From NCBI GenBank assembly GCA_963823555.1, contig CAWGMA010000001.1:864001-928000 (forward strand): a stretch of 64,000 nt of DNA, in the 5' to 3' direction. The notes under the pieces are model-generated. The model did not search any database. It saw nothing but the letters and a program-made list of their open reading frames with translations, and had not been told where the DNA came from. Both the position numbers and the translations under genes were made by a program. Every line of letters starts with the position of its first letter. Positions within the stretch are counted from its first letter, which is position 1. Of this stretch, positions 1-64,000 are shown one piece after another. Source of the stretch: Candidatus Eiseniibacteriota bacterium. GTDB lineage: Bacteria > Eisenbacteria > RBG-16-71-46 > CAVPCR01.

Positions 1-5
1 TTCGA

Positions 6-638
6 TCAGAACGGATCGCCGCGGCCCAGGATGAGGGCGTCGATCTGCCGGATCGTCCACCGCCCGGTGAGGGGCGCCTCGGCGTTCGTGGCATCGAACG
101 TGATGGCAAGACCGAGTACGAACTCCCCGTGCTGGAAGACCGGCAGAAGGCCGTTCTCCGCGGTGGCCTCGATGGTCCCGGCCAGGGCCCGCGTGGTACC
201 GGCGAGTTCCACCCGGGCATCATGCGTGGGCGCCGACTGGTAGATGGTGGGGTTGATGCTCGTGGTATCGCTCGGTGCAAGATAGAGGGCCACGAGCGCG
301 AAGCCCAGGCCGCTCGTCGGGGTGCCCTCGAACTCGACGACGTAGTGGATCTCGACGCGCTCCATGTCGACCCGCTCGGCGATGCCGCTGCCGAGCGTGA
401 CCATCTGTGGCTCGATCGTGGTGGGGGGGAGCCTGAGCCCCTCGGGCACCAGATAATCATCGCTCCGTTCGGACTCGGAGACAAAGGAAAGCACGTCGAC
501 AGTCATGGCCACGTCGTTGCCACCGCAGCCGCCGAGGGTCAGGAGCATCCATGCGGCTGCGATCATGGTCAGGATCCGCCAGGCGGGGGCCCCTGGCTTC
601 GATGCCGAAGCTCCGGCTCCGTAGCGTGCCCGCATCAT
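6..638 (-). CDS. Hypothetical lipoprotein
   Basis: Hydrophobic N-terminus ending in a lipobox-like LTLGG-C; beta-rich body; 28 nt downstream of the barrel gene on the same strand. Confidence 0.7.
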   Translation of the reverse strand: MMRARYGAGASASKPGAPAWRILTMIAAAWMLLTLGGCGGNDVAMTVDVLSFVSESERSDDYLVPEGLRLPPTTIEPQMVTLGSGIAERVDMERVEIHYVVEFEGTPTSGLGFALVALYLAPSDTTSINPTIYQSAPTHDARVELAGTTRALAGTIEATAENGLLPVFQHGEFVLGLAITFDATNAEAPLTGRWTIRQIDALILGRGDPF

Positions 639-666
639 CAGAATCGAATCCTCCTTGTTCTCCGCA

Positions 667-2067
667 TCAATGGATGGCCAGCGAGAGCCCCAGCATGAGA
701 GCGCGATCGCCGACCAGGTTGGCGCCCCGGGTGTGCAGGGCGGTGTCGATGCCGATCCGCCCCAGGCGCACCCCCCCGCCGCCGCTCCCTTGCAAGCGTC
801 CTGCCGTGTCGATCAACGCCCCGCCGCGCACCGCATAGCGACCGAAACGGGTCTCAGCGCCCAGGTGGCTCGTGACCCCGTCGATGCCGCGGCGAAGGTC
901 GGCGGCCACGGTGGTCCGGTCGCCACCCCAGTGCCGGGCCACATTGAACGTGAGTTGCGGGGTGAGGTGGCTGGTGTAGGACTCATCGCGTGCCACGGCG
1001 AGCGTGCGTAGATCGCCGTTGTCATCGACGACCACCTGATCGAGATTGGTTCGCCAGCGAATCCAGCTGGCGAGATCCGTCGCCCCCAGACCGACCTCCC
1101 ACGCCTGTCCGTGGAGGGCGACGAGGCCCAGGTCGAACGCGATCCCCTGCCCGGCCGATCCTCCCGCTCCGGCGACGGAGCTCCGGATCATTCCCGAGAC
1201 GTTGAACTGGGTCGGGTCATCGGGATCGAGGAGTGGTTCCTGGGGGATCACCGTGCCCTCGAGCTCGTTGGCGAAGTAGGCGAAGCCGAGCAGAAAGCGG
1301 GCACCGACGCCGCCGTAGAGACGAAGACCGGGCGGATCTGGATAGGGGAGATCGGGATCGACCACGACCTGCGGTCCGGCAAGCTGTCGAGCCAAGGTGA
1401 CGCCGAACGCGAGGCCGGCCAGGGACTCGCTGTCCTGTTCGAGGCTGTACACGCCGCTGGCGACCACGGGCTCCGCCAGACGTAGGGCGCGGGTCAGATC
1501 CGGAGAGAGCTCGAGGCGCGATTGCGAGATCACGAGCGGCGTCAGGGCGAAGTCGACGGCCGCGATGCGTGTCGAGACCAGATCGGCGGAGAAACGGCCA
1601 CCTGCCGTGACCGGCTCGGTAGGCACGAGATTCCTGGCCGTGCCGAAGTCGAGAATGATCTCGTCCTCGGCCAGCCGCACCGTGATGTCGGCATCCTCGC
1701 CGCTCGGCGGCGAGATGAGCCGGAGATCATCGGGCGGGTTCATGATCAGGCGGTCGGCGATGGCGAGGGCCGAGAAATTGGGGTCGCTCGCATCGAAGAC
1801 GGGCGGATGAGCTGCCAGCTGGGCCAGGCCGAGGGGCAGCGGGATCAACCGCGGGCGATCGGGTAGCGCAGGGACGGCGCGGAAGGCGACATTGGTTCCA
1901 CCACCACCACCCTCGCGCACGAGCACGACATCGCCCATGGCCGAACGTCGGGCGGTCTCGAAGGCGGCATGCGCCTGCGGCACGGCGCACGCCAGCGCGA
2001 AGAGCGCGAACATGGCGAGCGATGGGCAGAGCTTGGCGCTCCTTGAGAGCCGATCGACCACAGCCAA
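667..2067 (-). CDS. Hypothetical outer-membrane beta-barrel protein (FadL/PorV/TraF-like by pattern)
   Basis: Signal peptide (AHA-A); alternating beta strands in the C-terminal half (GIAFDLGLV, WEVGLGA, HLGAETRF, AVRGGA, IGIDTAL, LGLSLAIH); start may be GTG 2061. Confidence 0.65.
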   Translation of the reverse strand: MAVVDRLSRSAKLCPSLAMFALFALACAVPQAHAAFETARRSAMGDVVLVREGGGGGTNVAFRAVPALPDRPRLIPLPLGLAQLAAHPPVFDASDPNFSALAIADRLIMNPPDDLRLISPPSGEDADITVRLAEDEIILDFGTARNLVPTEPVTAGGRFSADLVSTRIAAVDFALTPLVISQSRLELSPDLTRALRLAEPVVASGVYSLEQDSESLAGLAFGVTLARQLAGPQVVVDPDLPYPDPPGLRLYGGVGARFLLGFAYFANELEGTVIPQEPLLDPDDPTQFNVSGMIRSSVAGAGGSAGQGIAFDLGLVALHGQAWEVGLGATDLASWIRWRTNLDQVVVDDNGDLRTLAVARDESYTSHLTPQLTFNVARHWGGDRTTVAADLRRGIDGVTSHLGAETRFGRYAVRGGALIDTAGRLQGSGGGGVRLGRIGIDTALHTRGANLVGDRALMLGLSLAIH

Positions 2068-2134
2068 CCCTCCGAGATCCTGCCGATGAGAAGCGTGATG
2101 AGCGGCGGGCGTCGGTGGCCGGCTGTCACCACCT

Positions 2135-2146
2135 GCAACCGGTTAC
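2135..2146. promoter_or_regulatory. Palindromic operator-like site GCAACCGGTTAC (LacI-type)
   Basis: Intergenic imperfect palindrome with central CG; exact reverse complement at 11426-11437. Confidence 0.4.
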
Positions 2147-2342
2147 CGCCCGCACCGAATGCGGCAAGAGCTGTGCCACGGATGGCGGAGAGGCCGGCGG
2201 GCAACTGTCGTTCCCACAGCGGTCTCGGGGTGGCCAGGGGCACCGAGCGGGGGGGGGAGAGCCTGGCCGTTGCATACGGCAACGGGGCCATGCATGCGGC
2301 ACGCTCTCCTCGGCCCCTGGAAAGCAGCGGTGGGGGTGGGGA

Positions 2343-2371
2343 TTGACCGACAGGGGCTTGCTTCCTATACT
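2343..2371 (+). promoter_or_regulatory. Sigma70 promoter of the PTS-IIA/zinc-ribbon operon
   Basis: TTGACC-N17-TATACT. Confidence 0.75.
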
Positions 2372-2425
2372 CCGGGCCCCATCACAATGGAGGCGTCGCT
2401 CTTGGGTGAGGAGAAGACCGCACCG

Positions 2426-2893
2426 ATGCCGGCTGCCGGACTTGCTTCCTATTGTCACGAGAGTCTCTTTGTCCCTGAACTCAAGACCCGGGGCAAGGAT
2501 GAAGCTCTGGTCGAGATGGTGGACCATCTCGTGGCGAGCGGGCGGGTGAAGGCCCGCGAGGTGATCCTCAACACGGTTCGTGAGCGCGAGCGCATCTGGC
2601 CCACGGCCATCGGCCGTGGGGTGGCCGTGCCTCATGGTCGCTCGCTCGTCGTCCCCGAGCTCTCCATCCTGTTCGCTCGTTCTCGCCCCGGGATCGATTT
2701 CGGCGCCGAGGATGGTGAGCCCGTCAAGCTCATCTTCCTCATCCTGGCGCCCTACCAGGACAAGGAAAACCGCTACCTTCCGGCCCTGGGCAAGATCGTG
2801 GAGCTGGTGGCCAGCGAGTCCACCCGCCGCCGGTTGCTCGAGCTCAAGACCTTCGATGAGTTCCTGAGCGTGGTCGGGGGAGGAGCCTCATGA
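2426..2893 (+). CDS. PTS EIIA (PtsN/Fru-type) stand-alone protein
   Basis: RERIWPTAIGRGVAVPHGR phospho-His motif, GIDFGAEDGEPVKLIFLILAP; GAGGAG RBS before ATG 2426. Confidence 0.9.
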   Translation: MPAAGLASYCHESLFVPELKTRGKDEALVEMVDHLVASGRVKAREVILNTVRERERIWPTAIGRGVAVPHGRSLVVPELSILFARSRPGIDFGAEDGEPVKLIFLILAPYQDKENRYLPALGKIVELVASESTRRRLLELKTFDEFLSVVGGGAS

Positions 2894-3240
2894 ACGGTCA
2901 GCTGATGCTGCTCATCGCGCTCCAGGATGTCGATGAGATGCTCGGCGAGGCTCGCGATCCCGAAAAGCTGCAGGCGATGAAGAAGCTCGGCTTCGAGGTG
3001 AAGAACATCGACGCCCTGGTGAACTCGCGCAGGAAGCTCGCCGACCAGATCAGCAAGCGCAACCTCACGCTCTACGAGCGGGTCCGGATCCGTTATGGAC
3101 GCGCCGTGGTTCCGGTTGAAGGGCAGATCTGTCTCGGCTGCTTCATGAATCTGCCGACCAAGAACATCGGGACGGACTCGGCCCAGTCCGACCGCATCGA
3201 GACCTGCGAGAACTGCGGTCGCATCCTCTACTGGTTGTGA
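2890..3240 (+). CDS. Short C4 zinc-ribbon protein (DUF164/CT398-like, without the long coiled coil)
   Basis: AVVPVEGQICLGCFMNLP...CENCGRILYW; ATGA overlap with EIIA gene. Confidence 0.85.
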   Translation: MNGQLMLLIALQDVDEMLGEARDPEKLQAMKKLGFEVKNIDALVNSRRKLADQISKRNLTLYERVRIRYGRAVVPVEGQICLGCFMNLPTKNIGTDSAQSDRIETCENCGRILYWL

Positions 3241-3329
3241 TGCGATCGTTGCGCTCATCCAGCGTGAGAAGCACGGCGGCCCGAGTCGGAGATCCCGGCT
3301 CGGGCCGCACGCATGTTCGATGGAAGTGA

Positions 3330-4631
3330 CTACCGCATGTGGGAGATGATCGCGTCGCCGAAGGCGCTGGTCGGGACCTCGCGCGCACCTTCCATGAGTC
3401 GAGCGAAATCGTAGGTCACCGAGCGGCTGGCAATCGCGCCATCCATGCCGCGGATGACGAGATCCGCAGCCTCGGTCCAGCCGAGGTAACGCAGCATCAT
3501 CTCGCCGGAGAGGATGACTGAACCGGGGTTCACCTTGTCGAGGTTGGCGTACTTGGGAGCCGTGCCGTGCGTGGCCTCGAACACGGCGTGGCCGGTGTCG
3601 TAGTTGATGTTGCCGCCGGGGGCGATGCCGATACCTCCAACCTGCGCCGCCAGGGCGTCCGACAGATAGTCGCCATTCAGGTTGAGTGTGGCGATGACGT
3701 CGAACTCATCGGGTCGGGTGAGCACCTGCTGCAGGGTGATGTCGGCGATGGCGTCCTTGACCACGATCTTCCCGGCCTCGCGCGCCGCCTTGTCCTCGGC
3801 GGCAGCGGCATCGGCCCCGCGCTCCGCCTTGACCCGGTCGGACCGCTGCCAGCTCCAGGTATCGGCGGGAAACTCGCGGTCGGCGAGATCGTAGCCCCAG
3901 CCACGGAAGCCGCCCTCGGTGAACTTCATGATGTTGCCCTTGTGGACGAACGTCACGCTCTTCCGCTTGTTCTGGATCGCGTAGCGGATGGCGGCGCGCA
4001 CCAACCGCTCCGTGCCCTCCCTGGACACCGGCTTGATCCCGATCGCCGTCGTCTCCGGGAAGCGGATCTTCTTGTAGAGCGCGGGGAAGGTCTCGCGCAT
4101 GAAGGCGAGGACCTTCTTCACATCCTCCGACTCGCTCTCGAACTCGATCCCGGCATAGATATCCTCGGTGTTCTCGCGGAAGATCACCATGTCCACCTTC
4201 TCCGGATGGAGCACCGGGGACGGGATTCCCTTGAACCAGCGCACCGGGCGCAGGCAGACATAGAGATCCAGCATCTGGCGGAGGGCGACATTGAGCGACC
4301 GGATGCCGCCCCCGACCGGAGTCGTGAGCGGGCCCTTGATGCCGACCAGGAACTCCCGGAACGCCTCCACGGTCTCGTCGGGCAACCAGGTCGAGGACTT
4401 GTCGAATGACTTCTGGCCGGCGTAGACCTCCATCCACTGGATCTGACGCCGGCTGCCATAGGCGCGCTCCACGGCCGCGTTGATGACGCGGACGCTGGCC
4501 CGCCAGATGTCGGGCCCGGTGCCGTCACCCTCGATGAAGGGGATGATCGGCTTGTCGGGTACCTGGAGCTTCTTGTCTTGGATCAGGATCTTGTCGCCGG
4601 ACTTCGGTACGTTGAGCGTGTTTGTTTCCAT
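3330..4631 (-). CDS. icd: NADP-dependent isocitrate dehydrogenase
   Basis: [64 protein letters not shown]. Confidence 0.98.
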
Positions 4632-4653
4632 CGTCGTCCCTCCGTGGGCGACG

Positions 4654-4682
4654 ATTCTAGGCGATGGCGCTCTGGGCGGCAA
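4654..4682 (-). promoter_or_regulatory. Sigma70 promoter of icd
   Basis: Minus strand TTGCCG-N17-TAGAAT. Confidence 0.6.
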
Positions 4683-4730
4683 CGGGGAGTGGTGGACCTC
4701 GGGAATCCGGCCGCGGCGGCGGCCGCCGCC

Positions 4731-5627
4731 TCACGCGGCTCGGCGCTCCGCCTCCCGGATCTCCGCGTCGAGCACCGCCAGGGGCACGAGATCGGCGACG
4801 AGGTTCAGGAGGGGAACCTGGCGCCCGTCACCCAGGGGACCGCGCACAGCCACGTATCCCCGGCCTCGATCCACGTCGTTGTACAGGCCCGGCGCCTCGT
4901 GGGCGAACAGCATCCGCGCTCGTTCGATCGCCAGGCGGAGCAGCGGGGCGGGGCCGGCCAGCACGAACCGCGAGTAACTCATATCGCCGGCATGACCGAG
5001 CGCGATCGGGACCGGGATGTCACCCTCGACGGCGGCTCCGGCCAGCGCCTGGCGCAGGCAGGTGGCGGCCACGCGCAGGGCCTCGGCCGAGCGCAGATCT
5101 CCGTACTTCTGCCGGTGAATGAGGGCTGATTCCGGCTCGAACTCGATCACGGCGACCATGGCGGGCACCCGTGCCCGCTCGAACTCCCGGGCGCGGTGGA
5201 GCACGCTCGAGAGATCGGGCAGCTTCGTGATCGGGTTCCGCTCTTCCCCGCGCAGGCGCGACTCGACCAGTCCAGACACGGTGGCGATGAGGGCATTCGG
5301 GTCGAAGGGTTTCGTCAGATACTCGTCGGCGCCCGCATCGAGGCCCCAGTGGCGATCAGCGTCAGTGCTCCGCGCGGTGAGGAGGATGAGCGGGAGGGTC
5401 TTGCTCTCGTCGCGGGTCCGTAGCTCGCGGCAGACCTCGAAGCCGTTCCGGCCGGGCATGCCGACATCCAGCACGACCGCATCGGCGGGGTCGTCGGCGA
5501 GCGCGCGCAGGGCCTCCTCGCCATCTGCGACCGCGGTGACCCGGTACCCGGCGGCGCGAAAGGTCTCGGCGATCACGAGATTGAGACTCGGATCGTCGTC
5601 GGCGATGAGGACATGAGTCTTGACCAT
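4731..5627 (-). CDS. Response regulator: REC plus degenerate GGDEF-like domain
   Basis: VLIADDD, VVLDVGMPG, LLTA, YLTKPF; then RNPITKLPD and LGHAGDMSYSRF in place of GHIGGDDF. Confidence 0.85.
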   Translation of the reverse strand: MVKTHVLIADDDPSLNLVIAETFRAAGYRVTAVADGEEALRALADDPADAVVLDVGMPGRNGFEVCRELRTRDESKTLPLILLTARSTDADRHWGLDAGADEYLTKPFDPNALIATVSGLVESRLRGEERNPITKLPDLSSVLHRAREFERARVPAMVAVIEFEPESALIHRQKYGDLRSAEALRVAATCLRQALAGAAVEGDIPVPIALGHAGDMSYSRFVLAGPAPLLRLAIERARMLFAHEAPGLYNDVDRGRGYVAVRGPLGDGRQVPLLNLVADLVPLAVLDAEIREAERRAA

Positions 5628-5670
5628 CTTCTCTCCCGCGCCGGCCAGATCCCCGCCGGCGCTCGATATC

Positions 5671-8232
<2,562 letters not shown>

Positions 8233-8508
8233 CCCGCCTCCGCGGCCAGGCCGGGCACCCCAGGCGACGCCGATCGGCGAGCGCCAAAATGCGCCGACAC
8301 GTTGCATCCTGCACGGTCCGCAGGCGGCCGCATTCCCGTCGGCCGCTCCGCGGACGTGCTAACGTATGCCGGCGATGGAAGCTACGACGGCGCGCCGGCG
8401 CTCGCCGGGGGCACGCGTCGTGACAGGGCGAGAAACGTGCCAGAGCGCCTGCCCGCCCCGGGACGGGCTCGGGCGTTTTCCGGGGTGTTGAGAGGGAGGC
8501 CAGGCGCC

Positions 8509-9597
8509 TTGGGCATCGGGAAGGTCTGCGAGCATGGGCTCAAGCGATGCAGCGTCGCTCTGGTCCGGAGCTTCCTCGGTCCGGCGCTGCGCCCGGCAGC
8601 GGACTGCCGGCTCGAATCTCTGGAGCGTGTGCTCGTCGTGCGCCAGGATCGCCGGCTCGGGAACCTGGTGCTCATCACTCCGCTGCTCCAGGGCCTTCGC
8701 CGCGTGGCGCCGCATGCCGAGATCACCGTGGTGGCCCCGCATCGCTTCGCCCCGGTGCTGGACGGCCATCCGGCTGTCGATCGCATCATCGCGATCGATC
8801 ACCGGCGGTTCTTCTCCCATCCTTGGGACATTGCGTCATGGAGCAGCGAACTGCGGATGGTGAGGCCACAGCTCGCCATTGATGCATCACCGCATCATGC
8901 CACCAGCTTCCTGAACGGGGCGATCACCCGGCTCTCGGGGGCGGAGGTCCGCCTCGGCTTTGATCGGCCGGACGCCGATGCCTTTCTCACTGAACTCGTC
9001 CCGATCCCGGCCGGAGCCGCCGTCCTGCACGAATCGATGTCCTTGCACGACCTGCTGCGTGCACTCCAGCCGGACCTGCCCCCCGCGCCCCGGCCGATGG
9101 TCGTGGCCCCGGCCGGATCGGCTGCGGTCGCCGCCCGCACCTATCAGCGAATGGGGATTCCTGCGGGCAGCACGATCGTGGGGCTCCACCCCGGAGGACG
9201 GAGGCAGAAGCGCTGGGCGATCGAACGTTTCGCTGCCGTTGCCAGCGAGCTCGCCCGGCGGGGGCTCGAGGTCGTTGTCTTCTCCGGTCCCGCCGAAAGA
9301 CCGCTCCTGCCGCTGATGCCTCCGCCCGGGCCTCATCTCATCTACGCTCCGCCGACAGACGTGCGCGGACTCGCCACCTTTCTGAGCGGGCTCTCGGTCT
9401 TCGTCTCGGGTGACATGGGACCGATGCACCTGGCCTCGGCCCTTGGCATTCCATGCGTGACCGTGTTCCGGATCGGGGACGTGGCGCGCTACCGGCCCCT
9501 CGGGCCCCGGGACCGGGTGCTGGATGGCTCGTTGAGAGAGATCACTCCCGCTGACGTGATCGCCGCGGTGGAAGAGGTCGGCGCGCCTGCTACTTGA
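8509..9597 (+). CDS. Glycosyltransferase family 9 (heptosyltransferase-like)
   Basis: DRRLGNLVLITP, LHPGG..KRW, FVSGDMGPMHLASALG; GGAGG RBS before TTG 8509. Confidence 0.9.
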   Translation: MGIGKVCEHGLKRCSVALVRSFLGPALRPAADCRLESLERVLVVRQDRRLGNLVLITPLLQGLRRVAPHAEITVVAPHRFAPVLDGHPAVDRIIAIDHRRFFSHPWDIASWSSELRMVRPQLAIDASPHHATSFLNGAITRLSGAEVRLGFDRPDADAFLTELVPIPAGAAVLHESMSLHDLLRALQPDLPPAPRPMVVAPAGSAAVAARTYQRMGIPAGSTIVGLHPGGRRQKRWAIERFAAVASELARRGLEVVVFSGPAERPLLPLMPPPGPHLIYAPPTDVRGLATFLSGLSVFVSGDMGPMHLASALGIPCVTVFRIGDVARYRPLGPRDRVLDGSLREITPADVIAAVEEVGAPAT

Positions 9598-11344
9598 TCT
9601 GGGTGACCGAGATTCCCCAGAGATGAGGCTGGTCAGGTGGCCAGGCGTTCCAGTCGCCGAAAGCGTGCGAATCGTCGGTGACGTAATGGAGCTCGTAGGC
9701 TCCGGGGTCGAGCTCGATCTCCTCGGTGGCGCGGCGGTTCTTCTCATCGCCGCCGGCAGGGGTCGTTCGCTCGTAGCGCATGCGCCAGACATATTCGCCG
9801 GTGCCATCGTCGGTGCGCTCGAGCCAGCCATAGTCGAACATCTGGCCGTGCAGGCCTTCGCCGACCGCGATGATGCGCACGCGGGTCTTCTTCTTGATCG
9901 TGAATTTTTCGACGGCGTCGCTCGAGTCCCGGATCTGAATGAGCTGACCCAGGATCAGTGGATCTTGCTCCGAGTTGTATCGCTCGACGGACTTGGCTTC
10001 GAAGCTGTCCCCGGCGCCCCAGACCTGGATGCCCCAGCCTTCCGGATCCCGGGGGGGAGTGGCGTTCCACGATCCGAAGGCGTGAGAGCCGTCGGTGATG
10101 TTGTAGACGAGGTAGTCACCCACAGGGAGGGATAGCTCGGCCCGAGCCTCGCGGTTCTTGCTCGCTCCTCCAGCCGGCTCGGTCTCGCCGTAGCTCATCG
10201 ACCACAGCAGGCGGTGGGTGCGAGCCTCCTCGATCCAGCCGCGGTCGACAAATCGTTTGTCGGCGGCTTCCCCGATGGCGTAGATGCGCACCGTGATCGG
10301 ACGCTTCACGCGCAGGCCACCCATGGCGAACTCGTCATTGCGTTGCCGCGATAGATCGACGATGCGGTTCCTCATGATCGGGTCCTCGACGCCTGCGGTG
10401 AAGTGAGCGCGGGCTCCGCGGAAGTCGAAGATGGCTGCACCCCAGAAGTCAGGATCGAGCGGGGGATTCATGTTCCAGTCGCCGGGGCCGTGCGAGTCGT
10501 CACTCGAGTAGCAGAGGATATAGACCCCCGGCTCGAGCGCCACCGTATCGCGGAACATGCGGTTCTTCTCGGCGCCGCCGGCATAGCGCGTGTTGTCCTC
10601 GGTCATCTTCCACACGATGTCCCGATCGCTCCCGCGCTCAATCCAGGCCCCATCGGCGAGCGTCCGGTTCATCTTGTCGTACTCGCCGATCGCATAGACC
10701 ACCACACTGGACGCGGCATCGAGGCGGAAGGGGAGGCGCTGCGACTCGCTTCGCTTCACTTCCCCGGTGCGAAGCAGGGGGCTGAAGCTCGGTCGATGCC
10801 GGTCGCCGGCGGATATCGCGTTCTTGTCCTTGTCCTCGACGGTCAGCGTGAGCCGCCAGTCATCGGGGCGGGGAGCGGCAATCTGGCGCACCGAGGTCTT
10901 CTTGCCCACGTTGAGGCCGAACCAGGTTGAGATCTTGACCCGGCGAGCGTCACCGACCGTGGTGAAATAGACCTCGTACGACCCGGGTTCGAGCTGGACC
11001 GTCCCCTCCTGCTTGACGCGAACCGTGCCTTCCTTGCTGTTCGGCTTGGCATCCTTCTTGGCCTTGTCGGCCTCGAGGATCCAGACCGCCTTTCGCGTTT
11101 CCGAATCGACAATCCACGGATAGGCGATGAGTTCGTTCTCGCGGGCTCCGATCGTGGCCACGGCCTTGATCTGGAGGGCCACCGGTCGCTCGACCTTGAG
11201 GTATCCCACCCTGAGCTTGCCAGGCTCCATGTCCCGCCAGTCGAGTAGCTCGGTCTTGGCCCAGCAGAGGGCGGGAATCGCCAGGACGATGGCCGCCATG
11301 ACCGGGACGGTGAGTGGTCGGGTCTTCATCTTCATTGTGCCCAT
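9590..11344 (-). CDS. Secreted hypothetical protein with four tandem domain repeats
   Basis: Signal peptide; repeated AIGE...GWIE...W.M...AGG..KNR...L.PG.Y...DDSH...WN..PP..P..WG motif. Confidence 0.85.
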   Translation of the reverse strand: MGTMKMKTRPLTVPVMAAIVLAIPALCWAKTELLDWRDMEPGKLRVGYLKVERPVALQIKAVATIGARENELIAYPWIVDSETRKAVWILEADKAKKDAKPNSKEGTVRVKQEGTVQLEPGSYEVYFTTVGDARRVKISTWFGLNVGKKTSVRQIAAPRPDDWRLTLTVEDKDKNAISAGDRHRPSFSPLLRTGEVKRSESQRLPFRLDAASSVVVYAIGEYDKMNRTLADGAWIERGSDRDIVWKMTEDNTRYAGGAEKNRMFRDTVALEPGVYILCYSSDDSHGPGDWNMNPPLDPDFWGAAIFDFRGARAHFTAGVEDPIMRNRIVDLSRQRNDEFAMGGLRVKRPITVRIYAIGEAADKRFVDRGWIEEARTHRLLWSMSYGETEPAGGASKNREARAELSLPVGDYLVYNITDGSHAFGSWNATPPRDPEGWGIQVWGAGDSFEAKSVERYNSEQDPLILGQLIQIRDSSDAVEKFTIKKKTRVRIIAVGEGLHGQMFDYGWLERTDDGTGEYVWRMRYERTTPAGGDEKNRRATEEIELDPGAYELHYVTDDSHAFGDWNAWPPDQPHLWGISVTQIK

Positions 11345-11422
11345 GGCCTTGGCTCCGGTGAATGCCCGGGGTGCTCCCGGTGGACCGGGTCGCCGAAACG
11401 GCCTCTTCAAACCTGAGAATAC

Positions 11423-11449
11423 GACGTAACCGGTTGCCGCCGGGTTTCC
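11423..11449 (-). promoter_or_regulatory. Possible ECF-sigma promoter, overlapped by palindrome GTAACCGGTTGC (11426-11437)
   Basis: Minus strand GGAAAC-N17-CGTC upstream of the repeat-protein gene. Confidence 0.4.
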
Positions 11450-11495
11450 TGCCAAGATGCCCCGCCGGGCGGCCGGAGGGAGGATCGGGTCGCGC

Positions 11496-12629
11496 TCACT
11501 GCCGGCGGCTGCCCTGGTGCGAGCGGGTCACGAGCGGCACGGCAGGCGTGATCCATCCGCCATGAGCATGGGCCCGCGTCACGGCGTCCATGATGGCCTG
11601 GGCCCTGAGGCCGGCCCTGAGATCGGGATCCCCCGGCTGAGGTTTGCCGTCGATGGCGCGTACCAGGGCATCGGCGACCTGGACAAATGGGGCCAGCCGG
11701 CCATCCGGATACTCCCGCGGGAGGCTCAGTTCCTCCGGGATTTCGGCTTCCTCGAGGGTGGGATCGCCGGCGCGGCCGGCGAGGAGGAGCGCCCCATGAA
11801 TGTAATCGGACGGGGATTCCTGGCGGAGCTCCAGCGTGCCGTCATCGCCGTAGGCGGTGATGCGATGTCCGGCCCGGTGCCAGCCCACAGCGCAGACCTC
11901 GACTGCGGCCACGACTCCACTCTTGAAGCGCAGATGCGCGCCGAACGTGTCGTCCGCCGTGACCGGAGCCGTGCTTCGCGAATCGGGCAGCGCGCGCGTG
12001 CGTAGCCCGGTGGCGAGGAAGCCTGTGGCCTCACTGATCTCGCCCAGGAACCACTCCAGGTAGTCGAAGACATGGGACCCGAGCGCGCCGAGGATGCCGC
12101 CTCCGGTCTCCTGCTGACTTGCCCAGCCGAAGCGGCGGCCTTCGGGGTCGGCGAGGATGTCGACGAGCCAGGACACCGACACGTAACGCGGACGCCCGAT
12201 GAACCCCTGCGCTAGCTCCCGCTGCATCAGCATCCAGGCTGGAACGAACCGAAATTCGAAATCGATGATCCCCGGGACCTTGGCGGCTTCGGCCTGGGTC
12301 GTGATCTTCTGCGCTGATTCGAGCGTGTGGGCGAGTGGTTTCTCGATGAGGATGGGTTTGCCCCGGGCGATCGCGGCCAGCGCCATCGCCTCGTGCTGGT
12401 GCGGTGGCGTGGCGATGGTCACGATGTCGACGTCCGGATGGGCGATGAGCTCGCGATAATCACCCGTCGAGAAGGGGATATCGAACGCCTCGGCCACCTC
12501 GGCCGCCCGCTCGGCGTGCTGTGCGGCCACCGCAACGACCTTGGTGCGGCGGTGCTCCTGGAATCCGGGTATGTGGATCTTCTGTCCGAAGCCGATTCCG
12601 ATGACGCCGACGCCGAGCTTTTCGGCCAC
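11496..12629 (-). CDS. Gfo/Idh/MocA family oxidoreductase
   Basis: GVIGIGFG, IATPPHQH, IEKP, GGILGALGSHVFD. Confidence 0.92.
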   Translation of the reverse strand: MAEKLGVGVIGIGFGQKIHIPGFQEHRRTKVVAVAAQHAERAAEVAEAFDIPFSTGDYRELIAHPDVDIVTIATPPHQHEAMALAAIARGKPILIEKPLAHTLESAQKITTQAEAAKVPGIIDFEFRFVPAWMLMQRELAQGFIGRPRYVSVSWLVDILADPEGRRFGWASQQETGGGILGALGSHVFDYLEWFLGEISEATGFLATGLRTRALPDSRSTAPVTADDTFGAHLRFKSGVVAAVEVCAVGWHRAGHRITAYGDDGTLELRQESPSDYIHGALLLAGRAGDPTLEEAEIPEELSLPREYPDGRLAPFVQVADALVRAIDGKPQPGDPDLRAGLRAQAIMDAVTRAHAHGGWITPAVPLVTRSHQGSRRQ

Positions 12630-12816
12630 GGAACCTCCTTGCCCGCTATGGGCGGGCCGATCGGGGCGACCGGCCGGTTGCTCGCGGGATTATGGCTGGG
12701 CGGGCCACAGCTCTCAAGGCGCTATCCCCCTCATGGACGTGGGTCCCGCGAAGCCCGCCGAGTCGCTTCCTCCTTCCAGCCGTCACCCGTCTGAACGGCG
12801 GAACGCTATGCCATCG

Positions 12817-14322
12817 CTACCTTTGCATCATGGCCAGGGCGCGTAGCTCCGACTCGCTGAGGCCGAGGAGCGGGTCGCCGGGCCTGGCCTTGGCTCCCGG
12901 CTCGGCCAGATCGGCTGCGCTTTCCTCGAGCTTTCGGATCACCTCCCGCGCCGCCGCCACCGTTTCCTCGTCCGCCGACTCGGGATGAGCCAGGAGATCC
13001 ACGGCATCGGCCAGAGCGAGTCCGGGCACGGGGCCGTGCTCGAGCTTGGCAAGGAGGCGGCGCTCGGCCGCGGCGGCGCCGCTGGTTTCCCCGGGATGTT
13101 CCCGCTGGTCGATCAGGTGGCGAGCCCCTGCCATCTCGACCTGCGTCATGCGCGCGGCCATGGTCTCGAGGACGAAGCGGCGGCGGGTCTCGGTTCGCGA
13201 GATCCCTTCGGCTCGAATGCGGTCGAAGAGCGGAAGGGCGGCGTTGAGTCGCAACGCGGCGGCGAGTGCCGTGAAGCTCGAATCCGCCGGGGCATCGGGA
13301 GCCCGGCCCGCCCGTCGTTCGAGATCCTGGAAGAGATGCGTGGCGGCTCGGCGCAGGTCGCTCCTGTGGTGATAGACGAGGAGGGAACCCTCCTCGACGA
13401 GCACGATCGAACCGGGATCCCAGTCCATGCCTTCGTGGGTCGGGGTGAGGGTGTTGTCATCGAGGATGACGCGACGGGCGCTGACTTCGGTGTCTCCCAG
13501 GCGCACGGCGAACGGACCTTCGTGATGCACCATCACTGCCAGCTCGAGGTCGCTCGAACCAGGGCGCCCCGGAACCGGGCGCTGGCCGAAGTAGAGCTTC
13601 TGCGCCCGCAGCGCCTCGCTCGTCAGGCCGAACCCCCTGGCGAGCTCCAGCGCGTCGGCTCCCGGTCGCATCGGCTCGACGCCGCCGGCTGCCAGCCGCT
13701 GGGCTCCGAGCAGGGAGTCCGTAGCAGCCTGAAAGCGAGTGAGTGTCGTGGCCATGGCAAGTAGCCGCTCCGCGTCGCCGGAGAGAGCGCCGAATCCCTG
13801 AGCACGGGAGAGCACGCTGCGTGCCTCACGGAACCACCCGGCACGGGCATAGGCGCGTCCGAGTCGCTCGAGGCGGCGCTTCTTCTCGCCGCTCTCGATG
13901 AGGGCGCGGGCCGCCAGATCCATCTCGTGGCTCCATGCCTGCTCGCCGAGGTCGGGGATCTCCGCGCTTCCCTGCTCGGGAATGAGCAGGGCCCGTGTGG
14001 ACCAGCGGGCCTGGGCCTCATCGTAGCGGCCGGTCTCGACAAGGGCCAGGCGCTCAGCCAGGAAGTCGCCATCGGGAGCGGTGAGAAGCGCATCCTCGGA
14101 AAGGAGAGTCGAAGGGCCGGGGGCCTTCGTGCAGGAGAAGAGACATCCTGCGAGGGCGAGGACAGCTCCGGCCCGCGCCACCCGGGAAAGGGCGCAGCGT
14201 GGACTCTGGAGCTCCCGGCCGGGGCTCAGAGCTCGTTCGTGCGTTCTATGGTGTCGCATGGTCTCCGGCATAAGGGTGTTCGGGCGCACAACCCCGGCAT
14301 CTTGACCGCGGCGGCGAGGCAA
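12817..14322 (-). CDS. Hypothetical lipoprotein with TPR-like segment (start uncertain)
   Basis: LALAGC/LFSC lipobox candidates; LGRAYARAGWFREARSVL TPR-like helix pair; fills the gap between two real genes. Confidence 0.6.
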   Translation of the reverse strand: MPRRRGQDAGVVRPNTLMPETMRHHRTHERALSPGRELQSPRCALSRVARAGAVLALAGCLFSCTKAPGPSTLLSEDALLTAPDGDFLAERLALVETGRYDEAQARWSTRALLIPEQGSAEIPDLGEQAWSHEMDLAARALIESGEKKRRLERLGRAYARAGWFREARSVLSRAQGFGALSGDAERLLAMATTLTRFQAATDSLLGAQRLAAGGVEPMRPGADALELARGFGLTSEALRAQKLYFGQRPVPGRPGSSDLELAVMVHHEGPFAVRLGDTEVSARRVILDDNTLTPTHEGMDWDPGSIVLVEEGSLLVYHHRSDLRRAATHLFQDLERRAGRAPDAPADSSFTALAAALRLNAALPLFDRIRAEGISRTETRRRFVLETMAARMTQVEMAGARHLIDQREHPGETSGAAAAERRLLAKLEHGPVPGLALADAVDLLAHPESADEETVAAAREVIRKLEESAADLAEPGAKARPGDPLLGLSESELRALAMMQR

Positions 14323-14381
14323 GGCAACCCCTCCCCGGACGCCCCCCCCGAGCCCCCGGGCTCCGCTAGAATGCTCCCGGC

Positions 14382-15575
14382 ATGCCCAAGATGAGGATCC
14401 TGGAGATCATCGATGTGCGCTGGTGGAACGCCTGCGCCTACTACGGAGTGAGTCTGGCTCAGGGACTGGCCCGAGCGGGCGACGACGTGGTCGTCGCGGC
14501 GAGCCCCGGGAGCCCGCCGGCTGCCGTGGCCGGAACCCTTGGCCTCCGCACCTGGACGGACGTACGCTTTGCCGATCCCAACCCGCTCAAGACAGCCGTC
14601 GATTTCCCGGCTCTCGTCCGTGGCATTCGTGATTTCGACATCATCGATGCCCACCGGGCTGAAGGTCATGCTCTGGGCGCGCTTGCGAGCGGGCTCGCGA
14701 ACGGGCCGCCGGTGGTGCGCACACGAGGGGACATTCGAGCCCCGCGCCGGAATCCGCTCAGCAACTTCGTGCACCGGAAGCTGACGGCCGCCGTGATCGT
14801 GCCGGGCACGTTCATGCAGCGCAGGCTGATCCTCGAAACCGGGCTGGACGCGGACAGGGTGGTGGTCATTCCGGCCGGAATCGACCTCGATCATTACTCG
14901 ATCCAAATGCCGGAAGCAATTGCTGAAGAAAGTGTTAAGGATGTTCCAGAGTGGCGCCATCCGCGCCATCGCAACGCCTTTCGGCAGTCCCTCGGCATCC
15001 CGGAGGCTGCTCCCCTGATCGGAATGGTGGCGCGGTTCTCCCCGGTCAAGGGGCATCGGGTCATGCTCGCAGCACTGGCAAGACTCGGGAGCGCCGGGCC
15101 ACGGCCCCACCTCGTCCTGGCAGGGCAAGATGCCGAGCTCAGCGCCCCGGGTCTTGCTGCTGAGGCGAGTGCCCTCGGTATCAGGGATCGCGTGCACTGG
15201 CTCGGGTATCAGGAAGATGTGCGACCCTTGCTCGCGGCGCTCGATATCGTCGCCGTTCCGTCGCTCGGGTCGGAGGCGATCTCGCGGGTGGTGCTCGAGG
15301 CCATGGCGATGTCCGTTCCGGTCATCGCCTCGAGCGTCGGTGTGATTCCCGAGCTCCTGCTGGAAGGCGAGACCGGGCTCCTTGTTCCCCCCGGTGATGC
15401 CGCCGCCCTGGCCGGGGCGCTGGGTACCCTCCTCGCGGATCCGGGGCGGGCCCGGGCGATGGGCGCGCGGGCGCGGGCCCGCGCCGAGGACGAGTACGGG
15501 CTCGAGCGCTGGGTCGAGCGCACGCGCGCTGTCTACCGGCATGTCATCGAGAGCCGAGGTGAGCGGTCAACTTGA
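14382..15575 (+). CDS. Glycosyltransferase family 4
   Basis: ARFSPVKGH, PSLGSEAISRVVLEAMA, GETGLLVPPGD. Confidence 0.93.
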   Translation: MPKMRILEIIDVRWWNACAYYGVSLAQGLARAGDDVVVAASPGSPPAAVAGTLGLRTWTDVRFADPNPLKTAVDFPALVRGIRDFDIIDAHRAEGHALGALASGLANGPPVVRTRGDIRAPRRNPLSNFVHRKLTAAVIVPGTFMQRRLILETGLDADRVVVIPAGIDLDHYSIQMPEAIAEESVKDVPEWRHPRHRNAFRQSLGIPEAAPLIGMVARFSPVKGHRVMLAALARLGSAGPRPHLVLAGQDAELSAPGLAAEASALGIRDRVHWLGYQEDVRPLLAALDIVAVPSLGSEAISRVVLEAMAMSVPVIASSVGVIPELLLEGETGLLVPPGDAAALAGALGTLLADPGRARAMGARARARAEDEYGLERWVERTRAVYRHVIESRGERST

Positions 15576-15633
15576 CATCGCAGGGCAGCCAAGTTACCGC
15601 TTGTTGTTCGAGTACTTGGCGTGATGGAGAACC

Positions 15634-16317
15634 GTGGTGAACGATAGGGACGAGATGGAGATGCGCGAGAAGCGAGAACCCGGAAGCAGCGCCGCGGCGT
15701 TCCCCGGGCGGGAGCCCGGTGCAGGGGAGCAAGCTGCCGAGGAGGAGGTGGCGTACGAGCCCTCCCCGGATCCCATGGTTGCCCTTGAGACCGATCTGGC
15801 CGAGGCGCGAGCCGAGGCCGAGCGCTGCCGAGAATCGTGGTATCGGGCCGCTGCCGATCTGGAGAACGTCCGCAAGCGCACCGCGCGCGAGCTCGAGGAG
15901 GGTGGTTACAGAGCGCGAGCCGAAGTGCTCCTCGAGGTGCTGGGTGTTCTCGACGATCTGGACCGCGCGCTTGCGGCGAGCGGCAGCGAAGAAGGGGCGG
16001 AGGCCGATGGCGATGGCAAGATGCCGGAGCCGGCGGACGCCGTTGCCCGAGGCGCGGGTACACCGGGAGAGGATCCGATCGTCACCGGGCTGCGTCTGAT
16101 CCGGGCGCGGATCGAGGATCTCCTGCGCCGCCAGGGCGTCGTCGAGATTCCGGCTGCTGGCGAGATATTCGATCCGCAGGTGCACGATGCCGTGATGCAG
16201 GTGGAATCGGCCGAGGTGCCCGGAGGGCATGTGGCCCAGGTGCTGGAGCGTGGATATCTCCTGGGAGATCGAGTTCTGCGCCCGGTGCGGGTCGTGGTCG
16301 CCATGGAGCGTTCATGA
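15634..16317 (+). CDS. grpE: Nucleotide exchange factor GrpE
   Basis: RAAADLENVRKR, FDPQVHDAV, GYLLGDRVLRPVRVVV. Confidence 0.93.
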   Translation: MVNDRDEMEMREKREPGSSAAAFPGREPGAGEQAAEEEVAYEPSPDPMVALETDLAEARAEAERCRESWYRAAADLENVRKRTARELEEGGYRARAEVLLEVLGVLDDLDRALAASGSEEGAEADGDGKMPEPADAVARGAGTPGEDPIVTGLRLIRARIEDLLRRQGVVEIPAAGEIFDPQVHDAVMQVESAEVPGGHVAQVLERGYLLGDRVLRPVRVVVAMERS

Positions 16318-17453
16318 CCCAGCGCGATTACTATGAAGTTCTCGGTGTCGCCCGCAACGCGACCGTCGATGAGGTGAAGCGCGCCTATCGCAAACAAGCG
16401 CTCGAGAATCATCCGGATCGGAACCCCGGGGACGCGGGAGCCGAGGAGCGATTCAAGGCGGCGACCGAGGCCTACGAGGTGCTCAGCAATCCCGACTCGC
16501 GCGCCCGCTACGACCGGTTCGGTCACGCCGGAGTCCGTGGCGGGGGCCAGGCCGTGGATTTCGATCTCTCTGAGGCGCTGCGCACGTTCATGCGAGACTT
16601 CGGCGCTTTTGGTGGTTTCGATTTCTTCGGTGGTGGAGGGCGCCGTGGCGACGATCGCCACGGCAGCGACCTCCAGGTACGCATGGAGCTCGAGCTCGAC
16701 GAGATCGCACAGGGAGCCAAGAAGCAGATCAAGCTCAGGAAGCTGGTTTCCTGCGAGGAATGTAGCGGGTCGGGGGCCAAGTCCGGGAGCCGGCTCGAGA
16801 ACTGCACCACATGCGGCGGGCGGGGCGAGGTCCGACAGGTCTCGCGCTCGTTCTTCGGGCAGTTCATCAACGTCTCGATCTGCCCCAATTGCGAGGGATC
16901 GGGGCAGATCATGCATGATCCTTGCCCGCGTTGTCGCGGTGAGGGGCGGGAGCCGGGAGAGGCCACGATCTCGGTCAACGTGCCCCCGGGAATCGCGGCC
17001 GGCAACTACATCCAGCTTCGTGGGCTGGGCGAAGCCGGCCGGCGCGGCGGTGAGGCGGGTGACGTGATCGTTGTGATCGAGGAGAAGGAGCATCCCCTCT
17101 TCAAGCGGCGAGGGACCGATCTCTTGCTCGAGATTCCGATCACCTACAGCCAGGCCACGCTCGGCGGCGAGGAGGAGATACCAACTCTCGATGGCTTGGT
17201 GTCGCTCGACATCCCCCGCGGCATTCAATCCGGAAAGATCCTGCGCCTCAAGGGCCGGGGACTGCCAGGTCTCCGCGGTGGTCGCCGCGGGGACATCCTG
17301 GTGCGCGTGCAGGTGTGGATTCCGGAGAAGCTGAGCGCGGAGGAAGAGAAGCTCCTGGCCAAGTTGCGCAAGGTGGAATCGAAGCCACCCGCCCCCGGCG
17401 AAAAGCGCGAGTCCAGCTGGTTCGGGCGGATACGCGATGCCTGGAGCGGATAG
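16314..17453 (+). CDS. dnaJ: Chaperone DnaJ
   Basis: RDYYEVLGV, HPD motif, four CxxCxGxG repeats; ATG 16314 overlaps grpE stop. Confidence 0.97.
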   Translation: MTQRDYYEVLGVARNATVDEVKRAYRKQALENHPDRNPGDAGAEERFKAATEAYEVLSNPDSRARYDRFGHAGVRGGGQAVDFDLSEALRTFMRDFGAFGGFDFFGGGGRRGDDRHGSDLQVRMELELDEIAQGAKKQIKLRKLVSCEECSGSGAKSGSRLENCTTCGGRGEVRQVSRSFFGQFINVSICPNCEGSGQIMHDPCPRCRGEGREPGEATISVNVPPGIAAGNYIQLRGLGEAGRRGGEAGDVIVVIEEKEHPLFKRRGTDLLLEIPITYSQATLGGEEEIPTLDGLVSLDIPRGIQSGKILRLKGRGLPGLRGGRRGDILVRVQVWIPEKLSAEEEKLLAKLRKVESKPPAPGEKRESSWFGRIRDAWSG

Positions 17454-18249
17454 GGATCTGGAAGCAGGAGACCTGGCCCATGCCCCCGGTCAGCGGAGGT
17501 ACTGGGCCGAGGAGGTCGATCGCGAGCGCGGGCGCGTCTTCCTGGACCGAGAGGAGGCCCATCACGTTCTCGGCGTGATGCGTCACCGGGCCGGCGATCG
17601 CGTGTGGGTGATCGATGGTCGCGGTGGTTTGTATCTCGTCACCATCGAGGACAGGGAGGTCGGCGGCGACCGTCTCACCGCGCGTATCTGCGAAGAGCTG
17701 TCAACTGCCACCGAACCGCCAGCACCGTGGCTCGTGCAGGCTAGAATCCGGCCCACCCGCATGGAACCGCTTCTCGATGGAGCCGTGCAGGTCGGCGTGC
17801 GCGGCGTGCTGCTGTTCGATGCCGTGCGTTCACCCGTGCACGATACGCTGAGCGCCGCTCGCCGCGAGCGGTTGTGTCGCGTCATGCGTCAGGCCACGCT
17901 ACAGTCCCTCGGTCACCACATTCCCGAGCTTCGTGGCCCCATCGCCAGCACTGAGCTACCGGGAGCCCTGGCCGGCTTTCGCATCTGGGTCGCGCACGGA
18001 CCGGTAGCGCGGGATGGGTCGGGGGGGGCGGACCCTGCCTCCTGGCCCGATCTGCCGGGTGGTGAGCGCGGGCACGCCCTGGTCATCGGCCCGGAGGGCG
18101 GCCTGACGGAGGACGAGGTGGGGGCCCTTCTGGGAGCTGGCGCCACGCTCCTCGATCTGGGGCCGAGGCGCCTGCGGGCCGAGACGGCCGCGGTCGTCGG
18201 GCTGGCCCTCCTCGGCGCTCGCCTGCGGGCGGCATCTCCCCCCGGATAG
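17437..18249 (+). CDS. rsmE: 16S rRNA m3U1498 methyltransferase (5' end uncertain)
   Basis: EAHHVLGVMR, VIGPEGG, LGPRRLRAETA. Confidence 0.9.
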   Translation: MPGADRDLEAGDLAHAPGQRRYWAEEVDRERGRVFLDREEAHHVLGVMRHRAGDRVWVIDGRGGLYLVTIEDREVGGDRLTARICEELSTATEPPAPWLVQARIRPTRMEPLLDGAVQVGVRGVLLFDAVRSPVHDTLSAARRERLCRVMRQATLQSLGHHIPELRGPIASTELPGALAGFRIWVAHGPVARDGSGGADPASWPDLPGGERGHALVIGPEGGLTEDEVGALLGAGATLLDLGPRRLRAETAAVVGLALLGARLRAASPPG

Positions 18250-18311
18250 CCGGTCACCTGGGCCGGTGCGGAGTCCCGAAGGCGGGGTGATCCAGGCTCT
18301 GGGTGGCCAGA

Positions 18312-18341
18312 TTGACTTTCGATCCAAGCGCTAGCTATAAT
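18312..18341 (+). promoter_or_regulatory. Sigma70 promoter upstream of rpsU
   Basis: TTGACT-N18-TATAAT. Confidence 0.8.
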
Positions 18342-18535
18342 CGCTGCTTGGGCTATCCGCAGCGGCGTCGGTTCGGCTTTCACCAGGTGCCACTCGGGCA
18401 AGTCCTACCATGCTGTCTTGCGGTCATCCGACCGCATCTCGTCACAGACTGCTGCCTCTCGCGCAGCAGCATCCCTTTTTGCAGACAAATCCCGTGAGCT
18501 TTTTGGCTAGTGGATCGTCGAGGAGGTCGGTCTTC

Positions 18536-18733
18536 ATGCTGGGCGTGAGGGTAAAGGACAACGAGTCGTTCGAGAGTGCGCTCCGGCGCTTCAAGAAGAA
18601 GTGCGAGAAGGCCGGTATCCTCTCGGACCTCCGCAAGCACCAGCACTTCGAAAAGCCCTCGGAGAGGAAGAAGCGCAAGGCGAATGCCGCTCGGCGTAAG
18701 GCCATGAGCCGCATGCTTCTCGACCGCGACTGA
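18536..18733 (+). CDS. rpsU: 30S ribosomal protein S21
   Basis: [33 protein letters not shown]. Confidence 0.96.
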
Positions 18734-18848
18734 GTCTTCGCGCAAGCCCAAGGGGCCGGTGACAACCTCCGCGCCCCTTCCGGGATGACCAGCGGCCGGG
18801 CTCACCCTACCCCTCGGACGTGCTGAAACGGGTGGGGCGAGGCCTTCA

Positions 18849-19427
18849 TTGGCGAGGGCGTTCTTGAACCTGGCCGACCTCGTGTTTGCCGCCATCCTGC
18901 TCGGTATCGCCGGCATCGGCTTCAGCCGGGGGCTGGTCGGGATCGCCCTCTATTCCCTGGCTGTCGTTCTGAGCCTCGTCGCGGGCGTCGCCGTCACGCT
19001 GGCTTCGGCGGCGACTCCTGTTCCCGATGCTTGGCTCCTGGTCCTCGTGCCGGTGGCCTTCTTTCTCACCTTTGGTATCGTCTTGGCCTTGCTGCGCTCC
19101 CTCGCCTCGAAGGTGACTCGCCTCTGGCACAAATTGCCGATCGCGCCCGCCGACCATCTCCTGGGGGCGGTGCTCGCCGCCGTGATCGGCGTGCTCATGT
19201 TGAGCCTCGTGGTTCTGGCCATGCTCAGACTACCGTTGCCCAATGCCGCCTCGCGTGCGGTAGCGCAGGGTCGCGCGGCACCCCTCTTGCTCACCGCCGG
19301 CGCTCAGGGAATGGAGATTCTGGCCCGGCCGCTGCCGGTGCTCGCTCCGCTGGCCGAGCGACTGGCCTCGGCCCGCGATGAAGTCCTGGGCGGCGAGGCA
19401 ACCCAGCCCCGGGTCAACGAGATTTGA
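18849..19427 (+). CDS. CvpA family membrane protein
   Basis: GFSRGLV, DHLLGAVL pattern, four TM helices; directly upstream of mutS2. Confidence 0.8.
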   Translation: MARAFLNLADLVFAAILLGIAGIGFSRGLVGIALYSLAVVLSLVAGVAVTLASAATPVPDAWLLVLVPVAFFLTFGIVLALLRSLASKVTRLWHKLPIAPADHLLGAVLAAVIGVLMLSLVVLAMLRLPLPNAASRAVAQGRAAPLLLTAGAQGMEILARPLPVLAPLAERLASARDEVLGGEATQPRVNEI

Positions 19428-21862
19428 TGCCCGATACCCAGGTGTCGACGGGGATCCCGTCACACACGCTCACCGTTCTCGAGTTCGGGAAGATCCTCCC
19501 CGAGATCGCCTGCCGGGCCGATTCTGTTCTCGGCCGCGAAAACGCCGAGGGGGTGGCTCCCGCGTGCGATCTGTCCCATGCGCACGAGCTCCTGGCCGTG
19601 CTCGGGGAGTGGCTCCGGCTCGAGAGTGGGGATCCCGCACCGCCGTCTCTCGCGCTTCCAGATGTCCGCGATTCCCTCCGGCGGGCGGAGGCGTCCGGAT
19701 CAGTGCTCGACGCGCAGGAGCTCCTGGACCTGGCGCGCGTCGCTGAGGCTTCGCGGCTCACTCATGCCATGTTCGATGCGCGGGCCGCGGATGCTCCAGC
19801 TCTGGCTTCCACCCACGCCCCGCGGCTCGGGCGCTTTGTCGGCTTCGAGCAGGCGGTCGAGCGCGCCATCGATGAGCGCGCCGAAGTCCGCGATGAGGCC
19901 AGCCCCGCGCTCAAGAAGCTCCGTCGCCGTATCGAGTCGACGCGGGCCGCGATCAGCGAGCGGCTGGAGCGCTGGGCAGGTCGCATCGGCGCCGAGTCCT
20001 TCGTCACTCAGAGAGGCGGTCGTTACACGGTGGCCGTCCCGATCGAATGGCTCAATCGCGTGCGTGGCGTCGTTCACGATCGGTCCGCTTCCGGAGCCAC
20101 CGTCTTCCTCGAGCCGTTCGAGGTTGTCGAGATGGGAAACCGACTGCGAGAGGATGAGGAGGCCGAGCGAGCCGAGGTGCGCCGCATCCTGGGCGAGCTC
20201 ACCGCCCAGGCCGGGGAGATCGCGCCGGCGCTGCTCGATTCGGCGACCGTGCTCGGCGAGCTCGATCTGTTGCGAGCCAAGGCTCGACTCTGCCGAGACT
20301 GGGACTGCGTGTTGCCCGAGCTCCAGATGAGCGGCCCCATCCATCTCAGGAGCGGACGGCATCCCCTGGTCGCCCGGGCTCGGGAGGCTCGCGGAGAGGA
20401 GGTCATCCCCCTCACGCTGGATCTGGGAGACGGGCCGCGCATTCTCGTCATCACCGGCCCCAACATGGGGGGGAAGACGGTGGCATTGAAGACGCTCGGT
20501 CTCCTCACGCTCATGGCCATGGCTGGGCTGGGGGTGCCGGCGGCCGAGGGCACGGGCCTCGGGTTCTTTCCGACCATCGTCGCCGACATCGGCGATGAGC
20601 AGTCGATCGAGGAAGATCTCTCGACGTTCGCGTCACATGTGCGAAATCTCCGCGATGCGGTTGAAACCGCAGGAGCCGGAAGTCTCGTCTTGCTCGATGA
20701 GCTGGGAGCGGGAACCGACCCTGCCGAGGGGGCGGCGCTCGGCCAGGCTGTGCTCGAGGTGCTGTCGGCATCGGGGGCCATTGCCGTCGTCACCACACAT
20801 CATGGATCACTCAAGGGCATGGCCATGTCCAATCCGGCCATCTCCAATGCTTCCATGGCCTTCGAGCCCGAAACTCATACTCCGCTTTATCGACTGGTGC
20901 CCGGGGTGCCAGGACGCAGCCTGGGAATCGAGGTGGCAGAGCGGTTGGGGTTCCCGGGGCCTGTTCTCGCCCGGGCGCGCGATCTCGTGCCGGAGGGCGA
21001 GCACCACCTTGGGGAGCTCATCGCCGACGTGGAGCGGCGCCGGCAAGCCCTGGAAGAGGAACGTGGGGAGATGGTCCAGGCGCGCTCAGCCCTGGTGGGA
21101 CTTCTGGGGAAGTACCGATCGCGGCTCGAGGAAATTCGCCACGCCCGGGATCGCATCCTCTCCCACGCCGAGGAGCGCGCCGGGCAGATCCTCGCTGAAG
21201 CCGAGGACCTGGTGCGGGCCGCTCGCCGGGCGCTCCGGCTGGCAGGTTCCCGCGGCGTGGAGGCGCGTGGCTCGAGCCCGTCAGGCGAGGCGGTCGCCCC
21301 GGGTGCACCAGGACTGGGCCGGGAGATCGAGTCGCTCGCCGAGCAGTTGCGGCAGGTCCATGCGGCGCCCCGGCCCGAGCCGGATCGAGAAGGTCAAGTC
21401 CCGAGCGTGAGTGCGGGGGCGATGCTCTTCGCTCCCGAGCTGGGTTCCGTGGTCGAGGTGCTCCAGCCACCGGATGCCAGCGGGCGCGTTCTGGTGCGGC
21501 GGGGGGCGATCAAGCTCGAGATTTCCGTTGATCGGTTGCGCCCGGCGACAGCCCGGGATGTGGAAGCAGCCCGACCGGTTCCCCATAGCCCGCTGGCGCA
21601 TGTCGAAGTCGATGCCCCAAGCGGGATGGAAATCGATCTGCGTGGTCTCACCGGCGACGAGGCCGTGGCAGCCGTCGAGCGCTTTCTCGAACAGGCGACG
21701 GTGCACGGGCTGCCCATGATCCGCATCATTCATGGCAAGGGCACCGGAGTCCTGAGGGCGCGCATCCAGGATCTGTTGCGTTCGCATCCCCGGGTGGCTT
21801 CGTTCCGGCTGGGGGAGAGTGGCGAGGGCGGGGCCGGAGTGACCGTGGCCGAGATGGGGTGA
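19427..21862 (+). CDS. mutS2: Endonuclease MutS2
   Basis: ITGPNMGGKT, DIGDEQSI, LLDELGAGTDP, C-terminal Smr (IDLRG...IIHGKGTG). Confidence 0.96.
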   Translation: MPDTQVSTGIPSHTLTVLEFGKILPEIACRADSVLGRENAEGVAPACDLSHAHELLAVLGEWLRLESGDPAPPSLALPDVRDSLRRAEASGSVLDAQELLDLARVAEASRLTHAMFDARAADAPALASTHAPRLGRFVGFEQAVERAIDERAEVRDEASPALKKLRRRIESTRAAISERLERWAGRIGAESFVTQRGGRYTVAVPIEWLNRVRGVVHDRSASGATVFLEPFEVVEMGNRLREDEEAERAEVRRILGELTAQAGEIAPALLDSATVLGELDLLRAKARLCRDWDCVLPELQMSGPIHLRSGRHPLVARAREARGEEVIPLTLDLGDGPRILVITGPNMGGKTVALKTLGLLTLMAMAGLGVPAAEGTGLGFFPTIVADIGDEQSIEEDLSTFASHVRNLRDAVETAGAGSLVLLDELGAGTDPAEGAALGQAVLEVLSASGAIAVVTTHHGSLKGMAMSNPAISNASMAFEPETHTPLYRLVPGVPGRSLGIEVAERLGFPGPVLARARDLVPEGEHHLGELIADVERRRQALEEERGEMVQARSALVGLLGKYRSRLEEIRHARDRILSHAEERAGQILAEAEDLVRAARRALRLAGSRGVEARGSSPSGEAVAPGAPGLGREIESLAEQLRQVHAAPRPEPDREGQVPSVSAGAMLFAPELGSVVEVLQPPDASGRVLVRRGAIKLEISVDRLRPATARDVEAARPVPHSPLAHVEVDAPSGMEIDLRGLTGDEAVAAVERFLEQATVHGLPMIRIIHGKGTGVLRARIQDLLRSHPRVASFRLGESGEGGAGVTVAEMG

Positions 21863-21974
21863 AGACGTCGCGAGTGCCGGCCTGGATACGGCGCCCGAGG
21901 CGAGCTGGACCTCACGGTGGATATGCCGGGTTCAGTAGCGAGGAGCAGGGGTAGGGTAGCGAGAACACGAGAGC

Positions 21975-23837
21975 ATGCGTCTTCCGGACGAGTTGATAGA
22001 TGAGGTACGCGCGGCCACCAACGTCGTGGAGGTGATCGGCGAATACGTGCCTTTGACCGCGGCCGGGCGCAACTACAAGGGGCTCTGCCCCTTTCACGAG
22101 GAGAAGACCCCCTCGTTCATCGTGAGTCCGGACCGCCAGACCTACCATTGCTTCGGGTGCTCAGCCGGCGGCAATGTCTTCAGTTTCCTCATGAAGCATC
22201 AGGGCCTCGAGTTCCGCGAGGCCGTGGAGCTCCTGGCAGGCCGAGCCGGCATCTCGCTGCCGCGCCGTTCCGAGCCGCGCGGGGCCCTGGACGAGTCGGG
22301 CGCCGGGCGCCTGCTGGCCGCGCTCGAAGAGGCGACGAAGTTCTTCGAGCGCAACCTGTGGGAACGCGAGGCGGGGAGTCGGGCTCGGGCCTACCTCGAG
22401 GAACGCGGCATCGACGAGAGCGTGGCCCGGGCCTTTCGCCTCGGGTATGCGCTCCCAGGATACGACAGCATGCGGCGTCGACTGGGGGACGCCCACGGGC
22501 TCAAGACGCTCATCGCCTCTGGACTGCTCGTCGACCGCGGCGAGGACCGCAACTACGACCGGTTTCGCGATCGGCTCATCTTCCCCATCATCGGACCGGG
22601 AGGGCATCCGGTTGGGTTCGGGGCTCGCAGCCTGGACGGTTCGGAGCCCAAGTACCTGAACAGCCCGGAAACCGCGGTCTACCACAAGCGTGAGGTGCTC
22701 TACGGCCTCCATGCCGCCCGCAGCACCCTGGCCCGGCAGGGGGTGGCCTGGATCGTGGAAGGCTACATGGACGTCCTGACCCTCCATCAGGCCGGGTTCG
22801 GAGCCGCCCTTGCGGTCTCCGGCACCGCCCTGAGCGACCGCCACGCCCGCCTCCTGGGCCGTCATGCCCGGCAGGCCCTCCTCCTCTTCGACGGGGATGA
22901 TGCGGGGCGGGCGGCTGTCCTCCGCTCCCTGCCGCCTCTTCTGGGCGAGGGCCTCGAGGTCCGGGTGGCCATGATCCCTGGCGGGGATGACCCCGATAGC
23001 CTCCTGCGGAAAGGGGGCCGAGAGGCCCTCGAGGGGGTGGTCGCTCGGGCCACATCTGTGGTACAATTTGTTGTTACCCTTTGCTACACGGCACACTCCA
23101 AAGAAGAGGCGAGGGCGGAAGCGCTGCGCCAGCTCGTCAACCTTGGGTCTTTTGTCCCTGAGGGAGCGGCGCTGCGCTTGTTTTCCGAAGATGCGGCACG
23201 TCTCCTCGGCTTTGCCGAACCATCGCTGGGGCGTGAGATCGCCATAGCTCGGGCGGCGCGGGCAAGGCAGGCTGGGGCCACGAGCTGGGCGCGCAGCCAG
23301 GCAGGGCAGGATCTTGGACCAGGGACCAGCACGGGGGATGGGGCACCTCACCGGCGGTCGGGGGGGCAGCGACTCACCGGCCCGCCGCGCATCGGAACCA
23401 TCGGGGCTACCAGGACTTCCGGGAGCGGGGCAGAGAGGCTGCTCCTGGCTCTGGCCCTGGGCCGGCCTGAACTGGTGCGCCAGATCCGCAATGAACTCAC
23501 GAGCGACGATTTCTCCGGACCCGATCTCAAACGCGTGGCCGAACTCCTCCTGGCCCGCGAAGCGCAGAATCAATCGATCCGTCCGGCCGACCTGGTGGGT
23601 CCCGATGTCGATGCGACCCTGGCGAATCTCGTGACCGAGCTGGCGGTCGATCCCGCGGCCGGCGACGAGAACGCCGCGGCGGCGGCCGGTGAGCTGATCG
23701 CACGGCTCAAGGCGCGTCGCCGCCATCGGGAGATCACCCGGCTGCGCGAGCTGATTCGCGAGCACGAGGCGGCCGGCCGCCAAGAGGAGATCGGACCGCT
23801 GCTCGAACGAGTGCAAGTCCTCATCCAATCCGAGTGA
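21975..23837 (+). CDS. dnaG: DNA primase
   Basis: CPFHEEKTPSF zinc finger, KYLNSPET, VEGYMDV, FDGDDAG. Confidence 0.97.
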   Translation: MRLPDELIDEVRAATNVVEVIGEYVPLTAAGRNYKGLCPFHEEKTPSFIVSPDRQTYHCFGCSAGGNVFSFLMKHQGLEFREAVELLAGRAGISLPRRSEPRGALDESGAGRLLAALEEATKFFERNLWEREAGSRARAYLEERGIDESVARAFRLGYALPGYDSMRRRLGDAHGLKTLIASGLLVDRGEDRNYDRFRDRLIFPIIGPGGHPVGFGARSLDGSEPKYLNSPETAVYHKREVLYGLHAARSTLARQGVAWIVEGYMDVLTLHQAGFGAALAVSGTALSDRHARLLGRHARQALLLFDGDDAGRAAVLRSLPPLLGEGLEVRVAMIPGGDDPDSLLRKGGREALEGVVARATSVVQFVVTLCYTAHSKEEARAEALRQLVNLGSFVPEGAALRLFSEDAARLLGFAEPSLGREIAIARAARARQAGATSWARSQAGQDLGPGTSTGDGAPHRRSGGQRLTGPPRIGTIGATRTSGSGAERLLLALALGRPELVRQIRNELTSDDFSGPDLKRVAELLLAREAQNQSIRPADLVGPDVDATLANLVTELAVDPAAGDENAAAAAGELIARLKARRRHREITRLRELIREHEAAGRQEEIGPLLERVQVLIQSE

Positions 23838-23960
23838 AGGCGGTGCTCGAGCTAGATCATTCAGCCCCATGCCAGTCCTGCGCCTGGCGGGGTCGTGGCG
23901 TCAGGTGGCAGGTTCGATTGGGCGATCGTGTTCCTCGGCAAGCGAGGGCGGAGGGCGACC

Positions 23961-25717
23961 ATGAGTAAGAGATCCAAGGGCAGGGTTGTTCTCGAGGATC
24001 TGCGTCAAGCGGCCTTGAAACAGGGCTTCATGACCATCGATCAGATCGAGAACGCGATGGATCTCGAGACCAATATCGACCTCATGGATGAGGTCTACAT
24101 CATGCTCGGGAAGATGAAGATCGAGGTCTTCGACTCCGAGAAGGACGCGCAGGAGAAGATCCGCAAGGTCCAGAAGCAGGAGGAGAAGAAGACCGAAGCC
24201 CGAGCCGTCGCCAGCCAGGTCCTCAGGTACGACGACCCGGTGCGGATGTACCTGCGTGAGATGGGTCGCGTGCCATTGCTCGACCGCGAGGGCGAGGTCG
24301 AGATCGCCAAGCGCATCGAGAACGGTGGTCGCAAGATCCGCATGGCGGTCTTCCAGTCGCCAACTTGCCTGAAGGATCTTCTTGTTCTCGCCGAGCGCAT
24401 CGAGCAGGAAAAGGTGAAGCTCGAGGATGTCGTGCAGCTCGATTTCGGGGGCTGGAGCTCGGGGAGCTCCGCCCGCAAGGACCGGGCGCGCGTGATCGCC
24501 GTCATCCACAAGGCAGTGGAGGTCCAGGCTGAGCTCTCCCGACTGCGTCAGGCGTTGAGCCGGAAGGTGTCGCAGAAGCGCCAGCGGGAGCTCGAGGAAG
24601 CGGCCACCAAGCTCGAGACCAAGATCGCCCTGGATATCGCCGGGGTCCCTTTCAATCCCAAGCTGATCGACAAGCTGGCGGCCAAGGCCAAGCTGGCGTG
24701 GGAGCGCATGCGGGAGGCGGAGAATGATATCGCCGACATCGAGCGCCGCGTGGGCATGTCCTCGGAGGACATCACCACCCTGGCCAAGCGGGCAGGGCGG
24801 GGCGCGCCGGACCTGCGGAAGGTCAAGCGCGAGACGGGCCTCGGCAAGGAAGAGCTGGGTGACGCACTCAAGAATCTGACGCTCGCCAAGAAGCGCGTGA
24901 AGAGGATCGAGGTCGAAGACCAGCTCACGCGGGATCAGCAGCGGGCCATTGTCCGCATGATCCTCGAGGGTGAGCGCGAGGTGGACAAGGCCAAGCGCGA
25001 GATGATCGAGGCCAACGTCCGGCTCGTGATCTCGATCGCCAAGCGCTACACGAACCGCGGGCTCGAGTTCCTCGACCTGATCCAGGAAGGCAACTCCGGT
25101 CTGATGCGGGCGGTCGACAAGTTCGACTACACCAAGGGCTACAAGTTCTCGACCTACGCCACGTGGTGGATCCGCCAGGCGATCACGCGCGCCATCGCCG
25201 ATCAGGCGCGCACGATCCGGGTCCCGGTGCACATGATCGAAGCCATCAACAAGGTGGTGCGCACCTCGCGTCGCCTGGTGCAGGAGCTGGGTCGCGAGCC
25301 GATCCCGGAGGAGATCGCCGAGCCAAGCTCGACATGCCGGTCGACAAGATCAAGAGCGTGCTCAAGGCGGCCCAGGAGCCGATCTCGCTCGATCGTCCGA
25401 TCGGTGAGGACGACGACTCGAACCTCGGGGACTTCGTCGAGGACACGAGCGTGATCTCACCGGCGCACTCCGCGGCCTTCGCCATGCTCAAGGACGAGGT
25501 ATCGGATGTCTTGAAGACCCTGACTCCGCGCGAGGCCAAGGTCATCAGGCTGCGGTTCGGCCTCACCGAGGACGGTTGCCCGCGCACGCTCGAGGAGGTC
25601 GGCGCCTCGTTCAATGTGACCCGCGAGCGCATCCGGCAGATCGAGGCCAAGGCGCTGCGCAAGCTCCGGCACCCGACCCGGCGCCGGCGCCTGAAGGGTT
25701 TCGTCGAGTTCGTCTAG
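23961..25717 (+). CDS. rpoD: Primary sigma factor RpoD, split by a frameshift at ~25320
   Basis: [33 protein letters not shown] in one frame; EPISLD.PIG and [18 protein letters not shown] in another. Confidence 0.95.
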
Positions 25718-25768
25718 ATGCGGCATCGGGTTCCGGCGGTGGGCCGCGACCAGGCGCCGGTCCGGGGC

Positions 25769-25798
25769 TTGCGGGTGCCGCGGCTTTGGTGCTACTTT
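25769..25798 (+). promoter_or_regulatory. Putative promoter of the tRNA pair
   Basis: TTGCGG-N18-TACTTT with extended TGn. Confidence 0.5.
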
Positions 25799-25813
25799 CC
25801 TCGTCTGGTTTGT

Positions 25814-25886
<73 letters not shown>

Positions 25887-25951
25887 CGGTGTGGGGCGAC
25901 GGGCCAGGGACCACGCAGAACAGGGCATTCATTTTGGTCCGTGCAGAAGAA

Positions 25952-26027
25952 GGGCGGGTAGCTCAGCTGGCAGAGCACCAGGATCACAACCTGGGGGTCA
26001 CAGGTTCGAGCCCTGTCCCGCCCACCA
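25952..26027 (+). tRNA. tRNA-Val(CAC)
   Basis: GGGCGGG/CCCGCCC acceptor plus ACCA, CCAGG-ATCACAA-CCTGG arm, ACAGG-TTCGAGC-CCTGT. Confidence 0.92.
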
Positions 26028-26155
26028 TGTTGAGCCGGCACCGGAAAGGCGGTGCGGCCTGGCCCCGCTCCGGCCCCGATCGGGGGTGGGGAGCGAGCGT
26101 GGAGATGACCTCGCTTCCCGTCGGGTGGAGCCGGCGCTCGCCGGACCCGAGACCA

Positions 26156-26186
26156 GGGAGCATGCCGTTACGGCATGCTCCCTTTT
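26156..26186 (+). terminator. Intrinsic terminator
   Basis: GGGAGCATGCCG-TTA-CGGCATGCTCCC then TTTT. Confidence 0.85.
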
Positions 26187-26213
26187 CATTTGGGGGAGGG
26201 TGGTGACGCAACC

Positions 26214-26936
26214 ATGAAAGCCGCCATGGTAGAAGTCCTGATCGTTCTGGCTCGCATCGACGGTGAGTGGCGCCAGATTCACGACCGTCTGGATGCGATT
26301 CCAACGCGGATCGCCCGCATCGATACCGAAGCGGCTCGCCTCAAGTCAGAGCAGGAGCGAGCTCAGCGGGAACTGGACGAGGCCATGAAGAAACGGCGCC
26401 AGCGCGAGCAGGACGCGCTCGCCCTGGACGCGCAGATCGCAAGCGACGCCGGGAAGCTGGCAAGCATCCGCAACAACGTCGAGTACCAGGCCATGCTCAA
26501 GCAGATCGCCGAGGGCAAGAACAAGAAGACCGCACTGGAGAACGATGCCCTCGAGCTCATGGAACGTGAAGAGGCTCTTGGCCGCAAGCTCAGAGAGGAT
26601 CGAAAGCACGTCGACCAGGAGCTTGCCGAGCTGACCCAGGATCGCGCCGCCCTCGACGCGGAGCGGAAGCAGAACGAGGCCGAACTGGCCGCCAAGACCG
26701 AGGAGCGGTCGCAGCTGCTTGCCGGACTCGATCCCGAACTGAGATCCCGCTACCAGCGGCTGGCTCGGGCCAAGGGCGGACTGGCCGTGGTGCCCGTGGT
26801 GAATGGAGCCTGTGGCGGTTGTTTCACCGCTCTACCGCCGCAACGAGTCAACGAAGCCCGACTGGCGGAGCGTCTCGTCTTCTGCGACGGCTGCAGTCGC
26901 ATCCTCATCTGGGACGAGGAGCGCGGCTCCCTTTGA
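26214..26936 (+). CDS. Coiled-coil C4 zinc-ribbon protein (DUF164/CT398-like)
   Basis: Long coiled coil, NNVEYQAM, AVVPVVNGACGGCF...CDGCSRIL. Confidence 0.92.
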   Translation: MKAAMVEVLIVLARIDGEWRQIHDRLDAIPTRIARIDTEAARLKSEQERAQRELDEAMKKRRQREQDALALDAQIASDAGKLASIRNNVEYQAMLKQIAEGKNKKTALENDALELMEREEALGRKLREDRKHVDQELAELTQDRAALDAERKQNEAELAAKTEERSQLLAGLDPELRSRYQRLARAKGGLAVVPVVNGACGGCFTALPPQRVNEARLAERLVFCDGCSRILIWDEERGSL

Positions 26937-27346
26937 GCCGACGAGAGCCCGATCTCGTGATCCACGTCGACGGGGCCGCCCGCGGCAATCCCGGGCCGGC
27001 CGGCGCCGGCGTCCTCGTCACGACGCCTTCCGGTGATGTGGTGGAGGAAGTGACCGCCTACATCGGCAATGCCACCAACAATGTGGCCGAGTACCGGGCC
27101 TTGATCCTGGGTCTCGCCGCCGCTGCCCGGCTCGGGGCCACGTCGGTCACCGTCCATATGGACTCCGAGCTCGTGGTGAGGCAGATGCTGGGGCAATATC
27201 AGGTCAAGAACCCCACCTTGAAGGTCCTCCATGCCGAGGCCAGCGAGCTCCGCAGCCGATTCACCCGGTTCTCGATCCAGCACGTGCCCCGGGCCGCCAA
27301 CGCGGAGGCCGATCGGCTGGCCAATGAAGCGATCGACGGGGCATAG
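26933..27346 (+). CDS. Ribonuclease HI family protein
   Basis: DGAARGNPGPAGAG, TNNVAEY, DSELVV, HVPR..N.EADRLAN. Confidence 0.93.
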   Translation: MSRREPDLVIHVDGAARGNPGPAGAGVLVTTPSGDVVEEVTAYIGNATNNVAEYRALILGLAAAARLGATSVTVHMDSELVVRQMLGQYQVKNPTLKVLHAEASELRSRFTRFSIQHVPRAANAEADRLANEAIDGA

Positions 27347-27445
27347 GGAACCCGGCACAATAGGAAGGGGAGAATCGGCGAGGTAGGCGCAAGGCCCCAG
27401 GACCGGGGCCCGCTGGCCGATGATCCTAATGAATGGGTGATGGAT

Positions 27446-27827
27446 GAGGCCGGAGTCGGTGAGGCGACCGCGGGCCGCCGAGAGGCGGCTCGAGGAAAGT
27501 CCGGGCTCCACAGGGCAGGGTGCTGGGTAACCCCCAGCGGGAGCGATCCTAGGGAAAGTGCCACAGAGAATAGACCGCCTAAGTCCCGCCTCGGCGGGGC
27601 CGGCAAGGGTGAAACGGTGAGGTAAGAGCTCACCAGTGCTGGCGGTGACGCCGGCAGCTCGGTAAACCCCACCCGGAGCAAGGCCAAATAGGGGAGGAGA
27701 GGCGGCCCGCCTCGTCATGACTCCCGGGTAGGCTGCTCGAGGCGTCCGGGAACGGACGTCCCAGATGAATGGTCGCCAGGCCCCTCGGGGCCGGCACAGA
27801 ACCCGGCTTACCACTGGCTCCGGCCTC
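27446..27827 (+). ncRNA. rnpB: RNase P RNA (class A)
   Basis: GAGGAAAGTCCGGGC, GAAAGTGCCACAGA, GGTAAACCCC, ACAGAACCCGGCTTA; 5'/3' P1 complementarity. Confidence 0.97.
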
Positions 27828-27922
27828 GTTCGCGCCGGCGGCGGCTCGCCGGCGCGAACGACGCGCTGGGCGCGGGGATCGTCGCTCGAGAGGAACTCAC
27901 AACCAACGGATCCGGTCTCGCC

Positions 27923-30163
27923 ATGGCAGATTACCTCCCGCGGTCCAATCGCAATCCCGACATCTTGTTCGCCGGGCTCCTCACCCAGGCCAAGACCGTG
28001 CGCTCGGGATTCGATGTCGACCGTGTGCGCCGGGCCTACGATTTCTCCAAGAGCGCGCACGGCTATCAGCTCCGACGCTCGGGGGACCCCTACATCACCC
28101 ACTGTGTCGAGGTCGGCCTCATTCTCGTCGAGCTCCTCGAATCTCGGATCGACGAGACGCTGATCATGGCCGCGCTGCTCCACGATGTGGTCGAGGACAC
28201 GACCATCGACCTGGCCGAGGTGGAGCAACGCTTCGGTCCGGCGGTGGCGCGACTGGTCGATGCGCTCACCAAGATCTCCGGCCTGTCGATGGTCGACCGC
28301 CTTCACGAGCAGGCCAACACCTTCCGCAAGATGCTCCTCTCGATGGCAAAGGACATCCGCGTTGTGCTGATCAAGCTCGCCGATCGCCTGCACAACATGC
28401 GCACTCTCGAGCACCTGAAGCGGGAGCGGGCGCGTGAGATCGCGACCGAGACCCTGGACATCTACGCTCCGCTCGCGCACCGGATGGGAATCGCCACCAT
28501 CAAGTGGGAGCTCGAGGATCTTGCGTTCAAGCACCTCAATCCCGACCTCTACCGCGAGATCTCGCGCAAGGTCGAGATGCGGCGAGGCGAGCGTGAACGC
28601 TATCTCGAGGAGGTGCGGGCCGAGATCCATCGCCGCCTCGTGCAGATGGGAATCAAAGCCGAGGTCATTGGGCGGCCCAAGCACTTCTATTCGATCGCCA
28701 AGAAGATGCAGGATCAGGGGCGCCCCTTCGAGGACATCTATGATCTGCTCGGCGTGCGCATCATCAGTACCAGCACGGATGACTGCTACAAGGCTCTGGG
28801 AGCGGTACACAATCTCTACAATCCGATCCACGATCGCTTCACCGACTACATAGCAACGCCCAAGAGCAACATGTACCAGTCGCTGCACACGACCGTCGTG
28901 GGGCCGCGCAATAACCTGATCGAGGTGCAGATTCGCAGCCGGGAGATGCATCGGCTGGCCGAGCTCGGGGTGGCGGCTCACTACTCCTACAAGGAGGGTG
29001 GGGAGGTGGAGGCGGCCGCCGGCGCCGCCTGGGCGGCCATCATGCGTCAGACCGAGCAGTGGTCGGAGGACGCGGCGACGCCCGATGAGTTCCTCGAGTA
29101 CGTGAAGATCGGCTTCTATCAGGATGAAGTGTTCGTCTTCACCCCCAAGGGCGACCTGATCCACTTGCCGCAGGGCTCGACACCGGTCGACTTCGCCTAC
29201 CACATCCACACCCAGGTTGGAGAGCACACGGTCGGAGCCCGCGTCAACGGCCGGATCGTGCCGCTGCGTCACCAGCTCACCTCCGGCGATCACGTCGAGA
29301 TCATCACCTCACAGCAGGGTCAGCCCAGCGCCGACTGGCTTGCGTTCGTGGCGACTTCCCGCGCCCGATCGAAGATCCGCCGCTGGGTCAAGGCGCAGCG
29401 GCACGACCAGTCGCTGGCCCTTGGACGGGAGATGCTGGACAAGGAGGTGCGGCGACTGCGGCTCAAGATGCTCGATCCGGAGCCCCTGGCCGATGTCGGC
29501 CAGTCACTGGGTTACGAAGGTGTGGAGAGCCTGATGGTGGCTCTCGGCAACGGCGAGGTGAGCCTGAAGCAGGTCATCGCCAAGGCCTTCCCGGATCTGG
29601 CCGAGCCCCAGGAGCGGCCGCGGCGGACCTTCTCGCTGGAGGGCCTGCGCCAGCTTGCCAGCCGTCCGGCGCGGGGCGTATCGATCCAGGGCCTCGACAA
29701 CCTGATGATCACCTTCGCCAAGTGCTGCATGCCGGTTCCCGGAGATCGCATCACCGGCATCGTCACCCGCGGCCGAGGTGTCACCGTGCATCGCGTGGAT
29801 TGCCCGAACGCCTTCGATGGGCGGGTCGAGCCGGAGCGGCGCATCCGCGTCGACTGGGATGCCGACCGCGACCAGGCCTTCCTCGTCAAATTGCTCGTCA
29901 ACGGCGTCGAGCGCCGCGGGCTCCTGGCTGATGTTGCCAAGGCGATCTCCGCCGCCGATACCAATATCCGTCGCTCCGAGGTGGATTCCGACGGAGCGCT
30001 GGCGCGCGGCACCTTCTATGTGGAGGTGCGGAATCTCCGCCATCTGGAGCGGGTGATCCGCGCCGTGCGGGAGGCCAAGGGCGTGACCGGCGTCGAACGG
30101 CATCAGGTCTTCGGCGATGCGCGGATCGATGATCTCGCGCAGCCCGAGGAAGAGGTCGGCTAG
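27923..30163 (+). CDS. rel: Bifunctional (p)ppGpp synthetase/hydrolase (RelA/SpoT)
   Basis: LLHDVVED, KLADRLHNMRT, YQSLHT, TGS and ACT domains. Confidence 0.96.
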   Translation: MADYLPRSNRNPDILFAGLLTQAKTVRSGFDVDRVRRAYDFSKSAHGYQLRRSGDPYITHCVEVGLILVELLESRIDETLIMAALLHDVVEDTTIDLAEVEQRFGPAVARLVDALTKISGLSMVDRLHEQANTFRKMLLSMAKDIRVVLIKLADRLHNMRTLEHLKRERAREIATETLDIYAPLAHRMGIATIKWELEDLAFKHLNPDLYREISRKVEMRRGERERYLEEVRAEIHRRLVQMGIKAEVIGRPKHFYSIAKKMQDQGRPFEDIYDLLGVRIISTSTDDCYKALGAVHNLYNPIHDRFTDYIATPKSNMYQSLHTTVVGPRNNLIEVQIRSREMHRLAELGVAAHYSYKEGGEVEAAAGAAWAAIMRQTEQWSEDAATPDEFLEYVKIGFYQDEVFVFTPKGDLIHLPQGSTPVDFAYHIHTQVGEHTVGARVNGRIVPLRHQLTSGDHVEIITSQQGQPSADWLAFVATSRARSKIRRWVKAQRHDQSLALGREMLDKEVRRLRLKMLDPEPLADVGQSLGYEGVESLMVALGNGEVSLKQVIAKAFPDLAEPQERPRRTFSLEGLRQLASRPARGVSIQGLDNLMITFAKCCMPVPGDRITGIVTRGRGVTVHRVDCPNAFDGRVEPERRIRVDWDADRDQAFLVKLLVNGVERRGLLADVAKAISAADTNIRRSEVDSDGALARGTFYVEVRNLRHLERVIRAVREAKGVTGVERHQVFGDARIDDLAQPEEEVG

Positions 30164-30169
30164 ACCATC

Positions 30170-30667
30170 ATGCGGGCGGTGGTGCAACGGGTGAGCCAGG
30201 CTCGAGTGCGGGTTGACGGCGCCGAGGTCGGCCGCATCGGTCCCGGGTTGCTCGTTCTCCTTGGCATCGGGCACGGCGACGGTGCCGCCGAGGGGGAATG
30301 GATGGTGCGGAAGCTCTCCGAGCTGCGCATCTTCCCCGATGCCGAGGGGCGCATGAATCGCTCGATCGAGGAGAGCGCCGGCGGCGTCCTGCTCATTTCC
30401 CAGTTCACCCTCTACGGAGATGCTCGCAAGGGCAGGCGGCCGAGCTATACGGATGCCGCTCCCCCCGCGGAGGCCGAGCCTCTCATCGCTCGGGTAGCCG
30501 ACGGGCTGCGCGCCCGGGGACTCGAAGTGGCCACCGGAGTGTTCGGCGCCATGATGGATGTCGAGCTCGTCAACCAGGGCCCCGTGACCATTCTCCTCGA
30601 TACCGCCGCAGCGGCGCCCAGCCCGCGCGCGAACCGGAGCGAGGGTCACGCCGCGGGGTCCTCATGA
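30170..30667 (+). CDS. dtd: D-aminoacyl-tRNA deacylase
   Basis: MRAVVQRV, SQFTL, GPVT. Confidence 0.96.
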   Translation: MRAVVQRVSQARVRVDGAEVGRIGPGLLVLLGIGHGDGAAEGEWMVRKLSELRIFPDAEGRMNRSIEESAGGVLLISQFTLYGDARKGRRPSYTDAAPPAEAEPLIARVADGLRARGLEVATGVFGAMMDVELVNQGPVTILLDTAAAAPSPRANRSEGHAAGSS

Positions 30668-31353
30668 TGTCCCGCCGTCACGCGGGGCAGCTCTTGCTCG
30701 CCGGGGACCGCCCGCTGATCCTCGCCTCGCGCTCGCCGCGTCGGGTGGAGATCCTGCGCCGACTTGGCGTGCCCGTGAGCGTGAAGCCCGCTGATGTCGA
30801 AGAGAAGTTCGAGCCCGGTGTGCCGCCGCGGGAAGCAGCGATGCGCGCCGCAGCGCACAAGGCGGTCGCTGTGGCCCGCAAGCTGCGTGGGGGGCTCGTC
30901 CTGGGCGCGGATACGATCGTCATCCTCGACGGCGATATCCTGGGGAAACCGGCCGATGCGCGGCAGGCGGCGGCGATGCTCAGGCGGCTGGCGGGCCGCA
31001 CCCATGTCGTGACCACCGGGCTCGCGCTCATCGACGTGGATCACGGCGTGCGCTGCCTGTCGTGGGAGGACACGAAGGTGCACATGCGAAAGGCGAACTC
31101 CGCCGAGATCGCCGCCTATGTGGCCACGGGAGAGCCGCTCGACAAGGCCGGGGCCTACGGGATCCAGGGTCACGGCGCGCTCTTTGTCGATCGGATCGAG
31201 GGGTGCTACTTCAATGTGGTGGGCCTGCCGGTGGCGCGGCTCCGGAGCATGCTGGTCGATGTGCTCGGCGACCCGTTCATCGCCGGAACCCGGGCCGGCC
31301 GGCAGCCGGCGCCGAAGCGCGGGGCGCGATCGCGCCCGGAGAGCAAGCGATGA
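30664..31353 (+). CDS. maf: Maf nucleotide pyrophosphatase
   Basis: LILASRSPRR, GADT, DKAGAYGIQG, NVVGLP. Confidence 0.94.
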   Translation: MMSRRHAGQLLLAGDRPLILASRSPRRVEILRRLGVPVSVKPADVEEKFEPGVPPREAAMRAAAHKAVAVARKLRGGLVLGADTIVILDGDILGKPADARQAAAMLRRLAGRTHVVTTGLALIDVDHGVRCLSWEDTKVHMRKANSAEIAAYVATGEPLDKAGAYGIQGHGALFVDRIEGCYFNVVGLPVARLRSMLVDVLGDPFIAGTRAGRQPAPKRGARSRPESKR

Positions 31354-32423
31354 TCGAGACCGTGAGCTATGCGGAGGGGAGATTCCGCTTCATCGACCAG
31401 ACCCGCCTTCCCGAGGCGGAGATCCATATCGAGACCACCGATTGGCGCGAAGTCGCTGCCGCGATCCGTACCCTGGCCATCCGTGGCGCCCCGGCGATCG
31501 GGGTGGCCGCGGCGATGGCGGTCGCGCTCGCCGCGCGGGCCGCCGCCGGTTCGGAAGCGAAGCGAGCTCTGCATGCTATCGAGGCTGCGATCGCCGGACT
31601 CCGGAGCACGCGGCCGACGGCTGTCAATCTGTTCTGGGCGCTCGATCGCATGCAGTCGGCGCTGGAACGCGCCGGTGTCGAGCTGCATGGCGACGCGCTC
31701 GCCCAGAGGCTCGAGGCCGAGGCCCTGGCCATTCACGCCGAGGATCTGGCTCAGTCGCGCTCGATCGGCGATCACGGTGCCGCTCTCGTGCCCGAGGGCG
31801 CCCGCATCCTCACGCATTGCAACGCGGGCGGGTTGGCCACGGGAGGTTTGGGCACGGCGCTCGCCGTCATCTATGCCGCTCATGATCAGGGCAAGCGGGT
31901 CAGCGTTCTCGTCGATGAGACCCGACCTCTGCTCCAGGGCGCGCGCCTCACCGCCTGGGAGCTTCACCGCTCCGGCATTCCGGTCACCTTGATCACCGAT
32001 TCGATGGCCGGATCGGCCATGGCTCGGCTGGGAGTGGACCTGGTCGTCGTGGGAGCGGATCGCATCGCGCTGAACGGAGATACCGCCAACAAGATCGGGA
32101 CCTATCCGCTCGCGGTACTGGCCCACCGGCACGAGGTGCCCTTCTATGTAGCCGCTCCCACGACCACCATCGATCCCGGGCTGGCGCGGGGGGAGGAGAT
32201 CCCGATCGAGGAGCGGGCGGAAGCGGAGGTGACCGGGTTTGCCGGGAAGAGGACGGCGCCCGCGGGGATCCGGGCGTGGAATCCGGCCTTCGATGTGACG
32301 AGCCACACCCTGGTCAAGGCCATCGTGACCGAGCAAGGAGTGATCCGACCACCCTATGCCGGAAAGCTGGAAGGCGCCTCCCGACAGCCGGTTACGCGAC
32401 GAGAGGGGCCTAGAGGTCCGTGA
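31350..32423 (+). CDS. mtnA: Methylthioribose-1-phosphate isomerase
   Basis: DQTRLP, RGAPAIG, RPTAVNL, THCNAG, NKIGTY, NPAFDVT. Confidence 0.96.
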   Translation: MIETVSYAEGRFRFIDQTRLPEAEIHIETTDWREVAAAIRTLAIRGAPAIGVAAAMAVALAARAAAGSEAKRALHAIEAAIAGLRSTRPTAVNLFWALDRMQSALERAGVELHGDALAQRLEAEALAIHAEDLAQSRSIGDHGAALVPEGARILTHCNAGGLATGGLGTALAVIYAAHDQGKRVSVLVDETRPLLQGARLTAWELHRSGIPVTLITDSMAGSAMARLGVDLVVVGADRIALNGDTANKIGTYPLAVLAHRHEVPFYVAAPTTTIDPGLARGEEIPIEERAEAEVTGFAGKRTAPAGIRAWNPAFDVTSHTLVKAIVTEQGVIRPPYAGKLEGASRQPVTRREGPRGP

Positions 32424-32529
32424 TCTCCGACCTCAGGCTGGGGGCGGCCGGGCCGCGTTCGTCCGCTGGGCTCCGGCTTTCCGGGGCTCTCCGGCCTTCG
32501 GCCCGGGCCACCGGGTGGGAGAATGTCAG

Positions 32530-32559
32530 TTGACACCCATCGGACCCGCCTGCTAAGTT
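32530..32559 (+). promoter_or_regulatory. Promoter of the rplM operon
   Basis: TTGACA-N18-TAAGTT with extended TGn. Confidence 0.7.
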
Positions 32560-32693
32560 CCTCCCTTTGGCTACTTTGCCCTGTCGCAAGCGCCCTCGGG
32601 CCCGGCTCCCTCGTCTGTGAGGCCGATCGGGTCGACGGGGTTGTGCGCCTTGTGCTCGGGGCCGCTCTTCATGCCACGTCAGGAAGCATTCTC

Positions 32694-33134
32694 ATGAAGA
32701 CTTACATTCCGAAGCAAGAGGACATCCGGCGGTCGCGGTCGTGGTTCGTCGTCGATGCCGACGGCATGCCGCTCGGACGCCTCGCCTCGGAGGTCGCGAA
32801 GATTCTCAAGGGCAAGCACAAGCCTGCCTACACGCCGCATCTGGACCTCGGTGATCACGTCGTGGTGGTCAACGCGGAGCGTGTTCTGCTCACGGGCCGC
32901 AAGGAAGAGCAGATGACCTACTATCGCCATTCGGGGTATCCGGGCGGCCTGCGCGCCACCCCGATCGCGGTTCTTCTGGCCAAGAAGCCCGAGGAAGTGG
33001 TGCGGCTCGCGGTGCGGGGCATGATCTCGAGAAACCGGCTGGGGCGCGCGATGATGAAGAAGCTCAAGGTCTATCGAGGCGCTGAGCATCCGCACGCCCC
33101 GCAGCAGCCGGAGCCGCTCAAGCTCCAGGGATAG
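32694..33134 (+). CDS. rplM: 50S ribosomal protein L13
   Basis: [24 protein letters not shown]. Confidence 0.98.
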
Positions 33135-33255
33135 GCCTTTTCAACAGTGGGCCGCGCTGCCGCGCCGATCACCGCGGATCACCCGCGGCGTGCGGCTGCT
33201 GGACCCACGAAGACGTGGACCGGGCTGCGGTCAGAGGTCTCTTTAAGGAGAGTCG

Positions 33256-33645
33256 ATGGAGGAGAGGATTCTCGTCACTGGGCGACGCAAGAGCTCGGTG
33301 GCCCGTGTGTTCATGCGCCCTGGCAGCGGCAAGCTGATGGTGAACGGCCGCGAGCTCAAGGCTTATTTCAAGCGTGATGTGCTCGTCATCCAGGCCCTCG
33401 AACCGCTGACCGCCACCGAGACCAGGGATCGTTTCGATGTGGAAGCCATGGTGGTCGGCGGTGGATTGACCGGCCAGGCAGGCGCGCTCCGTCACGGTAT
33501 TGCCCGCGGTTTGACGCGGGCCATCCCCGAACTGCGGCCGAGTCTGCAGAAGGGTGGTTTCCTGACTCGCGACTCGCGGGAGAAGGAGCGCAAGAAGTAC
33601 GGGCAGCCTGGTGCGCGCAAGCGTTTCCAGTTCTCGAAGCGGTAG
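33256..33645 (+). CDS. rpsI: 30S ribosomal protein S9
   Basis: TGRRKSSVARV, GGGLTGQAGA, ARKRFQFSKR. Confidence 0.98.
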   Translation: MEERILVTGRRKSSVARVFMRPGSGKLMVNGRELKAYFKRDVLVIQALEPLTATETRDRFDVEAMVVGGGLTGQAGALRHGIARGLTRAIPELRPSLQKGGFLTRDSREKERKKYGQPGARKRFQFSKR

Positions 33646-33715
33646 TCGCTGCTTTGGCGGCTGACGCGCGGGCTTGCCTCCCGGCGGTCGTGGATGCTCG
33701 GATCTCGATCGCCAT

Positions 33716-33786
33716 CAACAAGCACGCCGCCCCCCTTCGGTTGCCGCCCCATCGCGGGACGGCTCGGGCGGCGGAGGACCAAACCG
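33716..33786 (+). promoter_or_regulatory. rpsB leader (S2 autoregulatory/t44-like RNA)
   Basis: GCAC-GCCGCCC...GGTTGCC...GGGCGGC-GGAGG..AAACC layout just upstream of rpsB. Confidence 0.7.
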
Positions 33787-33802
33787 AATGGCGGAGGAAT
33801 CC

Positions 33803-34591
33803 ATGGAGATCGGTCTGAGGGAACTCCTCGAAGCGGGAGTTCACTTCGGGCACCAGACCCGACGCTGGAACCCGAAGATGAAGCGCTACATTTTCATGGA
33901 GCGCAACGGCATCTACATTCTGGATCTGCAGAAGACCGTGGTTGCACTCGAGGCGGCGCGAAAGGCGGTCGAGACCGTAGCGCGGCGGGGCGGCACGGTG
34001 CTCTTCGTCGGTACCAAGCGCCAGGCCCGCGAGCCGTTGATGAGAGAAGCCGAGCGCTGCGGCATGTTCTATATCACCGAGCGCTGGCTCGGCGGCATGC
34101 TGACCAATTTCAAGACCATTCGTAGCTCGGTCAAGCGCCTGCTCGAGATCGAGACCATGGCTGCCGACGGCAGCTACGATCGCCTTTCGAAGAAGGAAGT
34201 CTCCCGCATCGAGAAGCAGCGTGTGCGTCTCGACAAGGTGTTCTGCGGCATCAAGCAGATGGAAAATGTTCCGGACCTGGTCTTCATCGTCGACACCAAG
34301 CATGAACGAATCGGTGTCAACGAGGCCAATCGCGTCGGGATTCCCATTATCGGCATCGTCGATACGAATTGCGACCCGGATCCGATCGACTACCCGATCC
34401 CGGGCAACGACGATGCTCTGCGCGCGATCGAACTCTACGCGCGCTTTGTTGGCGACGTCATCCTCAAGGTCAAGAGCGAGATGACGGAGGGTGAGGCGGT
34501 GGCACCCAGCGAGGCGGCAGCGGCCGGGGGCGATTCCACGGAGACGGTAGTGACCGCGGAAACGACCGCGTCGTCCGGAGAGACGTCATGA
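33803..34591 (+). CDS. rpsB: 30S ribosomal protein S2
   Basis: LLEAGVHFGHQTRRWNPKM, RWLGGMLTNF, PGNDD. Confidence 0.98.
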   Translation: MEIGLRELLEAGVHFGHQTRRWNPKMKRYIFMERNGIYILDLQKTVVALEAARKAVETVARRGGTVLFVGTKRQAREPLMREAERCGMFYITERWLGGMLTNFKTIRSSVKRLLEIETMAADGSYDRLSKKEVSRIEKQRVRLDKVFCGIKQMENVPDLVFIVDTKHERIGVNEANRVGIPIIGIVDTNCDPDPIDYPIPGNDDALRAIELYARFVGDVILKVKSEMTEGEAVAPSEAAAAGGDSTETVVTAETTASSGETS

Positions 34592-34602
34592 GCGGGGGGA
34601 CC

Positions 34603-35208
34603 ATGAGCAGCGAGACGATCAGCGCCACCCGCGTGCGCGAGTTGCGCGAGAAGACCGGCGTCGGGATGATGGACTGCAAGAAGGCACTGGCGGCTTCCGG
34701 CGGCGACATGGAGGCAGCGATCGAGCACCTGCGCAAGCAGGGCGTGGCGTCCGCGGCCAAGCGTTCGGGTCGGGAGACCCGAGAGGGACAGGTCTACGCC
34801 TACATCCATCCCGGCGGTCGCGTCGGCGTCATGATCGAAATCGGCTGCGAAACCGATTTCGTGGCCCGCACCGATGACTTCCAGAACTTCTGCCGGGAGA
34901 TGGCCATGCAGGTGGCGGCGACGGATGCGGTGGCTGTCGATCGCGATGGCCTGGCTGCCCATCGGGTGGAGGAGGAGCTCGCGATCTTCCGGGCCCAGGT
35001 CGAGGCCATGGGCAAGCCGGCTCAAGTCACCGACAAGATCGTCGAAGGCAAAATGGAGAAGTTCTACTCCGATGTCGTCCTCCTCGAGCAGGCCTACATC
35101 CGCGATCCCGAGCGCAAGGTGCGTGACTTGCTGACCGCAACCATCGCCAAGCTCGGCGAGAACATCACGGTGCGCCGCTTCACCAAGTATCGCCTCGGCG
35201 AGGAGTAG
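34603..35208 (+). CDS. tsf: Elongation factor Ts (short form)
   Basis: [23 protein letters not shown]. Confidence 0.97.
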
Positions 35209-35297
35209 CAGGGACCGCACGGGCGACGCGGGCCCAGGGCGCCGTCTTTCGTCGGGCGCTCAACGATCGGCGCCGGCCGCGCGACTTGGAGGTCGAG

Positions 35298-36020
35298 TTG
35301 GCCAAAGCCCTCTACAAGCGCATCCTGCTCAAGCTCTCCGGCGAAGTCCTGGCCGGCGAGCAGGGATTCGGCATCGAGCCCAACCGGCTGGCCGAGATTG
35401 CCGAGGAAGTGGCCGAGGTGCGCGCCCTCGGCACCGAGATCGGCATCGTGATCGGGGGCGGCAACATCTTCCGCGGTCTCAAGGCCTCGGCGGCCGGCAT
35501 GGACCGCGTCAATGCCGATTACATGGGCATGCTGGCAACCGTGATCAACGGTCTTGCCCTTCAGGATCGGCTCGAGCAGATGGGCGTGTACACTCGCGTC
35601 CAGTCGGCCATCAACATGCAGCAGCTGTGCGAGCCCTTCATCCGACGGCGGGCCATCCGCCATCTCGAGAAGGGTCGGGTCGTGATCATGGCGGGCGGTA
35701 CCGGGAATCCCTATTTCACCACGGACACCGCCGCCGTCCTGCGCGGGATCGAGATCGAGGCCGATGTCATCCTCAAGGCCACCAAGGTCGAGGGGGTCTA
35801 CAGCGCCGATCCGATGCTCGATTCCAGCGCCATGTTCTTCGATCGGCTGAGCTATCTCGATGTCCTGAATCGTGGCCTGCAAGTGATCGACAAGGCGGCC
35901 ATATCCCTCTGCATGGATAACAAACTGCCGATCATCATCTTCAACCTGACGCAGCGTGGCAACATCAAGCGCGTTGTGCTCGGGGAGAAGGTGGGGACCC
36001 TTGTCTCGGTAGGAGCGTGA
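35298..36020 (+). CDS. pyrH: UMP kinase
   Basis: [25 protein letters not shown]. Confidence 0.98.
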
Positions 36021-36021
36021 C

Positions 36022-36567
36022 GTGGAAAAGAAGGCTGAAGAGAGAATGGAGAAGGCGGTCGAGCATGTCCGGCACGAACTCGCGACCATTCGCACCGGAC
36101 GCGCGTCGCCTGCCCTCCTCGATGGGATCCGGATCGACTACTATGGCAGCCCCACCGCTCTCAATCAGGTCGCAGCCATCACGGTGCCCGAGCCCAGGCT
36201 CCTGGTCGTTCAGCCATACGAGCGCACCATCGTGACCGAGGTGGTGAAGGCGATCCAGAAGGCGGATCTCGGGTTGAATCCCTCGAGCGATGGCACACTG
36301 GTTCGGTTACCGATTCCGCCGCTGAACGAGGAGCGCCGCAAGCAACTGGCCAAGCATGCCTCCAAGCTCACCGAGGACGGCAAGGTGGCCGTCCGCAATA
36401 TCCGGCGTGAAGTCAACGACGAGATCAAGAAGATGCAGCATGACGGTGAGATGAGCGAGGACGAGGCCCATCGCGCCACCGCCGACGTGCAGAGGCACAC
36501 CGATCAGGCGATCAAGCGGCTGGACGAGATCCTGGAGAGGAAACGCCAGGAAATCATGGAGGTCTAG
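36022..36567 (+). CDS. frr: Ribosome recycling factor
   Basis: IRTGRASPALLD, PPLNEERRK, VRNIRR. Confidence 0.97.
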   Translation: MEKKAEERMEKAVEHVRHELATIRTGRASPALLDGIRIDYYGSPTALNQVAAITVPEPRLLVVQPYERTIVTEVVKAIQKADLGLNPSSDGTLVRLPIPPLNEERRKQLAKHASKLTEDGKVAVRNIRREVNDEIKKMQHDGEMSEDEAHRATADVQRHTDQAIKRLDEILERKRQEIMEV

Positions 36568-36648
36568 CCCTGGTTGTTGTTGTTGGTCCACGCCGCGCGG
36601 CCGTAGTCCGGGCGCGGGGTGGGCGCCGGCGCTAGAAACCGCGCAACC

Positions 36649-37401
36649 ATGCAGGAATCGAAGAGCCAGAAAGAGGCCCCCTCCGCCGCCGCCCTGCCGC
36701 AGAAGGCACCGCGTCATGTGGCCATCATCATGGATGGCAACGGGCGCTGGGCGCAGCAGCGGGGAATGCCGCGTATCTGGGGGCACCAGCAGGGGCGCAA
36801 GTCGGTGCGCGAAGTCGTCGAGACGGCGAGTCGTCTCGGGGTCGAATATCTCACGCTATACACCTTCTCGAGCGAGAACTGGAGCCGCCCGCGCCCCGAA
36901 GTGGAAGCGCTCATGCGCTTCCTCGATAGCACTCTGATCGAGGAGCGGCAGGAGCTCAAGCGCTCGAACGTCAGGCTGCGCACGATCGGCCATGTCGAGG
37001 CGCTCCCCAAGCACGTGCAGCGAGTACTTGCGGAGACCATCGAATTCCTGAAGGACTCGACCGGTCTGACCCTGGTTCTCGCGCTATCCTATGGTGGGCG
37101 CGACGAGATCGTCGATGCTGCAAGGAGCCTTGCCGAGGCCTGCGTTCGTGGGGAGCTCAAGCCGGGTGAGATCGGGCCGGAGGCGTTCGCGGGGTATCTC
37201 GCGACCGCCGGCATCCCCGATCCCGATCTCCTGATCCGAACCAGCGGCGAGATGCGAATCTCCAACTTCCTGCTCTGGCAACTCGCCTATGCCGAGATCT
37301 ACATCACGAAGGTCTTGTGGCCCGATTTCCGGGGCCAGCACCTGATCGAAGCGGTGGAGGAGTACAACCGGCGAGAGCGGCGATTTGGTCGCGTGGAATG
37401 A
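36649..37401 (+). CDS. uppS: Undecaprenyl diphosphate synthase
   Basis: HVAIIMDGNGRWA, FSSENWSRP, RTSGEMRISNF, RERRFG. Confidence 0.97.
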   Translation: MQESKSQKEAPSAAALPQKAPRHVAIIMDGNGRWAQQRGMPRIWGHQQGRKSVREVVETASRLGVEYLTLYTFSSENWSRPRPEVEALMRFLDSTLIEERQELKRSNVRLRTIGHVEALPKHVQRVLAETIEFLKDSTGLTLVLALSYGGRDEIVDAARSLAEACVRGELKPGEIGPEAFAGYLATAGIPDPDLLIRTSGEMRISNFLLWQLAYAEIYITKVLWPDFRGQHLIEAVEEYNRRERRFGRVE

Positions 37402-37441
37402 AGCGACCGGGCCCAGCCCGCGGGTGGGCCGGGACTCGCTC

Positions 37442-38260
37442 ATGCTGCGTCTCGTCTCCGGGGCCGTTTTCGTCCCCATCCTGATCGCCCTCTCTCTGGC
37501 TGGGCGGACGGTCTTCCTGGGGTTCGTTCTCCTGTTCGTTCTTCTCGGGCTCCTCGAGTTCTACCGCCTGCTCATGGCGAAGGGAGAGCGGCCGTACCGG
37601 ATCCTGGGCGTGGCGGCCGGGCTCCTGCTCGTCATCTCCGTCTACTTCCGGCTCGGGGTCCATGCCAACCTCCTCTTGACGGTCGTTCTCGTCCTGACCA
37701 TGACCGTCGAGCTATTTCGCGCCGACAACCGGGGGGCGGTCGACGCCATCGGTGGAACCCTGTTCGGGGTCTTCTACGTCGCCTGGCTGGGCAGTCATCT
37801 GGTATCGTTGCGTGAGCTACCGCGAATGGCGGGAATCAGTTACGGGAGCGGAGCCGAGTTCATCCTGTTCCTCTTCCTCTGCACCTGGGGGTGCGATACG
37901 GGGGCCTACCTGACCGGCCGAGCCGCGGGGAAGCATCCCCTCCTGGCGCGGGTAAGTCCCAAGAAGTCGGTCGAGGGGGCGCTCGGCGGGCTGGTCGCCG
38001 GGGGGCTCCTCGGGCTTGCGGCGGGGATGACATTCGCCGACCTGCTGGGGCCCGGCCGGGGTTTCTGGTTTGGGCTCCTGATCGCCGGTAGCGGTCAGGT
38101 GGGGGATCTCGTCGAGTCGCTCCTGAAACGTGATGCGGCCGTCAAGGACTCCGTGGCGGCGATGACGATCCCCGGACATGGCGGGGTTCTGGACCGTTTC
38201 GATTCGATCCTGTTCGCGGCGCCGGTCTTCTACTATGTGCTCCGTGCGATACTGCTTTGA
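37442..38260 (+). CDS. cdsA: Phosphatidate cytidylyltransferase
   Basis: DTGAY, SPKKSVEG, GDLVESLLKR, PGHGGVLDRFDS. Confidence 0.96.
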   Translation: MLRLVSGAVFVPILIALSLAGRTVFLGFVLLFVLLGLLEFYRLLMAKGERPYRILGVAAGLLLVISVYFRLGVHANLLLTVVLVLTMTVELFRADNRGAVDAIGGTLFGVFYVAWLGSHLVSLRELPRMAGISYGSGAEFILFLFLCTWGCDTGAYLTGRAAGKHPLLARVSPKKSVEGALGGLVAGGLLGLAAGMTFADLLGPGRGFWFGLLIAGSGQVGDLVESLLKRDAAVKDSVAAMTIPGHGGVLDRFDSILFAAPVFYYVLRAILL

Positions 38261-38302
38261 GGGGAGTCCGATCTCCACCTGACCGATCATCGAGGAGAAC
38301 GC

Positions 38303-39538
38303 TTGACGCCAACGCAATCAAAGGCCGGGAGGACGGGCGGCGGGTTTGCCCCCCGGCGTGTCGTCGTTCTCGGCTCGACCGGCTCCGTGGGCCGGAATGC
38401 CCTCGAGGTCGCGACCCAATTCCCTGACCGCCTTGAAGTGATCGGCCTCGCCGCCGGGCGCGAGGCGGGTCTCCTGGCCCAACAGGCACAGCGCTTCGGC
38501 GTCCGCCGGGTGGCCGTGGCCGACGGCGACGCGGCCGCGCGTCATGGTCTGGCGGGAGGGGAGCAGGCGATCCTCGATCTCGCGACCCTCGAGGACGCGG
38601 ACATCGTGCTGAATGCGATCGTGGGCGCCGCCGGGCTGCGCGCATCGCTGGCTGCTCTCGAGGCCGGAAAGACCCTGGCGCTGGCCAACAAGGAAAGCCT
38701 GGTGGTTGCCGGTGAGCTCTTGACCGCAGTGGCTGCGCGCCACGGAGCCGAGATCATCCCCATCGATTCCGAGCACAACGCAGCCCTCCAGTGCCTGGCG
38801 CGGACCGAAGCCGACGAAGTGGAGCGATTGATCTTGACCGCTTCCGGCGGACCGTTCCGCACCCGGCCACGGGCCGAGCTCGAGAACGTCGTTCTCGAGG
38901 AGGTGTTGAACCATCCCACCTGGTCGATGGGGCCGCGTATCACGGTCGATTCCGCCACCCTCTTGAACAAGGGCTTCGAGGTGATCGAGGCGAGGTGGTT
39001 GTTCGGGCTCCCACTCGCTCGCGTCCAGGTGCTCATTCACCCGCAGTCCATCATGCATGCCGTACTCGAATTGAACGACGGCTCGGTACTCGCCATGATG
39101 TCCAGTCCGGATATGCGCATTCCGATCCAGTACGCACTCTCGTATCCAGAGCGCTGGCCGGCGGCCTGGAACCCCCTCGATCTCGCTCGTATCGGCACTC
39201 TCAGCTTTGAAGAGCCTGACCGCGAGCGCTTCCCCTGTCTGGACCTGGCCATGGTCGCAGCGGAACAGGGGGGAACCGCGCCCGCCGTGCTCAATGCCGC
39301 CGACGAGGCGCTGGTCCGGGCGCTGTTGGCCGGCCGGCTGCGCTTCATCGATCTGCCGGAGATCCTGGCCGAGATCTTGGCTGAGCACAAACCTAGTCCC
39401 GCAACGGATCTCGATGACATCCTGGCAGCGGACCGCTGGGCGCGCGAAGCGGTCGAGCGGCGGCTCGCCAGCGCGCCGCCAGGTGTACGGGAAGACCCAG
39501 TTTCATTGCCCTCCGAAACGACCGGAGGAGGATCATGA
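38303..39538 (+). CDS. dxr: 1-deoxy-D-xylulose-5-phosphate reductoisomerase
   Basis: LGSTGSVG, LANKESLV, PIDSEH, TASGGPF, HPTWSMG. Confidence 0.97.
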   Translation: MTPTQSKAGRTGGGFAPRRVVVLGSTGSVGRNALEVATQFPDRLEVIGLAAGREAGLLAQQAQRFGVRRVAVADGDAAARHGLAGGEQAILDLATLEDADIVLNAIVGAAGLRASLAALEAGKTLALANKESLVVAGELLTAVAARHGAEIIPIDSEHNAALQCLARTEADEVERLILTASGGPFRTRPRAELENVVLEEVLNHPTWSMGPRITVDSATLLNKGFEVIEARWLFGLPLARVQVLIHPQSIMHAVLELNDGSVLAMMSSPDMRIPIQYALSYPERWPAAWNPLDLARIGTLSFEEPDRERFPCLDLAMVAAEQGGTAPAVLNAADEALVRALLAGRLRFIDLPEILAEILAEHKPSPATDLDDILAADRWAREAVERRLASAPPGVREDPVSLPSETTGGGS

Positions 39539-40875
39539 GTATCGTCTACGGCATTCTCGTTCTCGGGCTCGTGGTCCTGATCCACGAGCTCGGACACTTC
39601 CTCGTTGCCCGCGGCTTCGGCGTTCGCGTGGAGAAGTTCTCGATCGGGTTCGGCCCATCCCTCGTGGCGCGTCGCATCGGTGACACGGTGTATGCGATAT
39701 CGGCCGTGCCGCTCGGCGGCTATGTGAAGATGGCCGGTGAGCACGTGGAAGACGCGGGGAGGGCCGGCGCCGCGGACGAGTTCCTCTCACAGCACTGGGC
39801 CAAGCGTTTCGCCATCGTGGTCGCCGGCCCGATGGCCAACCTCGTGCTCGCCATCGTGGCCAACTGCCTGGTCGGCATCCTCGGCTACCAGCTGTCGACG
39901 CCGCCCAACCTGATCGACACCGCCTCGGGGCCGGCGGCGGCGGCCGGTTTCCTCGCCGGCGATCGCGTGGTCGCGGTCGGCGGAGAGCCGGTCCGATCCT
40001 GGCACGGGTTCCTGGAGGCGCTCGACCGGGTCCCGGAAGATCGCCCGGCCGAGATCGAGGTCGAGCGCTCGACGGGAACGGCCGCGCTCGTCATCCCGGC
40101 GGGCATGAGCGTCGAGGTCGCTGATGCGTTGACGCCATACGCCGAGTCCTTGGTCGGCGATGCCGCGCCCGGCATGCCGGCGGATCAGGCGGGTCTCAAG
40201 GCCGGCGACCGCATCGTGGCCGTGGATGGCACTCCGGTCACCACCTGGGAGGAAATGCGGCAGCTCATCAGCGTTCGACCCGGGGACGAGGTCCATCTCG
40301 ATTTCGAGCGGGATGGTGAGCGCTACTCGGCCAAGGTGCGCACGCTATCGCAGGAGGATCCCGACACCGGGGCGCGCGTCGGGGTCATCGGCATCACGCT
40401 GCCGACGGTCAAGGTCACGCTTCCGCCCGGCGCGGCGGTCACGGCGGGATTCACCCAGACCTGGTACATGGTGGGTATAACCTATCGCGGGTTCTTCGAC
40501 CTTGTCACCGCGCCCAAGGAGGCCATGCACCAGGTGGCCGGTCCGATCACCATCGCCCAGATCGCCGGCGCCTCGGTCGAGCGCGGGGCCGGGCGGGCCG
40601 CTCACCTCATCGCCTTCATCTCGGTCGCGCTCATGGCGCTCAATCTGCTCCCGATTCCGATTCTCGACGGGGGACACGCCTTCCTCTTCTTGATCGAGGG
40701 ATTGCGCGGGAGACGCATATCCGAGAGGAGTCAAATCGCCTTCCAGAAGGTCGGACTCGTGGTGATCGGGAGTCTCTTCATCTTCGCCCTGGTGAACGAC
40801 TCGCTCCGCGCTTTCGATCACTGGCGCGCGCGGAAGGAGCTCAACCAGCAAGCGCCCGCCGAACGATCACCGTGA
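39535..40875 (+). CDS. rseP: RIP metalloprotease RseP
   Basis: HELGH, two PDZ-like domains, NLLPIPILDGG. Confidence 0.96.
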   Translation: MSIVYGILVLGLVVLIHELGHFLVARGFGVRVEKFSIGFGPSLVARRIGDTVYAISAVPLGGYVKMAGEHVEDAGRAGAADEFLSQHWAKRFAIVVAGPMANLVLAIVANCLVGILGYQLSTPPNLIDTASGPAAAAGFLAGDRVVAVGGEPVRSWHGFLEALDRVPEDRPAEIEVERSTGTAALVIPAGMSVEVADALTPYAESLVGDAAPGMPADQAGLKAGDRIVAVDGTPVTTWEEMRQLISVRPGDEVHLDFERDGERYSAKVRTLSQEDPDTGARVGVIGITLPTVKVTLPPGAAVTAGFTQTWYMVGITYRGFFDLVTAPKEAMHQVAGPITIAQIAGASVERGAGRAAHLIAFISVALMALNLLPIPILDGGHAFLFLIEGLRGRRISERSQIAFQKVGLVVIGSLFIFALVNDSLRAFDHWRARKELNQQAPAERSP

Positions 40876-42844
40876 CCGGCCGGGATCATGGAGTCCTGAT
40901 CCCCCCCCTGTCGCTGGCCCTGGCCGGGCTGTTCCTGATCGGCTGGGCGCCGCCTGCACGCGGCGCCCGCGCCCTACCTGACGTCGAGAGCATCGAGATC
41001 CTGGGTGCCGAGCATGTCTCGCCCGGACGCGTGCGCGACCTCATGCGCACACGGAGCAAGTCCTTCTGGCGTCCCTTCTCGAAGGCCCCATACCGGCGCG
41101 ACATCCTCCTCGAAGACCTGACCCGCATCGAATCCTACTACCGGAACCAGGGTTATCTGTCGGCTACCACCGAGTTGCTCGCCCCGGAGCCAGGCGTGCC
41201 TGCCGAACGGGTGCACGTCGTGATCAAGGTCACGGAGGGGCCCTTGACCCGGGTTCTGGCTGTCGCCTTCGCCGGGCACCGCGCGGTCAAGCAGGAGGTG
41301 CTGATCAAGGCTGTGCAGACGACTGCCGGGGAGCCGTACTCGGAGAACCGGGTGGCGCTCGATCGGCTGCGGCTGATCGAGCTCTATGCCGACCGCGGCC
41401 GACCTTACACTCTGGTCAGCGACTCCACGGCGATCGACAGTCTCGGAGCGCGGGTCGTCTTCCTCATCGAGGAGGCTCCGGGAACTCGCGTGCGCACCGT
41501 CGACATCGAGGGTGCCACGAGCACCAAGGAATACGTCGTCCGACGCGAGGTCACCCTCGAGCGCGGCGATCTTCTCCGTCGCACCCAGGTGCTGAAGAGC
41601 CGGGAGCAACTGCTCGAGACCGGGCTCTTCCGCGACGCCCGGGTCCAGCCCGCGCTCGTCGACTCGACCCTACCTCCACCGCTCATGGATCTCCATGTGA
41701 GCGTGGTCGAGCGCAAGATGGGCTGGATGCTGGGTGGTATCGGTTACAACTCCTCGAATCAGGTCCGATTCTCGGGCGAAGTGGGCCATCGCAACATGTT
41801 CGGTAATGCGCAGCGCCTGGTGGCTCGGGGGCGTGTCGCCCTCGATGCCGATGCCATCTTCGACGAGAGCTTGCCGTCGGTCGCGCAGAGCGGTGTGGAG
41901 CTCTCGTTCGTGGAGCCGTGGCTGCTCTCGACGCGCACGCTGGGCTCGGCGACCGTCTTCCGCGAGACCTCCCGCCTGCCGACCGTGCAAACCGGTCAGG
42001 GCGGCCCGGTCCGCGGGACGGGCACCGAGGCGGCGAACGGCATCGCCCTGGCCGCCGAGCGCCGGTTCGGCATCCGCAGTCGGCTCCGCTCCACGTTGCA
42101 GCAACGGTGGGTGACACAGGAGTACCAGCTCGAAGGCGGTGCCGACTCCACCCGGAAATTCGTCGCCCGCTCGGTCAACTTCCTCGTCGAGCGCGACCGA
42201 CGGGACAATCCGTTCGACCCCTTGGTCGGTTCTTTCCAGAACGTGTTCACCGAGATCTCGGGGGAGCCCTCGGTGGGACCTCGGACTTCTTCAAGCTGAG
42301 CGTGTCCGCGAGCTGGTACCGTCCGCTGCGCGGCGTGGTCCTGGCCACTCGACTGCGCGGCGGCTGGATCCGTCCGTTCAACGTCTCGCCCGGGGTGACG
42401 CCGCTCTCCATGGTGCCCTTCGAAGATCGTTTCCGCGCCGGAGGCGCGGTCACGGTACGCGGCTATCCCGAGGATTCGCTTGGTCCCCAGATCCTCACCC
42501 CTGGCCAGCAGGCTCCAGCCACGCTGCGCGGCCTCTTCGTGCTCATCGGCAACGTCGAGCTTCGGTTTCCTCTCGCCTGGCGCCTCTCGGGGGCGGTGTT
42601 CCTCGATGGGGGCAACGTCTGGGAGGAAGTCCACGATCTGAGCCTCGATGACTTCTTTCCCGATTTGAACAATGCCAAGATCGAGGATGTCCGCTACACG
42701 ACCGGAGGGGGACTCCGGCTCGGCACGCCGGTGGGCCCGCTCCGGCTCGACTACGGGCATACTCTCGTCCGCGGAGAGCCCGAGCGCGTGGTCGCGGCCA
42801 CGCGTGGCGGGGAATGGCATTTCAGTCTCGGCCAGGCCTTCTAG
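40872..42844 (+). CDS. Omp85-family protein (TamA/BamA-like), frameshifted at ~42262
   Basis: POTRA repeats and start of the barrel in one frame; RFRAGGAVTVRGY, TPVGPLRLDYG, FSLGQAF in another. Confidence 0.9.
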
Positions 42845-42919
42845 GCGGGCAGTGGGCAGGACCATGCGGCCACAACGGGATCGAGCGAGCAGGTCGGGCC
42901 AGGGCCGGGAGGCTCTGGC

Positions 42920-45900
42920 ATGATCCGCTGGCTGGCGCACCATCTCCTCCTGGCGCTCGCCGCTCTCGCCATCCTGGCCGGAGCTCTTCTGGCTGCTGCG
43001 GCCATCGTCCGCCGCACGGTCGGCAGCGCCGAGCTGGCGCGCACCGCGAGCGAGCTCCTGACCGAGCAGCTCGATCCGGCCACCACGCGCTTGCGCATCG
43101 CCGATATCTCCGGCAATCCGTTGACCGGGATCGTGCTCCACGAGGTCGCCCTCGAGGTGCGGCAAGCACCGGGCGGAGCCGCGGCGATCCCTGCGGTCGA
43201 TTCGCCATGGCAAGCGTTCCTCGCCACATCCGAAGTGCGGGTGAGCTATGCGCCGCTGGAGATTCTCCGCCGCCGGCCCCGGATCCGGGAGGTCCAGCTG
43301 GTCTCACCCACGATCGTCTTGCCCGCGGCAGGCGAGGCCTGGCCTGGACTCCGGAAGGGCCGGGGAGCGCCATCCCGCACGGACGGCCTCGGTCTTAGCA
43401 TCGATCATCTGGTGATGATCGATGCCACCCTCACCCGCGACTCGGTGCCGACCGCCGGGAACGAGGGTGCGACACCCGCGTCGGGCGGGACTCACGGCGG
43501 GCCAACGGTCCACTTCACTCTGGGGACCGGGTTCGAGATCGGCCGTGAGTTCGTGGCGGTCGACATCGACTCGCTTCGGGCCAGGCTCGCCGACCGCCCA
43601 CCGATCAACGCAGCGGGCCGCATCGAGGTGCGGGGATCGGGTGTCTACTTCGACCACCTCGAACTCCGCAGCGGGCTCTCCCACGCGCTGCTCGGCGGCG
43701 GGCTCGATGGCCTGCGGGGAGCTCGGGTGCGTGTCGAGCTCGACTCGCTGGTGTGGGCCGATCTGGAGGCCGCACTGAGCACGACGCTGTTTGGGCATCC
43801 AGGCTGGATTCGCGGCACCGTCACCCTGGACGGCGAGTGGGTGGACCTGCGCTATGCGTTCACCGGCGAGGCCAGAGTGGGCGAGGCCCGCCTCGATGGG
43901 CTCGCCATTTCCGGCGTCGCGGATCCGCGCGCCATCGCCATCGACAAACTCGCATTCAGGATCGATGAGGTGCCATTCAACGGTTCGGGAAGGATCGGAC
44001 TCGGCACGGAACGAGCACGGTCCGCCGCTCGTCTCTCCTTTGGCGAGGTCGATTTCAAGAACTTCCCGTTCCTCCGCGATCTGGCCTGGTTGCCTCGAGG
44101 CCGGCTTGCAGGAGCCGTGGACGTGGCGGGCGAGACGCGCGGGCCGGAAGGACCGCGCCGGCCGTTCACGCTCGACGTGGTTCGGGGCGAGGTTGCGGGA
44201 TTCGTGATCGCGCCGGGTCGGTTTCGTGGTGGACTTGGCCGTGACGGGGTCATCGATCTCGAGGAATATGCGGTGACCACGCGCGGCGCCGTGATCACCG
44301 GGAGCGGGCGCATCGATCCGCGAGGGGAGCTCGCACTCATCCAGGACCTAACCATCACCGATCTCGCAGCGCTGGGCGGGATGGTCGGGGAGAATCGCTT
44401 CGGTGGTCGGGGGATGCTGCATCTGACCCTCTCCGGTCCGGTGCGTGCGCCTGGCTTCGCGGCTGAAGGGGATCTCGACTCGCTCGCCGCCGGTCCTTTC
44501 CTCCTGCGTTCGGTCCAGGTTCACGTCGAGAACGGCACAGCGCGCCCGCAGTTCGCGTTCGACCTGGCGGCGACCGCCGGGCGCGGGAAGCTCGGCGGGC
44601 TCGGGCTCGACAGCCTTGCGGTCGACTTCAGCTACTCGAGCGGTGCCATCCAGGCTCGCCACTTCCAGATGGTGCGGGCCCAATCCGAGGTGCATGGCTC
44701 CGGCCATATCGAGTTCCTGGCCGGAGCCACCCTCTTCGATGCCGACACGGTGGGCCTCCGCATCGGCGATCTGCGCTTCACAGCGACCGAGCCGGTGCGG
44801 GCGGAACGTCGCGGCTCGCTGTGGGTGATCGATGATGTGGCCTTGGTGGGAGCCGGGGGAGAGCTCGGCGCCAGGGGTACCATCGACGCCGCCGGGCGCG
44901 ACACCGAGTTCACGCTGGAGGCTCATCGCCTGGACCTGGCTGCGTTCGGGGCCGCCTTGGGAGGTGGGGCGGCGCCGGCTGGCGTCCTCGATCTCCGTCT
45001 CGTGGCCGGCGGCGGCGGGCCGGATTTCAACCTGGACGTAGCCTTGAAGTCGGACTCGCTCCGGGTCGGAGCGTTCGCAGCCGCGGGGCTCTCGATCGCG
45101 GCCACCCTGACCCGGGATGCGATCCGTCTCGACCCGATCCGCTTCCACCGGGGCGGCCAGATCGAGGTGAACGGCGAAATCCGGCTTGCGACCGAGCTCA
45201 CCGGCTTTCGCAACCTGCCGCGGCTGTTTCAGAAGGCGACTCTCGCTCGCGCGTCCGTCGATCTCGCCGTGAGCGCACCCCAGCTCGATCTCGAGAGCTG
45301 GCACGGTCTCCATTCGACGATCGATCAATGCGCCGGGTCGATCGCCCTGAACGCCGAGATCACGGGCGCCATGTCCGCTCCGGACGGCACGCTCGAGATC
45401 CGAAGCGATCGTTTCGTGCTCGCCGGGCGCGCCTTTGCTCCGGCGGTGGCCAGCGCGCAGCTCATGAGCGGCCAGGTGGTCCTCTCCACCTCTCGCTTCG
45501 GGGTGGCCGAGATGCCGTTCAGCGTGCGCGGCGCGACCCCGCTCCATCTCCGTCTCGACGCCCCCCCGGCTCTCGATCGCGACGGGCCGATCGATCTCGT
45601 GGCCGACCTGGATGGCGCCAGCCTGGCGCTGGCGGCCTACCTGAGCCGGAGCATCGCCGAGGCGGAGGGCGTCATCGATGGCCAGATCCGCGTTGCCGGT
45701 TCGCTCAATGCCCCGTCCTTCTTCGGCACGGTGGTCATCAAGGACGGTCGAATCGTCATCGGCGGGCGGGAAGAAGCCATCGAGGATCTGACAGCGCGCC
45801 TCGAGCTCACCGGCCAGCGGATCGAGTTCGTCGATCTGGAGGCGACCGACGGGGCCCGGGGGCGCCTCCGCGCGACCGGCGTGCTCGATGTCACGGGAGC

Positions 45901-46843
45901 GCGACTGGCGGGATACGATATGAGCGTGCGCCTCCGGGAGTACGAAGTCGGGATGACGGGTGATTACCTTGCGACCATCGACGGTGCGCTCACCCTCCGC
46001 AAGGGAGAGGTGGCCGGACTCACCGGGCTTCCGGAGTATGGCGGGAGGATCTCGGTGCGCCGGCTCGATTACGTGCGGGAGGTGGTCGGCGGTCGCTCGG
46101 TGGGTGAGCCGGGACCTTCGAGCTGGATCGGGCGGTTCGAGATCGAGCTCCCGCGCAATGCATGGATCCGTAACAACGACCTCGAAGTGGAGCTCAAGGG
46201 AGAGCTCACGTACGAGCGCGACGTCGCCGGGCGCATCATTCTCGGCGACCTGGAGACGATCCGGGGGCGCTACGATCTGGTTGGACACACGTTCAGGATC
46301 ACGAGCGGGGAGATCCTGTTCACCGATCCCGAGGTGATCGATCCCGAGATCAATGTGAGCGCCGAGACTCGCATTCCGGAGGCCCGCATCTTCGCCACGA
46401 TTACCGGCCGGGCTTCCGATCGCCAGGTCACGCTGACCTCGGAGCCGGATTATGATCAGGCTACGCTGTGGCGATTCCTGGTGCCGACCGATGCCGAGCA
46501 GGTGACGAGCATGGCGTTGACCCCGTTCATGCGCGACCTCGAGCGGAGCTTGAGCCGGCAGATCCCGGGTCTCTCCGTCCGCGTCGAGGCACGGACCCTG
46601 GAGGAGGGCGCCGAGCCGACCTGGGGAGCGCGAGTGGGAACCTATGTGGCGCCCGAGCTCTTCCTCTCCGCCTATCAGGGATTCTCATCGGGATCAGCCC
46701 AGGACCTGTCGGTCGAGTACGAGCTGAGCCGGATCGCGTACCTCAAGGGCTCGGTGCTGCGCAGCGGTCTCACCGAGAGCCGCTCGAGCCAGGATGTGGA
46801 CCAGGACTACTCGATCGATCTGAACCTGCGCTGGGAGTTCTAG
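42920..46843 (+). CDS. tamB: TamB/DUF490 translocation-assembly protein
   Basis: N-terminal TM, long beta-repeat body, DUF490-like C-terminus ending DLNLRWEF; follows an Omp85 gene. Confidence 0.85.
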   Translation: MIRWLAHHLLLALAALAILAGALLAAAAIVRRTVGSAELARTASELLTEQLDPATTRLRIADISGNPLTGIVLHEVALEVRQAPGGAAAIPAVDSPWQAFLATSEVRVSYAPLEILRRRPRIREVQLVSPTIVLPAAGEAWPGLRKGRGAPSRTDGLGLSIDHLVMIDATLTRDSVPTAGNEGATPASGGTHGGPTVHFTLGTGFEIGREFVAVDIDSLRARLADRPPINAAGRIEVRGSGVYFDHLELRSGLSHALLGGGLDGLRGARVRVELDSLVWADLEAALSTTLFGHPGWIRGTVTLDGEWVDLRYAFTGEARVGEARLDGLAISGVADPRAIAIDKLAFRIDEVPFNGSGRIGLGTERARSAARLSFGEVDFKNFPFLRDLAWLPRGRLAGAVDVAGETRGPEGPRRPFTLDVVRGEVAGFVIAPGRFRGGLGRDGVIDLEEYAVTTRGAVITGSGRIDPRGELALIQDLTITDLAALGGMVGENRFGGRGMLHLTLSGPVRAPGFAAEGDLDSLAAGPFLLRSVQVHVENGTARPQFAFDLAATAGRGKLGGLGLDSLAVDFSYSSGAIQARHFQMVRAQSEVHGSGHIEFLAGATLFDADTVGLRIGDLRFTATEPVRAERRGSLWVIDDVALVGAGGELGARGTIDAAGRDTEFTLEAHRLDLAAFGAALGGGAAPAGVLDLRLVAGGGGPDFNLDVALKSDSLRVGAFAAAGLSIAATLTRDAIRLDPIRFHRGGQIEVNGEIRLATELTGFRNLPRLFQKATLARASVDLAVSAPQLDLESWHGLHSTIDQCAGSIALNAEITGAMSAPDGTLEIRSDRFVLAGRAFAPAVASAQLMSGQVVLSTSRFGVAEMPFSVRGATPLHLRLDAPPALDRDGPIDLVADLDGASLALAAYLSRSIAEAEGVIDGQIRVAGSLNAPSFFGTVVIKDGRIVIGGREEAIEDLTARLELTGQRIEFVDLEATDGARGRLRATGVLDVTGARLAGYDMSVRLREYEVGMTGDYLATIDGALTLRKGEVAGLTGLPEYGGRISVRRLDYVREVVGGRSVGEPGPSSWIGRFEIELPRNAWIRNNDLEVELKGELTYERDVAGRIILGDLETIRGRYDLVGHTFRITSGEILFTDPEVIDPEINVSAETRIPEARIFATITGRASDRQVTLTSEPDYDQATLWRFLVPTDAEQVTSMALTPFMRDLERSLSRQIPGLSVRVEARTLEEGAEPTWGARVGTYVAPELFLSAYQGFSSGSAQDLSVEYELSRIAYLKGSVLRSGLTESRSSQDVDQDYSIDLNLRWEF

Positions 46844-46906
46844 CTTCACCCGAGCCGGCCTGCTTCGGGCTTGATTCCGGGCGGTCCCGTTGACCAAACT
46901 CACCCC

Positions 46907-49216
46907 ATGCCGAATCCAAACGATCTCCTCGCTCGCCTGAACGACCGCCAGCGCGAGGCCGTGCTCCACGGGGACGGCCCCCTCCTCGTGCTGGCCGGTG
47001 CGGGGAGCGGGAAGACCCGCGTCCTCACCCACCGGGTCGCGCACCTCGTCCACGAGCGGGGGCTGGATCCCCGGCACATCCTCGCTTTCACCTTCACCAA
47101 CAAGGCGGCGCGCGAGATGAGAGAGCGGATCATCGCCCTGATCGGCGATGTCCCCGGCCTCTGGGTCGGCACCTTCCATGCCATCTGCCTGCGCATCCTG
47201 CGCGCTCATCCCGAGGCGGCGCACCGGACGGAGTCGTTCTCGATCTACGACGCCGATGATCAGATCGCGCTCACCAAGGCCTGCCTCAAGGCCGTGGAGC
47301 TCTCCGATCGCGAGTACCGCCCGCAAGTGGTGCACGCTCAGATCAGCCGCGCCAAGAACAACCTGGTCGATCACAGTGCCTTCGAGGCCAGTGCGGCCTC
47401 CATCTTCGAGCGCACCGTAGCCCGCCTGTATCGCGAGTACGACCGGCGCCTCGAGGCGGCCAATGCCTTCGATTTCGATGATCTGATCCTGCGCACGATC
47501 CAGCTCTTCCGCCGGGAGCCGGACATCCTCGCTCGTTATACGGCACGCTTCCGTCACGTTCTCGTCGACGAGTACCAGGACACCAACCACGCTCAGTATG
47601 TCCTGATCTCGCTCCTGGCCTCCGGGAGCCGGAACCTGGCCGTCGTCGGCGACGACGATCAGTCGATCTACGGCTGGCGCGGCGCCGACATCGGCAACAT
47701 CCTCTCCTTCGAGGAGACCTATCCCGACGCGCGCGTGATCCGGCTCGAGCAGAACTACCGTTCCACCAAGACCATTCTGCGGGCGGCGAACCACGTGGTG
47801 GCCCGCAATGTGGGCCGCAAGCCCAAGGAGCTGTGGACCGAGAACGAGGCCGGCGAGAAGATCCAGCTCTGGATGTTGCCGGACGAGGAGCGCGAAGCAG
47901 ACCGCATCATCGGCGAGATTCGCGGTCGGGTGCTGCGGGGGGAGTTCGGGTACCGCGACGCGGTCGTTCTCTATCGCACCCACGCCCAGTCGCGCCCGCT
48001 CGAGGCGGCGCTGCGCCGCAACGGTATCGCCTACGATCTCGTGGGTGGCATCTCGTTTTACGAGCGCAAGGAGGTCAAGGACATCCTGGCCTACCTGCGC
48101 ATCCTCGACAACCCCGGTGACGATGTGAGCATGGCCCGCATCGTCAACGTCCCCAAGCGCGGCATCGGTCCGACATCGGTTGAGCGCCTGACCTCCTTTG
48201 CGCGGCGCGAGGGACTGGGGCTCAGGGCGGCGGGAGCACGGCTGGGGGAGATCCCGGACCTGGGTTCGGCCGCGATCAAGCGGCTCGGCGAGTTCATCGC
48301 CCTCCTGGATCGGCTCGGGGCGAGTGCCGAGATGCCGGCGGCCGACCGCATCGTGGCTGTCATCGAGGCGGTCGGCTACCTGGACCACCTCGAAGAGGAA
48401 GATCCCGATACGGCCGGCGCGCGGCGGGAGAACCTGGACGAGCTGGTGGCCGCGGCCGCGCACTATGCCGAGGTGACGGGAGATCCGACGGTCGCCGGCT
48501 TCCTGGCCGAGGTGGCGCTGGTGGCCGCCGTGGATCGGATGAGTGAGGACGCGGAACGCGTGACGCTCATGACGGCCCATAACGCCAAGGGGCTCGAGTT
48601 TCCCCTGGTGTTCGTCGCTGGGCTCGAGCAGGGGCTGTTCCCGCATGCGTCGTCGTTCGATGACCCTCGCCAGCTCGAGGAGGAGCGGCGGCTCTTCTAT
48701 GTCGCGCTCACGCGCGCCGAGCGCCACGTCGTCCTGTCCGCGGCACGCGAGCGGCGGCGCATGGGCGGATACATGAGCGCCGAGATCTCGGACTTCATCC
48801 AGGAGATCCCGGCCGAGCTGATCGAGGTGAGCGACCTCTCCGCGGTCGAGGCCTCTCGTTCCTGGCGGGGCTCGGCCGCGGCCGGGCGCCGCGGTGGCGG
48901 GCGTCCCTGGGAACGCCGCGGCGAGGACGCCCCCGGGATGCCGCGGCGCTACCCGCCCGAGTCGCGCCCCGTGTCGGCACGTGGTGTCCTCCACCGCGAG
49001 CCCGCCGGCGAGGAGCGATCGGGGCGGGTCGTCGAGCCGGATCTCGACCAGGCGCTGACCCGCGTTGTCGGCGCGCGCGTGCACCACGCACAGTTCGGTG
49101 CAGGCGTCGTCGTCGGGCAGGAAGGTCATGGTCCCGAGGCCAGGCTCACCGTGCGCTTTGCCGGAGGGCTGACCAAGCGCGTGGTGGCACGATTCCTGAG
49201 CCTTGTGGCCCCGTGA
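46907..49216 (+). CDS. pcrA: UvrD/PcrA DNA helicase
   Basis: LAGAGSGKT, VDEYQD, GDDDQSIY.WRGA, KGLEF, EERRLFYVALTRA. Confidence 0.95.
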   Translation: MPNPNDLLARLNDRQREAVLHGDGPLLVLAGAGSGKTRVLTHRVAHLVHERGLDPRHILAFTFTNKAAREMRERIIALIGDVPGLWVGTFHAICLRILRAHPEAAHRTESFSIYDADDQIALTKACLKAVELSDREYRPQVVHAQISRAKNNLVDHSAFEASAASIFERTVARLYREYDRRLEAANAFDFDDLILRTIQLFRREPDILARYTARFRHVLVDEYQDTNHAQYVLISLLASGSRNLAVVGDDDQSIYGWRGADIGNILSFEETYPDARVIRLEQNYRSTKTILRAANHVVARNVGRKPKELWTENEAGEKIQLWMLPDEEREADRIIGEIRGRVLRGEFGYRDAVVLYRTHAQSRPLEAALRRNGIAYDLVGGISFYERKEVKDILAYLRILDNPGDDVSMARIVNVPKRGIGPTSVERLTSFARREGLGLRAAGARLGEIPDLGSAAIKRLGEFIALLDRLGASAEMPAADRIVAVIEAVGYLDHLEEEDPDTAGARRENLDELVAAAAHYAEVTGDPTVAGFLAEVALVAAVDRMSEDAERVTLMTAHNAKGLEFPLVFVAGLEQGLFPHASSFDDPRQLEEERRLFYVALTRAERHVVLSAARERRRMGGYMSAEISDFIQEIPAELIEVSDLSAVEASRSWRGSAAAGRRGGGRPWERRGEDAPGMPRRYPPESRPVSARGVLHREPAGEERSGRVVEPDLDQALTRVVGARVHHAQFGAGVVVGQEGHGPEARLTVRFAGGLTKRVVARFLSLVAP

Positions 49217-49500
49217 TGATCTCACGAGAAGAACTCGCCCAGGTTGCGCGCCTCGCCGGTCTCGATCTGAGTGTCGAGGAGCTGGAACGCCTTGCCCGAG
49301 ACCTCACCACCATCCTCGATTATGTGGCGCGTCTCGATGAGCTCGATCTCGGGGTGTCGCCCGCGGTGAGCCATGAAACCGAGCGCGCGACGCCGCTGCG
49401 CGCCGACCGGGTCGCACCAAAGGAAGCCAGGACGGCCGCGCTCATTCCGGTGCCCACCACCGCCGCCGGTCTCATCCGTGTGCCGAAGGTCCTCACCTGA
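49216..49500 (+). CDS. gatC: Asp/Glu-tRNA amidotransferase subunit C
   Basis: VARLAGL, ILDYV..L.ELD, LRAD, VPKV; precedes gatA. Confidence 0.9.
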   Translation: MISREELAQVARLAGLDLSVEELERLARDLTTILDYVARLDELDLGVSPAVSHETERATPLRADRVAPKEARTAALIPVPTTAAGLIRVPKVLT

Positions 49501-50957
49501 TGCCGGCCGACGGCGAACGCCTCACGGCGGCCGAGATCGCGGGCCAGGTCCGTGCCGGCGAAGTCCCGGCGCGCGACGTGGTTGAGGCGGCTTTGACACG
49601 GATCGAACATGGGGATCCAGTCCTCCATGCGTTCCTCCACGTGTCCGGCGCCGAGGCGCTGGCGGCGGCGGCGATGCTCGATGCGCGGCGTGCGCGCAGG
49701 GACACCGCAGACCCGGGGCCACTGGCCGGGGTTCCCGTCGCCCTCAAGGACAACCTCACCACGCTCGATGCTCCCACCACGTGTGCCTCGCGCCTGCTCG
49801 AGGGCTTCCGGCCGGCGTTCGACGCCACGGCCGTGTCCCGCCTGCGTGCCGCCGGAGCGGTCATCGTCGGCAAGACCAACATGGACGAGTTCGGGATGGG
49901 CTCCTCGGGCGAGAACTCCGCCTTCGGTCCGACGAGGAATCCGTGGGATCCGACGCGCGTGCCGGGGGGGTCTAGCTCCGGGTCGGCGGCCGCCGTCGCC
50001 GCCGGCATGGTCCCGCTCGCCCTCGGCTCCGACACCGGCGGTTCGGTGCGGCAGCCGGCGGCGCTGTGCGGTGTGTTCGGGCTCAAGCCGACATACGGTC
50101 GCGTATCGCGCTCGGGACTCGTTGCCTTCGCCTCCTCTCTCGATCAGGTGGGAGTCCTGGCGCGCACCGTCGATGATCTGGAGATCGCGCTCCGGGTGAT
50201 CGCCGCTCCCGATCCGGCCGATTCGACTTCACACCCCGACGCAGCTCGTTTCCCGGATCCGGAGCTCCGTGTTCCGGCGCGTCTCGGGGTGCCGTTCGCG
50301 GCCCTGGCCGAGGGCCTCGACCCCGACACGATCGAGGGGTTTGCGGCGACCCTCGAGCGCTTCCGCGCTGCCGGTGTGCGGATCGTCGAGATCGAGCTGC
50401 CGCATCCCGACCATGCGCTCGCGGTGTATGCCATCGTGGCCACGGCCGAGGCAGCAGCCAACCTCGCCCGCTACGACGGCGTGCGCTACGGGTGGCGCGC
50501 CGAGGAGTCGGCGAGCTTCGAGGCGCTGGTTCAAGTCACCCGCGGTCGAGGTTTCGGCTCCGAGGTGAAGAGGCGGATCATGCTCGGGACCTTCGTTCTC
50601 AGGGCGGGCTACGTGGATGCCTACTACGTGCGCGCGCAGAAGGCGCGCGCGCTCATCCAGCACGAGCTGACCGCCTGCTTCCACGAGGTGGATGCGATCT
50701 TGACGCCTACATCGCCCACGGTTGCGTTCCCCCTCGGCGAACGTGCCGGCGATCCCCTCGCCATGTACCTGAGCGATCTTTTCACGATCCCGGCGAACCT
50801 GGCTGGATTACCGGCGCTGAGCTTCCCGGCCGGGCGGGGAGTGGAGTCGGGGCTCCCGGTGGGGATGCAACTCATCGGTCCGCCACGTGCCGAGATCGCG
50901 CTGTGCGAGCTGGTGCGCCGGGTGGGGGCCGTGGCGGAGGCGCCTCCGCTCTCGTGA
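49500..50957 (+). CDS. gatA: Asp/Glu-tRNA amidotransferase subunit A
   Basis: ALKDN, GGSSSGSAAAV, GSDTGGSVRQPA, EVKRRIMLG. Confidence 0.96.
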   Translation: MPADGERLTAAEIAGQVRAGEVPARDVVEAALTRIEHGDPVLHAFLHVSGAEALAAAAMLDARRARRDTADPGPLAGVPVALKDNLTTLDAPTTCASRLLEGFRPAFDATAVSRLRAAGAVIVGKTNMDEFGMGSSGENSAFGPTRNPWDPTRVPGGSSSGSAAAVAAGMVPLALGSDTGGSVRQPAALCGVFGLKPTYGRVSRSGLVAFASSLDQVGVLARTVDDLEIALRVIAAPDPADSTSHPDAARFPDPELRVPARLGVPFAALAEGLDPDTIEGFAATLERFRAAGVRIVEIELPHPDHALAVYAIVATAEAAANLARYDGVRYGWRAEESASFEALVQVTRGRGFGSEVKRRIMLGTFVLRAGYVDAYYVRAQKARALIQHELTACFHEVDAILTPTSPTVAFPLGERAGDPLAMYLSDLFTIPANLAGLPALSFPAGRGVESGLPVGMQLIGPPRAEIALCELVRRVGAVAEAPPLS

Positions 50958-51017
50958 GTGATTGCCGATGAGGATGGTGGTTTCCAGGGCAGCCCGGATG
51001 GAGACGGGGATGGCGCC

Positions 51018-52508
51018 ATGAGCGACCAGATCGTGGAGCCCGTCGGTGGCTACGAGCCGGTGATCGGGCTCGAGGTGCATTGCCGGCTGCGCACGGATAC
51101 CAAGATCTTCTGCTCGTGTTCCACGGTGTTCGGGGCCGCGCCCAACACCCAGGTTTGCCCGGTCTGCCTCGGCCATCCGGGAGCGCTCCCGGTGCTCAAT
51201 GCCCGTGCCGTGGAGCTGGCTGTCCGCCTTGCGCTGGCCGTCGGAGCCGAGATCGCGACCGAATCGGTCTTCGCGCGTAAGAGCTACTTCTATCCCGATC
51301 TTCCGAAGGGCTACCAGATCTCGCAGTACGAGCAACCGCTCGCGGTCGGCGGTGCGGTGAGTTTCAGGAGCGGCGGCGCGGAGCAGGCGATGCGTCTCCA
51401 ACGCATCCATCTCGAGGAAGACGCCGGCCGCCTGGTCCACGACAACGACTCGAGCCCGGGCGGTGCAGCCAGCCTCGTCGATTTCAATCGCGCGGGTGTT
51501 CCCCTGATCGAAGTCGTGACCGAACCGCAAGCGATCACCCCGCGCGAGGCGGCGCGCTGTCTCGCCCGGCTGCGTCAGCTCGTGCGCTGGCTCGATGTGT
51601 CCGACGGCAACATGGAGGAGGGGAGCCTGCGCTGTGACGCCAACGTCTCGCTCCGGTCGCGCGGCGCGCCCGGGCTCGGGGTGAAGACCGAGATCAAGAA
51701 CTTGAATTCCTTCCGCCATGTGGAGCGCAGCCTGGGGTATGAAATCAGCCGTCAGGCCGAACTCCTCGGTCGCGGCGAGCGCCTGGATCTGGAGACCCGG
51801 CTGTGGGATGTCGACCGCGCGTGCACGGTCGTCATGCGGGTCAAGGAGGAGGCGCAGGACTATCGTTACTTTCCCGAACCCGACCTCCTCCCGCTCCGGA
51901 TCGACCGGGAATTCGTGGACTCGGCCCGGATCGTGCTGCCCGAGCTCCCCGGCGCAAAGGAAACGCGCTACATGACGCAGCTGGGCCTTTCGGAGTACGA
52001 TGCCCAGCTGCTTGCCGAGACCCCTGGTCTCGGAGACTATTTCGAGCGCGTCGCCGTCCGCCATGGTCAGACCAAGCGGGCGGCGAACTGGATTCTCACC
52101 GAGGTACGGGGATATCTGGCGGAACGTGGGATCGAGATCGAGGCCTTCCCGGTCGCGGCGGAGGACCTGGCCGAGCTCCTCGACCTGGTGGCCGCTGGCA
52201 AGCTCTCGGGGCGGCTCGCCAAGGAGGTGTTCGCCACGATGGTGGCTTCCGGGAAGTCCGCCGCCACGATCGTGGACGATCGCGGCCTGGAGCAGATCAC
52301 CGATGACGAGGAGATCCGGTCCCAAGTGCTGGATGTCCTCGCGGTGCATCCAGCCGAGGTCCGGGCCTACGGGGCCGGCCGGGCTAGCGTGTTTCGTTAT
52401 CTCATGGGCGAGATCATGAAGCGGACTCGAGGACGCGTTCATCCCGAACGGACGGCGGCGATCCTCGAATCCGAGCTCGCTCGCCGCCGCAAGGCGCAAG
52501 ACCCCTAG
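51018..52508 (+). CDS. gatB: Asp/Glu-tRNA amidotransferase subunit B
   Basis: IGLEVH, FYPDLPKGYQISQ, GSLRCDANVS, YRYFPEPDL. Confidence 0.97.
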   Translation: MSDQIVEPVGGYEPVIGLEVHCRLRTDTKIFCSCSTVFGAAPNTQVCPVCLGHPGALPVLNARAVELAVRLALAVGAEIATESVFARKSYFYPDLPKGYQISQYEQPLAVGGAVSFRSGGAEQAMRLQRIHLEEDAGRLVHDNDSSPGGAASLVDFNRAGVPLIEVVTEPQAITPREAARCLARLRQLVRWLDVSDGNMEEGSLRCDANVSLRSRGAPGLGVKTEIKNLNSFRHVERSLGYEISRQAELLGRGERLDLETRLWDVDRACTVVMRVKEEAQDYRYFPEPDLLPLRIDREFVDSARIVLPELPGAKETRYMTQLGLSEYDAQLLAETPGLGDYFERVAVRHGQTKRAANWILTEVRGYLAERGIEIEAFPVAAEDLAELLDLVAAGKLSGRLAKEVFATMVASGKSAATIVDDRGLEQITDDEEIRSQVLDVLAVHPAEVRAYGAGRASVFRYLMGEIMKRTRGRVHPERTAAILESELARRRKAQDP

Positions 52509-52536
52509 CGTGCGATCTCACGCCGTGAGCGAGGGT

Positions 52537-54339
52537 ATGACTGGACCCAGAGCCGATGACGCGGTCAAGATGCCGGCGCCCCAAGGGCGCGAGCTTGCCG
52601 CGCTCATCGACATCCTGCGCGAGCTGAATGCCGCCGTCGATCCCTCCGATCGTCTTCCGGTCGTGGTGGCGAGGGCGGCCGGCGCGCTGGGGGCCGAGGC
52701 CGGCTCGCTCTACCTGCTCGACGGCGAACCGCCGCGCCTGGTGGCCCGAGTTCTCCACCAGCGGGCGGATGGACCGCCGCAATCCCCATCGTCGCCGCCC
52801 CCCCCGGCTCCCGCCGAGCCGCTCATCGCTCCGGGGCGCGGCACGGCCGCCTGGGTCGTGCTCAAGGGCGAGAGCCTGCGCCTGGATGATGCCCAGGCGG
52901 ACCCGCGCTTCAAGCCCTACGCCGACGACTTCTCGCCGGCGATTCGCAATCTGCTCTCGGTGCCGCTGCGTGCTGATGGCCGGATTCTCGGCGCACTCGA
53001 CGTGGTGAACCGGGAAGGCGGATTCGATGAATCCAGCGAGCGATTCCTCTCCGCGGTTGGCGACGAGATCGCGATCGCGCTGCGCAACGCATCGCTCGTG
53101 ACCAGTCTGGCCAGGGAGAAGCTCGCCCTGGAGCTCATCCGCGATGCCGGCCGCGTCCTGCTCTCGACGCTCAGCATCGAGGAGGTGCTCGAGCGCATCG
53201 TCGAGAGTCTCAGCCGGCTGGTCGACTTCGATGCCGTGGGCATCTTTCTCCTGAGCCGGGACGGCACCATCGAATACACCATCCTGCGCGGTTACGAGGA
53301 AGACAGCTTCGAGCGCGCACAGCTCAAGGTGGGGGAGGGTATCGTCGGATGGTCGATCAAGACGGGCAAGCCGGCGATCGTGCCGGATGTGCTCGCCGAT
53401 GCACGCTATGTGCTCTCGCGGGAGAGCACGCACTCGGAGTTGGTGGCCCCGCTCGTCTCGCGGGGCAAACCGTTCGGTGCCTTCGTGCTCGAGAGTGATC
53501 GCCTCGCTGCGTACTCCGATGAGGATCTGAAGCGTCTCTCGGCCTTCGCCGATTCGGCGGCGGTGGCGCTCGAGGTGGCGCGCTTGCACGAGGAGGCGGT
53601 GCGCGCCCGACGACTCGAGGAGGATCTGGCGATCGCCCGCCAGATCCAGCTCTCGTTCCTGCCCCAGGCGTCCCCCAAGCTCAAGGGCTTCGATCTGGCC
53701 GGGTTCAACATGCCCTCGCTCGAGGTCGGCGGGGACTACTACGATTTCGTGGAGGTGGCCCCCGGGCAGCTCGGGATCGCCATCGCGGATGTCGCAGGGA
53801 AGGGGGTGGCCGCCGGGCTCATCCTCTCCAGCTTCCGCTCGAGCATGCGCGCGGAGATACGGAACAACTACTCGATCTCCACCATCTTCGGAAAGGTCAA
53901 CGAGCTCCTCCTGGAGACGACCGAGCCGAGTCGCTTCGTCACCGCGCTCTATGGTGTGCTCGATGTCGAGAAACGCCGGTTCACCTACTCCTCGGCCGGG
54001 CACTATCCGGGCCTCCTCGTGCACGAAGATGGCTCGGTCGAGGAGCTTGCCGCGGGGGGGACCGTGCTCGGGGCCTTTCCGAACCAGCACTACGGTGAGG
54101 GGCACGTGACCCTGCGTGCCGGGGACATGCTCCTCCTGTATACGGATGGTGTGACCGAGGCTGCCAACAAGGAGGGAGAGGAGTTCGGAACCTCCTCGCT
54201 CCTGGATATGGCGGTGACCGTGCGTTCCCGGTCCTCGGCGAAGATCGCCGCGGCGATCGAACGCGCCGTGCGCAGTTTCTCCAAACGCAAGGTGCCGGGC
54301 GACGATCTGACGCTGGTCATCCTCAAGGTGCTGTCGTGA
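52537..54339 (+). CDS. GAF-GAF-SpoIIE (RsbU-like) PP2C phosphatase
   Basis: ARQIQ, EVGGDYYD, IADVAGKG, LYTDGVTE, DDLTLV. Confidence 0.93.
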   Translation: MTGPRADDAVKMPAPQGRELAALIDILRELNAAVDPSDRLPVVVARAAGALGAEAGSLYLLDGEPPRLVARVLHQRADGPPQSPSSPPPPAPAEPLIAPGRGTAAWVVLKGESLRLDDAQADPRFKPYADDFSPAIRNLLSVPLRADGRILGALDVVNREGGFDESSERFLSAVGDEIAIALRNASLVTSLAREKLALELIRDAGRVLLSTLSIEEVLERIVESLSRLVDFDAVGIFLLSRDGTIEYTILRGYEEDSFERAQLKVGEGIVGWSIKTGKPAIVPDVLADARYVLSRESTHSELVAPLVSRGKPFGAFVLESDRLAAYSDEDLKRLSAFADSAAVALEVARLHEEAVRARRLEEDLAIARQIQLSFLPQASPKLKGFDLAGFNMPSLEVGGDYYDFVEVAPGQLGIAIADVAGKGVAAGLILSSFRSSMRAEIRNNYSISTIFGKVNELLLETTEPSRFVTALYGVLDVEKRRFTYSSAGHYPGLLVHEDGSVEELAAGGTVLGAFPNQHYGEGHVTLRAGDMLLLYTDGVTEAANKEGEEFGTSSLLDMAVTVRSRSSAKIAAAIERAVRSFSKRKVPGDDLTLVILKVLS

Positions 54340-54351
54340 GGACCTCGGGTC

Positions 54352-54843
54352 TCAGGTCGTGTCGCCCCGGGGGAACGGAAGTTCCGCGCCCTCCGCGTCC
54401 TCACGCGTGAGGAGGGCCAGGACCTCTTCCGCCGAGCGGGCCGCGCGCAGGCTGGCCACGAACTCATGGCGCCGAGTGAGCCGGGCGATACGCGCCAGGG
54501 CCTTGAGCTGCGGGCCTGGCGCCTGGCGGCTCCCGATGAGGAGGAAGAAGATGTGGACCGGCGCCCCGTCCACGGCATCGAAGTCGATGCCGGCCGGGGA
54601 GATGCCGATGACGATGGCGGGCGCCTCGATGGCGGCGGCGGCGTGGGGGATGGCGATGCCGTCCCCGATGCCCGTGGACATGACGGCCTCCCGGCGGATG
54701 ACGTCGCGAAGGATGGCCTCAGGATCGGAGAAAGCGAGCGAAGCGGCGAGCCGGGCCACCAGCTGGCCGAGGATCTCGCTCTTCGTGCCAGCATGGAGGT
54801 CGAGGGCAATGCGATCGGCAGTGACGTAATCGCTGATCCGCAT
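54352..54843 (-). CDS. PTS EIIA (PtsN/Fru-type) stand-alone protein
   Basis: RREAVMSTGIGDGIAIPH, GIDFDAVDGAPVHIFFLL. Confidence 0.9.
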   Translation of the reverse strand: MRISDYVTADRIALDLHAGTKSEILGQLVARLAASLAFSDPEAILRDVIRREAVMSTGIGDGIAIPHAAAAIEAPAIVIGISPAGIDFDAVDGAPVHIFFLLIGSRQAPGPQLKALARIARLTRRHEFVASLRAARSAEEVLALLTREDAEGAELPFPRGDTT

Positions 54844-54933
54844 CGGGGGCGGTGGCCCTCTCTCAACAACGGGAACCGGGACCAGGACGGTGGATCGCGG
54901 TTCGCCAGGCGAACCGCAGGCGGACGGTAACAG

Positions 54934-55506
54934 ATGCCGGAGCACGCACACAACGGAAAGCCCGGCTCACCCATCGGCGCCGGGCCCGGCCGGCCCATCG
55001 CCCTGGTCGGGTTGATGGGGGTGGGCAAGACCGTCGTCGGTCGTCTCCTGGGCGAGCGGCTCGGGCGGCCGTTCGTTGACACCGATCGGGTCATCTCGAG
55101 GGCGGCCGGTCGCTCGATCACCGAGCTCTTCCGAATCGAGGGCGAACCGATGTTCCGCGAGCGCGAGCGTGCGCTGATTGCCGAGCTGCCTTCCTATTCC
55201 GGCCATGTGCTCGCCCTTGGCGGCGGCATGTTCGTCGGCGAAGAAAACGTGCGCCGGATCCACGCCACCGCCACCGTGGTCTGGCTGCGGGCCCGCCTCG
55301 CCACCCTCGCCAGCCGACTCACGCCCGCGGCGTGCGCCGAGCGTCCCTTGTTGTCCGGAGCGGATGCGATGGCGACTCTGGCGGCGCTGCACGCCGAGCG
55401 TGCTCCCTGGTACGCCAGGGCGCACCATGCGGTGGATACTGACGGGAGGGAGCCGGAAGGGGTCGTCGACCTCATCATGGCGGCCCTGGGCGAGTCATGC
55501 GGGTGA
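54934..55506 (+). CDS. aroK: Shikimate kinase
   Basis: LVGLMGVGKT, DTD, GE..FR..E, LGGG, RPLL. Confidence 0.94.
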   Translation: MPEHAHNGKPGSPIGAGPGRPIALVGLMGVGKTVVGRLLGERLGRPFVDTDRVISRAAGRSITELFRIEGEPMFRERERALIAELPSYSGHVLALGGGMFVGEENVRRIHATATVVWLRARLATLASRLTPAACAERPLLSGADAMATLAALHAERAPWYARAHHAVDTDGREPEGVVDLIMAALGESCG

Positions 55507-56063
55507 CAGGTGGCGAGCTTTGCGGACGGCGCCTCAAGGTGCCCTCCGGCGACGTGCGTCCGACTGCGGATCGAGTCCGCGAGAGCCTCTTCATGGTGCT
55601 CAGCGGAGGGCTTCCCGGAGCACGGGTGCTCGATCTATTCGCCGGTTCAGGAGCGCTTGGCATCGAAGCCCTGTCCCGGGGCGCCAGGCACTGTGTCTTC
55701 GTCGAGACCAGCCGGAAGGCCGCGGCCGTCGTGGAGGCCAACTTGAAGGCGCTCGGCCTCGAGGCGCGGAGCGAGCTCCTGATCGGCTCCGCCAGTCTCT
55801 GGCTCGGTCGCCTCGCCGCTGCCAACCGCACCTTCGACCTGGTGCTCGTGGATCCACCCTATGCCGATCCCGAGATCATTTCGGTGCTCGAGGATCTCGT
55901 CCGGAAGCATGTGCTGGCCGCGCCTGGAGTCGTGGCCTGGGAGCACGACCGCCGCGCCACACCACCGCCGGAGGATCTCCTCGTTCAGGTGGACGAACGA
56001 CGATACGGGGATACGGTCGTGACCCTGCTCCGGGCCCGGGACGCACCCGTCGGGGAGCCCTAG
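55497..56063 (+). CDS. rsmD: 16S rRNA m2G966 methyltransferase
   Basis: RPTADRVRESLF, LDLFAGSGALGIEALSRGA, DPPY. Confidence 0.95.
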   Translation: MRVTGGELCGRRLKVPSGDVRPTADRVRESLFMVLSGGLPGARVLDLFAGSGALGIEALSRGARHCVFVETSRKAAAVVEANLKALGLEARSELLIGSASLWLGRLAAANRTFDLVLVDPPYADPEIISVLEDLVRKHVLAAPGVVAWEHDRRATPPPEDLLVQVDERRYGDTVVTLLRARDAPVGEP

Positions 56064-56120
56064 GGCGGGGTGGCGCAAACCTCCGAGCTTTGGCAAGATC
56101 GGAGGGCAAGGAGGTGAGCC

Positions 56121-56420
56121 ATGGCGACATTCATCCTCATGACCAAGCTGTCACCGGAGGTTACCCGCGACGTCAACCATCGGGCCGAGATCGGCCGGCA
56201 GTGGAAGGCCGCGGTCGATCAGAAGTGTCCGGGGGTCAAGTGGGTGGCCCACTATGCGCTCCTTGGTCCCTACGACTTCATGGATATCTTCGAGGCGCCG
56301 GACGAAGAGACGGCGGCGAAGGTATCCCTGATTTCGCTTTCCAAGGGCGCGGTCAAGGCCGAGTCCTGGACGGCGATCCCCTATGCTCGTTTCCTCGAGA
56401 TCGCCAAGGATGTGAGCTGA
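56121..56420 (+). CDS. GYD domain protein
   Basis: YALLGPYDFMDIFEAPDEE; AGGAGG RBS. Confidence 0.85.
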   Translation: MATFILMTKLSPEVTRDVNHRAEIGRQWKAAVDQKCPGVKWVAHYALLGPYDFMDIFEAPDEETAAKVSLISLSKGAVKAESWTAIPYARFLEIAKDVS

Positions 56421-56550
56421 TTCCTCGGCGTTTTCGTGGCCGAGGGGTGGTGGCGCCCCTGATCATCCTCGCCACTCCGGAGCTTGGGCCGCCCCCGGTG
56501 GAGGCCTCGGTCTCCACTCGTCACCCAACGACCGACCGGCAGGAGGACAT

Positions 56551-57051
56551 GTGGACCGAGCGATCTTCCCCGGCACCTTCGACCCGGTGACCCTGGGTCA
56601 TCTCGACATCGTGCGGCGCGCGTTGACCATCTTCGACCGCATCGTGGTCGCGGTGGCGGAGCAGCGCGAGAAGCGGGTTCTGTTCTCTCTCGAGGAACGG
56701 GTCGAGATGATTCGGGAGGCGACGGCCGATCTCTCCGGCGTGGAGGTGGAGAGTTTTGACGGCATGCTCGTCGAGTTCGCGCGCGCGCGCGGCGTGCGCG
56801 CGATCATCCGTGGACTGCGCGTCATCTCGGATTTCGAGTACGAATTCCAGATGGCTCTCATGAACCGCCGGCTTGACGAGGGGATCGACACGATCTTCCT
56901 CATGCCCAGCGAACGCCACATCTATCTGAACTCGACCGTCGTGCGTGAGATCGCCCGGATGGGAGGGCCGATCGAGGCGTTCGTCACGCCCGGGGTGACG
57001 AAACGGCTCCGGGCCCGATTCACCGCCGGGCCCACGAGGGTGGCACCCTAA
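56551..57051 (+). CDS. coaD: Pantetheine-phosphate adenylyltransferase
   Basis: [24 protein letters not shown]. Confidence 0.97.
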
Positions 57052-57107
57052 CCGCTGCCGGCGGCCACAGCGGCAACGAGATTGTCCACAGCGGAGACGT
57101 GCAGCCG

Positions 57108-58208
57108 ATGTTTGTCGATTCAGTGACGATCGACGTCGCAGGCGGGCGAGGGGGTGATGGTTGCATCTCCTTCCGCCGTGAAAAGTTCGTGCCCAAGGGC
57201 GGTCCCAACGGTGGTGATGGTGGTCACGGCGGCAGCGTGATCCTCGTTGTCGACCAGAACTTGCGTACATTGCTCGATTTCCGCCATCGGGCCCGTTTCG
57301 CGGCCGAGCGCGGCGAGCATGGGCGAGGCAAGAACCAGTACGGACGCTCGGGAGCCGATCTCCTGGTCCCCGTCCCGCCGGGGACATTGGTCACAGATGT
57401 CGAGACCGGCACGATGCTTGCCGATCTCACAGTGGCAGGGGAGTCCGTGGTCATCGCCGCCGGCGGCCGCGGTGGGTGGGGCAACGCCCATTTTGCCACC
57501 CCGACCCGTCAGGCGCCGCGCTTCGCGCGGCCGGGCACTCCGGGCGAAGCGCGCCGGATCCAGCTCGAACTCAAGCTGATTGCCGACGTTGGGCTGGTCG
57601 GCCTGCCCAACGCGGGCAAGTCGACCTTGCTGTCGCGATTGTCCGCGGCCCGGCCGCGAATCGCCTCCTATCCATTCACCACCCTGGAGCCGCATCTGGG
57701 GATTGTCTCGATCGCGGAGGGCGTGAGCTTCGTCATGGCCGACTTGCCGGGCTTGATCGCCGGAGCCCACGCGGGCAAGGGGCTGGGCATTCAGTTCCTG
57801 AAGCACATCGAACGGACCCAGGTCCTGGTCTTCCTGCTCGATGTGAGTCATGAGGACCCGGAAGCCGACCTCGACCTGTTGCGGCATGAGCTGGGGGCCT
57901 ACTCGCTAGCCCTGCTCGACAAACCCCATCTCATCTGCTACTCGAAGCTCGATCTCCTGGCCGGGCAGCCGCTGCCGAAGGCTGCGGCTGCCCGGGTGGG
58001 AAGGGATGAAGCCCTGGCGATCTCCGCCGCCACCGGCGAACATCTGGAACGCCTGAAGAACCGCCTCGCTCGCGAGCTGGGACTGACCGGGCCAGCGGCG
58101 ACCCCGGAGGTCGCGGCGACCAGGGGGATCGTCCCGGCCCCGCCCGCTGGGGACGGGGACCGGGCCGCCGACCATCCCAACAACGCCGGAGGAGAGATTC
58201 CAACATGA
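57108..58208 (+). CDS. obgE: GTPase ObgE/CgtA
   Basis: [36 protein letters not shown]. Confidence 0.97.
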
Positions 58209-58786
58209 CTCCGCGCTCGAATCCGTCGAGCTTTGATCCGCGGCTCCGCACCCTGCAGGGGAAGCTCGAAGTCATCACTCAGCTGCGCCGCGACATGGCT
58301 GATAAGGCCGTCCCTCTGCTGCTTGAGCTCCTGTGTGATCAGAGCTGGCACGTGCGGGAGAGGGCGGTCGAAGCCCTTGCCGAGCGGGGCGAGGAGGTCG
58401 TGGCGCCGCTCTCCAGCCTGCTTCATGACGGTCTCTGGTACACGCGAGCTTGTGCCGCCGAGGCCCTGGGGAAGATCGGGGCTGTTCCCAGCCTCAGGAC
58501 GCTGGCCACCCGGCTCGGTGATGACAACGAGACCGTGCGCAGGGCGGTATCGGTTGCCCTCGCGGCCATGGTTCGGCGGCATGGTGGCGAAACCGTGCGG
58601 GCTGCTCTCGAAACGGAGGGGATCGACCCGGACCGCGCGCGGAACACGCCGGAGCTCGCCGCTCTCGCTCAGGCATTCATGGATGATCGGGCCAGGGAGC
58701 GAGAGAACGACCCGGGGCCGGGCATGGACCCGGGGGGGGACAAGCCGGGAGGGGATGCCCCGGCCGACGGACACGCAGGGAGCTGA
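58205..58786 (+). CDS. HEAT-repeat protein
   Basis: [45 protein letters not shown]. Confidence 0.85.
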
Positions 58787-58842
58787 GGCGCTCCGGCCTG
58801 CAGGCGGGACGAGAGACCATCGGGCGACCGCCGGAGGATCTC

Positions 58843-60033
58843 TTGGATCCAGACCAGTTGGCGGCCGCCATCTGCCTCGATGAAACGCCCGGGGGACGGC
58901 TCGGCCCCCGCGAACGCAAAGAGTGTCTTGAGCACCATCTCGGGCCGCTCGGCATCCTTCTCACGTCACCGAAGCTCAGCGCCCAGCGCGCGCGATGGCA
59001 GGATCGTCGAGCGCGCTCCGCCTGGCGGGCCCGAGCCGAGGCCTTTGCCGCCCGCGGGGGGCGCTTCCTCCCGGCCACGGATCCTGCCTATCCGCTTCGT
59101 CTCACGCCCTTCGAGTGGGCGCCGGCCTGGCTCTACGCCCTGGGAACGAGCGCCCTTCCTGACCGCACGGTGGCCATTGTGGGCACGCGCCGTGCCACCC
59201 CGAGTGCCCGGGAGCTTGCCGCCGGCCTGGCCCGCGGCTGCGCCACGGCGGGAGTGTGCGTGATCTCGGGGCTCGCGCGCGGCATCGATGCAGCGGCCCA
59301 TCATGGAGCGCTCGAAAGGGATGGAGTGACGGTCGCCGTGCTCGGGACCGGTGTCGATCGCTGCTATCCTGCCGTGAATCGCCATCTCTACGCTGCCATA
59401 GCGGAGCGCGGGCTCCTCTTGAGTCCCTTTCCTCCGGGCGCGCCGCCGCGCCGTGAGCACTTTCCGCAGCGCAACGCGTTACTCGCCGCCCTGGCGCGGG
59501 CCGTTGTCGTCATCCAGGCTCCAGCCCGGAGCGGTGCCCTCCTGACCGCCCATCACGCCGCCGAGATCGGCTGCGACGTGCTCGCCGTACCGGGCGACCC
59601 CATCCTGCCGGAGAACGCGGGCTCCAATCGCCTGCTCGCGGCTGGAGCCCGGGTGGCGCTCGGCATCGAGGATGTGCTAAGCGCTGTCGCTGGCTACGAG
59701 GTCCCGACATCCGGAGTGACGACGGTGGCGGGGGGAGGGCTGGATCCCCCGCTCGTGCCACCGATCGCAGCAGTCGATCGCCGCCTGCTCGCCGAGCTGG
59801 ACCTCGTCCCCCGCGCACCCGATCAGCTGGCCGTCGCCCTGGACACGCCGGTGACCGAGGTGCTCGCGGGCCTCCTCCGACTCGAGCTGGCCGGCCTGGT
59901 CGAGAGGCTTCCGGGAAGCGCGGTGCGGCTGACTCCTCGCGCGGCTCGTTCCGCGCGGATACGATGGGCCGATGACGGCGATCATCGCCGGCGCCGACGC
60001 CCGGGCAGGAACACGGAGGAACGGGGTTCATGA
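58843..60033 (+). CDS. dprA: DNA-processing protein DprA
   Basis: VAIVGTR, SGLARGIDAAAH, FPQRN, SGALLTA, C-terminal LELAG winged helix. Confidence 0.93.
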   Translation: MDPDQLAAAICLDETPGGRLGPRERKECLEHHLGPLGILLTSPKLSAQRARWQDRRARSAWRARAEAFAARGGRFLPATDPAYPLRLTPFEWAPAWLYALGTSALPDRTVAIVGTRRATPSARELAAGLARGCATAGVCVISGLARGIDAAAHHGALERDGVTVAVLGTGVDRCYPAVNRHLYAAIAERGLLLSPFPPGAPPRREHFPQRNALLAALARAVVVIQAPARSGALLTAHHAAEIGCDVLAVPGDPILPENAGSNRLLAAGARVALGIEDVLSAVAGYEVPTSGVTTVAGGGLDPPLVPPIAAVDRRLLAELDLVPRAPDQLAVALDTPVTEVLAGLLRLELAGLVERLPGSAVRLTPRAARSARIRWADDGDHRRRRRPGRNTEERGS

Positions 60034-61049
60034 GCGAGGAGATCGTCGAGACCGAGCAGCCAAGGCCGGTTTCATTCTGGCTGGATATCGGCTATCGCAG
60101 CCAGTACCTCGCCTTGCGCGTGGCCATGGAAGCGGCCGGTCTGCTGCCGCGCTCCTTGATGGGTGTCGCCGGCGACTGGGCCGGTGAGTTCGTGTATCGC
60201 GTGCTGCGCGTTCGTCGCCGGGTGGTCGAGGACAACTTGCGCGCCACCCTGGGCCAGACCCTGGATCGGGCTGGCATCGACTTGATCGCCCGCGGCGTGT
60301 ACCACCACCTCGGTCGCACGCTATTCGAGTACGGGAGCTTCCGCCGGTTGGATCCGGAACGCCTTCGCGAGTGGGTCGAAGTGCGTGGCGTCGAACATCT
60401 CAAGGAAGTTCAGGAGCGAGGTCGCGGTGCCATCCTGGTCACCGGTCATTTCGGAAACTGGGAGCTGATCGGTGCGGTTGTCGCCATGTACGGCTACCCG
60501 ATTCACTTCCTCGCCAAGGAGCAGCGCAATCCGTATGTCGACCGCTACATGGACCGCACGCGTCGCAAGCACCTCGGGGTGGGCGTGCTCAACCCCGGGC
60601 CCGAGCTCCGGCGCGTCTATCGCGCCCTGCGCCAAGGCGAAATGCTGGGCATGCTGTTCGATCAGGATGCGGGGCCGCGTGGGGAGTTTCTCGATGTGCT
60701 CGGTCGCGTGGCTTCGGTGCAGACAGGGGCCGCGGTTCTCTCCCACCGGACGGGGGCGCCGATCCTGACCGGCGGCATATTCCGCCTACCTGATGGGCAC
60801 CACCGGGTTTCGATCGAGCCGGCCATCGATCCCAATACCGAGGCGCCCCTGGCGGATGAGGTGCGCCGGCTCACCACCCATGCCGCAGCCAGCCTGGAGC
60901 GCTTGATCTGCCTCCACCCCGAGCAGTACTACTGGGTTCATCGCCGATGGAAGACGAGACCGCCGGGGGAAGAGAGGGACACCAAGTCGTCGCCGGGCGG
61001 GATGCAAGTCGGAACACAAAAAGGTTCCCCATCGCCTTCACGCCGCTAG
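60030..61049 (+). CDS. Lipid A lauroyl/lysophospholipid acyltransferase (HtrB/LpxL family)
   Basis: GHFGNWE, DQD, HPEQYYWVHRRWK. Confidence 0.92.
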   Translation: MSEEIVETEQPRPVSFWLDIGYRSQYLALRVAMEAAGLLPRSLMGVAGDWAGEFVYRVLRVRRRVVEDNLRATLGQTLDRAGIDLIARGVYHHLGRTLFEYGSFRRLDPERLREWVEVRGVEHLKEVQERGRGAILVTGHFGNWELIGAVVAMYGYPIHFLAKEQRNPYVDRYMDRTRRKHLGVGVLNPGPELRRVYRALRQGEMLGMLFDQDAGPRGEFLDVLGRVASVQTGAAVLSHRTGAPILTGGIFRLPDGHHRVSIEPAIDPNTEAPLADEVRRLTTHAAASLERLICLHPEQYYWVHRRWKTRPPGEERDTKSSPGGMQVGTQKGSPSPSRR

Positions 61050-61166
61050 CCATCCGTGGCGACCCCACACATCTTTGAATGGGGCACGTCCGCTCTCTAG
61101 GGCCGAGTGTTACGGTCACCTGGAGTGGTCTCGGGCGCGACTGCGATAGGGAACCCCGCTCCGCTT
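61018..61166 (-). ncRNA. Candidate structured small RNA (6S-like rod; family unassigned)
   Basis: Nested stems whose G-U pairs work only on the minus strand; upstream promoter; 3' UUUUU. Confidence 0.65.
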
Positions 61167-61172
61167 GACGAC

Positions 61173-61201
61173 AAGCTAGCCGCCGACTCCTGGCCTGTCA
61201 A
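61173..61201 (-). promoter_or_regulatory. Sigma70 promoter for the candidate ncRNA
   Basis: Minus strand TTGACA-N17-TAGCTT. Confidence 0.7.
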
Positions 61202-61297
61202 GCTGGGTCGTGTGCGGGGAAGTTGAAATCTTCGTTGTGGATTTTCGGTCCCCGATCCGCTTCGGTGCCGACCGGTCCCGACGCGGCCGGCCTCCGT

Positions 61298-61663
61298 TCA
61301 CGACTGCGGTGGCGCTCCACCTGATTCGGTGGGTATGGGAGTCGTGAACCCGATATGCCGCGGGGCCAGTTCGCCCGGCGGTGACGGGATCGTGCCGTGG
61401 TCGCCCTCGTAGCGGGCGATGTTCTGGTCGAGAGCAGCGCGCAGCGCCTTCACATGCTGCGGTGTCATGACGATACGGGCGTGAACGCGCGCCCGGCGGG
61501 CGCCAGGGAGGATGCGAGCGAAGTCGAGGATAAATTCAGAAGGGGTATGGGAAATGAGGGCCAGGTTGGAATAGATGCCCTCCGATTCACGCTCTCCGAG
61601 TTCGACGCCGATCGACTGCACCGGGGGTGCGTTGCTCGCCGGGGGCCGCTGTCCGCTCGCCAT
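61298..61663 (-). CDS. DUF3467 domain protein
   Basis: GIYSNLALISHTPSEFILDF, RIVMTPQHVKAL..AL..NI..YE. Confidence 0.88.
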   Translation of the reverse strand: MASGQRPPASNAPPVQSIGVELGERESEGIYSNLALISHTPSEFILDFARILPGARRARVHARIVMTPQHVKALRAALDQNIARYEGDHGTIPSPPGELAPRHIGFTTPIPTESGGAPPQS

Positions 61664-61888
61664 GCCAGGTCCTCACGGGGTTGGGTGCCGGAATGCAGGT
61701 CCTTTCCAGCGCGCTGGTTGCCGCTGTCGGGTCCACCAGATGCCGGGGCTGTCTGGATCCCGGACGGCATCGGGCCCAAGAACCGTAGGCGGCGCCCGGT
61801 CGCCCGTCAAGACAGGGAATCGAGACGGAGGCCCAGGGCCCGGTTGGCTCCCCTATCCGGGGGCGGGGCATGCCGGCGAGCTTTCCCG

Positions 61889-61917
61889 TTGCCTGGCCGG
61901 TCCTGGAATGCTAGCTT
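61889..61917 (+). promoter_or_regulatory. Putative promoter of the radical SAM gene
   Basis: TTGCCT-N17-TAGCTT with extended TGn. Confidence 0.55.
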
Positions 61918-61980
61918 AAGATGTTTAAGGGTGTTAACTTGGAGAACTATCTTGCCCCTGCCCAGGACGACGGGGTGGAC

Positions 61981-64000
61981 ATGCCGGAGGAGCGTCTGGC
62001 TCTCAAGGTGAATGACGTCGAGGACGCGCTTCTGCCACTGGTGAGCCGGCCAGCCCGCTATCAGCCGCTGATCATGGGGCTTCGCGAGCGACGTTCGGTC
62101 GAGGTGGAAGCTGTCGTCGTCGCTCCGGATCTTCTCGAGGCCGCCATCATGCACCCGGTCGTTCCCGCTCTCTACCACGGGCTGTTTGCGGCTGGTGCGG
62201 GTGCCGAGCTGGCGTTCTTGCCCTGGATCGATTTCGAGGACGAGCTGCGCCGGCACGACCTCCCCCTCTACGCCCTCGAATCGCGACGTCCACTCAACCG
62301 CTTCCCTCTGGTCATCATTCCGGTCCTGCGCGAGCTGCAGGCCGCGGGCGTTGTCGAGATCCTCGACCTCGGCCGGATCCCGATCCGGGCCGCCGAACGC
62401 GGCCCGGATGATCCGGTCGTTGTGGGTGCGGGTCCCGCACTCGGCAATCCCGAGCCGTTCGCTGATTTCTTCGATGCCGTTCTCCTGGGCGATAGCGAGG
62501 CGATCCTCCGAGATCTCGTCGGGGTGATGAAGCATCACCCACTGGGCCGGAGCCAGCGATCGACCATCCTGGATCAGCTGGCCGAGGTCCAAGGTGTCTA
62601 TGTCCCGGCTCGGGTTCCGGTGGTGGCCGCTCGAGACGGGCGTCTCGTCGCGGCGGCCGGCACTGCCCCGGTGACGGCGCGCTACACGCAATCCGTGCCG
62701 CCGCCGGCCGCGCCGCTGCAGCCTCTGATGGAGGCGCGCGGTGATGTCTTCGAGATCGAAGTCCAGCGCGGATGTCCCCGCCGCTGCCGCTTCTGCCAGC
62801 CGGCTCGAGTGGCGGGTGAGGTCCGGGAGCTCAGTCCCGATCAGGTCCTGGCCGCGATGGGACGTGCGGTCAGGGGGGAAGGCTGGCAGGAGCTCGCCTT
62901 GGGTGGGCTCATGCCATGTGACTGGAGTCACCTCGACACGACCATCGAGCCACTCGGTCGCCAGCTTTTCGGCACGGGAGTCGCGCTCTCGCTCGGTGCG
63001 GCCGCCGGGGAGCGGGTATCCAAGGGCGTCCTCGCGGAGCTGTCGCGAGTCCGGCGGACCACACTGGCATTTGCGCCCGAGGCGGGAAGTGAACGGCTGC
63101 GCCGTGTCATCGGCAAACCGCTCGACGAGGATGCCCTGCTCGAGGCCGTGGGCCAGGCGGCTCGGCTCGGCTGGCCTTCAGTCAAGCTGCACTTCATGAT
63201 CGGCCTGCCCACCGAGACCGACGATGATCTCCGTGCCATCGCCGAGTTGTGTGACCGCGTATGCAAGGCAGGGTCGCGTCCGGGATCGCGCTTCGCCGTG
63301 CAGGTCACGATTCACCCTTTCGTCCCCAGGGCTCACACGCCACTGCAATGGGAGGCGCAGCTTCCGCTGGATGAGATGCGCCGACGAGTGAAGCGGTTGC
63401 GTGGACTCCTGAACCGCCGTGCGCTCAGACTGCGCTGGGGTCACCCTGAGAGCGCACAGCTCGAAGCGCTGCTGGCCCGCGGTGATCGCCGGCTGGGTCC
63501 AGTGATCGGGGATGCCTATCGCGCGGGAGCCCGTCTGGATAGCTGGTCGGAACTCGTGCGACCGGCGATCTGGTGGCGGGTCCTGGCGGAGGCCGGATTG
63601 GATCTGGCGACCGAGCTCGGACCGCGTGCGACGGACCATCCCCTTCCGTGGTCTCATCTCGCGCTCGGTGAAGGCGAAGCTCATCTCGCTGCCGAACGCG
63701 AGGCCGCCCATCGGGGCGAGATCTCACCGCTTCGCCCGATCGTCCTCTCCCTCCGGCCACAACCGCCAGGGGCCGAGGGGCTGTTTGCCCAGACGCCGCT
63801 CGCGCTGCCCGCCGACGAACCCGGCGCGGGGGGGGCTGGGGCCGGGGCGACCGCTGCCGCGGTGCAGGCCAGGGCGGGACTCTACGGCCGGAGCACGAAG
63901 CGCCGGCGCGTGAGTCGCCAGGCTTCGCGCCGCCACCGCGTGCGTTTCGCCAAGACGGAACCGGTGCGCTTCATCTCTCATCTCGACACGGTGCGGCTTC
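61981..64000 (+). CDS. TIGR03960-like radical SAM protein fused to a TIGR03936/DUF2344-like domain (runs off window)
   Basis: Translated by hand from ATG 61981: LLPLVSRPARY, EVQRGCPRRCRFCQ (62773-62796), APEAGSERLR, FMIGLPTE, PFVPRAHTPLQW, RFISHLD. Confidence 0.9.
   Translation, partial: MPEERLALKVNDVEDALLPLVSRPARYQPLIMGLRERRSVEVEAVVVAPDLLEAAIMHPVVPALYHGLFAAGAGAELAFLPWIDFEDELRRHDLPLYALESRRPLNRFPLVIIPVLRELQAAGVVEILDLGRIPIRAAERGPDDPVVVGAGPALGNPEPFADFFDAVLLGDSEAILRDLVGVMKHHPLGRSQRSTILDQLAEVQGVYVPARVPVVAARDGRLVAAAGTAPVTARYTQSVPPPAAPLQPLMEARGDVFEIEVQRGCPRRCRFCQPARVAGEVRELSPDQVLAAMGRAVRGEGWQELALGGLMPCDWSHLDTTIEPLGRQLFGTGVALSLGAAAGERVSKGVLAELSRVRRTTLAFAPEAGSERLRRVIGKPLDEDALLEAVGQAARLGWPSVKLHFMIGLPTETDDDLRAIAELCDRVCKAGSRPGSRFAVQVTIHPFVPRAHTPLQWEAQLPLDEMRRRVKRLRGLLNRRALRLRWGHPESAQLEALLARGDRRLGPVIGDAYRAGARLDSWSELVRPAIWWRVLAEAGLDLATELGPRATDHPLPWSHLALGEGEAHLAAEREAAHRGEISPLRPIVLSLRPQPPGAEGLFAQTPLALPADEPGAGGAGAGATAAAVQARAGLYGRSTKRRRVSRQASRRHRVRFAKTEPVRFISHLDTVRL

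Follow-up and report, generated by a model that had tools for sequence, protein, structure and literature searches.

A conserved RNA gene of Eisenbacteria that is likely a shortened 6S RNA paralog without the inner arm

In an Eisenbacteria genome, a rod-shaped RNA had been proposed from the nucleotide sequence; its neighbours are a DUF3467 gene on one side and, on the other, a convergent gene for a lipid A acyltransferase. The initial annotation left it open whether this is a compact divergent 6S-like RNA or a new class of non-coding RNA, and this is the question raised by the locus. Positions are those of the window, by which we mean the complete stretch of 64,000 nucleotides that was analysed. 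The element is a real, conserved RNA gene with its own promoter (Table 1). With its closing arm kept and its inner arm missing, the 6S-like alternative is favoured and a new class has become less likely. The RNA is best regarded as a variant of 6S rather than a new class, and is likely a shortened 6S paralog which has lost the inner, sigma-contacting arm. It should not be filed as a member of 6S; it is probably 6S-derived and may work like 6S.

Table 1. Features of the RNA gene and its neighbours, in window coordinates.
Feature	Position	Strand	Remark
-35 box TTGACA	61196..61201	-	sigma70-type promoter; invariant in three genomes
-10 box TAGCTT	61173..61178	-	17-nt spacer to -35; TAGC conserved in three-genome comparison
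Non-coding RNA gene, copy A, about 149 nt	61018..61166	-	ends predicted; read as armless 6S-like paralog
5' leader AAGCGGAGCGG	61156..61166	-	window RNA
Closing arm, 5' strand	61114..61155	-	predicted template strand
Apical domain, 49 nt	61065..61113	-	boundaries from fold
Apical motif GAGCGGACGUGCCCC, 15 nt	61081..61095	-	invariant in six of six A-type copies
Closing arm, 3' strand	61023..61064	-	from fold
U5 tail after closing stem, likely terminator	61018..61022	-	U tail in five of six A-type copies
DUF3467 gene, upstream neighbour only	61298..61663	-	PF11950, 83.9 bits
Lipid A acyltransferase gene, convergent neighbour	60030..61049	+	PF03279, 172 bits

All four helices that had been proposed are contained in the minimum free energy structure at the same coordinates: 61143-61155/61023-61035 (13 bp), 61134-61140/61038-61044 (7 bp), 61122-61128/61050-61055 (6 bp and a bulged C) and 61114-61120/61058-61064 (7 bp). 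The length of the apical domain, the five U directly after the closing stem and the exactly three G-U pairs within the helices were also found as described. The minus-strand fold (-72.4 kcal/mol, z score -4.2) was not reached in stability by any of 200 shuffles, and the plus-strand fold is weaker (-63.7 kcal/mol, z score -3.0). In most members of the family described below, a GAG in the leader pairs with the 3' end, which leaves one bulged C. From the CCCUA anchor (61151) to the CC which ends the arm (61115-61114), the closing arm measures 38 nt, as in 6S. The apical domain is predicted to be partly paired rather than open, and its length exceeds the median of the family by 19 nt. It can be understood as the 5' and 3' strands of a 6S bubble, joined without an inner arm, plus about 19 extra nucleotides. 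The GG of GAGCGGACGUGCCCC sits at the position of the invariant GGG that opens the inner arm of 6S.

The promoter TTGACA-N17-TAGCTT is present on the minus strand at 61201-61173, as had been claimed. It is absent from the output of a generic promoter scan, and its -10 box has three of the six consensus letters. TTGAC occurs at most 62 nt upstream of all 43 family members versus 2 of 43 control windows. The 3' end had been placed antisense to the last codons of the acyltransferase gene; this overlap is real (61018-61049, the last 32 nt of the ORF) but is absent from the related genomes G001 and G004, so that among three genomes checked it is confined to the window genome. DUF3467 genes had been suggested as a handle for finding homologs. 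The RNA was found in this way, but visual inspection of 450-500 nt at each of 50 DUF3467 loci revealed it at only one, and the association is local to one order.

A BLAST search over 61 genomes yielded a match of 80% identity in G001 and a two-piece match in G004, both syntenic and with the promoter kept. Strict-pattern scans retrieved further true homologs, three among 17 matches from metagenomes and two among 67 from GTDB genomes (L172 and L176, both Eisenbacteria). Together with five syntenic homologs, the window copy forms the A-type set of six copies, in which the 5' leader, the ends of the closing stem and the 15-nt apical motif are invariant. In viral sequences, the single match to one pattern is attributed to chance and a second pattern had none; the 15-mer, searched with one mismatch in 206 genomes, occurs at control level. 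Covariation, which had been named as a check, did not rise above shuffles within the six A-type copies, but the closing helix does covary in the wider family.

This family was uncovered with covariance models built from the six A-type copies (R1), from 43 sequences (R2) and from 21 canonical 6S RNAs only (R3). R1 finds previously unseen RNAs of 124-134 nt, scoring up to 46 bits, in 40 of 151 Eisenbacteria genomes at E<=0.5. Of its 54 matches, subsequent counts omit five antisense duplicates as well as L289, L290, L293, L292 and L281; the alignment of 43 rows omits L288. With R2, the count rises to 93 of 151 genomes at E<=0.05 and 85 at E<=1e-4; 76 of these 85 also hold a full 6S, and two of the weak R2 matches are themselves canonical 6S RNAs. 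Members are about 130 nt long (median 129). R2 has no match in genome families f6, f11 and f14 and only a 6S in f8, and no family member was found in G003 (99% complete) and G002 (85%), which belong to the same order as the window genome. In the family alignment 87% of cells are paired, compared to 48-59% in slid controls, and 13 of 25 pairs show two-sided changes. None of 500 shuffles had as high a paired-cell score, for a structure that was chosen on the same sequences, which are kin and thus not independent.

In 17 of 24 loci scanned for neighbours, a gene for UDP-glucose dehydrogenase or an NAD-dependent epimerase lies on the upstream side. The gene for ffh is a neighbour in two of the 24, and mgsA/rarA in the three copies of a paralog termed C. 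The C copy of the window genome (L278, G000:C1:639551-639685, minus strand), which R1 matches at 639553-639685, has an apical motif that differs from that of the window copy, and C is divergent from mgsA/rarA in three genomes. According to the available part of PMC8414754, rarA also adjoins 6S in lactic acid bacteria, which is possibly a coincidence. In family f9, the short RNA is head to head with ffh at L242 and L245. Some genomes have three short copies in addition to 6S.

The RNA is probably transcribed. Of all words in a 2-kb query, 6% were present in a sediment metatranscriptome, and the sole matching piece was an identical contig of 154 nt (61006-61159, depth 5, one study). The RNA did not lie at the centre of the query, which makes the fit of the contig suggestive. 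However, a control coding stretch gave an identical contig of 266 nt at depth 4.1 in the same run, and DNA carry-over or patchy cover may thus explain the RNA contig. Such contigs carry no strand or end information, and uncovered flanks are uninformative. The check for a transcript, which had been proposed, therefore returned a contig but no sign of abundance.

Kinship with 6S runs through the family. Scanned against Rfam, the window RNA matches no model at the gathering score, 6S and SRP included, and none at E<=10 over 60900-61300; a scan of ten family loci matched no Rfam family either. Against a plain 6S HMM, which has too little power, the window RNA reaches 1.3 bits, below the shuffle maximum of 3.5. 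Against a 6S arm profile it scores 11.4 (30 shuffles: mean -5.8, maximum 15.8), and with R3 14.5 bits, second to an unrelated match of 14.9 bits in the same 24 kb; its antisense strand reaches 4.4 bits. Judged from its sequence, the window copy belongs to the most diverged part of the family, and taken alone it scores at noise level with 6S models. For the family as a whole, the short RNA, read on its own strand, is the top-ranking R3 match in 24 of 28 loci, or in 22 of 26 once the two that had been found through Rfam 6S are set aside, and 17 of the 28 exceed the best unrelated match of 14.1 bits. Scores with the arm profile are positive for 50 of 51 short RNAs, with negative shuffle means and -10 for SRP.

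Three landmarks recur at comparable spacing. Measured from the CCCUR anchor to the arm-ending CC, the arm has a median length of 38 nt in 6S (15 of 21 measurable) and 36 nt in the short RNAs (54 of 59). The GG landmark has an offset of 53 in 6S (21 of 21), 50 in the family (51 of 52) and 61 in the window RNA. The length enclosed by the arm is 99 nt in 6S, about 30 in the family and 49 in the window RNA. In the 6S alignment, the two bubble strands total about 29 nt, so that the family resembles a 6S from which the inner arm has been taken out. The consensus of RF00013 carries the same landmarks, and this model aligns four short relatives (L396, L401, L447, L445) with 4-20 nt in place of 59-98 inner positions where this is displayed, at 24.9-34.1 bits and thus below the cut-off of 46.4 bits. 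L401 is a clear intermediate, with both bubble motifs kept and the inner arm replaced by a few bases; the fit of L396 and L401 is partly circular, as both had been retrieved by means of the Rfam 6S model.

Similar RNAs occur elsewhere. When R2 was applied to 121 and 31 genomes of two further phyla, it gave three and four matches at E<=0.05, of which two and two are armless and 6S-like; the remaining three were dropped as unconvincing. The four RNAs are 93-105 nt long and score 30-42 bits with R3. Two carriers, G248 and G257 (Gemmatimonadota), also have a full 6S, while G363 and G385 from the other phylum show only the short match. In 37 genomes of other phyla, R2 gave no convincing match (best E 0.038).

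Other results set the family apart from 6S. In the reverse test, R2 finds only four of 18 6S loci, at 13-17 bits. The CACCY motif of the 3' bubble strand is found in 21 of 21 6S RNAs versus one of 43 family members. In an unrooted and weak tree from the 109 columns of the arm, a long branch separates the main family from 6S, and short RNAs with a GGGCUGAUCC-like motif lie beside 6S together with a second full-length 6S. By this placement, armless forms may have had more than one origin. The GGGCUGAUCC-type RNAs (L335, L342, L347, L396, L445, L447) are 104-123 nt long, are nearer to 6S and seem to have no TTGAC promoter; a related motif is also present in the second full-length 6S of G059 (L405). 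A further group of paralogs with a CUCAGCCUUG-like apical sequence and TTGAC promoters (L337, L339, L340, L341, L344, L349) occurs in families f4, f5 and f12.

Among the characters that define 6S, the window RNA has a closing arm of about 40 nt (38 nt), while the RF00013 score, the length, the inner arm with its '-35'-like region and the CACCY motif with an open bubble are all lacking. The available text of PMC8414754 gives 160-200 nt for 6S, compared to a predicted 149 nt here. The window genome has a canonical 6S elsewhere (L001, C1:1385085-1385273, 88 bits), flanked by ORFs which, from their translations, we take to be zapA-like and ymdB-like/folD-like. Several other identities were considered and rejected. 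The window RNA shows neither the helix-8 motif nor the Rfam score of an SRP RNA, and the SRP RNA of this genome is found elsewhere (G000:C1:2005641-2005816, minus strand), with its stem extended to about 176 nt, and matches both the small and the large SRP model; a resemblance to the SRP Alu domain led nowhere upon comparison. A bacterial Y RNA resembles the window RNA only in the bulged C near the end, five of five genomes have no TROVE (Ro60) protein, and the window RNA has no Rfam match. The two GGA triplets conserved in A-type copies recall CsrB/RsmZ-type sponges, but most other members have GGG. One strong BLAST match and two model matches per genome do not amount to the many copies of a MITE.

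On balance, we favour the view that the RNA is a shortened 6S paralog, predicted to act as a weak or re-addressed RNA polymerase decoy, a partial mimic of an open promoter. As the sigma-gripping inner arm is missing, it would likely be an undescribed kind of polymerase decoy, spread over a phylum that is uncultured. In 6S, as presented in the available part of PMC8876501, the closing arm stands for downstream DNA, the bubble for the melted start region and the inner arm for a '-35'-like sigma contact, with helix P2 contacting beta and beta'. The same portion of that source describes B. subtilis 6S-1 engineered without the '-35' region, which still forms the complex, serves as template for product RNA and is released again, although its affinity is about 10-fold lower, and reports that the terminal stem of E. 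coli 6S is dispensable for complex formation. The best-conserved shared part alone is thus no proof of polymerase binding. The Eisenbacteria RNA keeps a 6S-length arm with a 6S-like terminal sequence, capped by a domain about as long as two bubble strands; with such an arm and cap it would be expected to enter the cleft of the polymerase, binding less tightly and making no contact to sigma70 region 4. It would then be a second, weaker or differently aimed decoy beside canonical 6S, and the invariant apical motif might decide which form of polymerase or which cofactor the RNA binds.

Under this model, the RNA might be released once short product RNAs are copied from the nucleotides that follow the CC at the end of the arm. 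By the template rule in the accessible text of PMC8414754, a CC is copied into GG at positions 4/5 or 5/6 of the pRNA, and an A adjoins the start. The CC is present in the window RNA and in 41 of 43 members. At the usual start positions +3/+4 after it, the window RNA has A and A; a pyrimidine followed by A is found there in 10 of 41 family members versus 14 of 20 6S RNAs, and a pyrimidine at either of the two positions in 33 of 41 members, which is near chance.

A more far-reaching version is offered tentatively and we hold it to be doubtful: at least three phyla would encode natural armless 6S RNAs that skip sigma70 region 4 and capture core or alternative-sigma holoenzyme, the apical motif serving as address and several paralogs as parallel decoys, and in some lineages such an RNA may be the sole 6S-type RNA. 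rpoN is found in 145 of 151 genomes. The apical motif resembles the reverse complement of the sigma54 -24 element, with a poor fit in spacing. Many genomes of families f15 and f16 have two rpoN matches.

The RNA might instead descend from 6S and have been repurposed, the arm being a scaffold which presents an apical GCGGACGUGCC motif and titrates another protein, with CsrA as one candidate. This would account for the loss of the 3'-bubble motif and for the presence of the same 13-nt motif in RNA-B, a short hairpin RNA without relation to the window RNA that occurs in three of the order's genomes, and csrA is present in five of five genomes while the RNA has two conserved GGA triplets. Such a scaffold, however, needs neither a phylum-wide arm of 36-38 nt nor a 6S-like GG spacing, and the apical site reads GGG, not GGA, in most subfamilies. 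CsrA sponges bear many GGA hairpins. We consider repurposing unlikely. That the C-rich apical motif pairs with G-rich sites in mRNAs is very unlikely: the invariant 15-nt motif does end in CCCC and is shared with RNA-B, a typical hairpin-plus-terminator sRNA, but its complements are rarer than those of shuffles (54 vs 127 for 7-mers, 12 vs 32 for 8-mers, 1 vs 7 for 9-mers) over 2238 gene starts, a rough count on crudely defined starts with shuffles that preserve base counts only. Furthermore, Hfq is absent from five of five genomes, and the motif varies among subfamilies while the arm is conserved.

A class unrelated to 6S, its likeness due to convergence of GC-rich closing stems, would fit the missing Rfam matches of the window RNA and the ten family loci, the weak scores of single sequences and the long branch in the arm-only tree. 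It appears improbable in view of three landmarks recurring at 6S spacing, of an intermediate with a clean deletion of the inner arm (L401) and of antisense strands that score lower. Finally, the element might be of local nature, either an antisense RNA or terminator of the acyltransferase gene or a small mobile inverted repeat. The 32-nt overlap points in this direction, as does the corresponding gap being empty in 49 of 50 other DUF3467 loci inspected. This explanation has been largely refuted and has hardly any probability left: G001 and G004 have no overlap, there are two copies per genome, most family members adjoin other genes, and the scans with two patterns recovered no viral copy.

As a predicted polymerase decoy, the window RNA can be compared with several known RNAs. 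It shares with 6S/SsrS (RF00013) the stand-alone rod, a closing arm of the same length, the UCCCU...GGGGA ends, the arm-ending CC and a similar GG spacing, and differs from 6S (about 185 nt) in its length of 149 nt (about 130 in the family), the lack of an inner arm, the loss of CACCY and its coexistence with canonical 6S. To our knowledge, the 6S RNAs reported so far have two arms and bind the primary-sigma holoenzyme specifically. Like 6S-2 of B. subtilis and other second 6S copies, it is an extra 6S-type gene, whereas those are full-length with both arms (160-200 nt, PMC8414754), as far as the available parts of PMC8876501 and PMC8414754 describe them. The engineered B. subtilis RNAs 6S78 and 6S82cp, also without the '-35' region, complete the 6S cycle in vitro according to the accessible text of PMC8876501. 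These are artificial, with both arms shortened and the native two-sided bubble kept, while the window RNA has a full closing arm and a bubble closed into a loop.

The Ms1/CoRP RNAs of Actinobacteria are likewise structured RNAs on polymerase, and Ms1 binds core without sigma (available part of PMC11077062). They belong to another phylum and gave no sequence match in the Rfam scans. Ms1 is much longer than the window RNA. By analogy, an armless mimic might bind core without sigma as Ms1 does. 6S-Flavo (RF01685) is another short 6S-type RNA, with a model of 108 positions, and is said to do the job of 6S; unlike the window RNA, its alignment appears to cover the bubble and the inner hairpin, the half which is missing here (both from the available part of PMC2864571). 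The RF01685 model had no match at E<=10 in five genomes.

Our literature search, which lay outside most subscription papers, the main 6S surveys and the cryo-EM paper, found neither the family nor natural armless 6S RNAs described. With a conserved natural form that lacks the sigma-contacting arm, it becomes possible to test how small a 6S can be while still functional in vivo, and whether there are RNA decoys of core or alternative-sigma polymerase outside Actinobacteria. As armless RNAs fall below the Rfam cut-off, lineages counted as being without 6S may hold them; G363 and G385, with only an armless match and completeness not given, are examples. For structural work, the family is a ready set of natural variants.

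RNA-B, which shares the 13-nt motif GCGGACGUGCCCC with the window RNA, is a separate sRNA candidate with promoter, hairpin and terminator and without an Rfam match. It is found at G000:C3 around 285560-285700 (L141/L148), on G001:C4 (L150) and at G003:C1:1636571 (L145), upstream of the same secreted-protein gene in three genomes and, in two, following a gene that resembles hflX. The 13-nt motif has a third exact copy (L143, G001:C1:366492), which is paired with an inverted copy 60 nt upstream; this third copy lies on the antisense side of the start of a secreted-protein gene and may be due to chance. The window also carries an RNase P class A RNA (27452-27825) and two tRNAs (25814-25886 and 25952-26024).
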